A stretch of DNA of 62,582 bases from the NCBI RefSeq assembly GCF_002159175.1, contig NZ_NFGZ01000016.1, positions 1 through 62,582 of the forward strand. Reading direction: 5' to 3'. This document shows positions 1-62,582 of the stretch, piece after piece; the first letter of the stretch is position 1, and each line of letters begins with the position of its first letter. The DNA is from Flavonifractor sp. An92. GTDB taxonomy: Bacteria > Bacillota > Clostridia > Oscillospirales > Oscillospiraceae. The translations under genes were made by a program, and so were the position numbers. The notes below the pieces were generated by a model. The model did no database searches. It had not been told where the DNA came from and worked only from the letters and a program-made list of their open reading frames with translations.

Positions 1-72
1 GGGGCGGCATCGCCGCCCCCGCGCCGGTTGCACACGGGTTCAGTATAGCAGAAAGAGCCGACGGATTCAATC

Positions 73-1080
73 TCAGTCGTGATCCCGCTCCGCCTCCAGG
101 ATGGTACCGTTCACCGCGTCCAGCTTGTACTCGTACTCCACGCCGCCGCTGCGGAACTCCAGCTCATACTCCAGGCGGCCGTCATCGCGGTCCAGCTCCG
201 CCTTCTGGAAGGTGGCGCTGGAGGCGCTGACGCCGGCGTGCTTGAGGGCGATGGCCTTGGCCTCGTCCACGCTCATGGCAGTACCGGTGGAGGAAGAGGG
301 CGCGTAGTGCTCTGCGTCGTAGTCGTAGTCCAGGACGGTGCCGTCGTCGGCGGCGATCTCGTAGTCGTACTCCTTGTTGCCGGAGTAGAACTCCACCTCG
401 TACACCAGGCGGCCGTCGTCCCAGTCCCGCTCCACCTTCACGAAGGTGGCGTTGGAGGCGCTGACGCCGGCGTGCTTGAGGGCGGCGGACTTGGCGGCCT
501 CCGCGCCGATGTCCTTGGTGGAGCTGCTGGGGATGGTGTAGTTCTCCACGTCGTAGTCCACGCTGCGGATGGTGCCGGTGTAGGCGTCGATGTCGTAGTC
601 GTACTCCTTGTTGCCGGAGTAGAACTCCACCTCGTACTCGGGCTTGCCGTCATCCCAGTCCAGCTCCACCCGGAAGAAGGTGACGTTGGAGTAGCTCAGG
701 CCCGCGTGGTCCAGGGCGATCTCCTTGGCCCGCTCCTTGCCGATGTAGGTACCGGTGGAGGTACCGCCGGAGGTGCTGCTGCCGTCGTCGTTGAGGATGA
801 CGGTCTGGGTGTCGTCGTCCCAGTCCACCGTCATGCCGGCCAGCTGGCCCACCGCCCGAATGGGCAGGTAGGTGGAGCCGTTGTAGATGATGGGGTAGAC
901 GGCGTTGCCGTTGCCGTCCTTCAGGTTCTGCTCATCGCCGTTGACCTTCACGGTGATGTCGGGGCGGATCTCCGCGGTGACGTTGCGCCGCACCGCGTCG
1001 GCAGCGGCAACGCCCACCACCAGAGTGCCCACCAGACCAACCGCCATCAGGGTACGCTTCCAATTCCAATTGTATTTCAT
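73..1080 (-). CDS. Secreted PepSY-repeat protein with an N-terminal copper-amine-oxidase-like stalk domain; three tandem PepSY-like repeats
   Basis: N-terminal hydrophobic signal/anchor, then three about 70-aa repeats each ending VEFYSGNKEYDY...G (PepSY-like). Start set at MKYNWNW, which has an AAAGGA RBS; the ORF-track start lies 9 codons further upstream. Confidence 0.7.
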   Translation of the reverse strand: MKYNWNWKRTLMAVGLVGTLVVGVAAADAVRRNVTAEIRPDITVKVNGDEQNLKDGNGNAVYPIIYNGSTYLPIRAVGQLAGMTVDWDDDTQTVILNDDGSSTSGGTSTGTYIGKERAKEIALDHAGLSYSNVTFFRVELDWDDGKPEYEVEFYSGNKEYDYDIDAYTGTIRSVDYDVENYTIPSSSTKDIGAEAAKSAALKHAGVSASNATFVKVERDWDDGRLVYEVEFYSGNKEYDYEIAADDGTVLDYDYDAEHYAPSSSTGTAMSVDEAKAIALKHAGVSASSATFQKAELDRDDGRLEYELEFRSGGVEYEYKLDAVNGTILEAERDHD

Positions 1081-1203
1081 CTCGATCCATCCTTTCTGAG
1101 TTGACATCCCGGCGTGCTGCCGGGTCTTTTTTGTCCTTTCACCCAGATAACGAAGGAGGGGTCGATTTTATCGCAGGGATTTTAAAAAAATTTTTTTATT
1201 TTT

Positions 1204-3117
1204 TCAGACGGGGAATACGTCGGTGTAGACCAGCACCTGATAGAGCAGGGCCGCGGCCTCCTCCCGGGTGGTGGTCCCCTGGGGCTCGATGTTCTCCAGG
1301 TCGTCCCACAGGAGGCTGATGGTGTTGCCAAAGTACCCCTGCTGGCTCAGGGCCAGCAGCCACACCTCGTCCCGGGCCCAGGCGGAGTAGTCCAGCAGGG
1401 ACACCACCTTGGTGGCGTCAGCCGGCATGGCCTTGGCGTCCTCATAGAAATTGATGTTCAGATACTGGGCCAGCCGCCCCAGAATGGAGATGAACTGCTC
1501 GTGGTTCACCGGGTCGTCAGGGCGGAAGGTGCCGTCGCCCACGCCGGACACCAGTCCCATCTTGGCCAGGGCGTTGACGGCGGGGCCGTACCAGCTGTCC
1601 ATGGACACGTCGGAGAAGGCGCTCTCCCCGCTGGGGACGGTGCAGTTGAGGGCCTGGGCCAGCAGAGCACAGAGCTGGGCCCGGGTCAGGGCGCCCTCGG
1701 GCTCAAAGGCCCCGTTGCCGGTGCCGGAGAGGATGTCATAGGTGGCCAGCAGATCGATGGCCTGGGCGTAGGGGCTGTCCTCCGTGTCGGTGAAGGAGCG
1801 GTCGGTCACCGTGACGCCGGTGTCCTGGGTGATCTTCTCCACGCTGGTGCTCTGCCAGCCGCTGGAGCCGCCGGTGCCCTCCCACACCTTGGTGGTGGGG
1901 GGCAGGGCCTCCAGCAGGGCCGCCATGGCGTCGGCCCACTCCGGCTGGGAGGCCAGATCCTTGTCGATGTACCAGCGCCACTCCAGATCCACCCGGTAAT
2001 ACCCGGTGGTGTCCGAGGTGGGGCTGCTGGCCGAGAGCAGATAGGCCACGTCATCGGCCAGCCCGGCGGGGACCAGCAGGTCGGGGATCACGCCCACCAC
2101 GTCGTTGGTGGCGCCCTTGTTGGAGAAGAAGCGGTAGGTGGTGATCTTCATGGCGCTGCCGTCGGGGAAGAGGTCGGGGAAATTGGTCTCGTCCATCAGG
2201 GTCTGGGCCACACCCTTGCCGTAGGTGCGTTCACCGATGACGATACCGCAGCCCAGATCTCCCACCGCCTTGGAAAAGAGCTCCGAGGAGCTGGCGGTGT
2301 AGGGGTCGGAGAGGACGATCACCGGCTCGATGGTCTTGGCCCCGCCCTCACTGGCGAAGGCGTAGTACTTGCCCTGTCCGTCCCGCAGGTATCCCACGGT
2401 GCCCGCTCCGGCGAAGAGGCCCACGCTGTCCACCGCCGCCTGGGTGAGACCGCCGCCGTTGCCCCGCAGGTCCACGATCCAGTGGTCCACCTGGCTGCCG
2501 TAGGTGGTGATGCCCTCCTCCATATGTCCGGCGGTGTCGCTGCCGAAGGTGGTGCAGGTGATGTAGCCGATGTGGCCGTCCAGCAGGTCGGTGGTGGTGG
2601 CGGGGATGACGATGGCCGCCCGGGTCAGGGTCAGCTCATGCTCCGCGCCGTCCCGGAGATAGCGCACAGTCACCTGGGTGCCCTCCTCGCCCTGGATCCA
2701 GCCGGTGACGGTCTCCAGCGCCTCCCCGGCCACCTTGTGGCCGTCCACCTGGGTCAGGATGTCTCCCGCCTGGAGCCCCGCGGCCTGGGCCGGGGAGTCC
2801 TCCAGGATCACGCTGATCCGAAGGCCCTCCTCGCAGGCGGTGCCGGTGATGCCGATGCCCACGATGTTGCCGTCCTCCATGGAGGCCAGGAATTCCGCGT
2901 ATTCTTCGGCGGTGAAATACTGGGTGTAGGGGTCGCCCAGCGCCTCCAGCATGGCCTCAATGGTGGTCTGATTGAGCACCTCCGGAGACACCGGATCGAT
3001 GTAATACTGCTCCAGCAGCTCCCCGGCCTGTTCCACCGTCAGAGCCTGGGCGGGCAGGGCGAGCATCGTAACAGCCAGAACCGCCGCGCTCAGTCGGCGG
3101 AGAAGGATTTTTTTCAT
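1204..3117 (-). CDS. S41 family C-terminal processing peptidase with PDZ domain and C-terminal SLH repeats
   Basis: Signal peptide; PDZ-like region; GERTYGKGVAQT catalytic-region motif typical of S41/tail-specific proteases; C-terminal SLH-like repeats (FSDVS..WY..AVNALAKMGLVSG). AAGGAGG RBS 9 nt upstream. Confidence 0.85.
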   Translation of the reverse strand: MKKILLRRLSAAVLAVTMLALPAQALTVEQAGELLEQYYIDPVSPEVLNQTTIEAMLEALGDPYTQYFTAEEYAEFLASMEDGNIVGIGITGTACEEGLRISVILEDSPAQAAGLQAGDILTQVDGHKVAGEALETVTGWIQGEEGTQVTVRYLRDGAEHELTLTRAAIVIPATTTDLLDGHIGYITCTTFGSDTAGHMEEGITTYGSQVDHWIVDLRGNGGGLTQAAVDSVGLFAGAGTVGYLRDGQGKYYAFASEGGAKTIEPVIVLSDPYTASSSELFSKAVGDLGCGIVIGERTYGKGVAQTLMDETNFPDLFPDGSAMKITTYRFFSNKGATNDVVGVIPDLLVPAGLADDVAYLLSASSPTSDTTGYYRVDLEWRWYIDKDLASQPEWADAMAALLEALPPTTKVWEGTGGSSGWQSTSVEKITQDTGVTVTDRSFTDTEDSPYAQAIDLLATYDILSGTGNGAFEPEGALTRAQLCALLAQALNCTVPSGESAFSDVSMDSWYGPAVNALAKMGLVSGVGDGTFRPDDPVNHEQFISILGRLAQYLNINFYEDAKAMPADATKVVSLLDYSAWARDEVWLLALSQQGYFGNTISLLWDDLENIEPQGTTTREEAAALLYQVLVYTDVFPV

Positions 3118-3235
3118 GGAGTATCGCCTCCTTATTATGTTAACGGTCCAATTCTACAACAGATTGGAGGACCGCACAATCCCCATTTTGGTTTTGTCAC
3201 CAGATTGTTTCTTTTTGGGCGGCGCCGGGGCAAGA

Positions 3236-3285
3236 AAAAAACCGGGCTGTTCTCCTTCGAGAACAGCCCGGTTTTTTTGTCGGGT
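3236..3285. terminator. Bidirectional rho-independent terminator
   Basis: A-run, then perfect hairpin ccgggctgttctc/gagaacagcccgg, then T-run; sits between convergent or serial genes. Confidence 0.6.
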
Positions 3286-3297
3286 TATGGGATGGGA

Positions 3298-4200
3298 TCA
3301 CATGATGTGACGGCCGTAGACATAGACGCGGCTGTAATAGCCGGAGTCCAGGTTGTCGATCTGCACGGAATATGTATTGGTGGAGGCGTGGATGAACTGG
3401 CCGCCGCCAATGTAGATGCCCACGTGGGACACCGGCTTGGTGGTGTTGGCGCGGAAGAACACCAGGTCGCCGGGCTGCAGCTGGCTCTTGGAGACGGCGG
3501 TGCCGTTGGCCAGCTGGTCGGTGGCGGTGCGGTTCAGGGTCACGCCGAAGTGGGCGTACACATACTTGGTGAAGCCGGAGCAGTCAAAGCAGTTGGGGCC
3601 GTTGCCGCCGTAGACATAGGGGGTGCCCAGGAACTGCTTGGCATAGGCCACGATCTGCTCCCCGATGCTGGAGCTGGAAGTGGTGGTGGTGGAATCGCCG
3701 CGGGAGGTCATAGACTTGACGGTGTCCACATACTCGCTGCTGACATAGCCGGTCTGGCCGTTGTAGGAGATCTTGTACCAGCTGCCGTACACGCCGGTGA
3801 TCTGGAAGGTGGCGCCGTCCGCCAGAGTGGCGACCTTGGCGTAACCGGTGCCCGGGCCGCTGCGCATGTTCAGAGTCGAACCGCCGGCGCTGACCTGACC
3901 ATAGCCGATGGCGGCATCGCCCTGAGTGGCGACGGTCAGATACTCACCGGACATGTAGCCCTCCACCGACTGATAGTCTACCTTGTACCAGTTGTTGCCG
4001 GCGTCGGCCAGAACGATGACGTTCTCACCCTCGGAAACGGTGGCCAGGATGGTGGAATCGGTGCTGGCCGACTCCCGCAGACGCAGAGCGCTGGTATCAA
4101 CGGTGCCGACACCGATGCTGGCGGCGGCGGCGCTGGCCATACACAGTCCGGAGACGGCGGCGGTGAGGAGCAGCATGCGCAGGGCCTTGGAACTTCTCAT
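3298..4200 (-). CDS. NlpC/P60 family peptidoglycan endopeptidase with two SH3b domains
   Basis: Signal peptide; two SH3b-like segments (..NVR/MRS..YKV/YKI..); C-terminal NlpC/P60 core with the Cys (DCSGF), His (HVGIYIG) and downstream His. GGGAGG RBS before MRSSKAL. Confidence 0.85.
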   Translation of the reverse strand: MRSSKALRMLLLTAAVSGLCMASAAAASIGVGTVDTSALRLRESASTDSTILATVSEGENVIVLADAGNNWYKVDYQSVEGYMSGEYLTVATQGDAAIGYGQVSAGGSTLNMRSGPGTGYAKVATLADGATFQITGVYGSWYKISYNGQTGYVSSEYVDTVKSMTSRGDSTTTTSSSSIGEQIVAYAKQFLGTPYVYGGNGPNCFDCSGFTKYVYAHFGVTLNRTATDQLANGTAVSKSQLQPGDLVFFRANTTKPVSHVGIYIGGGQFIHASTNTYSVQIDNLDSGYYSRVYVYGRHIM

Positions 4201-4285
4201 TGGTATGTGACCTCCCATTCTTGAGTCAGGGCCGCCCCGACAGCGGCCGTTGGCGTTTTCTTACGTGTATCCGTGGGGTCTGGCC

Positions 4286-4579
4286 TTACTTGCCGGCCAG
4301 AGCCCGATCCAGCCAGACGGCCGCCACGTCCATGGCGGCGTAGAGGCTGTCCTTTTCGCTCTTCTTGACCACGCGGTCCCGGCTCTTCAGGTCGGGATCG
4401 GTGAGCTGGAGCTGGACCAGGACCTTATTGGCCACATCCAGATCCTTGACCTTGCGGGTGCTCATCACCTGGATCATGATGATATACTTATCGGCCATGC
4501 TGCCGTAATAGATGAGGTTGTCTTTTCTGCGCAGGGGATGTCCCTTGTAGACCAGCGGTAATTTTTCGCCTGCCATTGC
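4286..4579 (-). CDS. Hypothetical small cytoplasmic protein (97 aa)
   Basis: Start at MAGEK, directly preceded by AGGAGG. A near-consensus sigma-A promoter lies upstream (see next feature). Confidence 0.55.
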   Translation of the reverse strand, partial: AMAGEKLPLVYKGHPLRRKDNLIYYGSMADKYIIMIQVMSTRKVKDLDVANKVLVQLQLTDPDLKSRDRVVKKSEKDSLYAAMDVAAVWLDRALAGK

Positions 4580-4616
4580 GTACCTCCTGAAAATCGGATT
4601 AAAAACTGTAACCAAA

Positions 4617-4645
4617 TTGTAACACATTGTTTCCAGGTTGTCAAA
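4617..4645 (-). promoter_or_regulatory. Near-consensus sigma-A promoter (TTGACA-17-TACAAT) for the 4286-4579 small gene
   Basis: On the minus strand: TTGACAacctggaaacaatgtgtTACAAT, with an AT-rich UP-like region upstream. Confidence 0.5.
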
Positions 4646-4713
4646 CACCAATTGCAATTATGTCACTATTATGTTAAGTTAACGCTTTCCAGGACCAGAG
4701 AGGTACTTTTTTG

Positions 4714-6261
4714 TTACTTTTCCACTTCCAGCACCACCCGGCGCTGGGGATCGGTCATGCGCAGCACCACGGCGGCGGCCTCGGCCCGGGTGAGGGAGTT
4801 TTCCGGCCGGAAGGTGCCGGAGGGGTCGGTGCCCACCATCACGCCCGCCCGGACCAGGCGGTAAATGGCCTCCGCCTGGGGGTGCGTTGTGGGCACATCG
4901 GGGATGGATTTCACGTCGTTGACCGACTCCAGCGCCTCTTCCGGCAACGCCCGGGCCAGGAGCGCAGCAAACCCGCCCCGGGTCAGCACCGCGCTTCCCT
5001 GGGCGGCTGTGGGAGCAACATCCAGGATGCCGTGCTCCAGCGCATAGTTGACATAAGTTTGATACCACGGCGACCCCGCCTTCAGGTCGTCGCTCCCGGC
5101 GGCGTGGATGCGGTGGACCCGGGCGGCCAGGGCCACTCCCTCCCACAGGGTCAGGATGCGCTGGGGGGCAAAGGACGTGCCCCCCACCCCCTGCATGAGC
5201 CCGGCGTCATAGGCGGCGTACACCTCCGCCTCGTACCAGCTCCCGGCGGGGATGTCGGTGAAGGGCCGCTGCGCCGCCACGGTGCGGCCAATGGCGCTCA
5301 GGAGGCTGTACGGCCGGTTTGTCGTGTCCTGGCTCAGCTCCCAGATCATCACGCCCCCCAGCTTCTCCAGGGCGTAATTGGTCTTGGCGGTGATGGTAGG
5401 GATGCCGTTATACCAAACTGTGCTGCCCTGGTAGGTCACGCTGTCCCGCTCCCAGGCATTGGGCACCGCCGCCAGCAGGTCCCCGTAGGGCACATACCGG
5501 TCCCGGCCGTAGAAGGGCACGCCCAGCACCACCTTGTCCCCGTGGAGGCCCCGCTGTCCGGTCCAGTACTCGGCGGCATAGACGGCGAAGTCGTAGGTGG
5601 AGTGCTGAGCGCCGTTCCCGCCCTCGTAGGCCATGACGTTGATCCAGTCCACCGCGTTCAGCACCGCGTCGGTCTGGCCCATGCTGTCCCGGTAGGGGGT
5701 GCCCTGGGGGGATACCCCGGCGGGGACCGCCGCAGTCAGGAGCAGCCCCCGGCTGTGGAGGGCGTCGGCCAGCTCCAGCATGAAGGCCTCGTACTGCCGG
5801 TATGTACCGTCAGAGATCCGGGGGTACTCCCAGTCCATGTCCACTCCGTCAAAGCCGTACTCCTCGCACATGGCCACGATGGCCTTCACAAAGCGGGTCC
5901 GCTTCTCCGCCGTGGCGGTGGCAGAAATGAAGGTGTCGTTGAGGGGGATATTCTGGTAGCTCCAGCCGCCCACCGCCAGGAGCACCTGCACGCCATTGGC
6001 GTGGGCCTCTTTTAGGATGCGCCGGGCCAGGCTCTGCCCCTCCAGGGGGAGCAGCCCTCCGTCCTTGGTGGGGATGGCAAAGGCGTAGTTGATGTGGGTG
6101 AGGACGTCGTACTGGATCCGGTCCACCTTGTTCGGCTCCCAGTAGGGGTAGTAGCCCACCACCCGGAAGGAGCGCCCGGCCGCATCCGGGCGGATGGGCA
6201 AGAGTGCGGCCAGCAGCGCCAGCATCAGGAGCGCAGCCGCGCCCCGGGTTCGTATTCGCAT
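4714..6261 (-). CDS. Glycoside hydrolase family 18 (chitinase-like) with C-terminal SLH repeats
   Basis: Signal peptide; GH18 catalytic motif FDGVDMDWEYP (DxxDxDxE); C-terminal SLH-type repeats. Start at MRIRTRG. Confidence 0.85.
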   Translation of the reverse strand: MRIRTRGAAALLMLALLAALLPIRPDAAGRSFRVVGYYPYWEPNKVDRIQYDVLTHINYAFAIPTKDGGLLPLEGQSLARRILKEAHANGVQVLLAVGGWSYQNIPLNDTFISATATAEKRTRFVKAIVAMCEEYGFDGVDMDWEYPRISDGTYRQYEAFMLELADALHSRGLLLTAAVPAGVSPQGTPYRDSMGQTDAVLNAVDWINVMAYEGGNGAQHSTYDFAVYAAEYWTGQRGLHGDKVVLGVPFYGRDRYVPYGDLLAAVPNAWERDSVTYQGSTVWYNGIPTITAKTNYALEKLGGVMIWELSQDTTNRPYSLLSAIGRTVAAQRPFTDIPAGSWYEAEVYAAYDAGLMQGVGGTSFAPQRILTLWEGVALAARVHRIHAAGSDDLKAGSPWYQTYVNYALEHGILDVAPTAAQGSAVLTRGGFAALLARALPEEALESVNDVKSIPDVPTTHPQAEAIYRLVRAGVMVGTDPSGTFRPENSLTRAEAAAVVLRMTDPQRRVVLEVEK

Positions 6262-6388
6262 GGTTGTGTTCCTGCCTTTCTCGTTCAATTGCCGCCCATT
6301 GTACCAAAAAGGTCCAAAAAAAGCTATGGAAATAGAAGGAACGCCAGCTGGAAGTTCCAACCGGCGTTCTCGAAAAGATTCGGATGTC

Positions 6389-7561
6389 TCAGCGGCCCTG
6401 GATGAGGCGGACGCGGAACACGCCCTCCACCGCCCGCAGGGCGTTCAGGCTGTCCTCCTGCACGGGGGCGTTCAGGTCCACCATGGTGTAGGCGTATTCG
6501 CCCCGGGCCTTGTTGGTCATGTGCTCGATGTTGAACCCCGCCCCGGACAGGACGGTGGTCAACTTGAGGAGCATGTTGGGGATGTTGCGGTGCAGCGCGC
6601 ACACCCGGGGCAGGCCCCCCCGCTCCATGGAGACGTTGGGGAAGTTCACCGAGTTCTGGATGTTGCCGTTTTCCAGGTACTCCCGCAGCTCCTTGGCGGC
6701 CATAACGGCGCAGTTGCGCTCGCTCTCCGGGGTGGAGGCCCCCAGATGGGGCAGGGCCACCACATTGGGGGCCTGGACGATCTGGTTGTTGGGGAAGTCG
6801 GTGACGTAACGGGCCACCTTGCCGCTCTGGAGGGCGGCGATCATGGCCGTGTCATCCACCAGGCCGCCCCGGGCCAGGTTCACCAGGCGCATGCCGGGCT
6901 TGCACAGCTCCAGCACCCGCTCGTTGACGGTGTGCTTGGTGGCGTCCATATAGGGCAGGTGGAGGGTCACATAGTCGGCCCGGCGCCACAGCTCGTCGCA
7001 GTCCTGCACGCAGTGGACATGCCGGTCCAGCCGCAGGGCGGTCTGCACCGACAGATAGGGGTCGTAGCCGTAGACCTCCATGCCCAGGGACAGGGCCGCG
7101 TTGGCCACCAGCACGCCGATGGCGCCCAGGCCCACCACGCCCAGGGTCTTGCCCGTGATCTCCGGCCCGACGAAGGCCGCCTTGCCCTTCTCCACCACGG
7201 CGGAGAGGTCGGCTCCGGCCTGGAACTGCTCCCGCACCCAGGCCGCGCCCCCCACCAGATCGCGGGAGGCCATCAGCAGGGCGGCCAGGGTCAGCTCCTT
7301 CACGGCGTTGGCGTTGGCGCCGGGGCTGTTAAAGACCACGATGCCCGCCTGGGCGCAGCGGTCCAGGGGGATGTTGTTGGTGCCCGCGCCCGCCCGGGCG
7401 ATGGCCCGGAGGGAGGGGTTGAACTCCATCTCGTGGAGGGAGGCCGAGCGGACCAGAATGCCGTCGGGATCGGTCACCTCAGCGCTCACCTGAAAGCCCG
7501 CGTCGGTGAGCACTTCCACACCGGCGGGGTCGATCTGATTCATCGTCTGAATGTTATACAT
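6389..7561 (-). CDS. serA: D-3-phosphoglycerate dehydrogenase
   Basis: 2-hydroxyacid dehydrogenase fold with GLGAIG NAD-binding motif and C-terminal ACT-like domain; immediately downstream of serC. Confidence 0.9.
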   Translation of the reverse strand: MYNIQTMNQIDPAGVEVLTDAGFQVSAEVTDPDGILVRSASLHEMEFNPSLRAIARAGAGTNNIPLDRCAQAGIVVFNSPGANANAVKELTLAALLMASRDLVGGAAWVREQFQAGADLSAVVEKGKAAFVGPEITGKTLGVVGLGAIGVLVANAALSLGMEVYGYDPYLSVQTALRLDRHVHCVQDCDELWRRADYVTLHLPYMDATKHTVNERVLELCKPGMRLVNLARGGLVDDTAMIAALQSGKVARYVTDFPNNQIVQAPNVVALPHLGASTPESERNCAVMAAKELREYLENGNIQNSVNFPNVSMERGGLPRVCALHRNIPNMLLKLTTVLSGAGFNIEHMTNKARGEYAYTMVDLNAPVQEDSLNALRAVEGVFRVRLIQGR

Positions 7562-7578
7562 GTCGCGGTTCCTCCCTC

Positions 7579-8664
7579 TCAGTGGCTGCGCTCAAAGGCG
7601 CGGATGAAGTCGCACAGCTTCTCCACGCCCTCCACGGGCATGGCGTTGTAGATGGACGCGCGCATGCCGCCCACCAGCCGGTGGCCCTTCAGGTTGGAGA
7701 ACCCGGCCTCGGTGCTGGCCTTCACGAAGGCGGCGTCCAGCTCGTCGCTGCCGGTGCGGAAGACCACATTCATGTCGGAGCGGGCCTCCTTCTCCACCGG
7801 GCAGTGGAACATCCTGGAATCATCCAGCACGTCGTAGAGCATACCGGCGCGGGTCTTTTTGAGCTCCACCATGCCGGCGAGGCCGCCCTGCTCCTGGACC
7901 CAGTCCAGCACCAGGCCCAGCATGTAGATGCACCAGCAGGGGGGCGTGTTGTACATGGAGTCCTTCTTGATCATGGTGTCGTAGGAGAGCATCAGCGGGG
8001 TGATGGGCATCTCCTGACCCGCCAGGTCCTTCCGGATGAGGACCACGGTGAGTCCAGCGGGGGCCATGTTCTTCTGGGCTCCGGCGAAGATGATGCCGTA
8101 CTTGCTCACGTCCACCGGCTGGGAGAGGATATCGGAGGACATATCGCACACCAGGGGCACGTCACCGGTCTCGGGGACGTACTTCCACTCGGTGCCGAAG
8201 ATGGTGTTGTTGGCGCAGTAGTAGAAATAGGAGGCCTCCCGGTCCAGCTTCAGCTCCCCCTGGCCGGGGATACGGGTGTGGTTGCAGTCGGAGGTGTCGG
8301 CGGCCAGATGGACCGTGCCGTACTTTCCGGCCTCCTTGGCGGCGATCTTGGCGAAGTTGCCGGTCACGGCGTAGTCGGCCTTCCCGGTGCGGCCCATCAG
8401 GTTCAGCGGCACCATGGAGAACTGGGTGGACGCGCCGCCCTGGAGGAACAGGATCTCATGGCTGTCGGGCACCTGCAGCAGGGTGCGCAGCTTGGCCTTG
8501 GTGTCCTGGAAGATGCGGTCGAACGCCTTTGAACGGTGACTCATCTCCATGACGGACATACCGGAACCGCCATAGTTGGTGATTTCGGCCCCGGCACGGG
8601 TGAGCACCTCCAGCGGAAGCATGGAGGGGCCGGCGGAAAAATTGAAAATGCGTTGGTTTTCCAT
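7579..8664 (-). CDS. serC: 3-phosphoserine aminotransferase
   Basis: N-terminus MENQRIFNFSAGPSMLP is typical of SerC; class-V aminotransferase; GAAAGGGG RBS. Confidence 0.9.
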   Translation of the reverse strand: MENQRIFNFSAGPSMLPLEVLTRAGAEITNYGGSGMSVMEMSHRSKAFDRIFQDTKAKLRTLLQVPDSHEILFLQGGASTQFSMVPLNLMGRTGKADYAVTGNFAKIAAKEAGKYGTVHLAADTSDCNHTRIPGQGELKLDREASYFYYCANNTIFGTEWKYVPETGDVPLVCDMSSDILSQPVDVSKYGIIFAGAQKNMAPAGLTVVLIRKDLAGQEMPITPLMLSYDTMIKKDSMYNTPPCWCIYMLGLVLDWVQEQGGLAGMVELKKTRAGMLYDVLDDSRMFHCPVEKEARSDMNVVFRTGSDELDAAFVKASTEAGFSNLKGHRLVGGMRASIYNAMPVEGVEKLCDFIRAFERSH

Positions 8665-8917
8665 TTGGATACCCCTTTCATCGGCTGGGCAGATCTGCCC
8701 CGTTCTCTCCTCCCGGACAGACGTCCATGGAGGTTGATACGTATTATATCAATTTAATGCGCTAAAATCAAGGCGAAATCTCCAGGATCCCCCTGTTTTT
8801 CCACCAATTCGCCTTGAAATTATATCTAAAAAATCAGGCCGCTCCGGCTCGGATTCTGTGCACTCTTTCCAGTGGCGGTCTGTATCTCCGTTCTATGCCG
8901 CAGGGGCCCGCCCGGTT

Positions 8918-8960
8918 CCAACAAAAACGGACCGGCCCCAATTGGGGGCCGGCCCGCCGG
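8918..8960 (-). terminator. Rho-independent terminator downstream of the M15 peptidase gene
   Basis: Hairpin ggccggcccccaattgggggccggtcc followed by a T-run on the minus strand. Confidence 0.5.
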
Positions 8961-8972
8961 AAGGTTGTGAAC

Positions 8973-10445
8973 TTACATCCCCATGTAGGAGAAGTGCATG
9001 TAGTCGTGGTAGCCGCTGGAGGCGTCGCTGTCATAGGCCCAGGCGTCGCCGCCCCAGCTCCAGCCGTGCTCGGCAAAGATCCGCACCACCGAGCCGCCGG
9101 GGGTGATGGAGTAGGGGTTCACGCCCGGCTGCCAGAGGGAACCCGCCAAGGCCTGTCCGTCCCGGACCTGGTAGTTCTCATTGGAATTGATGTCGATGGC
9201 GGTGCCGCAGTTGTGCTCGCCGGTGGCGGTGTCGTCCCGCCAGGAGTAGCCGCCCAGATCATGGATGGGGAACTGCTCGGGGTCGTTGTAGATCTCGGTA
9301 AAGATGGCCTTCACGTCCTCAGCGATGGCGGCGTGGACGGAGAAGCTCATGGTGGAGGAGACCTTCTTGCCGCCCGAGAGCTTCCACACCGGCACAGTGA
9401 CAGTGGTCATGTTGGCCTGGGCGGTGGCCTGGTCGGGGAAACGGCGGATGGAGGTGTCACCGAAGAGAAGCTGATACTTCCGGCTGTTCTCGCCCTGGAA
9501 TTTCAGCCAGAAATCCTGGGCGTAGAACTCCTCGATGGTCATCTCGCCGCTGCCCAGTTTCCGCTCGGCATCCTCCATGGCCAGCTCGGCCGCGGTGAGC
9601 TTGCGGTAGCACACGGTCACCTCGGTGGAGACGGTGCTGAAGGAATACATATAGTCGTCGCTGAAATCATAGCCGTAGGGGTCCTCCAGCGCGGTGTAGC
9701 GGTCCCCCACATGCACCGTGGCGGTGTAGGCGGGCTGGATGGCGGCGCCGTTGGTGTCCACCGGGTGGACGAGGACGGTCACTTCCTCACCGTAGTGCTG
9801 GTTGTCCACCGTCTCCAGCAGCCCCATCAGCAGCACGGTGCCGTCGGCCCGGGCCAGGGTCTTTTCTCCGGCAAAGGTGCCGTCGCTGGTTCCGTTGATG
9901 ATGCGGGCCTCATAGAGGGCTTCCACCGCGTCCTGATAGGCCTCGGGGATGGAGTCCCAGTCGCTCAGATCCTTCTGGGCGTCCCGCTCTTCCCAGCCCC
10001 ACCACCAGCCGCTGCCGGAGCTGCTGCTGTCGGCATCCTCGGGCATGAGGCGGTAGAGGAGCTCGGCGGCCTCCTGGCGGTTGATGGGCGCGCTCAGGGT
10101 GTCCAGGCTCACCGGGAGCACATCGTCCTCCCGCAGAAGGCCGGTGTCCAGCGCCGCGTAGTAGCCCCGGTGGTCCCAGTTCTCCCCCGCCGGGGCGGCC
10201 TCGTAGTCCGCGCGGTAGAAGGTACGGCCCAGCATGGTCAGGTACTGGCCCCAGGTCAGGGTGCCGCTGGGGTCCATCCGCCCGTCCGGCAGGCCGGAGA
10301 GAATGCCCAGGTTGCTGGCCCGGTCCATGTCGTCAAAGGCCCAGTGGGCCTGGTTCAGGTCGGGGTAGTGACCCGCCGCGGCAGCAGGCACGGTCAGGAC
10401 GGCCAGCAGCGCCGCCCCCGTCAGGACTGCTTTGAAATGCTTCAT
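8973..10445 (-). CDS. SLH-domain protein with C-terminal M15-family (VanY/D-Ala-D-Ala carboxypeptidase-like) peptidase domain
   Basis: Signal peptide, then three N-terminal SLH-like repeats. The C-terminus carries an M15-like metal-binding signature (GEHNCGTAIDIN ... DYMHFSY). Start at MKHFKAV with AAAGGAG RBS. Confidence 0.75.
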   Translation of the reverse strand: MKHFKAVLTGAALLAVLTVPAAAAGHYPDLNQAHWAFDDMDRASNLGILSGLPDGRMDPSGTLTWGQYLTMLGRTFYRADYEAAPAGENWDHRGYYAALDTGLLREDDVLPVSLDTLSAPINRQEAAELLYRLMPEDADSSSSGSGWWWGWEERDAQKDLSDWDSIPEAYQDAVEALYEARIINGTSDGTFAGEKTLARADGTVLLMGLLETVDNQHYGEEVTVLVHPVDTNGAAIQPAYTATVHVGDRYTALEDPYGYDFSDDYMYSFSTVSTEVTVCYRKLTAAELAMEDAERKLGSGEMTIEEFYAQDFWLKFQGENSRKYQLLFGDTSIRRFPDQATAQANMTTVTVPVWKLSGGKKVSSTMSFSVHAAIAEDVKAIFTEIYNDPEQFPIHDLGGYSWRDDTATGEHNCGTAIDINSNENYQVRDGQALAGSLWQPGVNPYSITPGGSVVRIFAEHGWSWGGDAWAYDSDASSGYHDYMHFSYMGM

Positions 10446-10582
10446 GGGTATCGCGCTCCTTTCTCTCGCAACTTGAAAAGTATACCATGTTTCTGCTACA
10501 ATAGCATTAAATCTTGCTAATTTTTTTAAGCTCCGTGCATCCCCGGTTTGCATACGGCGCTTCTCACAAGGAGGCTCCCATC

Positions 10583-12034
10583 ATGCGCGAAAAACTCCGC
10601 CGCTGGTGGCCGTGGCTGCTGGCGGCGCTGCTGCTGCTGTCCCTCATCCCCATCCTCTCCCTGGGCCGCTACGCCCGGGCCGCCGCCGACGACTACGGCT
10701 ACGGTATCTTCACCCATCAGGCCCTCCAGAACGGCCGCGGCTTCCTCCGGGCCATCTGGCACACCGCCACCGGGTACTATGACTCCTGGCAGGGCACCTT
10801 TTCCGCCCTGGCCCTCATGTCCCTCACCCCCTGCATCTGGTCCGAGCAGGCCTACTGGCTCACGCCGGTGGTGATGCTCCTGTCCCTGGTGGGGGGCACC
10901 CTGCGCCTGTCCCACACCCTCTGCCGCCGTCTGGCCGGCGGGACGGGGCGGCAGGGTCTGGTGGTGGCCACGGCGCTGCTGCTCCCCTCCATCCAGTGCC
11001 TGAAAGCCCCCCTCCACAGCTTTTTCTGGTGGAACGGGGCGGTCTACTACACCTTCACTTATGGAATGTTCCTTCTGTATGTGGACTGTCTGGTCCGCCT
11101 GCTGCTGGAGGAGCGCCCCGGCCGGGTGGGGATCTGGCTCCCGGGCGTGCTTTTGGGGATCTTTCTGGGCGGGAGCAACTATGTCTCCGCCCTTCTGGCG
11201 ACCCTGCTGGCGGGGCTCACCCTGTGCTATGCCCTCTTCCTCCGGCGGGAGCGGCTGTGCCCGGCGCTGGCCCTCTTTCTGGCGCTGGCCGTCCCCTTCG
11301 CGGTCAGCATCCTGGCCCCCGGCAATCAGGTCCGCCAGGGCTATGAGACCGGTATGCCCCCCTTCGAGGCCATCGGCGCGTCCATCGCCCAGGCCTGGGA
11401 GGACTGTCTGGACTGGCCCAACTGGCTGACGCTGGTGTGCTTCCTGGCCCTCATCCCCCTGCTGTGGAAGCTCACCGGGCTGCGGGAGCGCCGTTTCCCC
11501 CTGCCGGTCCTCTTCACACTCTTCACCTTCCTCCTCTTCGCCGCCCAGAACACCCCCCACTTCTACGCCGAGTCCATCCCCGGGCCGGAGCGGCTGCGCA
11601 ACATCATCTACTTCTCCCACTACTGGCTCATCCTGATCAACGAATTTTACTGGCTGGGCTGGGTCCGCCGGGCGGTACTGCCCTGGGTGAAGGACCACCT
11701 TCCCGCCGGACGGGCCCCGGCGCGGATCAAGGCGGCCTGGCTGGCTCTGCTGGCGGTGGTCCTGCTGGGGTGGCTGCCCCACTACTGGCCGGAGCTCACC
11801 GCAGTGCGCTGCTCCGCCGCCCTCGCCGACGGCTCCGCCGTGGCCTACGCCCAAGAGCGGGACGCGCGCATCCCCGCTCTGCTGGACCCGGAGGTCACCG
11901 ATCCCCGCTTTGAACCCCTGGAACACCGACCGGCGCTCCTCTATCTTGGGGACATCACCGCCAATCCCTCCGACTGGCACAACAACACCATGGCCGTCTT
12001 TTACGGCAAGCACTCGGTGGCTCTGAAGTCCTGA
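10583..12034 (+). CDS. Polytopic integral membrane protein (about 10-12 predicted transmembrane helices), possibly a glycosyltransferase-39/DUF6056-like envelope protein
   Basis: Long hydrophobic-helix-rich ORF. Start at MREKLRRWWPW; the upstream in-frame extension has no RBS. Family assignment is tentative. Confidence 0.65.
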   Translation: MREKLRRWWPWLLAALLLLSLIPILSLGRYARAAADDYGYGIFTHQALQNGRGFLRAIWHTATGYYDSWQGTFSALALMSLTPCIWSEQAYWLTPVVMLLSLVGGTLRLSHTLCRRLAGGTGRQGLVVATALLLPSIQCLKAPLHSFFWWNGAVYYTFTYGMFLLYVDCLVRLLLEERPGRVGIWLPGVLLGIFLGGSNYVSALLATLLAGLTLCYALFLRRERLCPALALFLALAVPFAVSILAPGNQVRQGYETGMPPFEAIGASIAQAWEDCLDWPNWLTLVCFLALIPLLWKLTGLRERRFPLPVLFTLFTFLLFAAQNTPHFYAESIPGPERLRNIIYFSHYWLILINEFYWLGWVRRAVLPWVKDHLPAGRAPARIKAAWLALLAVVLLGWLPHYWPELTAVRCSAALADGSAVAYAQERDARIPALLDPEVTDPRFEPLEHRPALLYLGDITANPSDWHNNTMAVFYGKHSVALKS

Positions 12035-12257
12035 GCGCGTAAAACTTGAAAACAGATGGTAATCAAAACCGAACGGTGCCTTGGCACCGTCCGGTTTTCC
12101 ACTTATCCACATTGTCCACCGACTTTTCCACATCTTGCGTGCACCCAGATACCAACCACCAAATCCTGTGTTTCTTCCCCTTTTCTCGCCCACATTCGCC
12201 CGGCGGACAGGGCGATTTTCCGGCGAAACAGGCCGTATTCATCCGTACCGCCAAAAT

Positions 12258-12300
12258 ACAAAAAACACGCGCCGCGGCATAAGCCGCGGCGCGTGTTTTC
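12258..12300. terminator. Bidirectional terminator between convergent genes
   Basis: A-run, then GC hairpin acacgcgccgcggc-ataa-gccgcggcgcgtgt, then T-run. Confidence 0.6.
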
Positions 12301-12312
12301 AGCCGATTGCGG

Positions 12313-12498
12313 TCAGTTCTTGCAGCCGCTGGCGCCCAGCTGGAAGGAAGCGCACTGGGTGCCGGCGCAGGACTTGGTGTTGCTCTCGCAGCAGCCCACC
12401 TTGATCTCGTTCAGGGTGCAGTAGTCCTGGGCGCAGTGGTGGGAGCAGTTGGTGACCGAGCACTTGATGCTGTGGTTGGGGTTCTGATTCATGTTCAT
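12313..12498 (-). CDS. Cysteine-rich small protein, DUF1540-like (repeated CxVxNCxHH motifs)
   Basis: 61 aa with motifs IKCSVTNCSHHCAQDYC and KVGCCESNTKSCAGTQC. Strong AAGGAGG RBS. Confidence 0.6.
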   Translation of the reverse strand: MNMNQNPNHSIKCSVTNCSHHCAQDYCTLNEIKVGCCESNTKSCAGTQCASFQLGASGCKN

Positions 12499-12559
12499 GG
12501 GAACAGTCCTCCTTTTCCGGTGATAGTCCCAGTATGTCCCCTCCCACCGGGGAATATAC

Positions 12560-13075
12560 CTACTTCCCCGCCCGGGGCAACAATTCTTCCGCCAGGGCCC
12601 GATATTCCTCCGCCCCGTGGCGCAGGCCCTCCAGCTCCTCCGGGGTCAGCGGGCGCTTCACCTTGGCCGGGGAGCCCATGACCAGGCTGCCGTCGGGGAT
12701 GACGGCGTTCTGGGTCACCAGGGCTCCAGCGGCGATGAGGCAGTTTTTTCCGATCACGCAGCCGTTGAGCAGAATGGCCCCCATGCCCACGGTGGTGCCG
12801 TCTCCCACGGTGCAGCCGTGGAGCACGGCGGCGTGGCCCACGGTCACATCACTCCCCACGTCCAGGGGAAAGCCCTCGTCGCAGTGGAGCACGGCGTTGT
12901 CCTGGATGTTGGAGCCCGCCCCAATCCGGATGGTGGAGCAGTCGCCCCGCAGCACGGCGCCGTACCAGATATTGGCCTTCTCCTCCACCGTCACCGCGCC
13001 CACCAGCACGGCGCTCTCCGCCGCCCGGGCGTCGGGGTGCAGCATCGGCGCGTGCCCCCGGAAGGTCTGAAGCAT
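12560..13075 (-). CDS. Gamma-class carbonic anhydrase family protein (left-handed beta-helix, hexapeptide repeats)
   Basis: Hexapeptide-repeat (LbH) protein with the conserved gamma-CA/YrdA-like region (..IGAGSNIQDNAVLH..). Confidence 0.85.
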   Translation of the reverse strand: MLQTFRGHAPMLHPDARAAESAVLVGAVTVEEKANIWYGAVLRGDCSTIRIGAGSNIQDNAVLHCDEGFPLDVGSDVTVGHAAVLHGCTVGDGTTVGMGAILLNGCVIGKNCLIAAGALVTQNAVIPDGSLVMGSPAKVKRPLTPEELEGLRHGAEEYRALAEELLPRAGK

Positions 13076-13196
13076 ACCGGTCCCTCCTTAAATACAGAAA
13101 AATTTTCTCCATTATACCGCCCCCGGCCTGCCGCCGTCAAATCCGGCTGCGGGACCGCATACACTGGTCTATCCTGACCAAATGGAGGCGATCGTT

Positions 13197-13409
13197 TTGA
13201 ATCTGAAAAACGGCAAGATCACCGTGGGGGAACTGCTGGACGACCCCCGCTCCCGCGCGGTGCTGCAAAAGCGCTTTCCCGCCGCCCTGCGCCACCCCAT
13301 GACCGGAGCCGCCCGCACCGTCACGCTGGAGCAGCTTCTGGCCGCCGCGTCGGCCTGGCTCCCCCGCCGGAAGCTGGACGAGGCGCTGGAGGAATTGCGC
13401 CGGGTCTGA
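13197..13409 (+). CDS. Possible small protein, DUF1858-like (weak)
   Basis: GGAGG followed 7 nt later by TTG; about 70 aa. N-terminal ..KITVGELLDDP.. and C-terminal LDEALEELRR resemble the DUF1858 family, but the Cys pair is absent. Low confidence. Confidence 0.3.
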   Translation: MNLKNGKITVGELLDDPRSRAVLQKRFPAALRHPMTGAARTVTLEQLLAAASAWLPRRKLDEALEELRRV

Positions 13410-13548
13410 GGGCCTCTGTCTACCCTGCCCGAAGGTACGCCGGGACTGCGGGGCAGATTTGGCAAAAAGAACCCATAAAAGATAAGAAGTTGTCCTTGTC
13501 GCCGCCCAGGAAATGTGGTAAGATAATTTGAAAAAAATATCACAAGGA

Positions 13549-14625
13549 ATGGAGAAGATGGGCATGCGGCATCTGATCGATTTTGGAGATCTGTCTCGGG
13601 CGGAGTGGGAAGCACTGTATCAGCGTACCAGTGCTATTATTGACCACCCCGCCGATTTTATGGACGCGTGCAAGGGACGCGTGGCCTCCACCCTGTTTTT
13701 TGAGCCCTCTACCCGTACGAACTTTTCTTTCCAGACCGCCATGCTGCGGGTAGGCGGCACGGTGTTCGGCTTTGCCGACCCCAACTCCTCCTCGGTGGCC
13801 AAGGGCGAGTGTCTGAAGGACACCATCAAGATGGTCTCCGGCTATGCCGATGTGGTCATCATGCGTAACCCCCGCGAGGGCGCCGCCAAGGCCGCCTCTC
13901 TCTACTCCGACGTGCCGGTGATCAACGCCGGTGACGGCGGCCACATGCACCCCACCCAGACCACCACCGACCTGACCACCATCACCCGGATGCTGGGCGG
14001 CGTGGACGGCATTTCCATCGGCCTGTGCGGCGACCTGAAGAACGGCCGCACCGTCCACTCCCTCATCAAGGCTCTGGCCAAGTTCGACAACGTCAAGTTC
14101 TACCTCATCTCCCCCCGTGAGCTGGCGGTGCCCGACTATATCCGCTCCTTTATGAAGGAGAAGGGCCTGTGGAGCGTGGAGGTCACCGGTCTGGAGAACG
14201 TCATTCCCCAGCTGGACGTGCTCTACATGACCCGTATCCAGCGTGAGCGCTTCGTGGACCCCCTGGAGTACGAGCGCAACAAGGGCATCTATGTCCTCAC
14301 CCGCCGCAAGCTGGAACGGGCCCGCAAGAACATGCTGGTCATGCACCCCCTGCCCCGCGTGGACGAGATCGCCCTGGACGTGGACGATGATCCCCGTGCG
14401 GCCTACTTCCAGCAGGCCCGGTACGGCATGTTCTCCCGTATGGCCATCCTCTCGGACCTGGCCAACCAGCCCCGCATGAAGCCCGATCCGGTGGAGATCG
14501 GCACCACGCCCGTGTGCTCCAACCCCCGGTGCATCACCCAGACCGACCACTACCTGCCCCCGCTGACCAAGATGAACGGCGGCGTGGAGTGCTGCGCCTA
14601 CTGCGACGCGGCGTTGCAGAAGTAA
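13549..14625 (+). CDS. pyrB: Aspartate carbamoyltransferase catalytic chain with fused C-terminal PyrI-type zinc-binding domain
   Basis: Carries the STRTR, HPTQ and HPLPRVDEI ATCase motifs. A C-terminal extension of about 50 aa (CSNPRCITQ...ECCAYCD) matches the PyrI zinc domain pattern (CPNSNCIS...CKYCE). The exact start is ambiguous among three close in-frame ATG codons (MEKMGMRHL). Confidence 0.8.
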   Translation: MEKMGMRHLIDFGDLSRAEWEALYQRTSAIIDHPADFMDACKGRVASTLFFEPSTRTNFSFQTAMLRVGGTVFGFADPNSSSVAKGECLKDTIKMVSGYADVVIMRNPREGAAKAASLYSDVPVINAGDGGHMHPTQTTTDLTTITRMLGGVDGISIGLCGDLKNGRTVHSLIKALAKFDNVKFYLISPRELAVPDYIRSFMKEKGLWSVEVTGLENVIPQLDVLYMTRIQRERFVDPLEYERNKGIYVLTRRKLERARKNMLVMHPLPRVDEIALDVDDDPRAAYFQQARYGMFSRMAILSDLANQPRMKPDPVEIGTTPVCSNPRCITQTDHYLPPLTKMNGGVECCAYCDAALQK

Positions 14626-14671
14626 GAAGCTGGACCTGTGCTCGCCGCACAGGCCGCCTGCTCGGCGGGAG

Positions 14672-14960
14672 CACCGCTTTCTTTGCAAAGAAAGCGGTGG
14701 GAAAGAAAGCGCAGAGGTGGGATACCCCCCTCTGCACTCCCCCAAGGCGCACCCCGGCTTATCTTCCACTGCGGAGGGATTTCCTTACCCCGGCGGAACA
14801 AAAATCAGGCCCGGTGCCTATGAATCAGCTGTTGTACCCCGGCAATTTGGGCGGCCCCTAAAAAGGCCGCCCTTTTGGAGGGGAGTGGAGAGGGGAACGA
14901 GAAGTTCCCCTCTCCGCTTTTTCTTTCCCCCATTTCTTTTCGCAAAAAGAAATGGGGCGC
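14672..14960. repeat. Cluster of related perfect palindromes in the 400-bp pyrB/arsC-like convergent intergenic region
   Basis: Observed: caccgCTTTCTTTGCAAAGAAAGcggtg (14672-14699), ggagaggggaac-gaga-agttcccctctcc plus T-run (about 14884-14925), and ccccaTTTCTTTTCGCAAAAAGAAATgggg (about 14928-14960). The first and third share a TTTCTTT..GCAA..AAAGAAA core. Confidence 0.4.
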
Positions 14961-15026
14961 TGTCCGCGCAGGACGCCCGCGCGGCGAGCGCAAACTCTCC
15001 GGGCCTCCCGGAAGTGAGTGTCCGCT

Positions 15027-15386
15027 TTACTCCTCCACACCCAGCGCGGCGGCCCAATCGGCGGCCTTGAAGCCCACCAGCACGAAGCCGTCGGCGATCA
15101 GCATGGGGCGCTTGACCAGCATCCCGTCGGTGGCCAGGAGCGCGAACCGCTCCTCCTCGCTCATGCCGGGCAGCTTGTCCTTCAGCTCCAGGGCGCGGTA
15201 CTGCAGGCCGCTGGTGTTGAAAAAGCGCTTGAGGGGCAGACCGCTGCGGCCGTGCCACTCCTTCAGCTCCTCCAGAGAGGGATTCTGCTCCTTGATGTCC
15301 CGCAGGTCGTAGGAAATTCCGTGGTCGTCCAGCCAGGCCTGGGCCTTCTTGCAGGTGCTGCACTTGGGATAACAAAGAAAAATCAT
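15027..15386 (-). CDS. ArsC/Spx-family thioredoxin-fold protein (YffB-like)
   Basis: N-terminal CxxC-type motif (CYPKCSTCKKA) typical of the ArsC/Spx family. Start MIFLCYP, preceded by AGGAGG. Confidence 0.8.
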   Translation of the reverse strand: MIFLCYPKCSTCKKAQAWLDDHGISYDLRDIKEQNPSLEELKEWHGRSGLPLKRFFNTSGLQYRALELKDKLPGMSEEERFALLATDGMLVKRPMLIADGFVLVGFKAADWAAALGVEE

Positions 15387-15539
15387 GGTTTGCCTCCTGT
15401 ATGTTCGGCCCCTTCTGGGCCTTTTTCTATACTGTACCGGAAACTCCCCAGTCTGACAAGCCCCTGGAAGCACTTGACACCCCGGAGAGGGCATGGTAAT
15501 ATAATGGTCAATGAGAGCGTGAGGAACGGGAAAAGTAGC

Positions 15540-15775
15540 ATCTCACCCGGACGGACAGAGAGGGCGTGTTCAGGCTGAAAGCGCGCCTACGGCGGAGGAT
15601 GTGAAGTGCGCCCGGGAGCGCGGGGCGTAATGGCCCCCGGCAGGCCGCCGTTACCGGCCGGGCCGGTTGCTGGACCGGCTGTGAGTGAATGCAAGAGTGG
15701 GACCGCGACTGAAAAGCCGCCTCTTGTGCCTTTGGGGCATAAGGGGCGTTTTTATTTTTCTGAGGGAGGGGAGCA
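15540..15775 (+). promoter_or_regulatory. Probable T-box leader (tRNA-sensing riboswitch) upstream of cysE-cysS
   Basis: An about 240-nt structured 5' leader containing the T-box-like sequence AGAGUGGGACCGCG (consensus AGGGUGGNACCGCG) immediately 5' of a terminator hairpin plus UUUUUAUUUUU. The cysES operons of Firmicutes are classically T-box regulated. Specifier codon not located by eye. Confidence 0.45.
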
Positions 15776-15780
15776 ATTCC

Positions 15781-16431
15781 ATGACTCGTTTAGGCGAGAC
15801 TTTGGCGGCCTATCAGGCCCGCGACCCGGCGGCCCGGAGCAAGCTGGAGATCTTCCTGCTCTACCCCGGCGTACACGCCACCATCTACCACCGCATCGCC
15901 CATTTCCTCTACTGTCACAATCTGAAATTCCTGGCCCGGCTGGTCTCCCAGTGGAGCCGCTTCTGGACCGGCATCGAGATCCACCCCGGCGCCAAGATCG
16001 GCCGCCGCTTCGTCATCGACCACGGTATGGGCATCGTCATCGGCGAGACCGCTGAGGTGGGCGACGACTGCCTCATCTACCACGGCGTCACCCTGGGCGG
16101 CACCGGCAAGGACCAAGGCAAGCGCCACCCCACCCTGGGGAACAACGTGATGGTGTCCACCGGCGCCAAGGTGCTGGGCCCCTTCAAGGTGGGGGACGGC
16201 GCCCGCATCGCCGCCAACGCGGTGGTGCTGAAGGAGATCCCCCCCAACGCCACCGCCGTGGGCGTGCCCGCCCGGGTGGTGCGCATCGCCGGCGAAAAGG
16301 TGGACTATGCCACTACCGTGGACCAGATCCACGTCACCGACCCCGTCCAGAAGGAATTGCAGGCCCTCTCCTCCCGGCTGGAGTTTTTGGAAAAGCTGAT
16401 GGACGAGGAGTCCCGCAGAAGCAACGCATAA
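15781..16431 (+). CDS. cysE: Serine O-acetyltransferase
   Basis: SATase N-terminal domain plus hexapeptide-repeat C-terminus (..DHGMGIVIGETAEVGDDCLIYHGVTLGG..). GGGAGGGG RBS. Confidence 0.9.
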   Translation: MTRLGETLAAYQARDPAARSKLEIFLLYPGVHATIYHRIAHFLYCHNLKFLARLVSQWSRFWTGIEIHPGAKIGRRFVIDHGMGIVIGETAEVGDDCLIYHGVTLGGTGKDQGKRHPTLGNNVMVSTGAKVLGPFKVGDGARIAANAVVLKEIPPNATAVGVPARVVRIAGEKVDYATTVDQIHVTDPVQKELQALSSRLEFLEKLMDEESRRSNA

Positions 16432-16461
16432 CGCTCCCAGGAGCGAGAAAGGATATGGAAC

Positions 16462-17910
16462 ATGAAACTTTACAACTCTCTCACCCGCCGCAAGGACGAA
16501 TTCCAGACCCACACCCCCGGCCATGTGGAGATGTACACCTGCGGCCCCACCGTGTACCACTTCGCCCACATCGGAAACCTGCGCTCCTACATCATGGAGG
16601 ACGTGCTGGAGAAGTTCCTGCGCTACTCCGGCTATGATGTGAACCGGGTCATGAACATCACCGACGTGGGCCACCTGGCCAGCGACGCCGACACCGGCGA
16701 GGACAAGATGCTCAAGGGCGCCAAGCGGGAGCACAAGACCGTCATGGAGATCGCCCAGTACTACACCGACGCCTTCTTCTCCGACTGCGAGAAGCTGAAC
16801 ATCAAGCGTCCCGACGTGGTCCAGCCCGCTACCGGCTGCATCGACGAGTATATCCAGATCGTCTCCACCCTCCTGGACAAGGGCTACGCCTATCTGGCGG
16901 GCGGCAACGTGTACTTTGACACCTCCAAGCTGGATCGCTACTACGTCTTTAACGACCACGACGAGGAGGACCTGGCCGTGGGCGTCCGGGACAGCGTGGA
17001 GGAGGACCAGAACAAGCGCAACAAGGCCGACTTCGTCCTGTGGTTCACCAAGAGCAAGTTTGAGGACCAGGCCCTCAAATGGGACTCCCCCTGGGGCGTG
17101 GGCTATCCCGGGTGGCACATTGAGTGCTCCGGCATCTCCATGAAGTACAACGGCGAGTATCTGGACCTCCACTGCGGCGGCATCGACAACGCCTTCCCTC
17201 ACCACACCAACGAGATCGCCCAGAGCGAGAGCTTCCTGGGCCATCCCTGGTGCCCCCAGTGGTTCCATGTCCACCACCTGAACACCAACTCCGGCAAGAT
17301 GAGCAAGTCCAAGGGCGAGTTCCTGACGGTCTCCCTGCTGGAGGAAAAGGGCTACGATCCCCTGGTCTACCGCCTCTTCTGCCTCCAGAGCCACTACCGC
17401 AAGGGTCTGGTGTTCTCCTGGGAGAACCTGGACAACGCCAAGGTCACCTACAACAAGCTCCTCAAGCGCGTGGCCGCCCTGAAGCCGGAGGACGGCGAGG
17501 TGGACGAGGCCGTGGTGGCCGAGTACCGCCAGAAGTTCCTGGACCAGGTGGGCAACGACCTGAACACCTCTATGGGCGTCACCGCGCTCTACGACGCGCT
17601 GAAGGCCAAGACCAACGACGCCACCCGCCTGGCTATCCTGGCTGACTTCGACCAGGTGCTGAGCCTGGACCTGCTCAAGAAGGCGGAGGAGCTGCGCAAG
17701 CAGGCCGCCGCCCAGGCCAAGACCGAGAGCGCCGGCGGCTACACCATCACCGGCGAGGGCGACAGCGCCATCGACGAGCTGGTCCTCCGCCGCTACGAGG
17801 CCAAGAAGGCCAAGAACTGGGCCGAGGCCGACGCCATCCGCGACCAGCTCAAGGGCATGGGCATCGAGCTCACCGACGTGCCCGGCGGCGCGGTGTGGAA
17901 GCGCGTATAA
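16462..17910 (+). CDS. cysS: Cysteine--tRNA ligase
   Basis: HIGN (HIGH-type) and KMSKS motifs; N-terminus MKLYNSLTRRK typical of CysRS. Confidence 0.95.
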   Translation: MKLYNSLTRRKDEFQTHTPGHVEMYTCGPTVYHFAHIGNLRSYIMEDVLEKFLRYSGYDVNRVMNITDVGHLASDADTGEDKMLKGAKREHKTVMEIAQYYTDAFFSDCEKLNIKRPDVVQPATGCIDEYIQIVSTLLDKGYAYLAGGNVYFDTSKLDRYYVFNDHDEEDLAVGVRDSVEEDQNKRNKADFVLWFTKSKFEDQALKWDSPWGVGYPGWHIECSGISMKYNGEYLDLHCGGIDNAFPHHTNEIAQSESFLGHPWCPQWFHVHHLNTNSGKMSKSKGEFLTVSLLEEKGYDPLVYRLFCLQSHYRKGLVFSWENLDNAKVTYNKLLKRVAALKPEDGEVDEAVVAEYRQKFLDQVGNDLNTSMGVTALYDALKAKTNDATRLAILADFDQVLSLDLLKKAEELRKQAAAQAKTESAGGYTITGEGDSAIDELVLRRYEAKKAKNWAEADAIRDQLKGMGIELTDVPGGAVWKRV

Positions 17911-17939
17911 CCTACTTTTCTTTATAAAGAAAAGTAGGC
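17911..17939 (+). terminator. Hairpin terminator after cysS
   Basis: Perfect hairpin cctacttttc-tttataaag-gaaaagtagg immediately after the stop codon. Confidence 0.5.
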
Positions 17940-18093
17940 AAAAGAAATTTTCATCTTCTCTAACGAAAAAACAGCACTGGCCTGGCGTCCACAGGGATGC
18001 CGGGCCAGTTTTTATATATAATGTCCGGAACCTGGGGCCCCACACGGTGGGGCAATTCATTTGCCCCGAGCATTTGAAAGATCCCAGGATTCT

Positions 18094-18130
18094 AAAAAAA
18101 CAACCACACCGAATGGTGTGGTTGTTTTTT
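18094..18130. terminator. Bidirectional terminator at the left edge of the AT-rich islet
   Basis: aaaaaaa, then caaccacacc-gaat-ggtgtggttg, then tttttt. Confidence 0.55.
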
Positions 18131-18208
18131 GTCTTGTCCGTAAACTATAGATGCCACGGTTCAGTTACCTTTTAATATTCATGTTCCATACAGTGAGGAT
18201 GAACTTCA

Positions 18209-18580
18209 TTAATAATAAAATGGTCTAACATCCCGAAAAATATTTTGTAACTGATTTGCTACACCATCAAATACTACTTTTTTTTGTGGCCTTTTCTTGG
18301 GCTGTTTGACCTTCTCTTCAGCAATTACTCCCGCAAAAAAGCCAAGAACAATAATACATTTATGAGGAGTGCAAAGAAATCTTCTTATAATCTGTCTATC
18401 CTCTCTATCTCCGCTAAGAAGACCACAAATTATACAGAGAACTGTAAATCCTGGAATATAAACTACATATTTTTTTGCTTTACACAACTGAGGCGTTTCT
18501 ACGCACAAAGAATAAATACCAATTACTGTACCAATATAAACAGATGCTATTATCCCAAGTATAACTATTATCCAACTCAC
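18209..18580 (-). CDS. Hypothetical small membrane protein (3 predicted TM helices) in the AT-rich islet
   Basis: Low-GC ORF (about 33% GC) with hydrophobic helices; no recognisable family. Confidence 0.45.
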   Translation of the reverse strand: MSWIIVILGIIASVYIGTVIGIYSLCVETPQLCKAKKYVVYIPGFTVLCIICGLLSGDREDRQIIRRFLCTPHKCIIVLGFFAGVIAEEKVKQPKKRPQKKVVFDGVANQLQNIFRDVRPFYY

Positions 18581-19053
18581 TGCTTTACCTCCCGACCATT
18601 AACAACAGCGGCTTTAATTCTTGCAGACTGTTTGCATGGAGAACACGTATAATACGCGACCGGAATCAGAAGATTTACAATAAGAAGTATTGCAATTAGG
18701 ACTTTTGAGATTTTAAACCCGCCAAATAACATCATTGATTCAACAATAAAATAACTGTTTGAGTCTTGAGTTACTATTCCTCCAAGTCCCAAAAAACAGA
18801 TAATCATTATTATGACATCAACTGATCCGATTACCCAACGGACTATGCGAGCAACTTTATTAGTAGGACCAGAACACACAATATCAATCAATACTGGAGC
18901 AATAAAAAGCATTGTCTGGAAATATGTAAAATTTTGCGGGTTGCTGAGCAACACGAATATTCCTACAATGACATAGATGCCCTGCCAAATAAACCGATAA
19001 TTATTATCTGGCAACTGGCACGCATCATACGAGCACTTAGCCAAAGCAAACAC
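18577..19053 (-). CDS. Hypothetical small membrane protein (4 predicted TM helices) in the AT-rich islet
   Basis: Low-GC ORF overlapping the downstream gene by 4 nt (ATGA coupling). Probable GTG start with an AG-rich RBS. Confidence 0.45.
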   Translation of the reverse strand: MFALAKCSYDACQLPDNNYRFIWQGIYVIVGIFVLLSNPQNFTYFQTMLFIAPVLIDIVCSGPTNKVARIVRWVIGSVDVIIMIICFLGLGGIVTQDSNSYFIVESMMLFGGFKISKVLIAILLIVNLLIPVAYYTCSPCKQSARIKAAVVNGREVKQ

Positions 19054-19329
19054 TCTTTCTCTCTTTTCTATAATTATATTTTACTCCAAATTCAAACAGA
19101 CTGCAATTACTATTTGGCATATTTTCTCAAAGACTACAATAATATTTTAAATTATTTTTCCTTTTGGATAGAGACTTCTCTAAACTATTATACGCAGATA
19201 ACATAAGGATCTCCACAAAAAGACAAATTATCATAAGCCTAAAATAACTTTCCAAGTATCATGCTGATAAATTCTTCCCATTATTTTATAAATATCAGTA
19301 GAGTTAATGATACTGTTCATTGCAGTAAT

Positions 19330-20600
19330 GCAGCGTAAATATGGAATGTGCAGTAAAATATTTTCATCACCAAAAAGGAGATGAAGGTATGTCAACCAAA
19401 TACTCAGCAGAATTCAAAAAGAAAACCATTCAACGCTACGAAAAGGGGGTATCAATCAAAATACTGAGTCAGGAATTAGGCGTTTCACAAAGCACGATCT
19501 ACCAATGGCGCAAGCAGTACTGTTCTATCCAAACACCTAACCGTACCTATACTCCAGCAGAGTTTGATGCTGTCACAAGACGCTTAACAAAGTTGGAGCA
19601 CGAAATGGAGATCATCAAAGCATCTGGTTACCTCAGCCGCGTACCACTTCAGGAAAAGTTAGTCACATTGGAAGGGATCTACAAACAAGAGAACAATCCA
19701 TACAGTGTCTATGAGTTGTGTGAAGCATTGGATGTTGCACGCGGGACCTTCTATAATCACATCTTCCGTCGTGCAGACCGGAGTAAACGAGAAAAGGAGC
19801 AGCAAGAACTGATGCTAAAAGTGCAGCAGATTTTTGATGATAATCAGCAGCGATTTGGTGCCGAGAAAATCAGAACTGTTTTAGCACAAAATGGAGTGCG
19901 GGTCAGTGTGAAACGAGTCTCCGCAATCATGCAGGAGTTGAATCTTCGAAGTATCCGTACAGATGCAAAAAAGCAGTACAAAAAGCGGCAACAATATGCA
20001 AAACGCAATTTACTCGAAAGAGAGTTTACTGCAGAGCATCCAAACCAAATATGGGTCAGTGATATTACTTACTTTAAAGTCAACAACTATTGGGTATATT
20101 TCTGTATGATTTTGGATCTCTATTCCCGAAAGATTGTGGGCTACAAAGTATCGCGTAATGCCAGTACAAACTTAGTTACTACCACGTTTCGAAATGCTTA
20201 TCAGGAGCGCGGCAAACCCAGAAATCTGACATTCCATAGTGATCGTGGAACGCAGTACACATCTGCTGCTTTCACAAAACTTCTTCAAAAGTACGGTGTC
20301 AAACAGTCCTTTTCCGCCACTGGCCGCCCTCACGACAATGCAGTTGCTGAATCCTTTTTTGCCACATTCAAAAAAGAAGAGGCATACCGCAGAGAGTATA
20401 CCTCAGAACGAAGTTTTTGCAAGAGTGTTGAGCAATTTGTTCGATACTACAATGAGGTTCGTCCTCACCAAACGCTAAAATATCAGACGCCACAGGCTTT
20501 CGAAGAAAAGTATTATGCCGGTACTATTGAAAACGACTGTTCAAATAGCGACACAGCGCAAAAATAATACTTCTGCATTTTGCGATTTTTGAAAAACTCT
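19330..20600 (+). mobile_element. IS3-family insertion sequence (IS150-like), about 1.25 kb
   Basis: Encodes a fused OrfAB transposase. Imperfect terminal inverted repeats were spotted around 19348 (TGCAGTAAAATATT) and 20570-20590 (reverse complement TGCAGAAGTATTATT). Boundaries are approximate. Confidence 0.65.
19389..20567 (+). CDS. IS3-family transposase (HTH OrfA part and DDE OrfB part in a single frame)
   Basis: N-terminal HTH (..ELGVSQSTIYQWRKQ..), leucine-zipper-like region, and DDE integrase core (..WVSDITYF..HSDRGTQYTS..YNEVRPHQTL..). No frameshift is needed in this copy. AAGGAGATGAAGG RBS. Confidence 0.85.
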   Translation: MSTKYSAEFKKKTIQRYEKGVSIKILSQELGVSQSTIYQWRKQYCSIQTPNRTYTPAEFDAVTRRLTKLEHEMEIIKASGYLSRVPLQEKLVTLEGIYKQENNPYSVYELCEALDVARGTFYNHIFRRADRSKREKEQQELMLKVQQIFDDNQQRFGAEKIRTVLAQNGVRVSVKRVSAIMQELNLRSIRTDAKKQYKKRQQYAKRNLLEREFTAEHPNQIWVSDITYFKVNNYWVYFCMILDLYSRKIVGYKVSRNASTNLVTTTFRNAYQERGKPRNLTFHSDRGTQYTSAAFTKLLQKYGVKQSFSATGRPHDNAVAESFFATFKKEEAYRREYTSERSFCKSVEQFVRYYNEVRPHQTLKYQTPQAFEEKYYAGTIENDCSNSDTAQK

Positions 20601-20701
20601 AACTAAAGCATAAAAAGAGGAAAGCCTTGTGTATCAAGGCTTTCCGAAAATGAGAGGTCCGCTTTTCGATAAAAATGTTCGAAAAGCGGACCTCGTTCAT
20701 T

Positions 20702-20776
20702 TGGAGGCGCCACCCAGAATCGAACTGGGGAATAAAGCTTTTGCAGAGCTCTGCCTTACCGCTTGGCTATGGCGCC
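20702..20776 (-). tRNA. tRNA-Cys (GCA)
   Basis: Cloverleaf GGCGCCATAGCCAAGCGGTAAGGCAGAGCTCTGCAAAAGC...TCCA; anticodon loop cTGCAaa; encoded CCA end. Confidence 0.9.
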
Positions 20777-20813
20777 ATATGGAGGACGGGAAGCCATCCC
20801 ATCCTCATTTGTT

Positions 20814-20889
20814 TGGAGCAGGTGACGAGGCTCGAACTCGCTACCTCCACCTTGGCAAGGTGGCGCTCTACCAGATGAGCTACACCTGC
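20814..20889 (-). tRNA. tRNA-Gly (GCC)
   Basis: GCAGGTGTAGCTCATCTGGTAGAGCGCCACCTTGCCAAGGTGG...GCTCCA; anticodon GCC. Confidence 0.9.
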
Positions 20890-20946
20890 ATACGCAGTAC
20901 CCACTTGGGGCCCCGGTGAGATACCCACGGTATCTCACCGGGAATT

Positions 20947-21022
20947 TGGTGCCTCCGGCCGGAATCGAACCAGCGACACGGGGATTTTCAGTCCCCTGCT
21001 CTACCAACTGAGCTACAGAGGC
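20947..21022 (-). tRNA. tRNA-Phe (GAA)
   Basis: GCCTCTGTAGCTCAGTTGGTAGAGCAGGGGACTGAAAATCCCC...GCACCA; anticodon GAA. Confidence 0.9.
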
Positions 21023-21025
21023 ATA

Positions 21026-21102
<77 letters not shown>

Positions 21103-21110
21103 ATATGATA

Positions 21111-21186
21111 TGGTGGGAACAACAGGGCTCGAACCTGTGACATCATGCTTGTAAGGCATGCGCTCTCCCAGCTGAGCTATGCTCCC
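21111..21186 (-). tRNA. tRNA-Val (TAC)
   Basis: GGGAGCATAGCTCAGCTGGGAGAGCGCATGCCTTACAAGCATG...CCACCA; anticodon UAC. Confidence 0.9.
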
Positions 21187-21249
21187 CTGTTCGCCTTCGT
21201 CAGACCTTCCTGCTCTTCACACGCTGTCGTGTCTCACACGGCGAAATGT

Positions 21250-21278
21250 ATTATACCAAAGCCTGGGGCCAAAGTCAA
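21250..21278 (-). promoter_or_regulatory. Consensus sigma-A promoter (TTGACT-17-TATAAT) driving the Val-Asp-Phe-Gly-Cys tRNA operon
   Basis: Minus strand reads TTGACTttggccccaggctttggTATAATacatttcgc, about 60 nt upstream of tRNA-Val. Confidence 0.55.
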
Positions 21279-21338
21279 GTTCTTTCTTGAAGTTTTTTTC
21301 GGGCCGCCGGACGAGTTTTTTCCGGCGGCCCGTGTGCG

Positions 21339-22217
21339 TTACATCCGGGCCAAAAGGTCCTCCAGCTCCTCCTTGGAGTAGTGATACACCTTGTCACAGA
21401 ACTGGCAGGTCAGCTCGGCCTCGCCCTGATCCTCGATGAGCTCGCCCAGGTCCTTCTTGCCCATGCTGATGAGGGCCCGGGTCACCCGGTCCTTGGAGCA
21501 ATAGCAGCGGTACTCCACCGGCGACTCCTCCACGATCTCCAGCTCGAAGTCGCACAGCACCCGCTTCACCAGGTCCAGGGCGGTGAGCCCCTCCTGAAGG
21601 GCCTTGGTCACCGCGCCCATCTCGACTACCCGCTGCTCCAGCTTGGAGATGACCTCCTCGCTGGCGCCGGGCAGCAGCTGGATGAGGTAACCGCCGGCGC
21701 ACATCACGCTCTGGTCGGTGTCCACCAGCACGCCCAGGGCGCAGGCCGAGGGGATCTGCTCGCTCTCCACCAGGTAGGAGGCCAGGTCATCGGCGATCTC
21801 GCCGGACAGGAGCTCCACCTGGCCCACATAGGGCTCCTTGAGGCCGATGTCCTTGATGACGGTGAGGGTGCCGTCGGTGCCCACAGCCCGGCCCACGTCC
21901 AGCTTGCCGGGGTGCTTCTCCATGAGCTCCACGTCCCCGTTCTGCACATAGCCCCGGACGTTGCCGGCGCTGTCGGAGACGGCGGTGATGGACCCCAGGG
22001 GGCCGCCGCCGTTCACCCGCAGGGTGACGGAGCCGTTGTCCTCCTTGAGCTGGTTGCCCAGCATGGAGCAGCCCAGCAGAGCCCGGCCAAGGGCGGCGGT
22101 GGCCACCGGCAGGGTCTTGTGGATCTGCCGGGCCCGCTCCACCAGGTCTTTGGCGGAAATGGCGCTGGCCTTGATGGGCGCGTCCTTGGCCAGCACCCGT
22201 ACGATCTGATCTGACAT
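21339..22217 (-). CDS. hslO: Hsp33 redox-regulated chaperone
   Basis: Hsp33 fold with the C-terminal zinc centre CYCS...CQFC. Confidence 0.9.
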   Translation of the reverse strand: MSDQIVRVLAKDAPIKASAISAKDLVERARQIHKTLPVATAALGRALLGCSMLGNQLKEDNGSVTLRVNGGGPLGSITAVSDSAGNVRGYVQNGDVELMEKHPGKLDVGRAVGTDGTLTVIKDIGLKEPYVGQVELLSGEIADDLASYLVESEQIPSACALGVLVDTDQSVMCAGGYLIQLLPGASEEVISKLEQRVVEMGAVTKALQEGLTALDLVKRVLCDFELEIVEESPVEYRCYCSKDRVTRALISMGKKDLGELIEDQGEAELTCQFCDKVYHYSKEELEDLLARM

Positions 22218-22220
22218 GGT

Positions 22221-22973
22221 TTATTCGTCCTTTCGTGCTACAAAGAAAATGCGGTCCTCCCCCTCCTTGGGGGCGCGGAACACCCGCTCGCCGTACCGCT
22301 TGATGTGAGTAAATCCCGCCCGGCGGAGCATGTCCTCCAGCTGCTCAGGTGTGTAGGCATACTCCTCGTGGAGCTCCTCCCCCCGCTCCCACAGGCCGCT
22401 GTCGGTGAGCTGGAAGATGTCCATGGCGTAGGTGCAGATGTTCCGGCGCTGGGAGAACTCCGCCCGCCAGACGCAGTAGGCGTCCTCGGTCTCGTCCAGA
22501 AAGACCTGCCCGTCCAGGCGCCGGAGCTTTTCCGGGGTATTGATGTCGAAGATGAACACGCCGCCGGACATGAGGAAGAGGTGGACCCGCTCAAAGGCCC
22601 GCTCCAGCAGGGCGGGGCGGGTGACATAGTTGACGCTGTCCAGGCAACAGACGCAGGCGTCGATGGTGCCGTAGAGGTCCAGCTTCTCCATGGGCTGGTG
22701 GAGGAAGAGGGGCGGGATGTCCACCTGCTCCTCCATCCCCTTCTCCTGGGCGGCGGCCAGCATCTCCTCCGACCGGTCCACGCCGATCATCTCATAGCCC
22801 CGCCGGGCCAGCTCCCAGGTAAGGCTGCCGGTGCCGCAGGCCAGGTCCAGGACCGTATGGACCGGGAGCTTTGTGCGGTGGAAGTGCTTTTCCAGATAGT
22901 CGGCCCACTGGCGGTAGCCCACGTCGGTGGTCAGCTCGTCATAGCACCCGGCCAGAAACTCATAGCTCCCCAT
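22221..22973 (-). CDS. Class I SAM-dependent methyltransferase
   Basis: Motif I VLDLACGTGSLT with acidic loop (GVDRSEEML); Rossmann-fold methyltransferase. Confidence 0.8.
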   Translation of the reverse strand: MGSYEFLAGCYDELTTDVGYRQWADYLEKHFHRTKLPVHTVLDLACGTGSLTWELARRGYEMIGVDRSEEMLAAAQEKGMEEQVDIPPLFLHQPMEKLDLYGTIDACVCCLDSVNYVTRPALLERAFERVHLFLMSGGVFIFDINTPEKLRRLDGQVFLDETEDAYCVWRAEFSQRRNICTYAMDIFQLTDSGLWERGEELHEEYAYTPEQLEDMLRRAGFTHIKRYGERVFRAPKEGEDRIFFVARKDE

Positions 22974-23271
22974 TGGCCCTCATCTTCTCCTTGACGCGGG
23001 GGAGCACGGTCTGATAGCCGTCCGCCCCATATTGCAGGGAGCGGTTGACCCGGCTGATGGTGGCGCTGCTGGCTCCGGTGCGCTCCAAGATGTCATTGTA
23101 GATCATGCCGTCACTGAGGAGGAGAGCCACCTCAAAGCGCTGCTCCATGGCCTTCAGCTCGGCCACCGTACACAGGTCGGAAAAAAATTTCTTGCACTCG
23201 TCCAGATCCTTCAGGGTCAGGATGGTCTCATAGAGCCGGTCGCTCTGGGCCTGCTTTCGATTTCTTGCCAA
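22960..23271 (-). CDS. yerC: YerC/YecD-family TrpR-like DNA-binding protein
   Basis: About 100 aa with the pattern ..LYETILTLKDLDECKKFFSDLCT..ELKAMEQRFEVA..L..G..Y..I...TGAS.ATISRV.R.L characteristic of the YerC/YecD TrpR-like family. Confidence 0.8.
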   Translation of the reverse strand: MARNRKQAQSDRLYETILTLKDLDECKKFFSDLCTVAELKAMEQRFEVALLLSDGMIYNDILERTGASSATISRVNRSLQYGADGYQTVLPRVKEKMRANGEL

Positions 23272-23456
23272 AACGGTTACCTCCCGCTTTCGTGCTGCTG
23301 CTGTCCATACACAGCGTACAGACTTGGTTTACGCTCTGTTTCTTATTTTACCAAAGTGAATCGTCAAAGTAAACACAATTTCTTAAAATTTTACCAAAGC
23401 ACCCCCCGGTCTCCGGCGGCATAGTCTGGAACAAATCCCTAAAAGGAGGTCCCGTC

Positions 23457-24116
23457 ATGTCCGCTGAGCCCCTGCTGATCCAGGCCCTGCACGACGACCG
23501 CACCCTTGACCGGGAGGGGCGTCCGGTGCTGGAGCTGTCCATGTCCCGCCCTCACCTGCCCGGGGAGGGCGTCCCCGTCCGGCGGGTGGAGCGCTACTAT
23601 CAGGCCCTGTGCAAGAACTGGATGGCCCACTGGACCGGGCCGCTCTATCGCCGCGCCTGTGAGGGTGAGGAGGCCGCTCTGGCCGCCGCCCGGCCCTTCA
23701 CGCCCTGGAAGGCCGCCTTCACCTGGTCGGTCACCCACGCCGACGAGCAGGTCCTGAGCCTGTGCTGGGAGGCGGTGGAGGAGGGGGACGGCCCCCGCCG
23801 GGTCTGCCGCCGGTACGACGTGTGGAGCCGGAAGGACGGCCGCCCGCTCACTCTGGCCGACGTGCTCCCCCAACGGAAGGGCTGGCGGGCTCAGGTGCGC
23901 CGCCGGGTGGCCCGCCAGCTGGAGGAGCTGGCCGACCGGACGCCGGAGGAGGTCCTCCCCCGCTGGCGCGCCGGTCTGGGCCGGGCCCTGCGGGCGGGGC
24001 GGTTCTACCTCACGCCGGAGGGCCCGGTGCTCCTCCTCCCCCCGGGGAGCGTGCGCCCGGCCCGGGCGGGCTGGTGCTCCTTCCCCCTCTCAGGGGAAAA
24101 CGAGCCCGGCCTGTGA
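23457..24116 (+). CDS. Hypothetical protein (219 aa), Arg/Trp-rich, no recognisable family
   Basis: ORF with AAAAGGAGG RBS; no confident domain assignment. Confidence 0.5.
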   Translation: MSAEPLLIQALHDDRTLDREGRPVLELSMSRPHLPGEGVPVRRVERYYQALCKNWMAHWTGPLYRRACEGEEAALAAARPFTPWKAAFTWSVTHADEQVLSLCWEAVEEGDGPRRVCRRYDVWSRKDGRPLTLADVLPQRKGWRAQVRRRVARQLEELADRTPEEVLPRWRAGLGRALRAGRFYLTPEGPVLLLPPGSVRPARAGWCSFPLSGENEPGL

Positions 24117-24144
24117 GACCACAGGCCGGGCTCGTGGGGAACCC

Positions 24145-25176
24145 TTAGCGTTTGCGCCGGGGCGCTTCTGTCGGACGGGGTTTCTCTTTATCGGGCTTGG
24201 CCGGTTTGGCGGCCTGCCGCTTGGCCTCATCCTTCTCAAAGGCTTTGACGATGTCACGGACGATTTTGTTCCGCACCACGTCCCGATTGTTAAGCCGGAC
24301 CACCGAGATGCCCTCGATGCCGCCCAAGATCTCGGCGCACCGCTCCAGACCGGAGTCCACCGAGCGGGGCAGGTCGATCTGGGTCACGTCGCCGGTGAGG
24401 ACCATCTTGGACCCCTCGCCCAGACGGGTGAGGGCCATCTTCAGGGTGGGCAGAGAGGCGTTCTGGCTCTCGTCGATGATGACACGGGCGTGGTTGAGGG
24501 TACGTCCGCGCATATAGGCCAGGGGGGCGATCTCGATGGTGCCCCGCTCCCGGAGCTTTTCGGCCTTCTCGGCGCCGAAAATGTCGTGGAGGGCGTCATA
24601 CAGAGGCCGCAGATAGGGGTCCACCTTCTGGGCCAGGTCGCCGGGCAGGAAGCCCAGGCGCTCCTCACCGGCCTCGATGGCGGGGCGGCTCATGATGATA
24701 CGCTCGATGTCGCCGTTTTTCAGCTCCTTGGCGGCCTGGGCCACGGCCAGATAGGTCTTGCCGGTGCCGGCGGGGCCGATGCACAGGGTGACGGTGTTCT
24801 CCTGGAGGGCCTTGATGTAGTTCTTCTGGCCCAGAGTCTTGCACTTGATGGGGGCGCCCTTCTGGGTGATGGTGACGATGCTGTCCATGGCGGAGAAGGT
24901 CTCCTCCAGGCTGCCCTCCCGGGCCTCGTCGATGAGCCGGGCCACCACGCTCTCAGTGAGGGGCTCGCCCCGGCGGTAGAACTGCAGCAGGGAGCGCAGC
25001 ACCTCGGTGGCCAGGCGCACATTCTCCTCCGACTCGCCCCGCACGTCCACATCGTAGTCCCGCAGCCCGATGCGGACCTCCAGGGCCTTCTCGATCATCT
25101 TGGCGAAGTCATCCTGGGCCCCGAACACGGCCTGCTGCTGGTCGATGGTATCAAAGGACAGACGCTCTGTTTGCAA
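24145..25176 (-). CDS. phoH: PhoH-family ATPase
   Basis: Walker A GPAGTGKTYLAV and a PhoH-like C-terminus; basic Lys/Pro-rich tail. Confidence 0.9.
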   Translation of the reverse strand: MQTERLSFDTIDQQQAVFGAQDDFAKMIEKALEVRIGLRDYDVDVRGESEENVRLATEVLRSLLQFYRRGEPLTESVVARLIDEAREGSLEETFSAMDSIVTITQKGAPIKCKTLGQKNYIKALQENTVTLCIGPAGTGKTYLAVAQAAKELKNGDIERIIMSRPAIEAGEERLGFLPGDLAQKVDPYLRPLYDALHDIFGAEKAEKLRERGTIEIAPLAYMRGRTLNHARVIIDESQNASLPTLKMALTRLGEGSKMVLTGDVTQIDLPRSVDSGLERCAEILGGIEGISVVRLNNRDVVRNKIVRDIVKAFEKDEAKRQAAKPAKPDKEKPRPTEAPRRKR

Positions 25177-25327
25177 ACAACATTCCTCGCTTTCGCATAC
25201 CGCTCAAATGCGGTATCGTAACACTGAATACCTAGATTAGATTATATAGAAATCCGGTCCTCTTTGCAAGCCGCCGGAGAAAAAGGGAGCGCGCCGCGGC
25301 CGCGGGGCGCTCCCATCGGAATCTGGA

Positions 25328-26740
25328 TTACTGGCACAGCTCCACGATGGCCTGGGTGAAGATCTTGCAGGAGGTGAGCAGCAGATCAATGCTGGCCTGC
25401 TCATTGGGGGCGTGCATCTTGGGGTCGAAGCCGGGGAACTGGCAGCCGCAGGCCACGCCGCCGGGGATGTCGTGGACGTAGGTGCCGCCGCCGATGGCCA
25501 GAGGCTTGGCGTTGGTGGTGCCGGTGTAGGTCTCGTAGCAGCGCAGCAGGGTCTGCACCAGGGGGGAGTCGGAGGGCACGCAGTGGACGGTGGTCATGTT
25601 CTCGTCCCCGGTGACGGCGATGCCGTAGTGGGCAAAGCTGGCCTCACAGGCCTTCTTGCAGTTGTCCTCGTTGGCGCACAGGGGGAAGCGCACGTCGAAC
25701 TTGCCGGTGAAGCCGGTGTCGGTGACGGTGAGAAGGGCGAAGTTCAGGGTGAGGGGGCCGCTCTCCTCGTCGGACTGGGCGATGCCCAGGGCCGCGCCCC
25801 GGGTGTCCCCGAAGGGGAAGAGGGTATGGAGGGCCTGGAGGGCGCGGGTGCTCTCACAGTCGGCCAGGGGCAGACGGGCCAGCAGGGTCAGCAGGGCGCA
25901 GATGGCGTTGATGCCGTCGTCGGGGCTGGCCGCGTGAGCGTTCTTGCCGGCGCAGTGGATGTGCACGCCGTCCTTCTCCTCGGTGAGGGTGAAAGGGGTG
26001 CGGGTCTGGTTGGTGACGGCGTCGGCGTGGGGCTTCACGTCGGCGGCGGTCAGGCCGGCCACCACACACTGGGCCTCGGGGGGCACCACGTTGAAGCGGA
26101 AGCCGCCGGTGAGCTCGGTGACCCGGGGCAGGACGGTCTCGGCCGCCCAGGTCTTGCCGAAGTCGGGGTGATAGTGGCCCTTCTCGATGTTGATGACCGG
26201 GAAGTCGGCGTCGGGAGTGAAGGAGTAGGGGGCATAGGGGTGCTTGGAGTAGTAGTAGGCGATGTCGCTGGAGCCGCTCTCCTCGTCGGTGCCCATGACC
26301 AGCTTCACGTTGGCATTCACAGGCAGGCCCAGGTCCTTCACGGCCTTCATGGCCATGAGGGCGCAGACCACGGGGCCCTTGTCGTCGGACACGCCCCGAC
26401 CGTAGAGCATGCCGTCCTTCTCCACGCAGGTGTAGGGGTCGGTGTCCCAGCCCTTGCCCTCGCCCACCACGTCCAGGTGGCCCAGGATGTGCAGGCGGGT
26501 CTCCTTGTCGTTGAGGTCGGCGGTGCCCACATAATTCTCCACGTTCTCGGTCTGGAAGCCCCACTCCCCGGCCAGGGCCAGGCCCTCGGCCAGCGCGGCG
26601 GCGGGGCCCTCACCGAAGGGCTTGCCCGGCTGGGCCTCGCCCCGGACGCTGTTGATCTTCACCAGACGGGCGATGGCCTTCACCAGCGTCTCCCGGGCCT
26701 CGGGGGTATCGAAATAAGCGTTGATCTTCTCCTGATACAT
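25328..26740 (-). CDS. pepV: M20-family dipeptidase (PepV/Sapep-like)
   Basis: M20A dipeptidase signature (..HLDVV..GWDTDPY..GRGVSDDKGP..VMGTDEESG..). Confidence 0.85.
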   Translation of the reverse strand: MYQEKINAYFDTPEARETLVKAIARLVKINSVRGEAQPGKPFGEGPAAALAEGLALAGEWGFQTENVENYVGTADLNDKETRLHILGHLDVVGEGKGWDTDPYTCVEKDGMLYGRGVSDDKGPVVCALMAMKAVKDLGLPVNANVKLVMGTDEESGSSDIAYYYSKHPYAPYSFTPDADFPVINIEKGHYHPDFGKTWAAETVLPRVTELTGGFRFNVVPPEAQCVVAGLTAADVKPHADAVTNQTRTPFTLTEEKDGVHIHCAGKNAHAASPDDGINAICALLTLLARLPLADCESTRALQALHTLFPFGDTRGAALGIAQSDEESGPLTLNFALLTVTDTGFTGKFDVRFPLCANEDNCKKACEASFAHYGIAVTGDENMTTVHCVPSDSPLVQTLLRCYETYTGTTNAKPLAIGGGTYVHDIPGGVACGCQFPGFDPKMHAPNEQASIDLLLTSCKIFTQAIVELCQ

Positions 26741-26765
26741 GGCAATTGCTCCTTTTTCTTGCTGT

Positions 26766-27413
26766 CTAAGGTTCCGCCCCCGGCTCGCCGCTGTTCTCGG
26801 CCAGCTCGCCCAGGTATTTATACACCGTATACCGGGAAACCTGGAGCCGACGGGAGACGAAGGGCACGGATTTGCGGAAGGAAAAGGCGTTTTTCTGGTC
26901 CAGCAGGGCGATCACCTTCATGCGGTCCTTCTTGTTCAGCTCGCTGACCGGCTTGCCCACGGCGGCCAGACACTCGTCGAAGATGTCGGCCAGGCGGCCG
27001 TCGCCCCCCTGCCACATGGCGCTCTGGAGGTCGGCCTCGGCGTTCATCAGGTCCACCAGGGTGCGGTTGGCGTACGCCAGAGAGGTATAGTCGAAGTTGA
27101 TGCCCAGCGCCAGGTTGTACCCGTCCCCGATGAGGTGGAAGGTACTGCTCTTGATCTGCCGCCCGCTGGGGGTGGTGGCGGCCAGATTGACGAAATCGGT
27201 GACCAGAGCCGTGGCGTCCAGCTCCTTGGCGGTGCCCAGGATGTCCATGGTGGAGCCCACCGAGCGCCCGGACACGTGGCCGTTGTAGATGGACAGGATG
27301 GGGTGCTTGGGGTCCCCCATGTCGTGGACCAGCGTCTCGCAGGAGGAGCCGAACATCTCCGCGATGCCCCGGGCGGTCCGATCCAGAAATTCCAGGGCCT
27401 CCTCGCGGTTCAT
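26766..27413 (-). CDS. YheO-like PAS-domain transcriptional regulator with C-terminal HTH
   Basis: N-terminal PAS-like YheO domain and C-terminal HTH (..VSRYTVYKYL..). Lies 25 nt upstream of pepV on the same strand, so likely an operon. Confidence 0.7.
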   Translation of the reverse strand: MNREEALEFLDRTARGIAEMFGSSCETLVHDMGDPKHPILSIYNGHVSGRSVGSTMDILGTAKELDATALVTDFVNLAATTPSGRQIKSSTFHLIGDGYNLALGINFDYTSLAYANRTLVDLMNAEADLQSAMWQGGDGRLADIFDECLAAVGKPVSELNKKDRMKVIALLDQKNAFSFRKSVPFVSRRLQVSRYTVYKYLGELAENSGEPGAEP

Positions 27414-27536
27414 GCCCCTCACCTCGTTTTCCGAAGATGCCCCGCCCTTCCGGCGGGGATGGACCGCGCCCTGGGGCGCGGTCTCACAGAGACTATTATA
27501 ATACCTTTCGCCTCCGCCCGCAAGTGCGGAGCGTAT

Positions 27537-27809
27537 TCACAGCCAGAGCCAGGCCGCCCAGCCCGCCGTGGCCAGCAGGGCCCCCGCCAGGGCCCACAGC
27601 ACACCCCGACCCTTTTGCAGCGCCCGCTCCAGCGGCGCGGTGCGGCGGGTGTAGCCCCGGGCCACCTTCTGGGCCTCCTGGAGGACCTGGTCGGCGTTGA
27701 CGCCGCCGCCGCTGAGGGCCTCCTCCCGGACGATGAAAATGGCCTCCTCAAAGAGCCGGGGGTCGGGAGACTTGACCAGGATGACCCGGCGGGAGATTCC
27801 TTTGACCAT
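27537..27809 (-). CDS. Hypothetical small protein with C-terminal transmembrane anchor
   Basis: GGAAAGGAAG RBS before MVKGISRR; the C-terminus LWALAGALLATAGWAAWLWL is hydrophobic. Confidence 0.45.
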   Translation of the reverse strand: MVKGISRRVILVKSPDPRLFEEAIFIVREEALSGGGVNADQVLQEAQKVARGYTRRTAPLERALQKGRGVLWALAGALLATAGWAAWLWL

Positions 27810-27974
27810 GGTACACACTTCCTTTCCTCTCCAGTATGGCCCCGGCGGTCCGCGGTCATACCGGGGAGGAAAAATTTGTGCCCCGTGTCCGGCGCATATC
27901 CGCCCTTCCCGCTCCGTACACTACATCACAAATCGCGTGGCCCGGCGCTGTGCCGGGCAAGGAGGAAACACACC

Positions 27975-28652
27975 GTGTGTAAGGACCGTAAACGGCTCAT
28001 TGTGGGGCTTCTGCTCCTGTTTCTGGCCAACATCCTCATCATCACCCTGTTCCAGACCGCCGCCCAGGCGGCCACCTTCCGCCAGGGCTCCACCGGCACG
28101 GCGGTGCGCACCATCCAGACCAAGCTGAAGAACTGGGGCTACTACGACGGCGCGGTGGACGGCATCTACGGCAGCGCCACCACCGAGGCGGTGAAGTATT
28201 TTCAAAAGACCAACGGCCTCACCGTGGACGGCATCGTGGGCCCGGCCACCCTGAAGGCCCTGGGCATGCCCACCGACGGGGGCGGGAGCAGCTCGGTGTC
28301 CTCCAGTGAGGTGGACCTGCTGGCCCGGGTCATCTCCGCTGAAGCCCGGGGCGAGCCGTACAGCGGCCAGGTGGCGGTGGGGGCGGTGATCCTCAACCGG
28401 GTGGAGCACCCCTCCTTCCCCTCCACCATCTCCGGCGTGGTCTACCAACCGGGGGCCTTCACCTGCATGGTGGACGGGCAGTTCAACGAGCCGGTAGCCG
28501 ACTCGGCGGTGCGGGCCGCCCAGGACGCCCTCAACGGCGTGGACCCCAGCGGCGGGGCCATCTACTACTTCAACCCCACCACCGCCACCAGCGCCTGGAT
28601 CTGGAGCCGTCCTCTCATCACCATCATCGGCAATCACCGCTTTTGCGCCTGA
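27975..28652 (+). CDS. SleB/CwlJ-family cell-wall hydrolase (spore-cortex-lytic type) with N-terminal peptidoglycan-binding domain
   Basis: GTG start after GGAGGAA; TM/signal anchor; PG_binding_1-like segment (..IQTKLKNWGYYDGAVDGIYGSATTEAVKYFQ..GLTVDGIVGPAT..); C-terminal Hydrolase_2 region (..ARVISAEARGEPY..GQVAVGAVILNRV..). Confidence 0.8.
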   Translation: MCKDRKRLIVGLLLLFLANILIITLFQTAAQAATFRQGSTGTAVRTIQTKLKNWGYYDGAVDGIYGSATTEAVKYFQKTNGLTVDGIVGPATLKALGMPTDGGGSSSVSSSEVDLLARVISAEARGEPYSGQVAVGAVILNRVEHPSFPSTISGVVYQPGAFTCMVDGQFNEPVADSAVRAAQDALNGVDPSGGAIYYFNPTTATSAWIWSRPLITIIGNHRFCA

Positions 28653-29808
28653 CGTACACCGGGCTGCGCGTCCACTCCACCCCGCAGGGCGGCACCTCCC
28701 CCAAGCACAGCCCGAAGCGGTCGGTGCAGCGGCTCTCCAGTTCAAAGAGCCGCCTGCCCTCCTCCGGGAGGTCCCGGGCGTGGGCGGGCTTGGTGAGGAC
28801 GGGAAGCGTTGCCTTTTCCTTCATCTCCCCCAGAAGGGTTCTCCCCCGCTCGCTGAAGGCCAGCACCCGCAGATAGGGGACATGCTCCGGCCGGTCGGCG
28901 GCGGTGAGGCCCAGATAGGCCCAGGTGAGCAGCCGCCGCAGCCGGGCCAGGGGGAAGCGCTTCGTCTTGGCCAGGGCGAGGAACTCCTCCGCCGAGCGGG
29001 CCTGCCGCCCGCAGCGGACCAGCCGGGCGGGGAGCCCCTCGGCGCTCCCGCCGTCGGGGAGGGCGGCCCAGTCGTCCTCCCCCATGGTGCGCACCCGGTC
29101 CAGCAGGACCGCGCCGCACCGCCGGAAATCCGCAATCTCCCCCGCCCAGGGGGTACATAGATAGGGCTCCGCCTCTCCCCCGTTTCCGGCCCGCAGCAGC
29201 TCCCGCAGGTGGGAGGCCGAGGCGAAGCCACCCGCCGCGCCGCCGTCGTGGTCCACGCCCTGCCGCTGCACCGCCAGGGCCTTCCAGTGGGACGGGATGG
29301 CCCTCAGATACTCCACCGCCAGGTTGGCATTGGGCTTGTCCAGCACCGAGGGCCCGCCCAGCCGCTCCTCCGCCGCCCGCTGCCGGGCCACCGGGAAGGG
29401 CAATCCCTGGGCGGAGAGCTCCTTCACCCGGGCATGGTACTCCGGCTCTTCCAGCACCGCCGCACTCGCCCGCAGGGCGGAGAGGTCGGCGCACTCGCTG
29501 CCGAAGGAAAGGGTGTCCACCACCCCCGTCCCGGCCAGCACCTCCACGGCCCCCCGGGCAAAGGTCTCCGCCGACGCGCAGGCCCATACGGTGGGGAGCT
29601 CCAGCACCAGGTCGGCCCCGGCTTCCACCGCCCAGGCCGCCCGCTTCCACTTGTCGGTGACGGCACAGTCCCCCCGCTGGACCCAGTGTCCGCTCATGGC
29701 GCACACAATGGCGCTCTCCGCGCCCAGCTGCCGCCGGGTCTCGGCGATGTGCCACCGGTGCCCGGTGTGAAAGGGGTTATATTCGGCTACGATGCCGGTT
29801 CCTGCCAT
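28624..29808 (-). CDS. tmcAL: tRNA(Met) cytidine acetate ligase (YlbM/UPF0348 nucleotidyltransferase family)
   Basis: N-terminus [16 protein letters not shown] (HxGH nucleotidyltransferase motif) and overall length are typical of TmcAL. Its 3' end overlaps the convergent SleB-like gene by 29 nt. Confidence 0.8.
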
Positions 29809-29970
29809 GTCAGTTCCTCCCAAGTCGAAAAAAGTGCCGCCGCTCCAAAAATTCCGGTTGTCCTTTGCCGCGGAATAAGCTACAATAAAAGTAGCCTTAC
29901 GGTTTTAGTTTACTACGCCGTATCCCTGTCCGCAAGACAGGGAAAACCAAACAAAGGAGCGTTATGTGTC

Positions 29971-31167
29971 ATGAAGGTTCTTGTTATCAACGCGGGCAGC
30001 TCTTCTCTGAAGTATCAGCTGCTGGATCCCAGCACGGAAGAGGTGCTGGCCCAGGGTCTGTGTGAGCGCATCGGCATCGACGGCCGCCTCACCCACAAGA
30101 TCCCCGCCACCGGCGCGAAGCATGAGTTCGAGATCCCCATGCCCACCCATGCCGAGGCCATCCAGTCCGTCATCGACGCCCTGCTGTCCAAGGAGCACGG
30201 TGTCATCGCCTCCATGAGCGAGATCGACGCGGTGGGTCACCGCGTGGTCCACGGCGGCGAGGCCTTCAACAAGTCCGTCCTCATCACCGACGAGGTGATG
30301 AAGGCCATCGAGGACTGCATCCCCCTGGCCCCCCTGCACAACCCCGCCAACCTGACCGGCATCCGCGCCTGCCAGAAGGTCATGCCCGGCGTGCCCATGG
30401 TGGCCGTGTTCGACACCGCCTTCCATCAGACCATGCCCGCCAAGAGCTACATCTACGCTCTGCCCTATGAGTACTACGAGAAGGACAAGGTCCGCCGCTA
30501 CGGCTTCCACGGCACCTCCCACAAGTATGTCTCCGGCCGCGCCGCCGCCATGCTGGGCAAGAACATCGAGGATCTGAAGATCATCACCTGCCACCTGGGC
30601 AACGGCTCCTCCGTCACCGCCGTGGACGGCGGCAAGAGCGTGGACACCTCCATGGGCTTCACCCCCCTGGCCGGTCTGCCCATGGGCACCCGCTCCGGCG
30701 ATCTGGACGCCGGCATCCTGGAGTACCTGATGAACAAGTACAACATGGACATCAAGGAGATGCTCAACGTCCTCAACAAGAAGTCCGGCGTGCTGGGCAT
30801 TTCCGGCGTGTCCTCCGACTTCCGTGACCTGAGCGAGGCCGCCGAGAAGGGCAACGACCGCGCCGGCCTGGCTGTGGACGCCTTCAACTACGGCGTGAAG
30901 AAGCTCATCGGCGCTTACGCCGCCGCCATGGGCGGTGTGGACGCCATCGTGTTCACCGCCGGCGTGGGCGAGAACTCCGCCGACCAGCGCCTGGCCATCG
31001 CCTCCGGCCTGGAGTTCATGGGCGTGAAGATGGACGCCGAGGCCAACAAGGTCCGCGGCAAGGAGACCGTCATCTCCGCCGCCGACTCCCAGGTCAAGGT
31101 CCTGCTCATCCCCACCAACGAGGAGCTCATGATCGCCCGCGACACCGCCGAGATCGTCTCCAAGTAA
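29971..31167 (+). CDS. ackA: Acetate kinase
   Basis: N-terminus [17 protein letters not shown]; the ASKHA-fold motifs run throughout. Confidence 0.95.
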
Positions 31168-31184
31168 GGTTTCCCCTGATCTGC

Positions 31185-31222
31185 AAAAAATCCGCCCTGG
31201 TTGGTCCAGGGCGGATTTTTTT
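31185..31222. terminator. Bidirectional terminator between ackA and chrA
   Basis: aaaaaa, then tccgccctgg-ttgg-tccagggcgga, then ttttttt. Confidence 0.6.
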
Positions 31223-31787
31223 ATCCGGGAAACAGGAGCTTCAGCGCCACGCCGACCACGCCGCAGCCCAGCATGACGAACACCGGGTCGGGCTTCCACT
31301 TGCGCAGCACCACAAAGGCCACCACAAAGAGCCCCAGCGCCGGAAGGTCCGGCGGCACGGCCCGGAAGCCCTCCTCTCCCCACAGGGCGTGGATGAGGAG
31401 AGAGAGCCCGGCCCCGGCGATGAGGGCCACGATGGCGGGCCGCAGGCCGTTGAGGGCCCCCCGCAGGGCGGTGAGCTCCCGCCAGCGGAAGTAGACCCAG
31501 GCCAGCAGGGACACTACGATGCAGGAGGGCAGCACGCACCCCAGGGTACACACCACCGCCCCCAGCGGTCCCCCCAGCTGGATGCCCACAAAGGTGGCGG
31601 CGTTGATGGCGATGGGCCCGGGGGTCATCTGGGAGATGGTGACGAGGTCGGTGAGTTCCGAGAGGGACAGCCAGTGGTGCACGTCCACCACCTGGGCCTG
31701 AATGAGAGGGAGGGCGGCGTACCCGCCGCCGAAGCTGAACAGGCCGATCTGGAAAAAGCTCCAGAAGAGCTCCAGATAGAGCGTCAT
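31221..31787 (-). CDS. chrA: Chromate transporter ChrA family, half-size (short-chain CHR)
   Basis: CHR-family motif ..GLFSFGGGYAALPLIQ..; about 190 aa; translationally coupled (ATGA) to the upstream paralog. Confidence 0.8.
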   Translation of the reverse strand: MTLYLELFWSFFQIGLFSFGGGYAALPLIQAQVVDVHHWLSLSELTDLVTISQMTPGPIAINAATFVGIQLGGPLGAVVCTLGCVLPSCIVVSLLAWVYFRWRELTALRGALNGLRPAIVALIAGAGLSLLIHALWGEEGFRAVPPDLPALGLFVVAFVVLRKWKPDPVFVMLGCGVVGVALKLLFPG

Positions 31788-32356
31788 CCCTCTCCCTCCT
31801 TCCGCTTCTTCCAGAAGGCGGCCAGGATGCCCAGCAGGGCACACACAAACAAGATCCAGGCCACATTCAGGTCCTCAAAGAGCAGGCTCACCCCGAAGGA
31901 GCCCACCAGAATGGCGGTACTGAGCCACTCCCGCTTGCGCAGCACATCCCCCGCCATATCCACCACCACGCTGGCGATGACGGCGGAGACCCCCGCCTCC
32001 ATGCCCTTCAGCGCGGCGGCCACGATGGTGTTGGCGCGGAAGGCGGCGTAGCACAGGGAGATGGCGGAGAGGATGAGAAAGGGGGGCAGCACGGTGCCCA
32101 GGATGGAGAGGGCCGCCCCCAGCGGTCCGCCCACCCGGTAGCCCACCAGGATGGCGGCGTTGACCGCGATGGGGCCGGGGGCCGACTGGGCAATGGCGGT
32201 GAGGTCCAGCATCTCCCCCTCCTCCAGCCAGCCCAGATCGTCCACAAAGCGCCCCTTCATCAGCGGCACGATGACGTAGCCGCCCCCGAAGGTGAAGGCG
32301 CTGAGGAGAAAGGTGGCGGTGAAGAGCGTCCAATAGAGTTTCCAGGTCCGTTTCAA
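31784..32356 (-). CDS. chrA: Chromate transporter ChrA family, half-size (short-chain CHR)
   Basis: ..FTFGGGYVIVPLMK.. CHR motif; the paired short-chain ChrA arrangement is typical of Firmicutes. Confidence 0.8.
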   Translation of the reverse strand: MKRTWKLYWTLFTATFLLSAFTFGGGYVIVPLMKGRFVDDLGWLEEGEMLDLTAIAQSAPGPIAVNAAILVGYRVGGPLGAALSILGTVLPPFLILSAISLCYAAFRANTIVAAALKGMEAGVSAVIASVVVDMAGDVLRKREWLSTAILVGSFGVSLLFEDLNVAWILFVCALLGILAAFWKKRKEGEG

Positions 32357-32419
32357 GAAGCCTCCCCCTTTCCGTCAATCAGCCTTCATTGTATCCGCTT
32401 TTCCCGGCGGTGTAAAGGG

Positions 32420-33553
32420 TCACTTCAACGCGTCGGCCACCAGACCCAGGGTGCTGGCGTGGGTGTGGTCCAGCAGGTGGGTGTAGATGCGCCCGGTGGT
32501 GGAGGGGGTGGAGTGGCCCAGGGCCCGACCGATGTCGAAGAGGGGCGCCCCCTGGGCCGAGGCCACAGTGGCGAAGGTGTGGCGCAGACCGTGGAGGGTC
32601 AGCTTGGGCAGGTGGTTTTTGCGGATGAAGCGGGTGAAGGCCAGGGACACGGCGTTGGGCGAGTAGGGCTTCCCCCGCCGGTCCACCGCCACCAGGCCGG
32701 TGTCCACCCACTCTGCCCCCAGCCGCAGGCGGTTTTCGGCCTGCCGGGCCCGCTCCCGCTTGAGGAGGAAGTACACGTCGTCGGTCATGTAGAGGGCACG
32801 GGTGGAGGCACGGGTCTTGGTCTCCTTCTCCACGATGACCGCGCCGGCGGCGGTGCGGGCCTGGCAGATGTGGATCTTGCGCTGCTGGAAGTCCACGCAG
32901 TCCCACCGCAGGCCGCAGATCTCCTCCCGCCGCAGGCCCAGGGACCCGGCCAGCTTGACGATGACCTCCAGCCAGGTGTCCTGCACCAGGAAGTAGAGCT
33001 CTTTGAGCTCCGAGGGGCCGTAGTAGCCGATCTCGGTCTGGACGGTGCGAGGGGGCTCCACCCGCTCGGTGGGGCTGCGCAGGAGGATGTCGTGGCGCAC
33101 CGCCGCGTGGAGGGCGGCGGAGAGCAGGTCGTGGTGCCGCCGCACCGTGTTGGGGGAGAGCCCCTTGTCCCGCAGCAGCATGGTGTAGTACTCCTGGAGG
33201 TGCCGGGGGGTCAGCTTCTGGATGGGCACATCCCCCAGAGCGGGACCCAGGTGGTTCTCGATGATCTTCTGGTAGCCGTACAGGGTGGTCACCGCCCGGT
33301 TGGGCCCGATCACCCCCTTCATCCAGTAGCTCAGCCACTCCTCCAGCGTCAGCTTCTGGGGGGTCACATCCTGATTCACCGCCCGCTCCGCGTGGAATTC
33401 CCGCAGGGCCTTCCGGGCCGCCTGCAGGTTGGGAAAGGTCTTGTAGCGGCGGATGCGCGCGCCGCTGGCGTCGGTGCCGTAGTCCATGTAGACATAGTAA
33501 CAGCCCCGCTGGTCGTCATAGGAAATGTTGGGTTCGATCTTTCTTCTCGCCAT
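32420..33553 (-). CDS. Tyrosine-type site-specific integrase (phage/ICE integrase family, with N-terminal arm-binding domain)
   Basis: C-terminal catalytic residues in context (..R..HGLRHTFAT..GHSTPSTTGRIYTHL..). The N-terminal part is an Int_Tn916-like arm-binding domain. Start MARRKIEPN chosen. Confidence 0.85.
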   Translation of the reverse strand: MARRKIEPNISYDDQRGCYYVYMDYGTDASGARIRRYKTFPNLQAARKALREFHAERAVNQDVTPQKLTLEEWLSYWMKGVIGPNRAVTTLYGYQKIIENHLGPALGDVPIQKLTPRHLQEYYTMLLRDKGLSPNTVRRHHDLLSAALHAAVRHDILLRSPTERVEPPRTVQTEIGYYGPSELKELYFLVQDTWLEVIVKLAGSLGLRREEICGLRWDCVDFQQRKIHICQARTAAGAVIVEKETKTRASTRALYMTDDVYFLLKRERARQAENRLRLGAEWVDTGLVAVDRRGKPYSPNAVSLAFTRFIRKNHLPKLTLHGLRHTFATVASAQGAPLFDIGRALGHSTPSTTGRIYTHLLDHTHASTLGLVADALK

Positions 33554-33654
33554 GCCTTTGGCCTCACTTTCATTCTTTCTCTGAGCCGGAAGGCCGTTTT
33601 GCCGTGGACTCATGTTATATAGTGTGGCCAAATTTCGCAGAAGAAACAAGTTGA

Positions 33655-33697
33655 AATGAAAAAAGAGGACCGGCCAAAGGCCGGTCCTCTGAAAAAA
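33655..33697 (-). terminator. Terminator of the rpsF-ssb-rpsR operon
   Basis: Hairpin agaggaccggcc-aaa-ggccggtcctct flanked by A/T runs, immediately downstream of rpsR. Confidence 0.6.
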
Positions 33698-33708
33698 CAC
33701 ACACCGAA

Positions 33709-33948
33709 TCAGTCGGTCACGAAGGGCAGCAGGGCGATCTGACGGGCACGCTTGATGGCCTCGGTCAGCTGGCGCTGATGCATGGCGCAGGTGCCGGTGG
33801 TGCGGCGGGGCAGGATCTTGGAACGCTCAGACAGGAAACGGCGCAGCTTGGCCGCGTCCTTGTAGTCGATGTGCTCCACCTTGTCCACGCAGAAGGTACA
33901 AACCTTGCGGCGCTTGCGGCCGCGGGGACGCTCTCTATCCATAGCCAT
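33709..33948 (-). CDS. rpsR: 30S ribosomal protein S18
   Basis: Canonical S18 sequence (..[24 protein letters not shown]..). Confidence 0.95.
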
Positions 33949-34070
33949 GGTACAGTTCTCCTTTCACGATACTTCCTCCGGACCGGGAGAGGTCCGGGGA
34001 GTGGAAATGGCGCTTACGCGCCCAGCCGCGCAGGGCGGCAAAAACACATTGTCTGCTGCGCCTTCTGAGA

Positions 34071-34553
34071 TCAGAAGGGCAGCTCTCCGTCATCGTCGGA
34101 CAGGTCGGCGAACTGGTCGCCGCCCATGGGGGCGGAGTAGGCGGGGGCGGCAGGAGCCGCCGGCGCGGACGGGGCGGAATAGCCGCCGTAGGCGCCCGCC
34201 GGGGCATAGCCGCCGGCGCTCTCGGCGTCCCGCTTGGAGTCGCCGAAGTACACATTATCCGCCACGACCTCAGCGGCACGGCGCTTGTTGCCGTCCCGGT
34301 CGGTCCAGTCACGCAGCTGCAGCCGGCCCTCCACCACGGCCATGCGGCCCTTGGTGAAGTAGCGGGAGACGAACTCCGCCGTGCTGCGCCAGGCGACGAT
34401 GTCGATAAAATCCGTGCTCTTCTCGCCGGTGGACTTGTCCTTGAAGTCCCGGTCCACGGCCAGGGAGAAAGAGGCCACGGGGGTCCCCGTCTGGGTGTGC
34501 CGGAGCTCCGGGTCCCGGGTCAGGCGCCCCATGAGGATGATCCGATTCAGCAT
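34071..34553 (-). CDS. ssb: Single-stranded DNA-binding protein
   Basis: OB-fold SSB N-terminus MLNRIILMGRLTRDPELR; Gly/Pro/Ala-rich tail ending DDDGELPF. Confidence 0.95.
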   Translation of the reverse strand: MLNRIILMGRLTRDPELRHTQTGTPVASFSLAVDRDFKDKSTGEKSTDFIDIVAWRSTAEFVSRYFTKGRMAVVEGRLQLRDWTDRDGNKRRAAEVVADNVYFGDSKRDAESAGGYAPAGAYGGYSAPSAPAAPAAPAYSAPMGGDQFADLSDDDGELPF

Positions 34554-34565
34554 TTCGCTGCCCCC

Positions 34566-34865
34566 TTACTGCTCGTCCTTGCAGATGATGAGGGAGCGCA
34601 TCACGCCGTCGGTGATCCGCAGGATACGGTCCAGCTCCTGGGGGAAGGCGGGAGCGGAGCTAAAGGTCATCAGAACGTAGTAGCCCTCGGTGTAGTCGTT
34701 GATGGGGTAGGCCATGTGACGCTTGCCCCACTCGTCAACCTCGGCCAGCGTGCCGTTGTTCTCCACCAGAGTCTTGAACTTCTCCACCAGGGCGGCGGTG
34801 GCCTCCTCGGTCAGGGTGGGATCGAGGATGTAGACGGCCTCATAGTTTGCATTCAGCTTTGCCAT
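34566..34865 (-). CDS. rpsF: 30S ribosomal protein S6
   Basis: MAKLNANYEAVYILDP...; the rpsF-ssb-rpsR order is conserved. Confidence 0.9.
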   Translation of the reverse strand: MAKLNANYEAVYILDPTLTEEATAALVEKFKTLVENNGTLAEVDEWGKRHMAYPINDYTEGYYVLMTFSSAPAFPQELDRILRITDGVMRSLIICKDEQ

Positions 34866-34999
34866 TTTGTTGCACCTCCTTATGGACATATGGCCCCCGC
34901 TCTCAGGCGGGAGCAAGGATTCAGCCTGCAAACGCAAGCTATATTATTATATAGGAATCTGCGGGTATGTCAAGGCTTTTTTCCGATTTTTGAAAAATT

Positions 35000-36340
35000 T
35001 TATCCCGCCTGCAGCCGCTCCCCCGCCAGGGCCATCTGCTCCGCCGTGGGGGTGAAGTCCAGCTTCAGGGACACCAGCCGGTCCGGCCAGCACAGGAGGT
35101 AGCAGTCCCGCGCCTCCCCGCCCAGGGTGAGCTGATAGGCTTTCTCCGCGCCCCAGGGCGCGGGGTCGCAGGGCTCATACACATAGCGGAATTCCGGCTC
35201 ATCAAAGCTCCAGTCCTGGTACTCCTTTAACATCTCGTCCAGGCACAGATCGTAGAAGGGCGGGCATTTCACCTCCACCAGGGTGTATTCCAGTCCGGGC
35301 AGGATCTCCCCCTCCTGCCAGCGGACGTACTGGCTCACCTCCAGCTTGGAGAGAAACACCGTCTCCTCCAGTCTGGTGTTGGTGACATACTTCCCCTCCT
35401 CGCCGGTGAGCGCCTGCATCTGGAGAGGCGGCTCAACCCCGCTCTCGCTGGAAAAGGCCCCGCTGCGCACCCCGGACAACAGCATGGCGGTCAGCACGCC
35501 CCACAGCGCCAGGGCCAGCAGCACGTCCACCCCCAGGGTCACCACGCGGTTGACCTCGGTGGGGGCGCCCCGGCGTTTCAGGAAGTTTTTTGTCCCCTGG
35601 ACCGCCAGCATCAGGACGGCGATGATCCCCACCTGCGCCGCCATTAGCGCCTGCATGCCGGAGCACCGCTCGGTCAACAGCCAGTAGAGAAGGCCGAGCA
35701 CCACCAGGGCCGCCACACCCAGCAGCAGCTTATGGTGGCCCCTGGTGGGGACGAACTCCCCCAGGGCCGCCGCCTTCCGGGCCCGGTAACGCCAGCGGTA
35801 GTAGGTCCACAGGTCCGCTGCGCTGTACACAAACAGGCCCAGCCACGCAAGGCCGGTGAAAAGGTTCAGGCTATTGGACAGCAGGTCCACCGGCCGGTTC
35901 ACCAGCGACCAGCAGAAGGAGCCGCCCATCCAGAAGCCCAGAAGGAGCCACACCCACAGCAGCACCACCATGATCCGGGTGGCCCGAGCCATCTGTTTGA
36001 GCTCCAGGGCCGGGTCGGTCTCGATGGGCAGCGGGTCCTCCTCGGCGCTGTAAAAGAAGTACATCTTTCCCGCGGCCGCCGCAAAGTGCCAGCCGCCGTG
36101 GGCACAGAAGTCCTGATAGGTCTGCTCCTCCTCGGTGGGGCCGGGGGCGAATTCCGAGAGGCGGTGGTCATAGGTCACCGTGAAGTGGAGCTTGGCGGGC
36201 TCGATGCGGCGGTAATGCCAGCCGAAGGGGGTCACCTTGTCCAGCAGCCAGCCCTCCGCCGCCCGCTTCTCCAGGTGGGCGGCCATGCCGGTGCGGTCGT
36301 AGAAGGAAAAGGGGATGAAATCGCGCTTGTGGTTTTTCAT
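35000..36340 (-). CDS. DUF2812-family membrane protein (PadR-associated)
   Basis: Soluble N-terminal domain followed by multiple TM helices; translationally coupled (ATGA) to the upstream PadR gene, the classic PadR-DUF2812 pairing. Start MKNHKRDF. Confidence 0.7.
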   Translation of the reverse strand: MKNHKRDFIPFSFYDRTGMAAHLEKRAAEGWLLDKVTPFGWHYRRIEPAKLHFTVTYDHRLSEFAPGPTEEEQTYQDFCAHGGWHFAAAAGKMYFFYSAEEDPLPIETDPALELKQMARATRIMVVLLWVWLLLGFWMGGSFCWSLVNRPVDLLSNSLNLFTGLAWLGLFVYSAADLWTYYRWRYRARKAAALGEFVPTRGHHKLLLGVAALVVLGLLYWLLTERCSGMQALMAAQVGIIAVLMLAVQGTKNFLKRRGAPTEVNRVVTLGVDVLLALALWGVLTAMLLSGVRSGAFSSESGVEPPLQMQALTGEEGKYVTNTRLEETVFLSKLEVSQYVRWQEGEILPGLEYTLVEVKCPPFYDLCLDEMLKEYQDWSFDEPEFRYVYEPCDPAPWGAEKAYQLTLGGEARDCYLLCWPDRLVSLKLDFTPTAEQMALAGERLQAG

Positions 36341-36660
36341 GTGAGGGCCTCCTCTCCAAACATCCGTCGGTAGTCCTCGGCCTGGGCGCAGATGCGCCGG
36401 TACTCGGCGTGGAGCCGGTCCCGGCCCTGGTCGGTGAGAATGTAGCTGCGCCGCCTCCCCTCCGCCTTGGTCTCCCGGATCATCCCGGCCTCCAGAAATT
36501 CCTCCAGCAGATGGTACAAGGTACCCGAGCCCACCTGCACCCGCCCGCCCGTCATAGCGGGGACCCGGTCCATGATGTCCATACCGCAGCACTCCCTGCT
36601 CAGGCACAGGAGGATGTAGTACATCTGCTCGGTGAGGGTCTGGAACTTCATGCGCGGCAT
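36337..36660 (-). CDS. PadR-family transcriptional regulator
   Basis: Winged-helix PadR signature (..LSRECCGMDIM..GTLYHLLEEFLEAGMI..). Confidence 0.85.
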   Translation of the reverse strand: MPRMKFQTLTEQMYYILLCLSRECCGMDIMDRVPAMTGGRVQVGSGTLYHLLEEFLEAGMIRETKAEGRRRSYILTDQGRDRLHAEYRRICAQAEDYRRMFGEEALT

Positions 36661-36859
36661 GTGGTCCCGCCTCCTTTGTCGAATATCGATATTCTTTCTG
36701 TCTGTATTATAATCTCGAATATCGACATTGTCAATTCAAAGAAAGCAGCCGCCCCCGTAAATCCACAGAGGCGGCTGTCCAGGCCCGTCTGCTCTTTACA
36801 AGCAAACACGGGACCGATATACTTTTCTTATCTGAATTCTGTGGAAAGGAGTCCTCCTC

Positions 36860-37252
36860 ATGCAACTGCCGGACTATTACGAGGCCGATGTGCTGCGCTA
36901 CTTTGACCAGAAGCCCCAGGAGGCAGCCCTCTACGAGGCCTTGTTCCAGCGTCTGTGCGACGCCGTCCCCGACGCCTCCGTCAAGGTGCAGAAGAGCCAG
37001 ATCAGCTTTTACGGCCGTCACCTCTTCGCCGCCGCCTCCATCCCGGTGCGCCGGAAAAGGAGCTGGCCGGAGCACTGTCTGCTGGTGACCTTCGGCCTGG
37101 CCTTCCGGCTGGACTCCCCCCGCATTGCCGTGGCGGTGGAGCCCTACCCCAACCGCTGGACCCACCATGTGGTCATCGACCGGCCGGAGCAGCTGGATGA
37201 GGAGTTGATGGGCTGGGTACGGGACGCCTATGACTTTGCCCAGAGCAAGTGA
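36860..37252 (+). CDS. Hypothetical protein (130 aa), possibly DUF5655-like
   Basis: GGAAAGGAG RBS; family assignment tentative. Confidence 0.5.
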   Translation: MQLPDYYEADVLRYFDQKPQEAALYEALFQRLCDAVPDASVKVQKSQISFYGRHLFAAASIPVRRKRSWPEHCLLVTFGLAFRLDSPRIAVAVEPYPNRWTHHVVIDRPEQLDEELMGWVRDAYDFAQSK

Positions 37253-38839
37253 TCAGCCCCGCGTGGCCACCGCCTCGGCGATGCGCACGCCGTCCACCGC
37301 GGCGGACATGATACCTCCGGCATAGCCCGCCCCCTCGCCGCAGGGGTACAGGCCTTCCAGGGCAGGACACTGAAAATCCTCCCCCCGCAGGATGCGCACC
37401 GGCGAGGACGAGCGGGTCTCCACGCCGGTGAGAACGGCATCCGGGTGGGCAAAGCCGTGGACCTTCCGGTCAAAAATGGGCAACGCCTCCCGCAGGGTGT
37501 CGGTGACATAGTCGGGCAGGCATTGCGTGAGGTCGGTCCAGGTGACCCCGGGCCGGTAGGTGGGCTGGACCGCTCCCGGTCCAGCAGAGGCTTTTCCGGC
37601 CAGGAAATCTCCCACTTTTTGGGCGGGGGCGGCGTAGGACCGCCCGCCCAGCTCCCAGGCGGCCTTCTCCCACTGCTCCTGGAAGCGCACCCCGGCCAGG
37701 GGGTCGTCGCCCGGGAAATCCTCCGGGCCCACGCCCACCAGGAAGCCGCCGTTGATGTTCTCCCCGTCCCGGGCGCGGCAGCTCATGCCGTTGGTGACCA
37801 CGCCCCCCTCCTCCGAGGCGGCGGCCACCACCTGCCCGCCGGGGCAGACGCAGAAGGTGAAGGCGCTGCGGCCCGAGGGCAGGTGACAGGACAGCTTATA
37901 ATCTGCCGGGGGCAGGTCCTTCCAGTAGTCGCCGAACTGGGCGGCACTGATGGCGGACTGCTTCTGCTCGATGCGTACCCCGATGGCGAAATTCTTCTGC
38001 TCCAGGGGGAGGCCCATGTCGTGCAGGAGCGCGAAGGTGTCCCGGGCGGAGTGGCCGGGGGCCAGCACCAGGGCGTCACAGGGCAGCTCGTAGCGCTCCC
38101 CATCGTGCTCCACGGTGACGGAAGTCACCCTTCCGTTCTCCGTCTGAATCCCGGTAAGACGGCTCTCAAAGCGCACCTCGCAGCCCAGCCGGAGAAGTTC
38201 CAGGCGGATGTTCTTCACCACGGTGCGCAAAATGTCGGTGCCGATGTGGGGCTTGTGGCTCCAGGCCACGTCGGCGGGAGCGCCGAATTCCACCAAGGTG
38301 TCCAAAACGGTGGAAATACGGCTGTCGTGGGTGCCGGTGGTGAGCTTTCCGTCGGAAAAGGTGCCCGCGCCGCCCTCGCCGAACTGTACGTTGGAGAGGG
38401 GCGAGAGTTTCCCCTCCCGCCAGAAGCGCTCCACGTCCTCCGCCCGCTGCTCCACGGGGCGGCCCCGCTCCAACACGATGGAGGGGACCCCCGCTCGGGC
38501 CAGATACAGGGCGGCGAAGAGCCCGGCGGGGCCCATGCCCACCACCACCGGCCTCTGCTTGGAGGTCCGGAGCACCGGTGGGAAGCGGTAGACCTTCCGC
38601 TCCACCTTGCTCACCTGTTTGGACTTACAGCGGGCGAGGACCTTGTCCTCTTTGTCCACGGCGACCTGCACCGAGCAGACCAGGTGGACGTCATTTTTCT
38701 TCCGGGCGTCGATGGACTGCCGGATGAGCCGCAGTCCCCCCACAGCCTCCGCCGGTACGCCCAGCACTTTGGCGCAGCGGCGGCGCAGCTCCGGTTCTCC
38801 CGCCCCCACCGGCAGCTTCACATTCTGGATCAGCAGCAT
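37253..38839 (-). CDS. NAD(P)/FAD-dependent oxidoreductase (COG2509-type uncharacterised FAD-dependent dehydrogenase)
   Basis: N-terminal non-catalytic domain, then FAD-binding Rossmann motif VVVGMGPAGLFAALYLARAG. Confidence 0.8.
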   Translation of the reverse strand: MLLIQNVKLPVGAGEPELRRRCAKVLGVPAEAVGGLRLIRQSIDARKKNDVHLVCSVQVAVDKEDKVLARCKSKQVSKVERKVYRFPPVLRTSKQRPVVVGMGPAGLFAALYLARAGVPSIVLERGRPVEQRAEDVERFWREGKLSPLSNVQFGEGGAGTFSDGKLTTGTHDSRISTVLDTLVEFGAPADVAWSHKPHIGTDILRTVVKNIRLELLRLGCEVRFESRLTGIQTENGRVTSVTVEHDGERYELPCDALVLAPGHSARDTFALLHDMGLPLEQKNFAIGVRIEQKQSAISAAQFGDYWKDLPPADYKLSCHLPSGRSAFTFCVCPGGQVVAAASEEGGVVTNGMSCRARDGENINGGFLVGVGPEDFPGDDPLAGVRFQEQWEKAAWELGGRSYAAPAQKVGDFLAGKASAGPGAVQPTYRPGVTWTDLTQCLPDYVTDTLREALPIFDRKVHGFAHPDAVLTGVETRSSSPVRILRGEDFQCPALEGLYPCGEGAGYAGGIMSAAVDGVRIAEAVATRG

Positions 38840-38848
38840 GGAAGCTCC

Positions 38849-39556
38849 TTACAGCCGGGTGGCGGTCTCCAGCGCCACCTCCATCATGGCGGTGAAGGCG
38901 GTCTGCCGCTCCTGGGGGGTGGTGGCCTTATTGGTGAGGATCTCGTCGGACACGGTGAGGAGGGTCATGGCCCGCTTGCCGCACCGAGCGGCGTTGCAGT
39001 AGAGGGCCAGGCTCTCCATCTCCAGGGCCAGCACGCCCATCTTCCGCCACGCCTCCACCGGGGAGATGTCGTCGTAGAAGGTATCATTGGAGCCCACGTT
39101 GCCCACCACCACGGGGTAGCCCTTCTCCCGGGCGATGGCCTCGGCCTCCTTCACCAGGGGGAAAGAGGCGATGGGGGCGAAGGTGCCGGGGAGCTGGTAC
39201 TGGGCAGCGTAGTTGGAGTTGGAGCAGGCGCCCAGGGCGATCACCAGGTCGCCCAGATGGAGGTCCTCCTGGATGGAGCCGGTGGTGCCGATGCGGATGA
39301 TGTTCTCCACGCCGTAGAAGTGGAAGAGCTCATAGGAGTAGATGCCCATGGAGGGGCAGCCCATGCCGCTGCCCTGCACCGAGACCGGCACGCCCTTATA
39401 CTTGCCGGTAAAGCCCAGCATCCCCCGCACGCCGTTGACCTGAACGGCGTCGGTGAGGAAGGTTTCCGCGATGAACTTGGCCCGGAGGGGATCGCCGGGC
39501 ATGAGGACGGTCTTGGCGTAGGCGCCGTTTTCCGCTTCGATGTGGGGGGTAGGCAT
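38849..39556 (-). CDS. deoD: Purine nucleoside phosphorylase, DeoD type
   Basis: PNP-I family signature (..MPGDPLRAKFIAETFL..GMGCPSMGIYSYEL..). Confidence 0.9.
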   Translation of the reverse strand: MPTPHIEAENGAYAKTVLMPGDPLRAKFIAETFLTDAVQVNGVRGMLGFTGKYKGVPVSVQGSGMGCPSMGIYSYELFHFYGVENIIRIGTTGSIQEDLHLGDLVIALGACSNSNYAAQYQLPGTFAPIASFPLVKEAEAIAREKGYPVVVGNVGSNDTFYDDISPVEAWRKMGVLALEMESLALYCNAARCGKRAMTLLTVSDEILTNKATTPQERQTAFTAMMEVALETATRL

Positions 39557-39583
39557 AAAAATCGCTTCCTTTCTGTACTTGGT

Positions 39584-40204
39584 TCAGGATACCCGGATGG
39601 TGTAATCCTCCGCCCCGGGGAGGGCGGTGATAAACTCCTCCACCACGGTGCGGGCCCGCTCCGAGGCGGCGGTGAGCAGGCCCTCGCTGATGGCCCGCTC
39701 CTCCATGGAGGCCTTCTGGTCGGCGGTGAAGCCGGTGTAGTCCTCGATCTGGATGGGGTTGAAGATGTTCTTGGTCTCGTCAAAGACCTCAATGCTCTCC
39801 TCGTCGATGTCGTGGGAGAGGATCTTCCCCTCCGGCAGGGTGACGGAGATGGTCTTGCCGCTGACCTCCACCTGGAGCTCCGACAGGTCTACGCCCGCCT
39901 TGATGACCCCGTCATAGGCCACGATGAAGCTCTTGGTGGTGAAGGGCACCTTCCAGCCGTAAAAATCCAATTGGTTCTGGAATCGTCCCATATTGGTGTA
40001 GTGGTACTCCTGGGTGGCCAGCTCCTGGATGGCGCTCAGGCGCTGACCCAGCAGGGAGCTGGTGATCTGGGGCTGGCTGTTCCGTCCGGCCATGACGCCT
40101 CCCAGGAAGAAGGCGCCGGCCACCACGGCGATCAGGATCAGCACCAGGATCGCCCGCCGCTTCAGCTTGCCGAACCGGCGGACGGTCTGGGTGGTCTCAC
40201 TCAT
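39584..40204 (-). CDS. DUF4230-domain membrane-anchored protein
   Basis: N-terminal TM anchor followed by a DUF4230-like domain. Confidence 0.7.
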   Translation of the reverse strand: MSETTQTVRRFGKLKRRAILVLILIAVVAGAFFLGGVMAGRNSQPQITSSLLGQRLSAIQELATQEYHYTNMGRFQNQLDFYGWKVPFTTKSFIVAYDGVIKAGVDLSELQVEVSGKTISVTLPEGKILSHDIDEESIEVFDETKNIFNPIQIEDYTGFTADQKASMEERAISEGLLTAASERARTVVEEFITALPGAEDYTIRVS

Positions 40205-40221
40205 GCAGTCTTTCCTTTCTC

Positions 40222-41403
40222 TCAGCCCTTCAACCCCTCCAGAGCGGACTGCGCCAGCAGCGCCGCGCCCAGGGGGATGGCCTCGTCATCGGTGCGGAAG
40301 TGTTCGTTGTGCCAGCAGGGGTTGTGCTGGCCGGGGAAGCCGGTGCCCAGCCAGTAGAAAAAGGCGGGCACCTCCTGGCCAAAGACCGCGAAGTCCTCCG
40401 AGCCCATGTCCGGGTTGGGAGACACCACGTGGTCCTCCCCCACCACCGCGGCGGCGGAGCGGCGGGCGATCCTGGTCATCTCCGGGGAGTTCACCGTGGC
40501 GGGGACACCGGGGTGGAATTCCACCTGGGCGGTGCAGCCGTAGGCGTTTGCCACCCCCACCGTCAGCTCCTCCAAGCGCTGCTCGGCGTGGCGGTGGGCC
40601 TGGGCGCCGTGGGCCCGGATGCTCCCGGTCATGGTGAGGACGTCGGGCACGAAGTTGTCCGGGGTCCCGGCGTGGATGGACAGCACCGAGCACACCACGC
40701 TCTCCAGCGGGTCGGTGTTGCGGCTCACCACGGTCTGGAGGGCGTTCACCACCCCGGCGGCGGCCACGATGACGTCGGTACACTTGTGGGGGGAGCCGCC
40801 GTGGCCGGACTTGCCGTGGAGGGTGATGGTGAAGTGGCTCTTGCCTGCCATCACCGGGCCCTCCATGGCGGCGATGTCCCCCACCGGCAGCTCCGGCCGG
40901 GTGTGGAGGGCAAAGATCCGCTCCGGCTTGGGCACCGGCAGCTTGTCCCACAGCCCATGGTCCAGCATGGCCTGGGCGCCCTGGGTGATCTCCTCAGCGG
41001 GCTGGAACACAAAGACCACGTTGCCCGCGACCTCCTCCTTCCGCTCGCTCAGGATCTTGGCCGCGCCCAGCAGGCAGGTGGTATGGAAATCGTGGCCGCA
41101 GGCGTGCATCTTGCCCGGCTCCTCGGATACCACGCCGTTGTCGGCGGGCTCCTGCTGCTCAATGGCGTCGATGTCGGCCCGCAGGGCCACGGTGGGGCCC
41201 TCCTGGCCGCCGAAGAGGACGGCCACCGCGCCGGTTTCCATCCCCAGGTCCACCAGATGCAGGCCCATGGCCAGCAGCTGGTCCTGGATGATCTTGGTGG
41301 TGCGCACCTCCTGGAAGCTCAGCTCCGGGTGAAGGTGGATATCATTCTTGATGCTCTGAAGCTCGGGCGCCAGGGCCTGGGCCCGCTCCCGTATGGAAGT
41401 CAT
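40222..41403 (-). CDS. M20D-family amidohydrolase (N-acyl-amino-acid amidohydrolase / hippuricase-like)
   Basis: M20/M40 metal-binding motifs (..MHACGHDFH..). Confidence 0.85.
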   Translation of the reverse strand: MTSIRERAQALAPELQSIKNDIHLHPELSFQEVRTTKIIQDQLLAMGLHLVDLGMETGAVAVLFGGQEGPTVALRADIDAIEQQEPADNGVVSEEPGKMHACGHDFHTTCLLGAAKILSERKEEVAGNVVFVFQPAEEITQGAQAMLDHGLWDKLPVPKPERIFALHTRPELPVGDIAAMEGPVMAGKSHFTITLHGKSGHGGSPHKCTDVIVAAAGVVNALQTVVSRNTDPLESVVCSVLSIHAGTPDNFVPDVLTMTGSIRAHGAQAHRHAEQRLEELTVGVANAYGCTAQVEFHPGVPATVNSPEMTRIARRSAAAVVGEDHVVSPNPDMGSEDFAVFGQEVPAFFYWLGTGFPGQHNPCWHNEHFRTDDEAIPLGAALLAQSALEGLKG

Positions 41404-41553
41404 AAAAACCCTTCTTTCTTGCAGTCGGTGTTGGTTCGTACTATACTATTATGTTATAAGTGGTCATTCGTCCGGAAACCCAGCCCTTCGCCGGTGTTCC
41501 CGAACACACTATATTCCATTCCCCTGGGATTTGCAAGGGGCGGGAGGGTTTTT

Positions 41554-42909
41554 ATGCACGAAGAACAGCACGATTTCTCACAGGGCAGCATACCCCGCAA
41601 CATTCTCAGTCTGGCCCTGCCCATGACGGCGGCCCAGCTCATCAATATCCTCTATAACATCGTGGACCGCATGTACATCGGGCGCATCCCCGGGGAGGGG
41701 CGGCTGGCTCTGACGGGCCTGGGGCTGTGTCTGCCCATCATCTCCATCCTCATCGGCTTTGCCAATCTCTGCGGCAGCGGAGGCGGCCCGCTGTGCTCCA
41801 TCCACCGGGGCCGGGGCGACCGCGAAGAGGCTCAGAAAGTGATGGGCAATTCCTTCACGCTGCTCCTCCTCTTCGGCACAGCCCTCACGGTGCTGTGTCT
41901 CCTGTTCCGGCGTCCCATCCTCTACCTCTTCGGGGCCAGCGATGTGACCTACCCCTACGCCAACGACTACCTGACCATCTATCTGCTGGGTACCCTCTTC
42001 GTGATGATCGGTCTGGGTATGAATCCCTTTATCAACGCCCAGGGCTTCGGCCGGGTGGGCATGGGGACGGTGGCGCTGGGCGCGGTGGTGAACATCGTGC
42101 TGGACCCGGTCTTTATTTTTCTGCTGGGCATGGGAGTGAAGGGTGCCGCCCTGGCCACCGTGCTCTCCCAGGGCTGCTCGGCGGCGTGGGTGCTCCTCTT
42201 CCTCACCGGCAAGCGCACCGAGCTGCGCCTGCGCCTCTCTGACCTGCGCCTCCAGCGAACCCGGGTGGGGCGCATCCTGGGGCTGGGCTCCTCGGGCTTT
42301 GCCATGTCCCTCACCAACAGTCTGGTGCAGGTGCTGTGCAATGCCACGCTGAAGATCTACGGCGGCGACCTCTATGTGGGCGTGATGACGGTCATCAACT
42401 CCATCCGGGAGGTCATCTCCATGCCCATCCAGGGCATCACCCAGGGCTGTCAGCCGGTGCTGAGCTTCAACTACGGCGCCGGCCGGCCCGAGCGGGTGCG
42501 CCAGGGAGTGCGCTTCACCGCCGCCGTGACCATGGTCTACTCCATCGTCGTTTGGGTGGTCACCCTGGCGGTTCCGGGCTTCCTGATCCGCATCTTCAAC
42601 GACGACCCGCTGCTCCTGGCCGACGGCGTGCCCGCCTTCCGCATCTACTTCGCCACCTTCGCCTTCATGTCCTTCCAGTTCATCGGCCAGTCGGTGTTCG
42701 TGGCCCTGGGCCGGTCCCGCAGCGCGGTGTTCTTCTCCCTGCTGCGCAAGGCCTTCATTGTGGCCCCGCTGACCGTCCTCCTGCCCCTGTTCGGCCTGGG
42801 GGTGAACGGCGTGTTCCTGGCCGAGCCCATCTCCAACGTGGTGGGGGGCCTGGCCTGCGTGCTGACCATGTATTGCACCGTCTACCGCCATCTGGACGCC
42901 GTCCGCTGA
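41554..42909 (+). CDS. MATE-family efflux transporter
   Basis: 12-TM MATE signature (..ALPMTAAQLINILYNIVDRMYIG..). GGGAGGG RBS. The long upstream in-frame extension is non-coding. Confidence 0.85.
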   Translation: MHEEQHDFSQGSIPRNILSLALPMTAAQLINILYNIVDRMYIGRIPGEGRLALTGLGLCLPIISILIGFANLCGSGGGPLCSIHRGRGDREEAQKVMGNSFTLLLLFGTALTVLCLLFRRPILYLFGASDVTYPYANDYLTIYLLGTLFVMIGLGMNPFINAQGFGRVGMGTVALGAVVNIVLDPVFIFLLGMGVKGAALATVLSQGCSAAWVLLFLTGKRTELRLRLSDLRLQRTRVGRILGLGSSGFAMSLTNSLVQVLCNATLKIYGGDLYVGVMTVINSIREVISMPIQGITQGCQPVLSFNYGAGRPERVRQGVRFTAAVTMVYSIVVWVVTLAVPGFLIRIFNDDPLLLADGVPAFRIYFATFAFMSFQFIGQSVFVALGRSRSAVFFSLLRKAFIVAPLTVLLPLFGLGVNGVFLAEPISNVVGGLACVLTMYCTVYRHLDAVR

Positions 42910-42917
42910 CCTTCCCG

Positions 42918-42949
42918 CGCTCCGCCTTATCCAGGCGGAGCGTCTTTTT
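42918..42949 (+). terminator. Rho-independent terminator of the MATE gene
   Basis: cgctccgcc-ttatccag-gcggagcg followed by tcttttta. Confidence 0.6.
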
Positions 42950-42995
42950 ATACATCGTTTTTACAAAAAGTTCACAAACTTCCTATGCTTCGCCC

Positions 42996-43024
42996 TTGCA
43001 CTTTTACCAAAAACGCGGTATAAT
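42996..43024 (+). promoter_or_regulatory. Near-consensus sigma-A promoter (TTGCAC-17-TATAAT) of a short stand-alone transcription unit
   Basis: TTGCACttttaccaaaaacgcggTATAAT. Confidence 0.55.
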
Positions 43025-43058
43025 AATCCCAGTTTGAATGAGAAAGGAGATGAGAGAT

Positions 43059-43151
43059 ATGATTCTGACCAAGTTCCGCGGCGCCTATGGCAGCGATGTG
43101 GACGAGCTCATTTTTGGCAGTGAGGAAGACGTCATTTACAGCGAGCGCTGA
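43059..43151 (+). CDS. Candidate mini-ORF (30 aa, MILTKFRGAYGSDVDELIFGSEEDVIYSER) between promoter and terminator
   Basis: AAAGGAGA RBS 8 nt upstream of ATG. Too short for the ORF track. Acidic peptide with no family assignment. Confidence 0.3.
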   Translation: MILTKFRGAYGSDVDELIFGSEEDVIYSER

Positions 43152-43311
43152 TCCGGTTTCGGAAAAGAGAGTCGTTTGAATGGTTCCACACCTGTGAGCT
43201 TGTGACAGCCACAACGGTGTGGATTTTCTTTTTGGATCCCAATCCGATGCAGCTGTATTCGGTCCCCTGCGGACCGTTGCGATACAACACCCTGCCTTCT
43301 TGATCCGTCTG

Positions 43312-43344
43312 GGCGTGGACCGTTCCGGTCCACGCCCGTTTTTT
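43312..43344 (+). terminator. Rho-independent terminator closing the 42996-43344 unit
   Basis: ggcgtggacc-gttcc-ggtccacgcc followed by cgtttttt. An earlier hairpin, ccacacc...ggtgtgg plus attttcttttt, lies at about 43183-43235. Confidence 0.55.
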
Positions 43345-43439
43345 CTGCTCCGTCACAAAACCTTAATGAAATCTCCATAGAATTCCCCACCGCTTCGTGC
43401 TAAGCTGGTACATCATACAGAGAAACGGAGCGCTGACCC

Positions 43440-44114
43440 ATGAAACGCTATTCCTGGCCGCTGACGCTGCTGCTCACCCTGGTTCTGCTGGGCGGCGGCG
43501 GGTATTTTCTGTGGCGGACCGGCTTTTTCGCCATCACTTCCCTGGAGGGGATGCGGACCTATATCCAGAACTTCGCCCCCTACTCCCACCTCCTCTATTT
43601 TCTCATCCAGCTGGCCTCGGTGATCCTGGCCCCCATCCCCAGCAACCTGACCGCCATGGCGGGAGGCCTGCTGTTCGGGGCGGGGCTCTCCTTCCTGCTC
43701 ACCGCCGGGGCGGTGATTTTGGGCTCCATGATCGTCTTTCTGCTGGCCCAGGCGCTGGGGCGCTCCTTCGCCGACCGCTTCGTGAGCCAGCGGGTCAGCG
43801 AGCGCTACCTGGAGATCATCCGGCGCAAGCGGGATGTGTTCCTGGCCCTGGTGTTCCTCTTCCCCTTCTTCCCCGACGACCTCATCTGCATCCTGGCGGG
43901 GCTCACCGACATCCCGCCCCTGCGCTTTCTGGTTTTGGTGACCCTCACCCGGCCCTGGGGCCTGCTGGTGGCCTGTGCTCTGGGCGGATCGGTGATCTCC
44001 ATCCCCATCTGGACCATGGTGCTCATCGGGGCGGTGGGGCTGGTGCTGTTCCTGGTGGCCCTCAAGTACGGCGACCGGTGGGAGGCCGCCCTGCTGGAGC
44101 GTTTTCAGAAATAA
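43440..44114 (+). CDS. TVP38/TMEM64 (DedA/SNARE-associated) family membrane protein
   Basis: DedA-type core (..PIPSNLTAMAGGLLFG..) with multiple TM helices. Confidence 0.85.
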   Translation: MKRYSWPLTLLLTLVLLGGGGYFLWRTGFFAITSLEGMRTYIQNFAPYSHLLYFLIQLASVILAPIPSNLTAMAGGLLFGAGLSFLLTAGAVILGSMIVFLLAQALGRSFADRFVSQRVSERYLEIIRRKRDVFLALVFLFPFFPDDLICILAGLTDIPPLRFLVLVTLTRPWGLLVACALGGSVISIPIWTMVLIGAVGLVLFLVALKYGDRWEAALLERFQK

Positions 44115-44166
44115 AACAAGAGGCCGGACCCCGCTGTGGGGTCCGGCCTCTCTTATCTCTTATGGT

Positions 44167-45594
44167 TTATGCTTCGGGGGCGGGGGCGGGAGTCTCAGCG
44201 GCCGGAGCCGGAGCCGCGGGGGCCTCGGCCTCCTTCCGCGTGCCCAGATAGGAGGGCAGCTCCATGCCGGCCATGTCGAACATCTCGCTCATGGGGGGGA
44301 TGCTCTTCATCATGCCGGAGACAAAGTTGGCGGTGGCGGTCTTGCCGTCCTTGTTCTCGCCGCCGTCCCAGACGGTGACCTTGTCGATCTTGATGTTCTT
44401 CACGGCGTCCACCTGGATGCGCATGAGCTCCTCCATCTTGTCGGCCAGCATCAGGCGCACGGCGCTGTCGGCGTCGCCGCCGGCGGCGGCCACCACCTGG
44501 CGCAGACCGTCGGCCTGCTTCAGCAGGATCTCCTGGGCGCCCTGGGCCTCGGCCTGCATCTTGGCCAGGATAGCGTCGGCCTCACCTTTGGCCTTGCGGC
44601 GGATCTGCTCAGCCTCGGCCTCGGCCTCCAGCTCCTTCTTGCGCTTCTCGATCTCGGTCTTGACGATGATGTCGGCCTCCTGGGTGGCCTTCTCACGGGC
44701 GGCACGGGCGGCCTCGGCCTTCTGCTCGGCGGCGTAGGCCTCCTCCAGGGCCTGAGCGGCGGCGATCTTCTCGGCAGCGGTGGCGATGCGGGTGGCCTCG
44801 GCCTCCTTCTCCCGGCGCTGGGCGTTGGACATGGCCACTTCCACCTTGGCGTTGTTCTCACCCTGGATGGCCATGGCGTCGGCCTGGGCCACCTGGACGC
44901 GCTGGTCCTTGCGGGCGTTGGCCTCACCGATGGAGCCGTCGCGGTCCTTCTCGGCCACGTTCTTCTTGGCGTCGTTGATGGCCTTGGCAGCGGCCTCCTT
45001 ACCGAGGGCGTCGATATAGCCGGACTCGTCGGAGATGTCGGTGACGTTGACGTTGATGAGGCGCAGGCCGATCTTCTTCAGCTCGCCCTCCACGTTGCGG
45101 GAGACCGCCTCCAGGAACTTGTCGCGGTCGGTGTTGATCTCCTCGATGTCCATGGTGGCGATGACCAGACGCAGCTGACCGAAGATGATATCCTTGGCCA
45201 GCTCCTGGATCTCCTGGAGCTTCAGGCCCAGCAGGCGCTCGGCGGCATTCTGCATGACGCCGGGCTCAGTGGAGATACCCACAGTGAAGCGGCTGGGTAC
45301 GTTGATGCGGATGTTCTGGCGGGACAGGGCGTTCTCCAGGTCCACCGAGATGGACAGGGGGGTCAGATCCAGGAACTCATAGGACTGGATCACGGGCCAG
45401 ACGAAGGCCGCGCCGCCGTGGATACACTTGGCCGAACGGGCCGAGCCGTCCTTGTTGCTGCCCACCTTACCGTAGATGACCATGACCTTGTCGGAGGGGC
45501 ACTTCTTATAGCGCTTGATGAGGAAGAGCAGCAGAGAGAATACGATGAGTACGATGACACAGGTGAGGACCATTCCAAAGATGTTGTCGAACAT
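44167..45594 (-). CDS. floT: Flotillin-family (SPFH/Band 7) protein, FloT/YuaG-like
   Basis: N-terminal TM, SPFH domain, long Ala/Glu-rich coiled-coil flotillin region (EAEA repeats), and an Ala/Pro-rich tail. Confidence 0.9.
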   Translation of the reverse strand: MFDNIFGMVLTCVIVLIVFSLLLFLIKRYKKCPSDKVMVIYGKVGSNKDGSARSAKCIHGGAAFVWPVIQSYEFLDLTPLSISVDLENALSRQNIRINVPSRFTVGISTEPGVMQNAAERLLGLKLQEIQELAKDIIFGQLRLVIATMDIEEINTDRDKFLEAVSRNVEGELKKIGLRLINVNVTDISDESGYIDALGKEAAAKAINDAKKNVAEKDRDGSIGEANARKDQRVQVAQADAMAIQGENNAKVEVAMSNAQRREKEAEATRIATAAEKIAAAQALEEAYAAEQKAEAARAAREKATQEADIIVKTEIEKRKKELEAEAEAEQIRRKAKGEADAILAKMQAEAQGAQEILLKQADGLRQVVAAAGGDADSAVRLMLADKMEELMRIQVDAVKNIKIDKVTVWDGGENKDGKTATANFVSGMMKSIPPMSEMFDMAGMELPSYLGTRKEAEAPAAPAPAAETPAPAPEA

Positions 45595-45612
45595 AGCTTA
45601 CCTCTCTTTCGT

Positions 45613-46266
45613 TCAATCGTTTGTGGTCGGTTCTACCAGAAGCACCGCGCCGTCCAGACCGGTGACCAATACGGTGCTGCCGGTGGGGAGGGCGGCGGAG
45701 CTTTCCGTCTCCGCTTCAAATTCCCGGAGCTGGTCCTGGACCAGCACCGTCACCTTGCCCCGGCCCGAGCGGACTGGCGGGATGGTGAGATAGACGCTGC
45801 CCGTCTGGCCGATGGCCCCCCGCAGGCGGAGGGTGCCGTCGGTCTGGAGGTTGAGGGCCGCCCGGACCAGGAGGGCCATGCCCACCATGCCCGCCACGCC
45901 GATCTGTATCCCCAGGAAGAGGGCCAGCCAGGCGGGGAGGAACTGGCAGAGCCACAGGCTCCCCCAGCCGAAGAGGGCGAAGAAGGCCACCACGCCCCGC
46001 AGGGTAAAAATCTGCAGCGGGGCTCCGGTCGTGTCCGGCGCGTCGGGAATGCCGTCACCGTCCACGTCGATCCAGCCATCGGGGAACCCATCTCCGTCCA
46101 GATCCGCCGCCCCGTCGGGGATACCGTCCCCGTCCAGATCGGCGCCCGGACCGCCCCCGCCCAGCAGGAGCAAAATGGTCTGGACCAGCAGCAGGAGCGT
46201 GGCCGGTACGGCCACATAGAGGAGCACGTGCTCCAGGGTCGTCAGGGATTGCCACCAGAGGGCCAT
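45613..46266 (-). CDS. NfeD-like membrane protein (YuaF-like flotillin partner) carrying three Asp-rich DxDGDGxPD repeats
   Basis: TM helices plus a C-terminal OB-fold-like NfeD domain (..GKVTVLVQDQLREFEAETE..); immediately upstream of flotillin. Insert DLDGDGIPDGAADLDGDGFPDGWIDVDGDGIPD lies between TM1 and TM2. Confidence 0.75.
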   Translation of the reverse strand: MALWWQSLTTLEHVLLYVAVPATLLLLVQTILLLLGGGGPGADLDGDGIPDGAADLDGDGFPDGWIDVDGDGIPDAPDTTGAPLQIFTLRGVVAFFALFGWGSLWLCQFLPAWLALFLGIQIGVAGMVGMALLVRAALNLQTDGTLRLRGAIGQTGSVYLTIPPVRSGRGKVTVLVQDQLREFEAETESSAALPTGSTVLVTGLDGAVLLVEPTTND

Positions 46267-46267
46267 G

Positions 46268-46846
46268 TTAGACCTCCTTTCCCTCGTTGGTGTCCAATTC
46301 TGTGATGAGAGTCTCGGCCCGGCGTTTCAGCACGCAGGAGAACCAGGCCGTCAGGATGATCCGCAGCACCTGCTCCACGCGGGCCTTGGCGCCGGGGATC
46401 ACCTCCTCATAGGGCTCCAGGGCCTGCGCGCACCATGCGTCCAGCTCGGACTGGGTGGGGAGGACCCCCTGTTCCATCCGGAGCGTCAGAGCGGAGACAT
46501 AGCCGTAGAGCTGTTCGTCGTCGATGAGGTCATCGCTCTCGTCGTCCAGGTCGCCGTTGACATAGCTGAGCAGGCAGCAGATCTTATCCAGTTGCAGGCA
46601 GTCTTTCAGCAGGTTGATGGTGGCGATGCGGCAGAACTGCCGGCGGCTGTAACGCTTCCGCACCGGCGGAGAGACGAAGCCGCGCCGCACCCAATTTTGG
46701 ACCGTATAGGGCTCGAGCCCGGTGAGCTGTGCCACCTGGGACAGCATCAACCCCCCTGCCAGGAAGAGGGGCTTCAACACAGTCTCCGCCGCGTCCGGTT
46801 GCCCCGGGTCCACCGGAATGGTGGTACCTGGTAGTGTGTGTGGCAT
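46268..46846 (-). CDS. DUF1836-like protein with MerR-like helix-turn-helix, first gene of the flotillin operon
   Basis: ..LSQVAQLTGLEPYTVQNWVRRGFVSPP.. HTH; the 1-nt gap to the NfeD gene suggests co-transcription. Family assignment is from memory and moderate. Confidence 0.55.
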   Translation of the reverse strand: MPHTLPGTTIPVDPGQPDAAETVLKPLFLAGGLMLSQVAQLTGLEPYTVQNWVRRGFVSPPVRKRYSRRQFCRIATINLLKDCLQLDKICCLLSYVNGDLDDESDDLIDDEQLYGYVSALTLRMEQGVLPTQSELDAWCAQALEPYEEVIPGAKARVEQVLRIILTAWFSCVLKRRAETLITELDTNEGKEV

Positions 46847-46877
46847 GTACGCCGCCTCCTCTCTTTAGGGTGATTTG

Positions 46878-46906
46878 ATTGTATCATACAGTCATGTGAT
46901 TGTCAA
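46878..46906 (-). promoter_or_regulatory. Consensus sigma-A promoter (TTGACA-17-TACAAT) for the DUF1836-nfeD-floT operon
   Basis: Minus strand: TTGACAatcacatgactgtatgaTACAAT, about 30 nt upstream of the start codon. Confidence 0.55.
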
Positions 46907-46924
46907 ACAGAATCGTTAGATTTT

Positions 46925-46967
46925 ATAAAAAAGTAAGAAATCCCCGGTCCCATTTTGGGACCGGGGA
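46925..46967 (-). terminator. Terminator of clpB
   Basis: atccccggtccc-atttt-gggaccggggat followed by a T-run on the minus strand. Confidence 0.6.
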
Positions 46968-46979
46968 TCGTAAAACGGT

Positions 46980-49619
<2,640 letters not shown>

Positions 49620-49639
49620 ATCCTTTCGGAGCGGAAAAA

Positions 49640-49686
49640 TTGAAAAGTCATGAAAAGGAGCCGGCCAGCAAGGACTGACCGGCTCC
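49640..49686 (-). terminator. Terminator of the hsp20 gene
   Basis: ggagccggcc...ccggctcc hairpin followed by a U-rich tract on the minus strand. Confidence 0.5.
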
Positions 49687-49697
49687 CCGTACCTGGT

Positions 49698-50126
49698 TTA
49701 CTCGATGGCGATCTTGCGGGCCTCGGGCACCACGGGGCGGGCCTTGGGCAGGTTCAGCTCCAGGATGCCGTCCTTGTAGGAGGCGGTGATGCCGTTCTCA
49801 TCGATGCCCGTCACATCAAAGCTGCGGGAGAAGCTGCCGTAACGGCGCTCGCGGCGGATGTACTCGCCCTTGCTGTTCTTCTCCTCGTCGCTCTCCTGAT
49901 GCTCGGCGTGGATGGTCAGGATGCCGTCCTTCAGGTCCAGGTGGATGTCCTCCTTCTTGAAGCCGGGCAGCTCGGATTCTAAGACAAAGCGGTCGCCGGC
50001 GTCCCGGATGTCGGTGCGGAAGGCGGGGAGGTTGGCGCCGCTGTCCGAGAAGAACTTGCGCTGGAAGTTATCGAAGGTGTCGAAGAAATTGTCGTTGCGA
50101 TTTTCAAAGGGAAGCATACCAAACAT
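49698..50126 (-). CDS. Hsp20/alpha-crystallin family small heat-shock protein
   Basis: Alpha-crystallin domain (..DIRDAGDRFVLESELPGFKKEDIHLDLKDGILTI..). Confidence 0.9.
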   Translation of the reverse strand: MFGMLPFENRNDNFFDTFDNFQRKFFSDSGANLPAFRTDIRDAGDRFVLESELPGFKKEDIHLDLKDGILTIHAEHQESDEEKNSKGEYIRRERRYGSFSRSFDVTGIDENGITASYKDGILELNLPKARPVVPEARKIAIE

Positions 50127-50318
50127 AAGTCAAAACTCCTTTTTGGCGGTTGAATTTGGGTGAGAACAGTTCTGGCACTCAGCCTTATCGACTGCTGACA
50201 GGTGGCTCAGGCCGGGGTCTCCGGTCGGGGCCTCTGTTTCTCATCCCCCGTTTGTTGCCTTTAGTATAGGGCTCAATTATGAATAAATCATGAACGTAAT
50301 ATGTCTGAATTGTAAATG

Positions 50319-50345
50319 TTAGCACTCTCGATTCAAGAGTGCTAA
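50319..50345. promoter_or_regulatory. CIRCE element (HrcA operator), perfect match: TTAGCACTC-N9-GAGTGCTAA
   Basis: Exact consensus inverted repeat, about 190 nt upstream of the hsp20 start (minus strand) and 10 nt upstream of a TTTACT-17-TATACT promoter facing the MATE gene (plus strand). Confidence 0.8.
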
Positions 50346-50437
50346 TTTCGCAGAGCCGCAAAACTTCCTGTTTACTCCCGGGCGGAAAAGCATTATACTA
50401 CTGGGTGCAATCTTGGGTCTATGTAAGGAGAGAGAGT

Positions 50438-51841
50438 ATGAAACGGACCAATGATCTGGGCCGGGACCCGGTCTTTCCCCTGGTGCTCCGCCTGGCCATC
50501 CCCACCATGCTGGCCCAGCTGGTGAGCGTGCTGTACAGCATCGTGGACCGCATTTACATCGGCAACATCCCGGACATCGGAGGGCTGGCCCTGGCGGGTG
50601 TGGGCGTGTGCGGCCCCATCGTGACGCTGCTGAGCTCCTTCGCCTCCCTGGTGGGACTGGGCGGCAGCCCCATCATGGCCATGCGCATGGGCGAGGGCCG
50701 GATGGCCAAGGCCAAGCAGATTCTGAATAACTGCTTTGCCATGCTGCTGGTGCTGTCCCTGGTGCTGACGGTCAGCTTCCTGCTGGCCAAGGACCACCTG
50801 CTCATGTGGTTCGGCGCCAGCCCGGCCACCTTCCCCTACGCCAACACCTATATGACCATCTACACCGCGGGCACCTTCTTCGCCCTCATGGCCACCGGCA
50901 TGAACAACTTCCTCATCTGCCAGGGCTTCTCCGGGCTGGGTATGGCCACGGTGATGCTGGGCGCGGTGCTGAACATCGTGCTGGACCCGGTGTTCATCTT
51001 CCTGCTGGACATGGGCGTGGCCGGCGCGGCGGTGGCCACGGTGCTGAGCCAGATGGCATCCTGTGTGTTCGTGCTGACCATGCTCCTCAGCCGCCGGGTG
51101 CCGGTGCGCCTGGGCTGGGGGTTCTTCTCCTGGCCGGTGATGCGCCGGGTGCTGGCCTTCGGCCTGTCCCCCTTCCTCATCATCGCCACCGACAGCGTGC
51201 TGCTCATCGTCCTCAACACTGTGCTCCAGCGCTACGGCGGGGCCGAGCTGGGCGACACCCTGGTGACCTGCGCCACCATCGTGCAGAGCTATCTGCTCCT
51301 CATCACCATGCCCATGGGCGGCATGACCCTGGGCACCCAGCCGGTCATCAGCTTCAACTTCGGCGCGGGCCAGCCGGAGCGCATCAAAGTGGCCCTCAAA
51401 TCCATCGTGGGGCTGTGCCTCGCCTTCTGCGCGCTGATGATGGTGGTGACCTACACCATCTCCCCGCTGTTCGTGCGCCTGTTCAGCAGTGACGCCGAGA
51501 TCATGGCCCGCTCGGTGAAGTACATCAAAATGTTCACCTGCATGATCATCCCACTGGCCATCCAGTACCCCCTGGTGGATGAGACCACCGCCCTGGGCCA
51601 CGTGCGGCAGGCGCTGTTCTGCTCCCTGTTCCGCAAGACGGTGTTCCTGGCCGCCCTGCTGCTCCTCCCCTACTTCTTCGGGGCGGAGGCCACCTTCTAC
51701 TCCGAGCCCATCGCCGACCTGGTGGCCGCCACCATGACCACTATCCTCTTCCTGCGGGCCCTCCCCCGCATCCTGGCCCAGTGTACCCACGGCGCCCGGC
51801 ACCGCCGCAACCTGACCCAGACCGTGGAGAACAGCCAATAA
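50438..51841 (+). CDS. MATE-family efflux transporter
   Basis: MATE signature (..LAIPTMLAQLVSVLYSIVDRIYIG..); AAGGAGAG RBS; paralogous to 41554-42909. Confidence 0.85.
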   Translation: MKRTNDLGRDPVFPLVLRLAIPTMLAQLVSVLYSIVDRIYIGNIPDIGGLALAGVGVCGPIVTLLSSFASLVGLGGSPIMAMRMGEGRMAKAKQILNNCFAMLLVLSLVLTVSFLLAKDHLLMWFGASPATFPYANTYMTIYTAGTFFALMATGMNNFLICQGFSGLGMATVMLGAVLNIVLDPVFIFLLDMGVAGAAVATVLSQMASCVFVLTMLLSRRVPVRLGWGFFSWPVMRRVLAFGLSPFLIIATDSVLLIVLNTVLQRYGGAELGDTLVTCATIVQSYLLLITMPMGGMTLGTQPVISFNFGAGQPERIKVALKSIVGLCLAFCALMMVVTYTISPLFVRLFSSDAEIMARSVKYIKMFTCMIIPLAIQYPLVDETTALGHVRQALFCSLFRKTVFLAALLLLPYFFGAEATFYSEPIADLVAATMTTILFLRALPRILAQCTHGARHRRNLTQTVENSQ

Positions 51842-51844
51842 GCA

Positions 51845-51885
51845 AAAGGCCCGGCGTACCGCAAGCGGTACGCCGGGCCTTTTTT
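51845..51885. terminator. Bidirectional terminator between convergent genes
   Basis: aaaaggcccggcgtaccgc-aa-gcggtacgccgggcctttttt. Confidence 0.6.
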
Positions 51886-51889
51886 GTGT

Positions 51890-53146
51890 TTACCACACCA
51901 CGGTGGCGAAATAATCGTCGGGGGTCTCGGCCCGGCGGATGAGCTCCACGGAGCCGTCCTCCTTCAGCAGCAGCTCCGCCGAACGCAGGCGGCCGTTGTA
52001 CTGATAGCCCATGGCGTGGCCGTGGGCGCCGGTGTCGTGGATGACCAGCAGGTCTCCGATATCGATCTTGGGAAGCATGCGGTCGATGGCGAACTTGTCG
52101 CTGTTCTCGCACAGGGCGCCCACCACGTCGTACTTGTGGTCGCAGGGGGCGTTCTCCTTGCCCAGGACGGTGATGTGGTGGTAGGCCCCATAAATGGCCG
52201 GGCGCATCAGGTTGGAGGCGCAGGCGTCCACGCCGATATACTCCTTATAGGTGTGCTTCTCGTGGACGGCCCGGGTGACCAAGTGTCCGTAGGGGGCCAG
52301 CATGAAGCGGCCCAGCTCGGTGCAGAGGGACACATCCCCCATGCCCGCGGGCACCAGGATCTCCTCATAAGCCTTGCGCACTCCCTCGCCGATGACGGCG
52401 ATGTCGTTTTCCGGCTGCTCGGGGCGGTAGGGCACGCCCACGCCGCCGGAGAGGTTGATGAAGGTGATGTGGCAGCCAGTCTCCTGCTGGAGCTCCACGG
52501 CGGTCTGGAAGAGGATGCGGGCCAGGGCGGGGTAGTAGTCGTTGGAGATGGTGTTGGAGGCCAGGAAGGCGTGGATGCCGAACTCCTCCGCCCCCAGCTC
52601 CTTCAGGCGGCGGAAGGCCTCGGTCATCTGGGGCCGGGTGAGGCCGTACTTGGCCTCGCCAGGGTTGTCCATGACCTGGAAGCCCTCTTTGCTCTCGCCC
52701 AGGGTAAAGGTGCCGCCCGGATTATACCGGCAGGAGATTTTTTTCGGAATATAACCCAGTGTATCCTTCAAAAAGTTCACATGGGTGAGGTCGTCCAGGT
52801 TGATGGTGGCCCCCAGCTTGGCGGCCAGCTCAAACTCCTCCGCCGGGGTCTCGTTAGAGGAGAACATGATCTCCCCTCCTGAGAAGCCGCAGCGGTCGGA
52901 CATCATCAGCTCCACCAGGGAGGAGCAGTCCACACCGCAGCCCTCCTCCTTCAGCAGCTTCAGGATAGCAGGCGTGGGAGTGGCCTTCACGGCAAAGTAT
53001 TCCTTGAAACCGGGGTTCCAGGCAAAGGCGGCCTTCAGCCGCCGGGCGTTGGCCCGGATGCCCGCCTCGTCGTAGATGTAGAAGGGCGTGGGGTAGCGCC
53101 GGGCGATGTCCTCGGCCTGCTCCCGGGTGAGGAAGGGAGTTTTCAT
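51890..53146 (-). CDS. lysA: Fold-III PLP-dependent decarboxylase, diaminopimelate decarboxylase-like
   Basis: Orn/DAP/Arg decarboxylase family pattern (..YFAVKA..; ..LSGGVGVPY..; C-terminal ..GAHGHAMGYQYNGR..). Substrate assignment is by family resemblance only. Confidence 0.75.
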   Translation of the reverse strand: MKTPFLTREQAEDIARRYPTPFYIYDEAGIRANARRLKAAFAWNPGFKEYFAVKATPTPAILKLLKEEGCGVDCSSLVELMMSDRCGFSGGEIMFSSNETPAEEFELAAKLGATINLDDLTHVNFLKDTLGYIPKKISCRYNPGGTFTLGESKEGFQVMDNPGEAKYGLTRPQMTEAFRRLKELGAEEFGIHAFLASNTISNDYYPALARILFQTAVELQQETGCHITFINLSGGVGVPYRPEQPENDIAVIGEGVRKAYEEILVPAGMGDVSLCTELGRFMLAPYGHLVTRAVHEKHTYKEYIGVDACASNLMRPAIYGAYHHITVLGKENAPCDHKYDVVGALCENSDKFAIDRMLPKIDIGDLLVIHDTGAHGHAMGYQYNGRLRSAELLLKEDGSVELIRRAETPDDYFATVVW

Positions 53147-53305
53147 TCGGTTCACCTGACTTTTCTCAATGTAGTGCGGCAAAGAATCCATTCTTTACTA
53201 TAAAGAATTCCGGGGGAATTTGTCAAGTGCCCGCCCGGAACTCTTGACAAAGAAAAAAAAGTGCGGTACCATACTGTTCGCTTCCTAACAATAAAAAAGA
53301 GAGAG

Positions 53306-53746
53306 GTGGTCAACATCCAGCTGCAAAACGACTGCGGCGCATGGATCAACCGGCTGTCCCACAAGGTAAAGAAGCGGCTCAACGCCACTCTGGCGGATCT
53401 GGGCATCACCGGCGTACAGAGCCGGGTGCTCCACTACATCCTGATCCACGCCCAGGAGGGCCCGGTCTATCAGCGGGATGTGGAGAGCGCCTTTGAGCTC
53501 AGCCGTTCCACCACCACCGGCATCCTGCAGCTGCTGGAGCGGGACGGGCTGCTCACCCGGGAGAGCGTGGAGTGCGACGCCCGGCTCAAAAGCCTCATCC
53601 CCACCCCCCGGGCCGCCGAGATCGACGCCCAGGTGCGGGACTGCATCCGGGAGATCGAGGGCCAGCTTCTGCGGGACATCCCGCCGGAGGACATCCAACG
53701 CTTTTTGAAGATCGCCGCAAAAATGTCGGAAAATCTGGACCATTGA
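53306..53746 (+). CDS. MarR-family transcriptional regulator
   Basis: Winged-helix MarR pattern (..GITGVQSRVLHYIL..GPVYQRDVESAFELSRSTTTGILQLLERDGLLTR..). Start uncertain: GTG at 53306 chosen because a TTGACA-17-TACCAT promoter at about 53244-53272 sits inside the longer ORF-track reading frame. Confidence 0.75.
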   Translation: MVNIQLQNDCGAWINRLSHKVKKRLNATLADLGITGVQSRVLHYILIHAQEGPVYQRDVESAFELSRSTTTGILQLLERDGLLTRESVECDARLKSLIPTPRAAEIDAQVRDCIREIEGQLLRDIPPEDIQRFLKIAAKMSENLDH

Positions 53747-53866
53747 CGGTCCGCAATGTCCCCTATTCCCGTCCGCGCCGCCTGCGCGGACATGGCACAT
53801 CGGCCGCCGCGCGCCGTCAAGCGCGGCACCCGGGCGGAAAACGCCCGGTCCAGCAAGGGAGGTATT

Positions 53867-55615
53867 ATGTTAAAAGTACTGGCCAAAAGCATCCGCGAGT
53901 ATAAAAAACCTTCGCTGCTCGCGCCTGTGCTGGTCTCCGGTGAGGTGGTGATGGAGTGTATCATCCCCTTCCTGATCGCCAATCTGGTCAATCAGATCAA
54001 GGCCGGCTGCTCCATGGACGTCATCCTGAAGTATGGACTGATCCTGGTGGTGATGGCCGCCCTGTCGCTGACCTTCGGCGCTCTGGCGGGCTCCGCCTGC
54101 GCCACCGCCAGCTGCGGCTTTGCCCGCAATCTGCGCAAGGATATGTTCTACAAGATCCAGGACTACTCCTTCGAAAACATCGACAAATTCTCGGTCTCCA
54201 GTCTGGTCACCCGTCTGACCACCGACGTGACCAACGTGCAGAACGCCTACATGATGCTGGTGCGCACCGCCATCCGCTGCCCCCTCATGCTCATTTTTGC
54301 CTTCTGCATGGCCTTCTATATGGGCGGCCGGCTGGCCTTTATTTTCCTGCTGGTCATCCCCATCCTGGTCTTTGGCCTGGTCATGGTCATCAGCCGGGCC
54401 ATGCCCCTGTTCCGCAAGGTCTTTAAGAAGTACGACGCCCTCAACAACTCCGTCCAGGAGAACATCAAGGGCATGCGGGTGGTGAAGTCCTACGTCCGGG
54501 AGGACTATGAGAAGAAGAAGTTCAGCGTGGCCGCCGAGGACGTGCAGGCCGACTTCACCAAGGCCGAGCGCATCCTGGCCTTCAACGCCCCGCTGATGCT
54601 GTTCTGCATCTACACCGTCATGGTGTTCGTCATGTCCTACGGCTCCTATACGGTCATCACCTCCCGGGGCCTGGATCTGGACGTGGGCCAGATGTCCGCG
54701 ATGATCACCTACAGCTTCCAGATCCTCATGAGCCTGATGATGCTCTCCATGGTGTTCGTCATGATCACCATGGCCACCGAGTCGGCTCAGCGTATCGTGG
54801 AGGTCCTCAGCGAGGAGAGCTCCCTCCACAACCCCGAGCACCCCATTATGGAGGTCCGCGACGGCTCCATCGACTTTGACAACGTGAGCTTCAAGTACTC
54901 CAAGACCGCCAGCCGGATGTCCCTCTCCAACGTGAACCTGCACATCCGCTCGGGCGAGGTCATCGGCGTCATCGGCGGCACCGGCTCCTCCAAGTCCACC
55001 CTTATCCAGCTCATCTCCCGCCTGTACGACGCCACCGAGGGCACCGTGAAGGTGGGCGGTGTGGACGTGCGGGCCTACGACCTGGAGGTGCTGCGCAACC
55101 AGGTGGCCGTGGTCCTCCAGAAAAACGTCCTCTTCTCCGGCACCATCAAGGAGAACCTGCGCTGGGGCAACCCCGACGCCACCGACGCGGAGATGGAGGA
55201 GGCCTGCCGTCTGGCTCAGGCCGACGAGTTCATCCGCCAGTTCCCCGCCGGGTATGACACCTACATCGAGCAGGGCGGCTCCAACGTCTCCGGCGGCCAG
55301 AAGCAGCGCCTGTGTATCGCCCGGGCCCTGCTGAAAAAGCCCAAGATCCTCATTCTGGACGACTCCACCTCCGCCGTGGATACCCGCACCGACGCCCTCA
55401 TCCGGCAGGCCTTCCGGCAGTTCATTCCGGAGACCACCAAGCTCATCATCGCCCAGCGCATCGCCTCGGTGCAGGACGCCGACCGGATCATCGTCATGGA
55501 CGGCGGCGCGGTGAGCGCCATTGGCACCCACGAGGAGCTCCTGCACAGCAGCGAGATCTACCGCGAGGTCTATACTTCTCAGAACAAGGCAGGTGACGAC
55601 GATGTCCAGGAATAA
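53867..55615 (+). CDS. ABC transporter permease/ATP-binding protein (exporter half-transporter 1 of a heterodimer)
   Basis: Six-TM domain plus NBD with Walker A GGTGSSKST, signature SGGQKQR and Walker B ILILDD. AAGGGAGG RBS. Confidence 0.9.
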   Translation: MLKVLAKSIREYKKPSLLAPVLVSGEVVMECIIPFLIANLVNQIKAGCSMDVILKYGLILVVMAALSLTFGALAGSACATASCGFARNLRKDMFYKIQDYSFENIDKFSVSSLVTRLTTDVTNVQNAYMMLVRTAIRCPLMLIFAFCMAFYMGGRLAFIFLLVIPILVFGLVMVISRAMPLFRKVFKKYDALNNSVQENIKGMRVVKSYVREDYEKKKFSVAAEDVQADFTKAERILAFNAPLMLFCIYTVMVFVMSYGSYTVITSRGLDLDVGQMSAMITYSFQILMSLMMLSMVFVMITMATESAQRIVEVLSEESSLHNPEHPIMEVRDGSIDFDNVSFKYSKTASRMSLSNVNLHIRSGEVIGVIGGTGSSKSTLIQLISRLYDATEGTVKVGGVDVRAYDLEVLRNQVAVVLQKNVLFSGTIKENLRWGNPDATDAEMEEACRLAQADEFIRQFPAGYDTYIEQGGSNVSGGQKQRLCIARALLKKPKILILDDSTSAVDTRTDALIRQAFRQFIPETTKLIIAQRIASVQDADRIIVMDGGAVSAIGTHEELLHSSEIYREVYTSQNKAGDDDVQE

Positions 55616-57509
55616 GAAACCCAACCAGCCTGGCACCGCCGGCGTGCTGGGCCGCCTGATCCGGATGCTCTTCCAGTTCTATCCCGTGATGATGCCGGTA
55701 GTTGTGGTGTGCATCATCTTCAATGCCGTGGTCAGCTCCCTCCCCTCCATCTTTATGCAGAACGTCATCGCCGCCGTGGAAGTGAGCTGGCAGAGCGGCG
55801 ACTGGGCCGCGGTGTCCGGTCAGATCACCGAGCTGGTGCTGCTGCTGGCCGTCTTTTACATCCTGAGCCTCATCGCCTGCTTCACCTTCAACCAGATGAT
55901 GGCCATCATCACCCAGGGCTCCCTGGCCAAGCTCCGTGAAAAGATGTTCAACGGCATGCAGGACCTGCCCATCCGCTACTTTGACACCCACAATCACGGC
56001 GACGTGATGAGCTACTACACCAACGACATCGACACCCTCCGCCAGATGGTGTCCCAGAGCTTTCCCCAGCTGCTCCTGTCCACTGTGATGGTGCTGACCG
56101 TGTTCGGCATCATGGTCTATTACAGCCTCTGGCTCACCCTGGTGGTGATGCTGGGCGTGGTGCTCATGACCCTGGTGGTGCGCAAGGTGGGCGGCGGCTC
56201 CGCCAAGTACTTCATCCGCCAGCAGCAGGCCCTGGCCCGCACCGAGGGCTACATCGAAGAGATGATGAACGGCCAGAAGGTCATCAAGGTCTTCTGCCAC
56301 GAGGAGGCCTCCAAGGAGGGCTTTGACGCCATCAATGACGCCCTCTTCTCCGACGCTGAGAAGGCCAACCGCTACGCCAACATGCTCATGCCCATCCTCA
56401 TGAACATCGGCAACGTCCTCTATGTAGTGGTGGCCCTGGTGAGCGGCGTGCTCCTCATCAGCGGCGCCCCCAATGTCAGCATCTCCGGCATGGCCTTCAG
56501 CATCAGCATCGCCGTGCCCTTCCTCAACATGACCAAGCAGTTCGCCAGCAACATCGGCCAGGTGTCCAACCAGCTCAACGCGGTCATCATGGGTCTGGCC
56601 GGTACCCGGCGCATCTTCGCCCTCATCGACGAGCAGGCCGAGGAGGACGAGGGCTATGTCACTCTGGTCAACGTGAAGGAGACGGCCGACGGCTCCCTGG
56701 AGGAGTGCGAGCAGGTCACCAACATGTGGGCCTGGAAGCAGCCCGGTGAAAACGGCGGCTTCACCTACACCCGCCTCACCGGCGATGTGCGGCTGAAGGA
56801 CGTGGACTTCGGCTATGTGCCCGAAAAGACCGTCCTCCACGACGTGTCCCTCTACGCCAAGCCCGGCCAGAAGGTGGCCTTCGTGGGCTCCACCGGCGCG
56901 GGCAAGACCACCATCACCAACCTCATCAACCGCTTCTATGACATCCAGAGCGGCACCATCCTCTACGACGGCATCGACATCCGCAACATCCGCAAGGCCG
57001 ACCTCCGCCGCAGTCTGGGCGTGGTGCTCCAGGACACCAACCTCTTCACCGGCACCGTCATGGACAACATCCGCTACGGCCGTCTGGACGCCTGCGATGA
57101 GGAGTGCATCGCCGCAGCCCAGTTGGCCGGCGCCCACGACTTCATCACCCGCCTGCCCCAGGGCTATGACACCCCCCTCTCGGGCAACGGCGCCAGCCTC
57201 TCCCAGGGCCAGCGGCAGCTGCTGGCCATTGCCCGTGCGGCGGTGGCCGATCCCCCGGTGATGATCCTGGACGAGGCCACCTCCTCCATCGACACCCGCA
57301 CCGAGGCCATCGTGCAGCGGGGCATGGACGCGCTGATGACCGGACGCACCGTGTTCGTCATCGCCCACCGCCTCTCCACGGTCAAGAACTCCGACGCCAT
57401 CATGGTGCTGGACCACGGCCGCATCATCGAGCGGGGCAGCCACGACGAGCTGCTGGCCCTCAAGGGCACCTACTACCAGCTCTACACCGGCGCTCTGGAA
57501 CTGGACTAA
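55602..57509 (+). CDS. ABC transporter permease/ATP-binding protein (exporter half-transporter 2)
   Basis: TM domain plus NBD with Walker A GSTGAGKTT, signature LSQGQRQL and Walker B MILDEATS. Overlaps the upstream partner by 14 nt. Confidence 0.9.
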   Translation: MSRNKKPNQPGTAGVLGRLIRMLFQFYPVMMPVVVVCIIFNAVVSSLPSIFMQNVIAAVEVSWQSGDWAAVSGQITELVLLLAVFYILSLIACFTFNQMMAIITQGSLAKLREKMFNGMQDLPIRYFDTHNHGDVMSYYTNDIDTLRQMVSQSFPQLLLSTVMVLTVFGIMVYYSLWLTLVVMLGVVLMTLVVRKVGGGSAKYFIRQQQALARTEGYIEEMMNGQKVIKVFCHEEASKEGFDAINDALFSDAEKANRYANMLMPILMNIGNVLYVVVALVSGVLLISGAPNVSISGMAFSISIAVPFLNMTKQFASNIGQVSNQLNAVIMGLAGTRRIFALIDEQAEEDEGYVTLVNVKETADGSLEECEQVTNMWAWKQPGENGGFTYTRLTGDVRLKDVDFGYVPEKTVLHDVSLYAKPGQKVAFVGSTGAGKTTITNLINRFYDIQSGTILYDGIDIRNIRKADLRRSLGVVLQDTNLFTGTVMDNIRYGRLDACDEECIAAAQLAGAHDFITRLPQGYDTPLSGNGASLSQGQRQLLAIARAAVADPPVMILDEATSSIDTRTEAIVQRGMDALMTGRTVFVIAHRLSTVKNSDAIMVLDHGRIIERGSHDELLALKGTYYQLYTGALELD

Positions 57510-57517
57510 GTTCCTCC

Positions 57518-57551
57518 TCCCTCCGGCCTTCGGGCCGGGGGGAGATTTTTT
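57518..57551 (+). terminator. Terminator of the ABC-exporter operon
   Basis: ccctccggcc-ttcg-ggccgggggg followed by agattttttt. Confidence 0.6.
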
Positions 57552-57562
57552 TGCCCAGGCTC

Positions 57563-57591
57563 TTGACTTTATCAGCAAAAAGTGCTAAAGT
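57563..57591 (+). promoter_or_regulatory. Sigma-A promoter (TTGACT-17-TAAAGT) of the tyrosine-biosynthesis operon leader
   Basis: TTGACTttatcagcaaaaagtgcTAAAGT, 32 nt upstream of the leader-peptide RBS. Confidence 0.5.
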
Positions 57592-57622
57592 GCAGATAAC
57601 GATTTCCCCAGGAGGTACGGCT

Positions 57623-57697
57623 ATGATCCGTCGGTTCGGCTATGCGTATGAGAGCTACCGCTACTATTATGGCAGCGGTCTGTTTTCATGCCCATAA
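57623..57697 (+). CDS. Tyr-rich leader peptide (24 aa: MIRRFGYAYESYRYYYGSGLFSCP) of a probable transcription attenuator
   Basis: AGGAGG RBS 7 nt upstream; 6 Tyr (including YYY) and 2 Phe in 24 codons; followed 50 nt later by a strong intrinsic terminator, immediately upstream of the DAHP synthase. Confidence 0.5.
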   Translation: MIRRFGYAYESYRYYYGSGLFSCP

Positions 57698-57747
57698 CCG
57701 GCCTGTCACATCGGACGGAGCACACCTTCCAAGGGTGGAAGCACACC

Positions 57748-57790
57748 GCCGCGGCAGCCCAGATGGGCCGCCGCGGCTTTTGTTTTTCTT
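57748..57790 (+). terminator. Attenuator terminator (13-bp GC stem plus UUUUGUUUUUCUU) between leader peptide and DAHP synthase
   Basis: gccgcggcagccc-agat-gggccgccgcggc, then ttttgtttttctt. An alternative upstream hairpin, cttcca-aggg-tggaag (57727-57742), is available for competing folding. Confidence 0.55.
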
Positions 57791-57809
57791 GAGAAAGGAT
57801 GAGAACGCT

Positions 57810-58829
57810 ATGGTCGTCATTATGAAACCCCACTTCACCCCCGAACAGCTCCAGGAGGCCATCCAGGCCATGAAGGCCGGGGGCGTTCAGGTCAACATCT
57901 CCCGCGGCACCGAGACCACCGTCCTGGGCGCCGAGGGCAACGCCGCCCAGATCGACCAGGAGCTGCTGGAGCAGCTGCCCGGCGTGGAGAAGGTCATGCG
58001 GGTCACCGAGCCCTACAAGAAGGCCAACCGCAAGTACCACCCCGATGACACGGTGCTCCCCCTGTGCAACGGCCGCACCATCGGCGGCAAGCGCCTGGCG
58101 GTCATCGCCGGGCCCTGCTCGGTGGAGAGTGAAAGTCAGATCACTCAGGTGGCCCAGGCGGTCCAGGAGAGCGGCGCCGCCGCCCTGCGGGGCGGGGCCT
58201 TCAAGCCCCGCACCTCCCCCTACGCCTTCCAGGGCCTGGAGTGCGAGGGCCTCAACCTCCTCCAGAAGGCCAAGGAGGCCACGGGCCTGCCCATCGTCAC
58301 CGAGATCATGGGCACCGAGTACATTGAGCTCTTCGAAGAGTGCGTGGACGTGATCCAGGTGGGGGCCCGGAACATGCAGAACTTCGACCTCCTCAAAAAG
58401 CTGGGCAAGCGCACCACCAAGCCCATCCTCCTCAAGCGGGGGCTCTCCTCCACCATCGAGGAGTGGCTCATGTCCGCCGAGTACATCATGGCCGGCGGCA
58501 ACCCCAACGTCATCCTCTGCGAGCGGGGCATCCGCACCTTCGAGACCTACACCCGCAACACCCTGGACCTGTCGGCAGTGCTGGCGGTGAAGCAGCTCTC
58601 CCACCTGCCGGTGGTGGTGGACCCCTCCCACGCCTGCGGCAAGGCCTGGATGGTGGAGCGCATGTCCATGGCGGCGGTGGCCGCCGGGGCCGACGGCCTC
58701 ATCATCGAGGTCCACAACGACCCGAAAAACGCCCTGTGCGACGGCGCCCAGTCCCTGACGCCGGAGCAGTTCCAGTCCCTCATGTCCGCTCTGGACCCGG
58801 TGGCCCGCTGTGTGGGCCGGGAGGTGTGA
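57810..58829 (+). CDS. aroF: 3-deoxy-7-phosphoheptulonate (DAHP) synthase, type I-beta with N-terminal ferredoxin-like regulatory domain
   Basis: N-terminal about 80-aa ACT/FL-like domain, then the KDO8PS/DAHPS TIM-barrel core (..LAVIAGPCSVES..; ..KPRTSPY.F.G..; ..VVVDPSHA.G..). Confidence 0.9.
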   Translation: MVVIMKPHFTPEQLQEAIQAMKAGGVQVNISRGTETTVLGAEGNAAQIDQELLEQLPGVEKVMRVTEPYKKANRKYHPDDTVLPLCNGRTIGGKRLAVIAGPCSVESESQITQVAQAVQESGAAALRGGAFKPRTSPYAFQGLECEGLNLLQKAKEATGLPIVTEIMGTEYIELFEECVDVIQVGARNMQNFDLLKKLGKRTTKPILLKRGLSSTIEEWLMSAEYIMAGGNPNVILCERGIRTFETYTRNTLDLSAVLAVKQLSHLPVVVDPSHACGKAWMVERMSMAAVAAGADGLIIEVHNDPKNALCDGAQSLTPEQFQSLMSALDPVARCVGREV

Positions 58830-58889
58830 GCGGGTCCAACTGCGTATGGAGCACACAAACTGACAAACAATGCATCGGAGGGGTGACAT

Positions 58890-59894
58890 ATGAAACCGAA
58901 GCAAATCAAAGGGAATGCCCGAATCGGCGTATTTTCCGCCTCGTCTCCTGTTTCCGCAACCGTTCCGATCCGCTATGAACGGGGCGTTCAATATCTGGAA
59001 TCCAAGGGGTTTCAGGTCATAAACGGGTCGCTCTACGGAAAACAAGAGGCGTATCGTTCCGGAACGATACGGGAACGGGCAGACGAATTCAATCAGCTTT
59101 TGTATCGTGAGGATGTTCCAATCTTAATGGCGGCCATCGGCGGCAATAATACAAACTCGATCCTGCCATATATCGACTATGACTATTTGAAACAGCACCC
59201 GAAAATCATCATCGGGTACTCGGATACAACGGCACTCCTGCTTGCTGTTTATGCAAAAACAGGACTGGTCACATTTTATGGACCGGCCGTCGCATCTTCG
59301 TTTGGGGAACTGCCTCCCTTTGTGGACTGGACGTTTGAGTCCTTCCATCGGATGATGAGAGGCACTCTTTCGCTGCCATATTCTTATGAAATGCCAGCAG
59401 TTTGGACCGACGAGTTTCTCAATTGGAGCGAACAGGATCGATCAAAAAAGCCAAATGAAAACGACTGGATCTGCGTCTCACCCGGTCTTTGCCGTGGACG
59501 GCTCATCGGCGGCAACCTGAACACAATGGAAGGTTTTTTTGGAACGGAGTATATGCCGCAAATCCAGTCCGGGGATATTCTGCTGCTTGAAGATTCCCTG
59601 AAAGATGCCTGTACGGTGGAGCGCTCCTTTTCCCTGTTAAAACTTGCCGGTGTTTTTGAGCGGGCCGGCGGCATTATCTTGGGAAAACACGAGAAGTTTG
59701 ATGACAACGGAACTGGAAAAGCGCCTTATGAAATTCTCCTGGAAGTGTTAGGAGATACCAAGCTTCCTATTTTGGCCGATTTTGATTGCTGCCACACCCA
59801 TCCTATGCTGACCGTTCCCATCGGCGTAAATGTGACGCTTGATGCCGGAAACAAAAAAGTCGTGTTGATGGAATCACCATTTGCAAATGACTAA
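58890..59894 (+). CDS. LD-carboxypeptidase, S66 family (LdcA/MccF-like)
   Basis: S66 pattern (..ARIGVFSASSP..; ..IMAAIGGNNTNS..; Ser-nucleophile region GYSDTTALL). The gene is about 48% GC in a 60-65% GC neighbourhood and has its own GGAGGGG RBS. Confidence 0.85.
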   Translation: MKPKQIKGNARIGVFSASSPVSATVPIRYERGVQYLESKGFQVINGSLYGKQEAYRSGTIRERADEFNQLLYREDVPILMAAIGGNNTNSILPYIDYDYLKQHPKIIIGYSDTTALLLAVYAKTGLVTFYGPAVASSFGELPPFVDWTFESFHRMMRGTLSLPYSYEMPAVWTDEFLNWSEQDRSKKPNENDWICVSPGLCRGRLIGGNLNTMEGFFGTEYMPQIQSGDILLLEDSLKDACTVERSFSLLKLAGVFERAGGIILGKHEKFDDNGTGKAPYEILLEVLGDTKLPILADFDCCHTHPMLTVPIGVNVTLDAGNKKVVLMESPFAND

Positions 59895-59924
59895 TACCTT
59901 TCCGCTTCTCAGGAGGTTATTGCT

Positions 59925-60785
59925 ATGAAAAAACATCTGGTTATCGTGGGTCTGGGCCTCATTGGCGGCTCCATGGCCCTGGCCTTGAAGGGCTTTGAGG
60001 ACTTTGAAATCGTGGGCGTGGACGTGTCCCAGCCCACCCTGCGCTTCGCCTCCGAGCACGGCGTGGCCGACTTCGTCACCGAGGACGCCGCCTCCGTCCT
60101 CCCCGGGGCCGATGTGGTGATGCTGGCCCTCCACCCCCGGGGCATCGTGGACTTTCTGGCCCGGTACCGGGGCCAGTTCCAGCCCGGGTGTCTGGTCACC
60201 GACGTGTGCGGCGTCAAGACTTCCATCCTGGAGGCGGCGGAGGTACTCCCCGACACGGTGGACTTCATCGGCTGCCACCCCATGGCGGGCACCGAGTTCT
60301 CCGGCATCGAGCACGCCTTTGCCGAGATGTTTCAGGGGAGCCACCTGATCCTGGTCCCCCAGGAGACCAGCACGGCGGAGCACATCGCCCTGATGGAGCG
60401 CCTGGCCGCCCACATCGGCTGCCGGGACGTGTACCGCACCACGGCGGAGGAGCACGACGCCATGATCGCCTACACCAGCCAGCTCATGCATGTGATCGCC
60501 GTCAGCGTCTGCGACGACCCCATGCTCTTCACCTGCCGGGGATTCGAGGGCTCCTCCTTCCGGGGCTGCACCCGGGTGGCCGCTCTGGACGTGGGGCTGT
60601 GGACCGAGCTCTTCTCCATGAACCGTCCCGCCCTGGTGGAGTCGGTGGACCGGCTTTTGGAGTCCCTCACCGCCTACCGGGAGGTGCTGGCCGGCGGCGA
60701 CGCCGCCCAGCTCAGCCAGAAGCTCTCCCGCTCGGCCGCCCGGAAGCGGCAGATGGACCTGCCCGGCCCCGATCTGCTGGCATAA
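59925..60785 (+). CDS. tyrA: Prephenate dehydrogenase
   Basis: NAD-binding motif VIVGLGLIGGS and the TyrA core (..IGCHPMAGTE..). Confidence 0.9.
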   Translation: MKKHLVIVGLGLIGGSMALALKGFEDFEIVGVDVSQPTLRFASEHGVADFVTEDAASVLPGADVVMLALHPRGIVDFLARYRGQFQPGCLVTDVCGVKTSILEAAEVLPDTVDFIGCHPMAGTEFSGIEHAFAEMFQGSHLILVPQETSTAEHIALMERLAAHIGCRDVYRTTAEEHDAMIAYTSQLMHVIAVSVCDDPMLFTCRGFEGSSFRGCTRVAALDVGLWTELFSMNRPALVESVDRLLESLTAYREVLAGGDAAQLSQKLSRSAARKRQMDLPGPDLLA

Positions 60786-60827
60786 GAAAACGCCGCCGGA
60801 GTTTTCATCACTCCGGCGGCGTATCGC

Positions 60828-61859
60828 TTACTTCTGGACAATGTTCATGTGATCCAGGGTCATCTCGGTGGTATAGGGGTTGAGCATGGTGTTGACAATG
60901 TCCAGCACCTCTTCCGGATAGAGCTCATAGCAGTAGGTCCAGCCCTTGTAGGTCACGTTTCCGTCTCCGGGGAGGGTGGCAGTGGACAGGTCGTTGGTCA
61001 GGTCAAACTTCAGCGCCGCCTCGGCAAACCACAGCATCTCGCCCAGCTGGAGATCGGTCTCCACGCTCTCGGCGATCAGGTTGATATAGCCCGGGATGTT
61101 GTCGGGCTGAGAGAGGGCCTTCTGGGCAATGAGGGTGAGGATCTTCTGCTGGGTCTGGGTGCGCTCCACGTCGGAGTAGGCCACCTGGGTCTTGCCCGCG
61201 TTGTTGTGGCGGAAGCGGCAGACCTCCATGGCCTCCTGGCCGTCCAGGTGGGTCATACCCTGCTGGAAGTGGATGTGCAGGTCCTGGGTAGGGTCGTCGT
61301 AGTCCATATAGACCGGGATCTCAAAGTCCACGCCCCCCACCATGTCCACCAGCTTGGGGAAGGTCTCCACCTCGATGGCCACATAGTAGTCGATGGGGAT
61401 GCCCAGCAGGTCGGAGACCTGGCTCTTGAGCCCGTCGATGCCGTTGTGGTAGGCGGAATTGATCTTATAGAAGTGGCCGCCATTCTCATACTCGCCCGCC
61501 ACCAGGGTGTCGCGGGGGATGGAGACCAGGCCGGCCTCCTGATTCACCGTGTCGTACATGGCCACCATGATGGAGTCGGCGTTGCCGCTGGTGGCGTCGG
61601 GACAGACCAGGAGGATGGTGTAGGTCTTATCCTTCCGGGTCAGGCCGTTCACCGTCACCGGCTCGCCGCTGCTCTCCGGAGAGGCGCTGCCCATCGCCGG
61701 GGCTGTGGGCGCCGGGGCCATGGTGGGTTCTTTCTTCAACACAATAAAAAAGACGTACAGGACCACGATGATGGCCGAGAGCACCACCAGCAGACCATAC
61801 AGCACTTTTCCCACCCGGCGCAGCGGAGAGCTCCGCCGCCGTTGGACTCGTTTCCCCAT
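60828..61859 (-). CDS. LCP-family (LytR-CpsA-Psr) cell-envelope phosphotransferase
   Basis: N-terminal TM anchor, then the LCP domain (..ILLVCPDATSGNADSIMVAMYD..VSIPRDT..). Confidence 0.85.
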   Translation of the reverse strand: MGKRVQRRRSSPLRRVGKVLYGLLVVLSAIIVVLYVFFIVLKKEPTMAPAPTAPAMGSASPESSGEPVTVNGLTRKDKTYTILLVCPDATSGNADSIMVAMYDTVNQEAGLVSIPRDTLVAGEYENGGHFYKINSAYHNGIDGLKSQVSDLLGIPIDYYVAIEVETFPKLVDMVGGVDFEIPVYMDYDDPTQDLHIHFQQGMTHLDGQEAMEVCRFRHNNAGKTQVAYSDVERTQTQQKILTLIAQKALSQPDNIPGYINLIAESVETDLQLGEMLWFAEAALKFDLTNDLSTATLPGDGNVTYKGWTYCYELYPEEVLDIVNTMLNPYTTEMTLDHMNIVQK

Positions 61860-61964
61860 GGAGCCTGTGCCCCTTTCTGTCTGTCATTTTTTGCGGTTAT
61901 GTCAACAAATAGCAGAGAATAGTATAACGGAAAACCGGCCATGGGGCAAGCCAAAAAGAAAATT

Positions 61965-62225
61965 TTATCTGTCTGTAAGATTTTCCGGCCGGCACTGGAG
62001 GGCCAGCACCGCCGCCGTCAGGGAGTTCACCGCCCCCAGCAGGTCGGACAGGAGCTGATTCTGCTCCAGCAGCAGCTCCAGCGTGCGGGTCTGTCCCCCG
62101 CTCACCGGCTCCTGGACGCGGACGGGCCGGGGCGGCGCGATGGGATATGTATAGCGGTGCATGGGCTCCCGCACAGCGTCCGACCCGGCGCGGCTTTTTC
62201 CACCGCAGGGAAGGTAACTGTTCAT
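61965..62225 (-). CDS. Hypothetical small protein (86 aa) with a predicted coiled-coil C-terminus
   Basis: Very strong RBS (AAAGGAGGTG, 5 nt, ATG). Contains copy 1 of the 108-bp direct repeat. Confidence 0.45.
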   Translation of the reverse strand: MNSYLPCGGKSRAGSDAVREPMHRYTYPIAPPRPVRVQEPVSGGQTRTLELLLEQNQLLSDLLGAVNSLTAAVLALQCRPENLTDR

Positions 62226-62472
62226 GGGACACCTCCTTTCTCAAACGCTGCCCCATCCTATGCAGCGCCCCGCGGCCTTGACTTTTTCCACCGCGCTGTG
62301 TAAAGTAAGGTCAAGCCCGGCGGTCCCCGGGATCGGGGCCGTCTCAAATGATCGCATTTCGTATAATTCGAGGAAAGAGATACGATTCTCAATCAGAAAA
62401 GAAAGGACTGTTTGATGATGAAACGTCAGAAATGGCTCGCCCTGCTCCTGGCCGCCGCCCTGAGCGCCGGTC

Positions 62473-62580
62473 TCGCCCCCAGCAGGTCGGACAGGAGCTG
62501 ATTCTGCTCCAGCAGCAGCTCCAGCGTGCGGGTCTGTCCCCCGCTCACCGGCTCCTGGACGCGGACGGGCCGGGGCGGCG
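62473..62580. repeat. Second copy of a 108-bp perfect direct repeat (first copy 62031-62138), reaching the window edge
   Basis: Identical over 108 nt (cgcccccagcaggtcggacaggagctgattctgctcc...gggccggggcggcgc); the two copies diverge at the next base. Confidence 0.8.
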
Positions 62581-62582
62581 CG

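Follow-up and report, generated by a model that had tools for sequence, protein, structure and literature searches.

A conserved Tyr-rich leader ORF and intrinsic terminator upstream of the DAHP synthase-tyrA operon of Flavonifractor sp. An92: a probable divergent variant of known aromatic amino acid attenuators

In Firmicutes, aromatic genes are usually controlled by T-box leaders (RF00230) that respond to Tyr, Phe or Trp. Leader-peptide attenuators, such as trpL, pheL/pheA, pheST, hisL and leuL, are known from Proteobacteria (Yanofsky 1981). From Firmicutes, Stav et al. (2019, BMC Microbiol 19:66, PMC6429828) catalogued aromatic leader-peptide attenuators located 5′ of aroF/tyrA, namely uORF-13, with 336 examples, and uORF-12, with 1258. 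The uORF-13 RNA, named the 'aromatic amino acid attenuator' and found from Clostridium novyi, lies mostly 5′ of aroF and, second, tyrA, carries aromatic codons with an F-Y-F consensus in the loop of its hairpin P1, and was proposed to act like the trp attenuator (PMC6429828). A further family, uORFC-13-1, with 24 examples from Acholeplasma and environmental sequences only, is found exclusively 5′ of aroF, and attenuation was proposed for it as well (Brewer et al. 2021, RNA Biol 18:2417, PMC8632094). The supplement of Stav et al. (PMC6429828) also cites aroR, a leader 5′ of the aroF gene of Corynebacterium glutamicum, as distinct in both structure and phylogeny, and Naville & Gautheret (2010) contains nothing on aromatic leaders. 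The original prediction for the locus studied here had described attenuators of this sort as rare in Firmicutes, a view that does not stand, since uORF-13, uORF-12 (PMC6429828) and uORFC-13-1 (PMC8632094) were already published.

We analysed a stretch of 62,582 nucleotides from Flavonifractor sp. An92 (the window), in which the leader region shares with uORF-13 a short ORF with its ribosome-binding site (RBS) 5′ of an intrinsic terminator, a hairpin P1, aroF/tyrA downstream, and a Firmicute host. As shown in Table 1, the TTGACT-17-TAAAGT promoter, the AGGAGG site and the 24-codon ORF with six Tyr (including a YYY run) and two Phe are all present as first described. The promoter has an extended −10 element (TGcTAAAGT, 57583-91) with the TG at 57583-84, and a promoter scan returned 2 promoter-like sites in 1.5 kb compared to 0.1 expected. 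Tyr is encoded at codons 7, 9, 12, 14, 15 and 16 of the leader ORF (57641-43, 57647-49, 57656-58 and 57662-70) and Phe at codons 5 and 21. The chance of at least 6 Tyr in 23 random sense codons of matching base composition is P = 2.7e-6, with the 405 SD-preceded small ORFs in the window as the background. On both strands of the 62.5 kb, no small ORF other than the leader ORF has an SD, is rich in aromatic codons and is followed by a terminator-like site. The terminator stem, GCCGCGGC-A-GCCC / GGGC-C-GCCGCGGC with the loop AGAU (−27 kcal/mol), begins 50 nt past the leader stop codon, and UUUUGUUUUUCUU (57778-57790) follows directly 3′ of it. A 13-bp GC hairpin had been described about 50 nt past the stop; the terminator and the distance hold, but the stem consists of 12 GC-rich pairs plus one mismatch.

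Table 1. Coordinates of the leader features and operon genes, numbered from the first letter of the window
Feature	Position	Strand	Details
Sigma-A-type promoter	57563..57591	+	−35 TTGACT (57563-57568), 17-nt spacer, −10 TAAAGT (57586-57591)
5′ strand of P0 (5′ UTR and SD), possible closing helix	57602..57616	+	nascent-RNA folds
Leader Shine-Dalgarno (SD) AGGAGG	57610..57615	+	7 nt 5′ of leader ATG
Leader ORF	57623..57697	+	24 codons, ATG 57623, TAA 57695-57697; peptide MIRRFGYAYESYRYYYGSGLFSCP
P1, long imperfect hairpin	57633..57703	+	predicted fold; encloses nearly the entire leader ORF
Candidate antiterminator hairpin	57700..57760	+	spacer 57700-57723 with terminator 5′ arm 57746-57760; −22.9 kcal/mol
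Small hairpin H2, CUUCCA-AGGG-UGGAAG	57726..57741	+	sequence and predicted folds
Intrinsic terminator	57748..57790	+	stem 57748-57777, U-tract 57778-57790
DAHP synthase (aroF)	57810..58829	+	Pfam PF18152 and PF00793; NCBIfam NF006421, 495.7 bits
S66 LD-carboxypeptidase	58890..59894	+	between aroF and tyrA
Prephenate dehydrogenase (tyrA)	59925..60785	+	final operon gene; hairpin 60790-60822 3′ of tyrA

The DAHP synthase gene, whose RBS is AAGGA (57795-99), starts one nucleotide upstream of the previously given position 57811. By its Pfam domains the enzyme is of type I-beta with an N-terminal ferredoxin-like regulatory domain and is not of the E. coli AroF type; the earlier term 'Tyr-sensitive-type DAHP synthase' was imprecise. 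Both genes of the proposed DAHP synthase-tyrA operon were found, but the S66 LD-carboxypeptidase gene between them had been overlooked. This gene is a low-GC insertion (GC 0.48-0.50 compared to 0.65-0.70 in the flanks) that was seen in 0 of 160 related loci, where tyrA usually lies directly 3′ of aroF. Neither a promoter nor a terminator was found on the + strand from 58700 to 60785.

We found an aromatic-rich leader ORF with an SD and a terminator directly 5′ of the gene in 86 of 151 related DAHP synthase loci compared to 2 of 320 control windows, counts that overstate significance because the related leader sequences are not independent; the arrangement is not due to chance. The closest relatives of the window are Oscillospiraceae, and we refer to a subtype of 16 distinct Oscillospiraceae leaders as type A. 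In their alignment the mini-ORF, RBS, Tyr codons and terminator are kept 5′ of aroF-tyrA, as the original prediction anticipated. The type A ORF is Tyr-rich, has 22-26 codons (31 in L011) and lies within one long hairpin P1, with the terminator at the equivalent place in all leaders. In type A peptides, Tyr averages 5.8 residues and Phe 1.1, and tyrA lies directly downstream in 15/15; Phe-rich subtypes have tyrA downstream less often or never. Leader amino-acid composition tracks operon content, in agreement with the idea that the codon bias fits the cargo. Altogether at least five leader subtypes (A to E) were distinguished, including type B, a longer Clostridium/Negativicutes subtype with a clear covarying antiterminator. 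Here an AAUGAG box forms pairs with CUCAUU at the terminator apex, and in 24 of 33 leaders it is the best complement.

P1 is predicted in 16/16 type A leaders with z from −2 to −7. In the window, its 5′ arm contains Tyr codons 7-14, its loop Tyr codons 15-16 and its 3′ arm the stop codon, and the apical stem is ACCGCU/AGCGGU, with the counterpart CCGUUAC/GUAACGG in L083. In the alignment, 72% of the cells are paired compared to 29-42% in slid controls, and compensatory changes occur, such as the pair of columns 50-63, which is AU in 9 leaders and GC in 5. An RNA-only switch (a riboswitch, a T-box-like leader or a protein-binding leader), with P1 as the sensor and the ORF incidental, would suit the highly structured P1 (z = −4.7 for the 206-nt leader fold compared to dinucleotide shuffles), and the conservation of peptide residues (R, S-G, C-P) is in large part accounted for by base pairing in P1 and not by amino-acid selection; pairing is retained where P is replaced by A or L. 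However, an SD-like site and ATG or GTG are kept in 16/16 type A leaders and the position of the stop codon is fixed; in 15/16 the two P1 arms are separated by 8, 11 or 14 nt (2 mod 3), so that length changes are multiples of three and indels keep the frame. Aromatic codons are, moreover, enriched in one frame, their type follows operon content, and P1 is a rod only, without a conserved unpaired pocket. An RNA-only switch is also at odds with the Rfam searches, which returned no match at E ≤ 10 in 57000-58300, T-box RF00230 included, and we consider such a switch very unlikely.

The peptide itself could act instead, either as the sensor, through a TnaC-like arrest at Cys-Pro-stop that responds to free tyrosine, or as the product, a functional aromatic micropeptide. 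A Pro-stop end, which is a slow-release context, is present in 13/16 type A peptides, the motif S-x-G-Y-F-x-C recurs from GC-rich to AT-rich taxa, and a ribosome that paused on the stop codon would cover the strand of the candidate antiterminator. Yet the terminal residue shifts with P1 pairing (to Ala in L009 and to Leu in L053), conservation is lacking in the N-terminal half, whose codons vary freely among type A leaders, and the peptides of subtypes A to E are wholly different in length and sequence while their aromatic richness is kept. These observations make it improbable that the nascent peptide is the sensor or the product.

The promoter is conserved as well. The block CTTGACTTT-N-AAAAGTGyTAAAGT is kept in 15 type A relatives, and the −10 element lies 18-34 nt from the leader ATG (25-34 except in L011). 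This block is unusually conserved, is kept even in the leaderless L006, and is self-complementary at 16-18 of 26 positions in most relatives, as would be expected if a repressor acted on the partly palindromic ACTTT...AAAGT and the ORF and terminator were a constitutive partial terminator or insulator. However, most of the dyad falls on the −35 and −10 hexamers, the upstream ABC-transporter gene has its own terminator (57517-57544), and control at the promoter leaves the Tyr codons, the conservation of frame and the correlation between composition and operon unexplained, and thus we give this explanation very little credence. Promoter control and attenuation are not mutually exclusive.

Searches with Rfam over the whole window and 20 related loci gave no family over any leader, and no T-box at the gathering score in the window or in these loci. 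Together with the conserved ORF, RBS, Tyr codons and terminator and the frame-keeping indels, the lack of a T-box match supports the proposal of a Tyr-codon leader-peptide attenuator of the DAHP synthase/tyrA operon. As a proxy for the published uORF-13 family, we built a covariance model (R1) of 33 type B cores, which recovered held-out type B leaders at E ≤ 6e-5. With filters off, R1 did not match the leader at E ≤ 10 when run against the whole window, and reached 10.3 bits (E = 0.32, correct register) on 57560-57810 alone (251 nt). None of the other type A leaders was detected by R1. The only leader reached by the reverse model of type A (R2) was L014, an intermediate (23.6 bits, E = 0.001); it detected no type B leader in the type B loci. 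R1 also gave a weak match (E = 0.5) within an AT-rich stretch, at 18243-18340, which we put down to chance. Since R1 does not detect the window leader, we file it as a divergent, Tyr-specialised variant of the attenuator kind catalogued in 2019, and it opens no new category.

We looked for mutually exclusive structures in the leader. The best antiterminator candidate in the GC-rich type A subtype, judging from the modelled folds, is the hairpin at 57700-57760. The probability that the terminator 5′ arm is paired with the spacer is 0.84 in the window, a value matched by 3% of dinucleotide shuffles, and the corresponding shuffle fraction is ≤0.10 in 9/16 relatives. Masking the 5′ leader and the Tyr codons increased the mean spacer/5′-arm pairing from 0.12 to 0.61, while with a ribosome at the stop codon it stayed at 0.12. 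As long as the terminator 5′ arm has not been transcribed, pairing of these spacer bases with the 5′ leader is predicted (mean 0.73). Upstream, the 5′ strand of the possible helix P0 would have its partner at 57724-57741 (GGAGGU with ACCUUC); in relatives, helices of 12-16 bp are predicted to join the SD/AUG region to the stretch past the stop codon, with a percentile ≤0.1 in 8/16, and this closing helix is weak in the window (percentile 0.54, and 0.45 in the nascent-RNA test). The 5′ arm of H2 is anti-SD-like and complementary to the leader SD, which makes it an alternative partner, and anti-SD hairpins resembling H2 occur in L001, L005, L012, L053, L081, L004 and L002; a role of H2 (CTTCCA/TGGAAG) in alternative folding, as originally suggested, is plausible.

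When the leader was folded at equilibrium with the footprint of a ribosome placed on each relevant codon, the GC-rich terminator persisted in every case, and RNAduplex pairing of the 22 nt around and after the stop with the terminator 5′ arm showed no enrichment over random windows per locus (median percentile 0.59). With a single stalled ribosome on a Tyr codon, the fold predicted from pairing probabilities does not switch, since the terminator arm is then predicted to be taken up by the SD/AUG region. The candidate at 57700-57760 thus has the shuffles and the masking of the 5′ leader plus Tyr codons in its favour, and no support from the equilibrium folds, the duplex test or the masks of a single stalled ribosome.

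Taken together, sequence and comparison establish the leader ORF with its translation signals, P1 and the terminator, as well as how these are conserved and which genes surround them. The leader is very probably a trp/pheA-type, ribosome-mediated transcription attenuator that tunes aroF-(S66 peptidase)-tyrA to the supply of charged tRNA-Tyr; its response to Tyr and the identity of its antiterminator we infer by analogy and from modelling. In such an attenuator, transcription would start about 25 nt 5′ of the 24-codon leader ORF, nearly all of which would lie inside P1. When Tyr is ample, a ribosome would reach the stop codon in the P1 3′ arm, mask the first ~12 nt of the spacer and leave, after which P1 and the closing helix (5′ UTR/SD with spacer) would re-form; the terminator 5′ arm would be free, so that the terminator at 57748-57790 would form and transcription would stop 20 nt before the DAHP synthase gene. 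When Tyr is scarce, ribosomes would stall and queue on the six Tyr codons (7-16) near the start codon and keep P1 and the 5′ leader occupied, and the spacer (57700-57723) would then pair with the terminator 5′ arm (57746-57760), which would let RNA polymerase read through. In C. difficile, premature termination has been reported in the aroF 5′ UTR (Fuchs et al. 2020 preprint).

A more tentative proposal, which we regard as possible though rather unlikely, is that the type A Oscillospiraceae leaders form an uncatalogued tyrosine-specific attenuator class with its own switch design. In that design, with the entire ORF of 22-26 codons inside one rod-like hairpin, the leader SD/start region could act as an anti-antiterminator by pairing with the anti-SD-containing spacer. 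The signal could be ribosome occupancy of the start region (stalling and queuing), with the Tyr codons located only 18-45 nt from the AUG, and not a 1:2 hairpin melted by a single ribosome; slow release at Cys-Pro-stop may contribute.

The window leader is confirmed, as far as comparative sequence evidence goes, to be real and conserved, and of the type I-beta DAHP synthase loci sampled, more than half have such a leader. In Clostridia, control of aromatic amino-acid synthesis by leader-peptide attenuation is thus common rather than exceptional. For the annotation of gut Oscillospiraceae, the leader supplies a regulatory feature 5′ of aroF-tyrA that is outside the coverage of Rfam 15. The compact Tyr-only leader, a short ORF in a single hairpin with SD sequestration, also offers a convenient natural model for how stalling is coupled to a terminator.

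Compared to known systems, the leader shares with T-boxes the logic of tRNA charging and the terminator/antiterminator read-out, but the window has no T-box match, and sensing would use the translating ribosome instead of direct tRNA binding. Like the proteobacterial attenuators, it has clustered cognate codons in a leader ORF, an intrinsic terminator before the first structural gene, nested alternative hairpins, and a stop codon that adjoins the would-be antiterminator strand. In contrast to them, it shows no sequence relation, has its entire ORF in one rod-like hairpin and an SD of its own that is complementary to a downstream anti-SD, and has no 2:3 antiterminator that is evident by inspection. 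With aroR it shares a small, aromatic-rich leader peptide attenuator before a DAHP synthase gene in a Gram-positive host, although aroR is actinobacterial. By description, uORFC-13-1 likewise has a uORF with promoter and RBS directly 5′ of a terminator before aroF, but its codons are for Phe and those of the window for Tyr. The collected Clostridium/Negativicutes type B leaders fit the description of uORF-13, from which the window leader is set apart on the basis of that description and of the type B proxy model. Its ORF is half as long (24 compared to about 45 codons), GC-rich and Tyr-dominated, its stop codon is inside P1, and the window lacks the AAUGAG box, which in type B (the published uORF-13 type) is the pairing partner of the terminator apex. 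The P1 loop and apical part hold UAC UAU UAU (codons 14-16), Y-Y-Y instead of F-Y-F, and these codons match the frame and position of GGC UUU UAU UUU AGC in type B.

All the elements that the original prediction listed upstream of the DAHP synthase gene (aroF) were found in the sequence: promoter, AGGAGG, Tyr-rich ORF, small hairpin, terminator and DAHP synthase start. The terminator hairpin, described there as 13 bp, is present but has 12 pairs plus one mismatch. A consensus scan of 1.5 kb gave two promoter-like sites where 0.1 were expected, and the leader folds far more stably than its shuffles (z = -4.7). A terminator of its own (57517-57544) follows the ABC-transporter gene that lies upstream and ends at 57509, so the leader is part of a separate transcription unit. 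The probability of at least six Tyr among 23 random sense codons of the same base composition is 2.7e-6 (background, 405 small ORFs with an SD in front of them in the window), and no second small ORF that is rich in aromatic codons, has an SD and is followed by a terminator was found on either strand of the whole 62.5 kb; these two results exclude a chance origin of the ORF. The DAHP synthase frame is open 5′-ward through the leader (57642-57809) as far as an ATG at 57642, so mechanical ORF callers would give a 395-aa protein that masks the leader.

Features of the aroF-tyrA leader and operon in the window
Feature	Position	Strand	Remarks
Promoter	TTGACT 57563-57568; TAAAGT 57586-57591	+	17-nt spacer; TG upstream of -10; consensus scan
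Leader ribosome-binding site	57610-57615	+	AGGAGG; sequence
Leader ORF	ATG 57623 to TAA 57697	+	encodes MIRRFGYAYESYRYYYGSGLFSCP; six Tyr, two Phe
Small hairpin	57726-57741	+	between leader ORF and terminator
Terminator stem	57748-57777	+	about -27 kcal/mol; then UUUUGUUUUUCUU
DAHP synthase, type I-beta	from 57810	+	N-terminal ferredoxin-like regulatory domain; PF18152 and PF00793; NF006421, 495.7 bits
S66 LD-carboxypeptidase	58890-59894	+	between aroF and tyrA
Prephenate dehydrogenase (tyrA)	59925-60785	+	strong hairpin after gene

Relatives were sampled as 80 genomic and 80 metagenomic loci (handles beginning with L) with DAHP synthase identity of 56-81%. In 151 of them the upstream sequence reaches 150 nt or more, and directly 5′ of the gene 86 of these 151 have a small aromatic-rich ORF that has an SD and is followed by a terminator; as a control, 2 of 320 random windows from the same loci had such a unit. 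The Tyr mini-ORF and terminator are kept in 16 distinct type A leaders, namely that of the window and 15 others from Intestinimonas, Flavonifractor, Pseudoflavonifractor, Papillibacter and Oscillospiraceae MAGs, with ORFs of 22-26 codons (31 in the divergent L011) and the pattern ..GYxYGYYR(Y/C)Y..SG..(A/S)CP-stop. Type B leaders (Clostridium, Clostridioides difficile, Negativicutes) have 40-55 codons with FYSFFYFMFWGFYFSAGYFFCKK, and there are three smaller subtypes, C to E. Their aromatic peptides, also upstream of DAHP synthase genes, look unrelated: MQNLFAANFYYYYYFFTRKK in type C (L054, L060, L072, L079, L143, L144, L157), ..GWTRFTGFGYFAMEK.. in type D (L040, L044, L050, L076) and MLSVLFPFTFPAFFAG... 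in type E (L035, L102 and others). About 1.3-1.4 kb separate the type B leader from the DAHP synthase gene 3′ of it in L034 (leader at 1601-1693) and in L111, L112 and L115 (about 1100-1193), so the first gene of these operons is a different one.

The amino-acid makeup of the leaders follows the cargo genes. Type A leaders average 5.8 Tyr, 1.1 Phe and 0.2 Trp, and tyrA is directly downstream in 15/15, which bears out the proposed fit between codon bias and cargo; type B leaders average 5.3 Tyr, 7.2 Phe and 0.9 Trp with tyrA downstream in 20/39, and the Phe-rich types D and E have it in 0/5. In type A, conservation extends to the SD, the start codon (ATG/GTG) and the position of the stop, and the N-terminal codons are free to vary. 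The distance from an invariant CCGCU to AGCGG is 8, 11 or 14 nt in 15 of the 16 leaders, so indels keep the reading frame. A sensor made of RNA only is disfavoured by these frame-preserving indels, by the conserved translation signals and by the tie between leader composition and operon content.

Nearly the whole type A ORF is held in a single long hairpin, P1 (57633-57703 in the window), with the Tyr codons in its 5′ arm and loop and the stop codon in its 3′ arm. Folding predicted P1 for each of the 16 leaders (z between -2 and -7), and for the window's P1 72% of cells were paired in a MAFFT alignment compared to 29-42% with slid partners. Compensatory pairs occur at the base of the apical stem (AU in nine, GC in five), and L083 carries the variant CCGUUAC/GUAACGG. 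Since the ORF lies inside P1, several conserved residues (Arg, Ser-Gly, Cys-Pro) are fixed by pairing and not by peptide function; residues shift with a changed pairing partner to Ala in L009 and Leu in L053. A peptide acting as the sensor or product is also disfavoured: the Pro-stop in 13/16 leaders could aid slow release, but the residue changes track RNA pairing and the subtypes share no peptide similarity.

Type B leaders share a conserved box, AAUGAG, some 105-121 nt from the start of the ORF and inside or just after it (L013, L019, L024, L025, L041, L055, L122 and others), which is the best complement of the terminator 5′ arm and loop in 24/33 leaders (percentile <= 0.03). The terminator apex CUCAUU is set in otherwise unrelated stems, and box and apex covary (UAAUGAG-CUCAUUA in Clostridium, CAUGAG-CUCAUG in Megasphaera-like leaders). 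Judged from sequence, this pair is a clear antiterminator. Codons 2-5 also pair just 5′ of the box, e.g., AAAGGAAU with AUUCCUUU in C. difficile, and in type C a box AAUUUGUGC directly after the stop codon pairs with the terminator arm and loop GCACGAAUU.

No antiterminator as simple as that of type B was found in type A, and complementarity of the post-stop window to the terminator arm was no higher than in random GC-rich windows. The terminator also survives in all equilibrium folds. Other results are positive but modest: the whole spacer after the stop codon (57700-57723) is predicted to pair with the terminator 5′ arm above dinucleotide shuffles (0.84 in the window, equalled by 3% of shuffles; at <= 10% of shuffles in 9/16 type A leaders), giving a candidate antiterminator hairpin at 57700-57760 (predicted -22.9 kcal/mol). 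As long as the 5′ arm has yet to be made, the predicted partners of the spacer bases are the 5′ UTR, SD and first codons (mean 0.73), and relatives have helices of 12-16 bp between the SD/AUG and post-stop regions that are far longer than the window's and differ in sequence. In the window, the leader SD GGAGGU (57611-57616) pairs with ACCUUC (57724-57729; anti-SD-like CCUUCC) in the 5′ arm of the small hairpin, and this pairing may limit leader translation or serve as an anti-antiterminator. In the model, spacer/arm pairing rose from 0.12 to 0.61 when the 5′ leader was masked together with the Tyr codons (a stalled and a queued ribosome); with a ribosome at the stop codon it was still 0.12, and one ribosome alone on a Tyr codon was insufficient to switch the fold. 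Stalled and queued ribosomes would cover the 5′ leader and Tyr codons and free the spacer to pair with the terminator 5′ arm. Taken together, the reading as a Tyr leader-peptide attenuator was correct in that the element is real, conserved and regulatory; ribosome-mediated attenuation is very probably its mode of action, and for the three-way switch in its details, which serves as a working model, we put the odds at about even.

Repression at the promoter, in addition to attenuation, is possible. The block CTTGACTTT-N8-9-AAAAGTGyTAAAGT (57560-57591) is common to type A relatives, around 230-260 nt 5′ of the DAHP synthase start (L001, L004, L005, L006, L012 and others). It is partly palindromic (ACTTTAACA/TGTTAAAGT in L004, ACTTTAACG/CGTTAAAGT in L006), and L006 has the block and lacks the leader ORF. 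A repressor might use the block as an operator that overlaps the promoter, but such repression leaves the leader unexplained. Downstream, no + strand promoter or terminator was found between the DAHP synthase, S66 LD-carboxypeptidase and tyrA genes. The peptidase gene has a GC of 0.48-0.50 compared to 0.65-0.70 in its flanks and occurs in 0/160 related loci, where tyrA usually comes right after aroF (gap of about 7-90 nt in type A relatives). It seems to have entered the aroF-tyrA operon by a recent horizontal insertion and to be now under the tyrosine leader.

Stav et al. 2019 (PMC6429828) describe a "uORF-13 RNA, aromatic amino acid attenuator" with C. novyi as its starting point, 336 unique examples (43% in Firmicutes), and aroF downstream in about half and tyrA as the next commonest neighbour; they also give 1258 examples of uORF-12. 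Brewer et al. 2021 (PMC8632094) report uORFC-13-1, 5′ of aroF in Acholeplasma. These descriptions, both bioinformatic, contradict the earlier view that peptide attenuators are on record for only a few Firmicute operons. Scanning the leader and 20 related loci against Rfam 15 gave no match for these published attenuators. Premature termination in the aroF 5′ UTR was reported for C. difficile 630 (Fuchs et al., bioRxiv 10.1101/2020.08.10.244764), and the C. difficile aroF leader is type B in our set (L015, L024). A covariance model from 33 type B cores (R1) recovered held-out type B leaders (L070, L034, L111, L112, L115; E <= 6e-5), none of types A, C, D and E, and nothing at the window's leader at E <= 10; when it was limited to 251 nt, its alignment to 57647-57697 had the expected register (AGC...GCU loop AGC...UGC) but scored only 10.3 bits. 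Elsewhere in the window, a weak match at 18243-18340 (E = 0.5), probably due to chance, lies in an AT-rich stretch (GC about 0.37 compared to about 62% for the genome) near a five-tRNA-gene cluster on the minus strand (18150-18600 and 20705-21186). The reverse model (R2, from type A leaders including P1) reached the intermediate L014 (E = 0.001) and no type B leader. The type B set fits the published uORF-13 description; its passages covered here do not mention the AAUGAG antiterminator. The window's leader shares architecture and context with uORF-13, sequence-level membership not being demonstrable with the proxy models R1 and R2, and we file it as a divergent, Tyr-specialised variant of an already described kind of attenuator, which it extends by a divergent subtype that is Tyr-only and by some leads on the mechanism.
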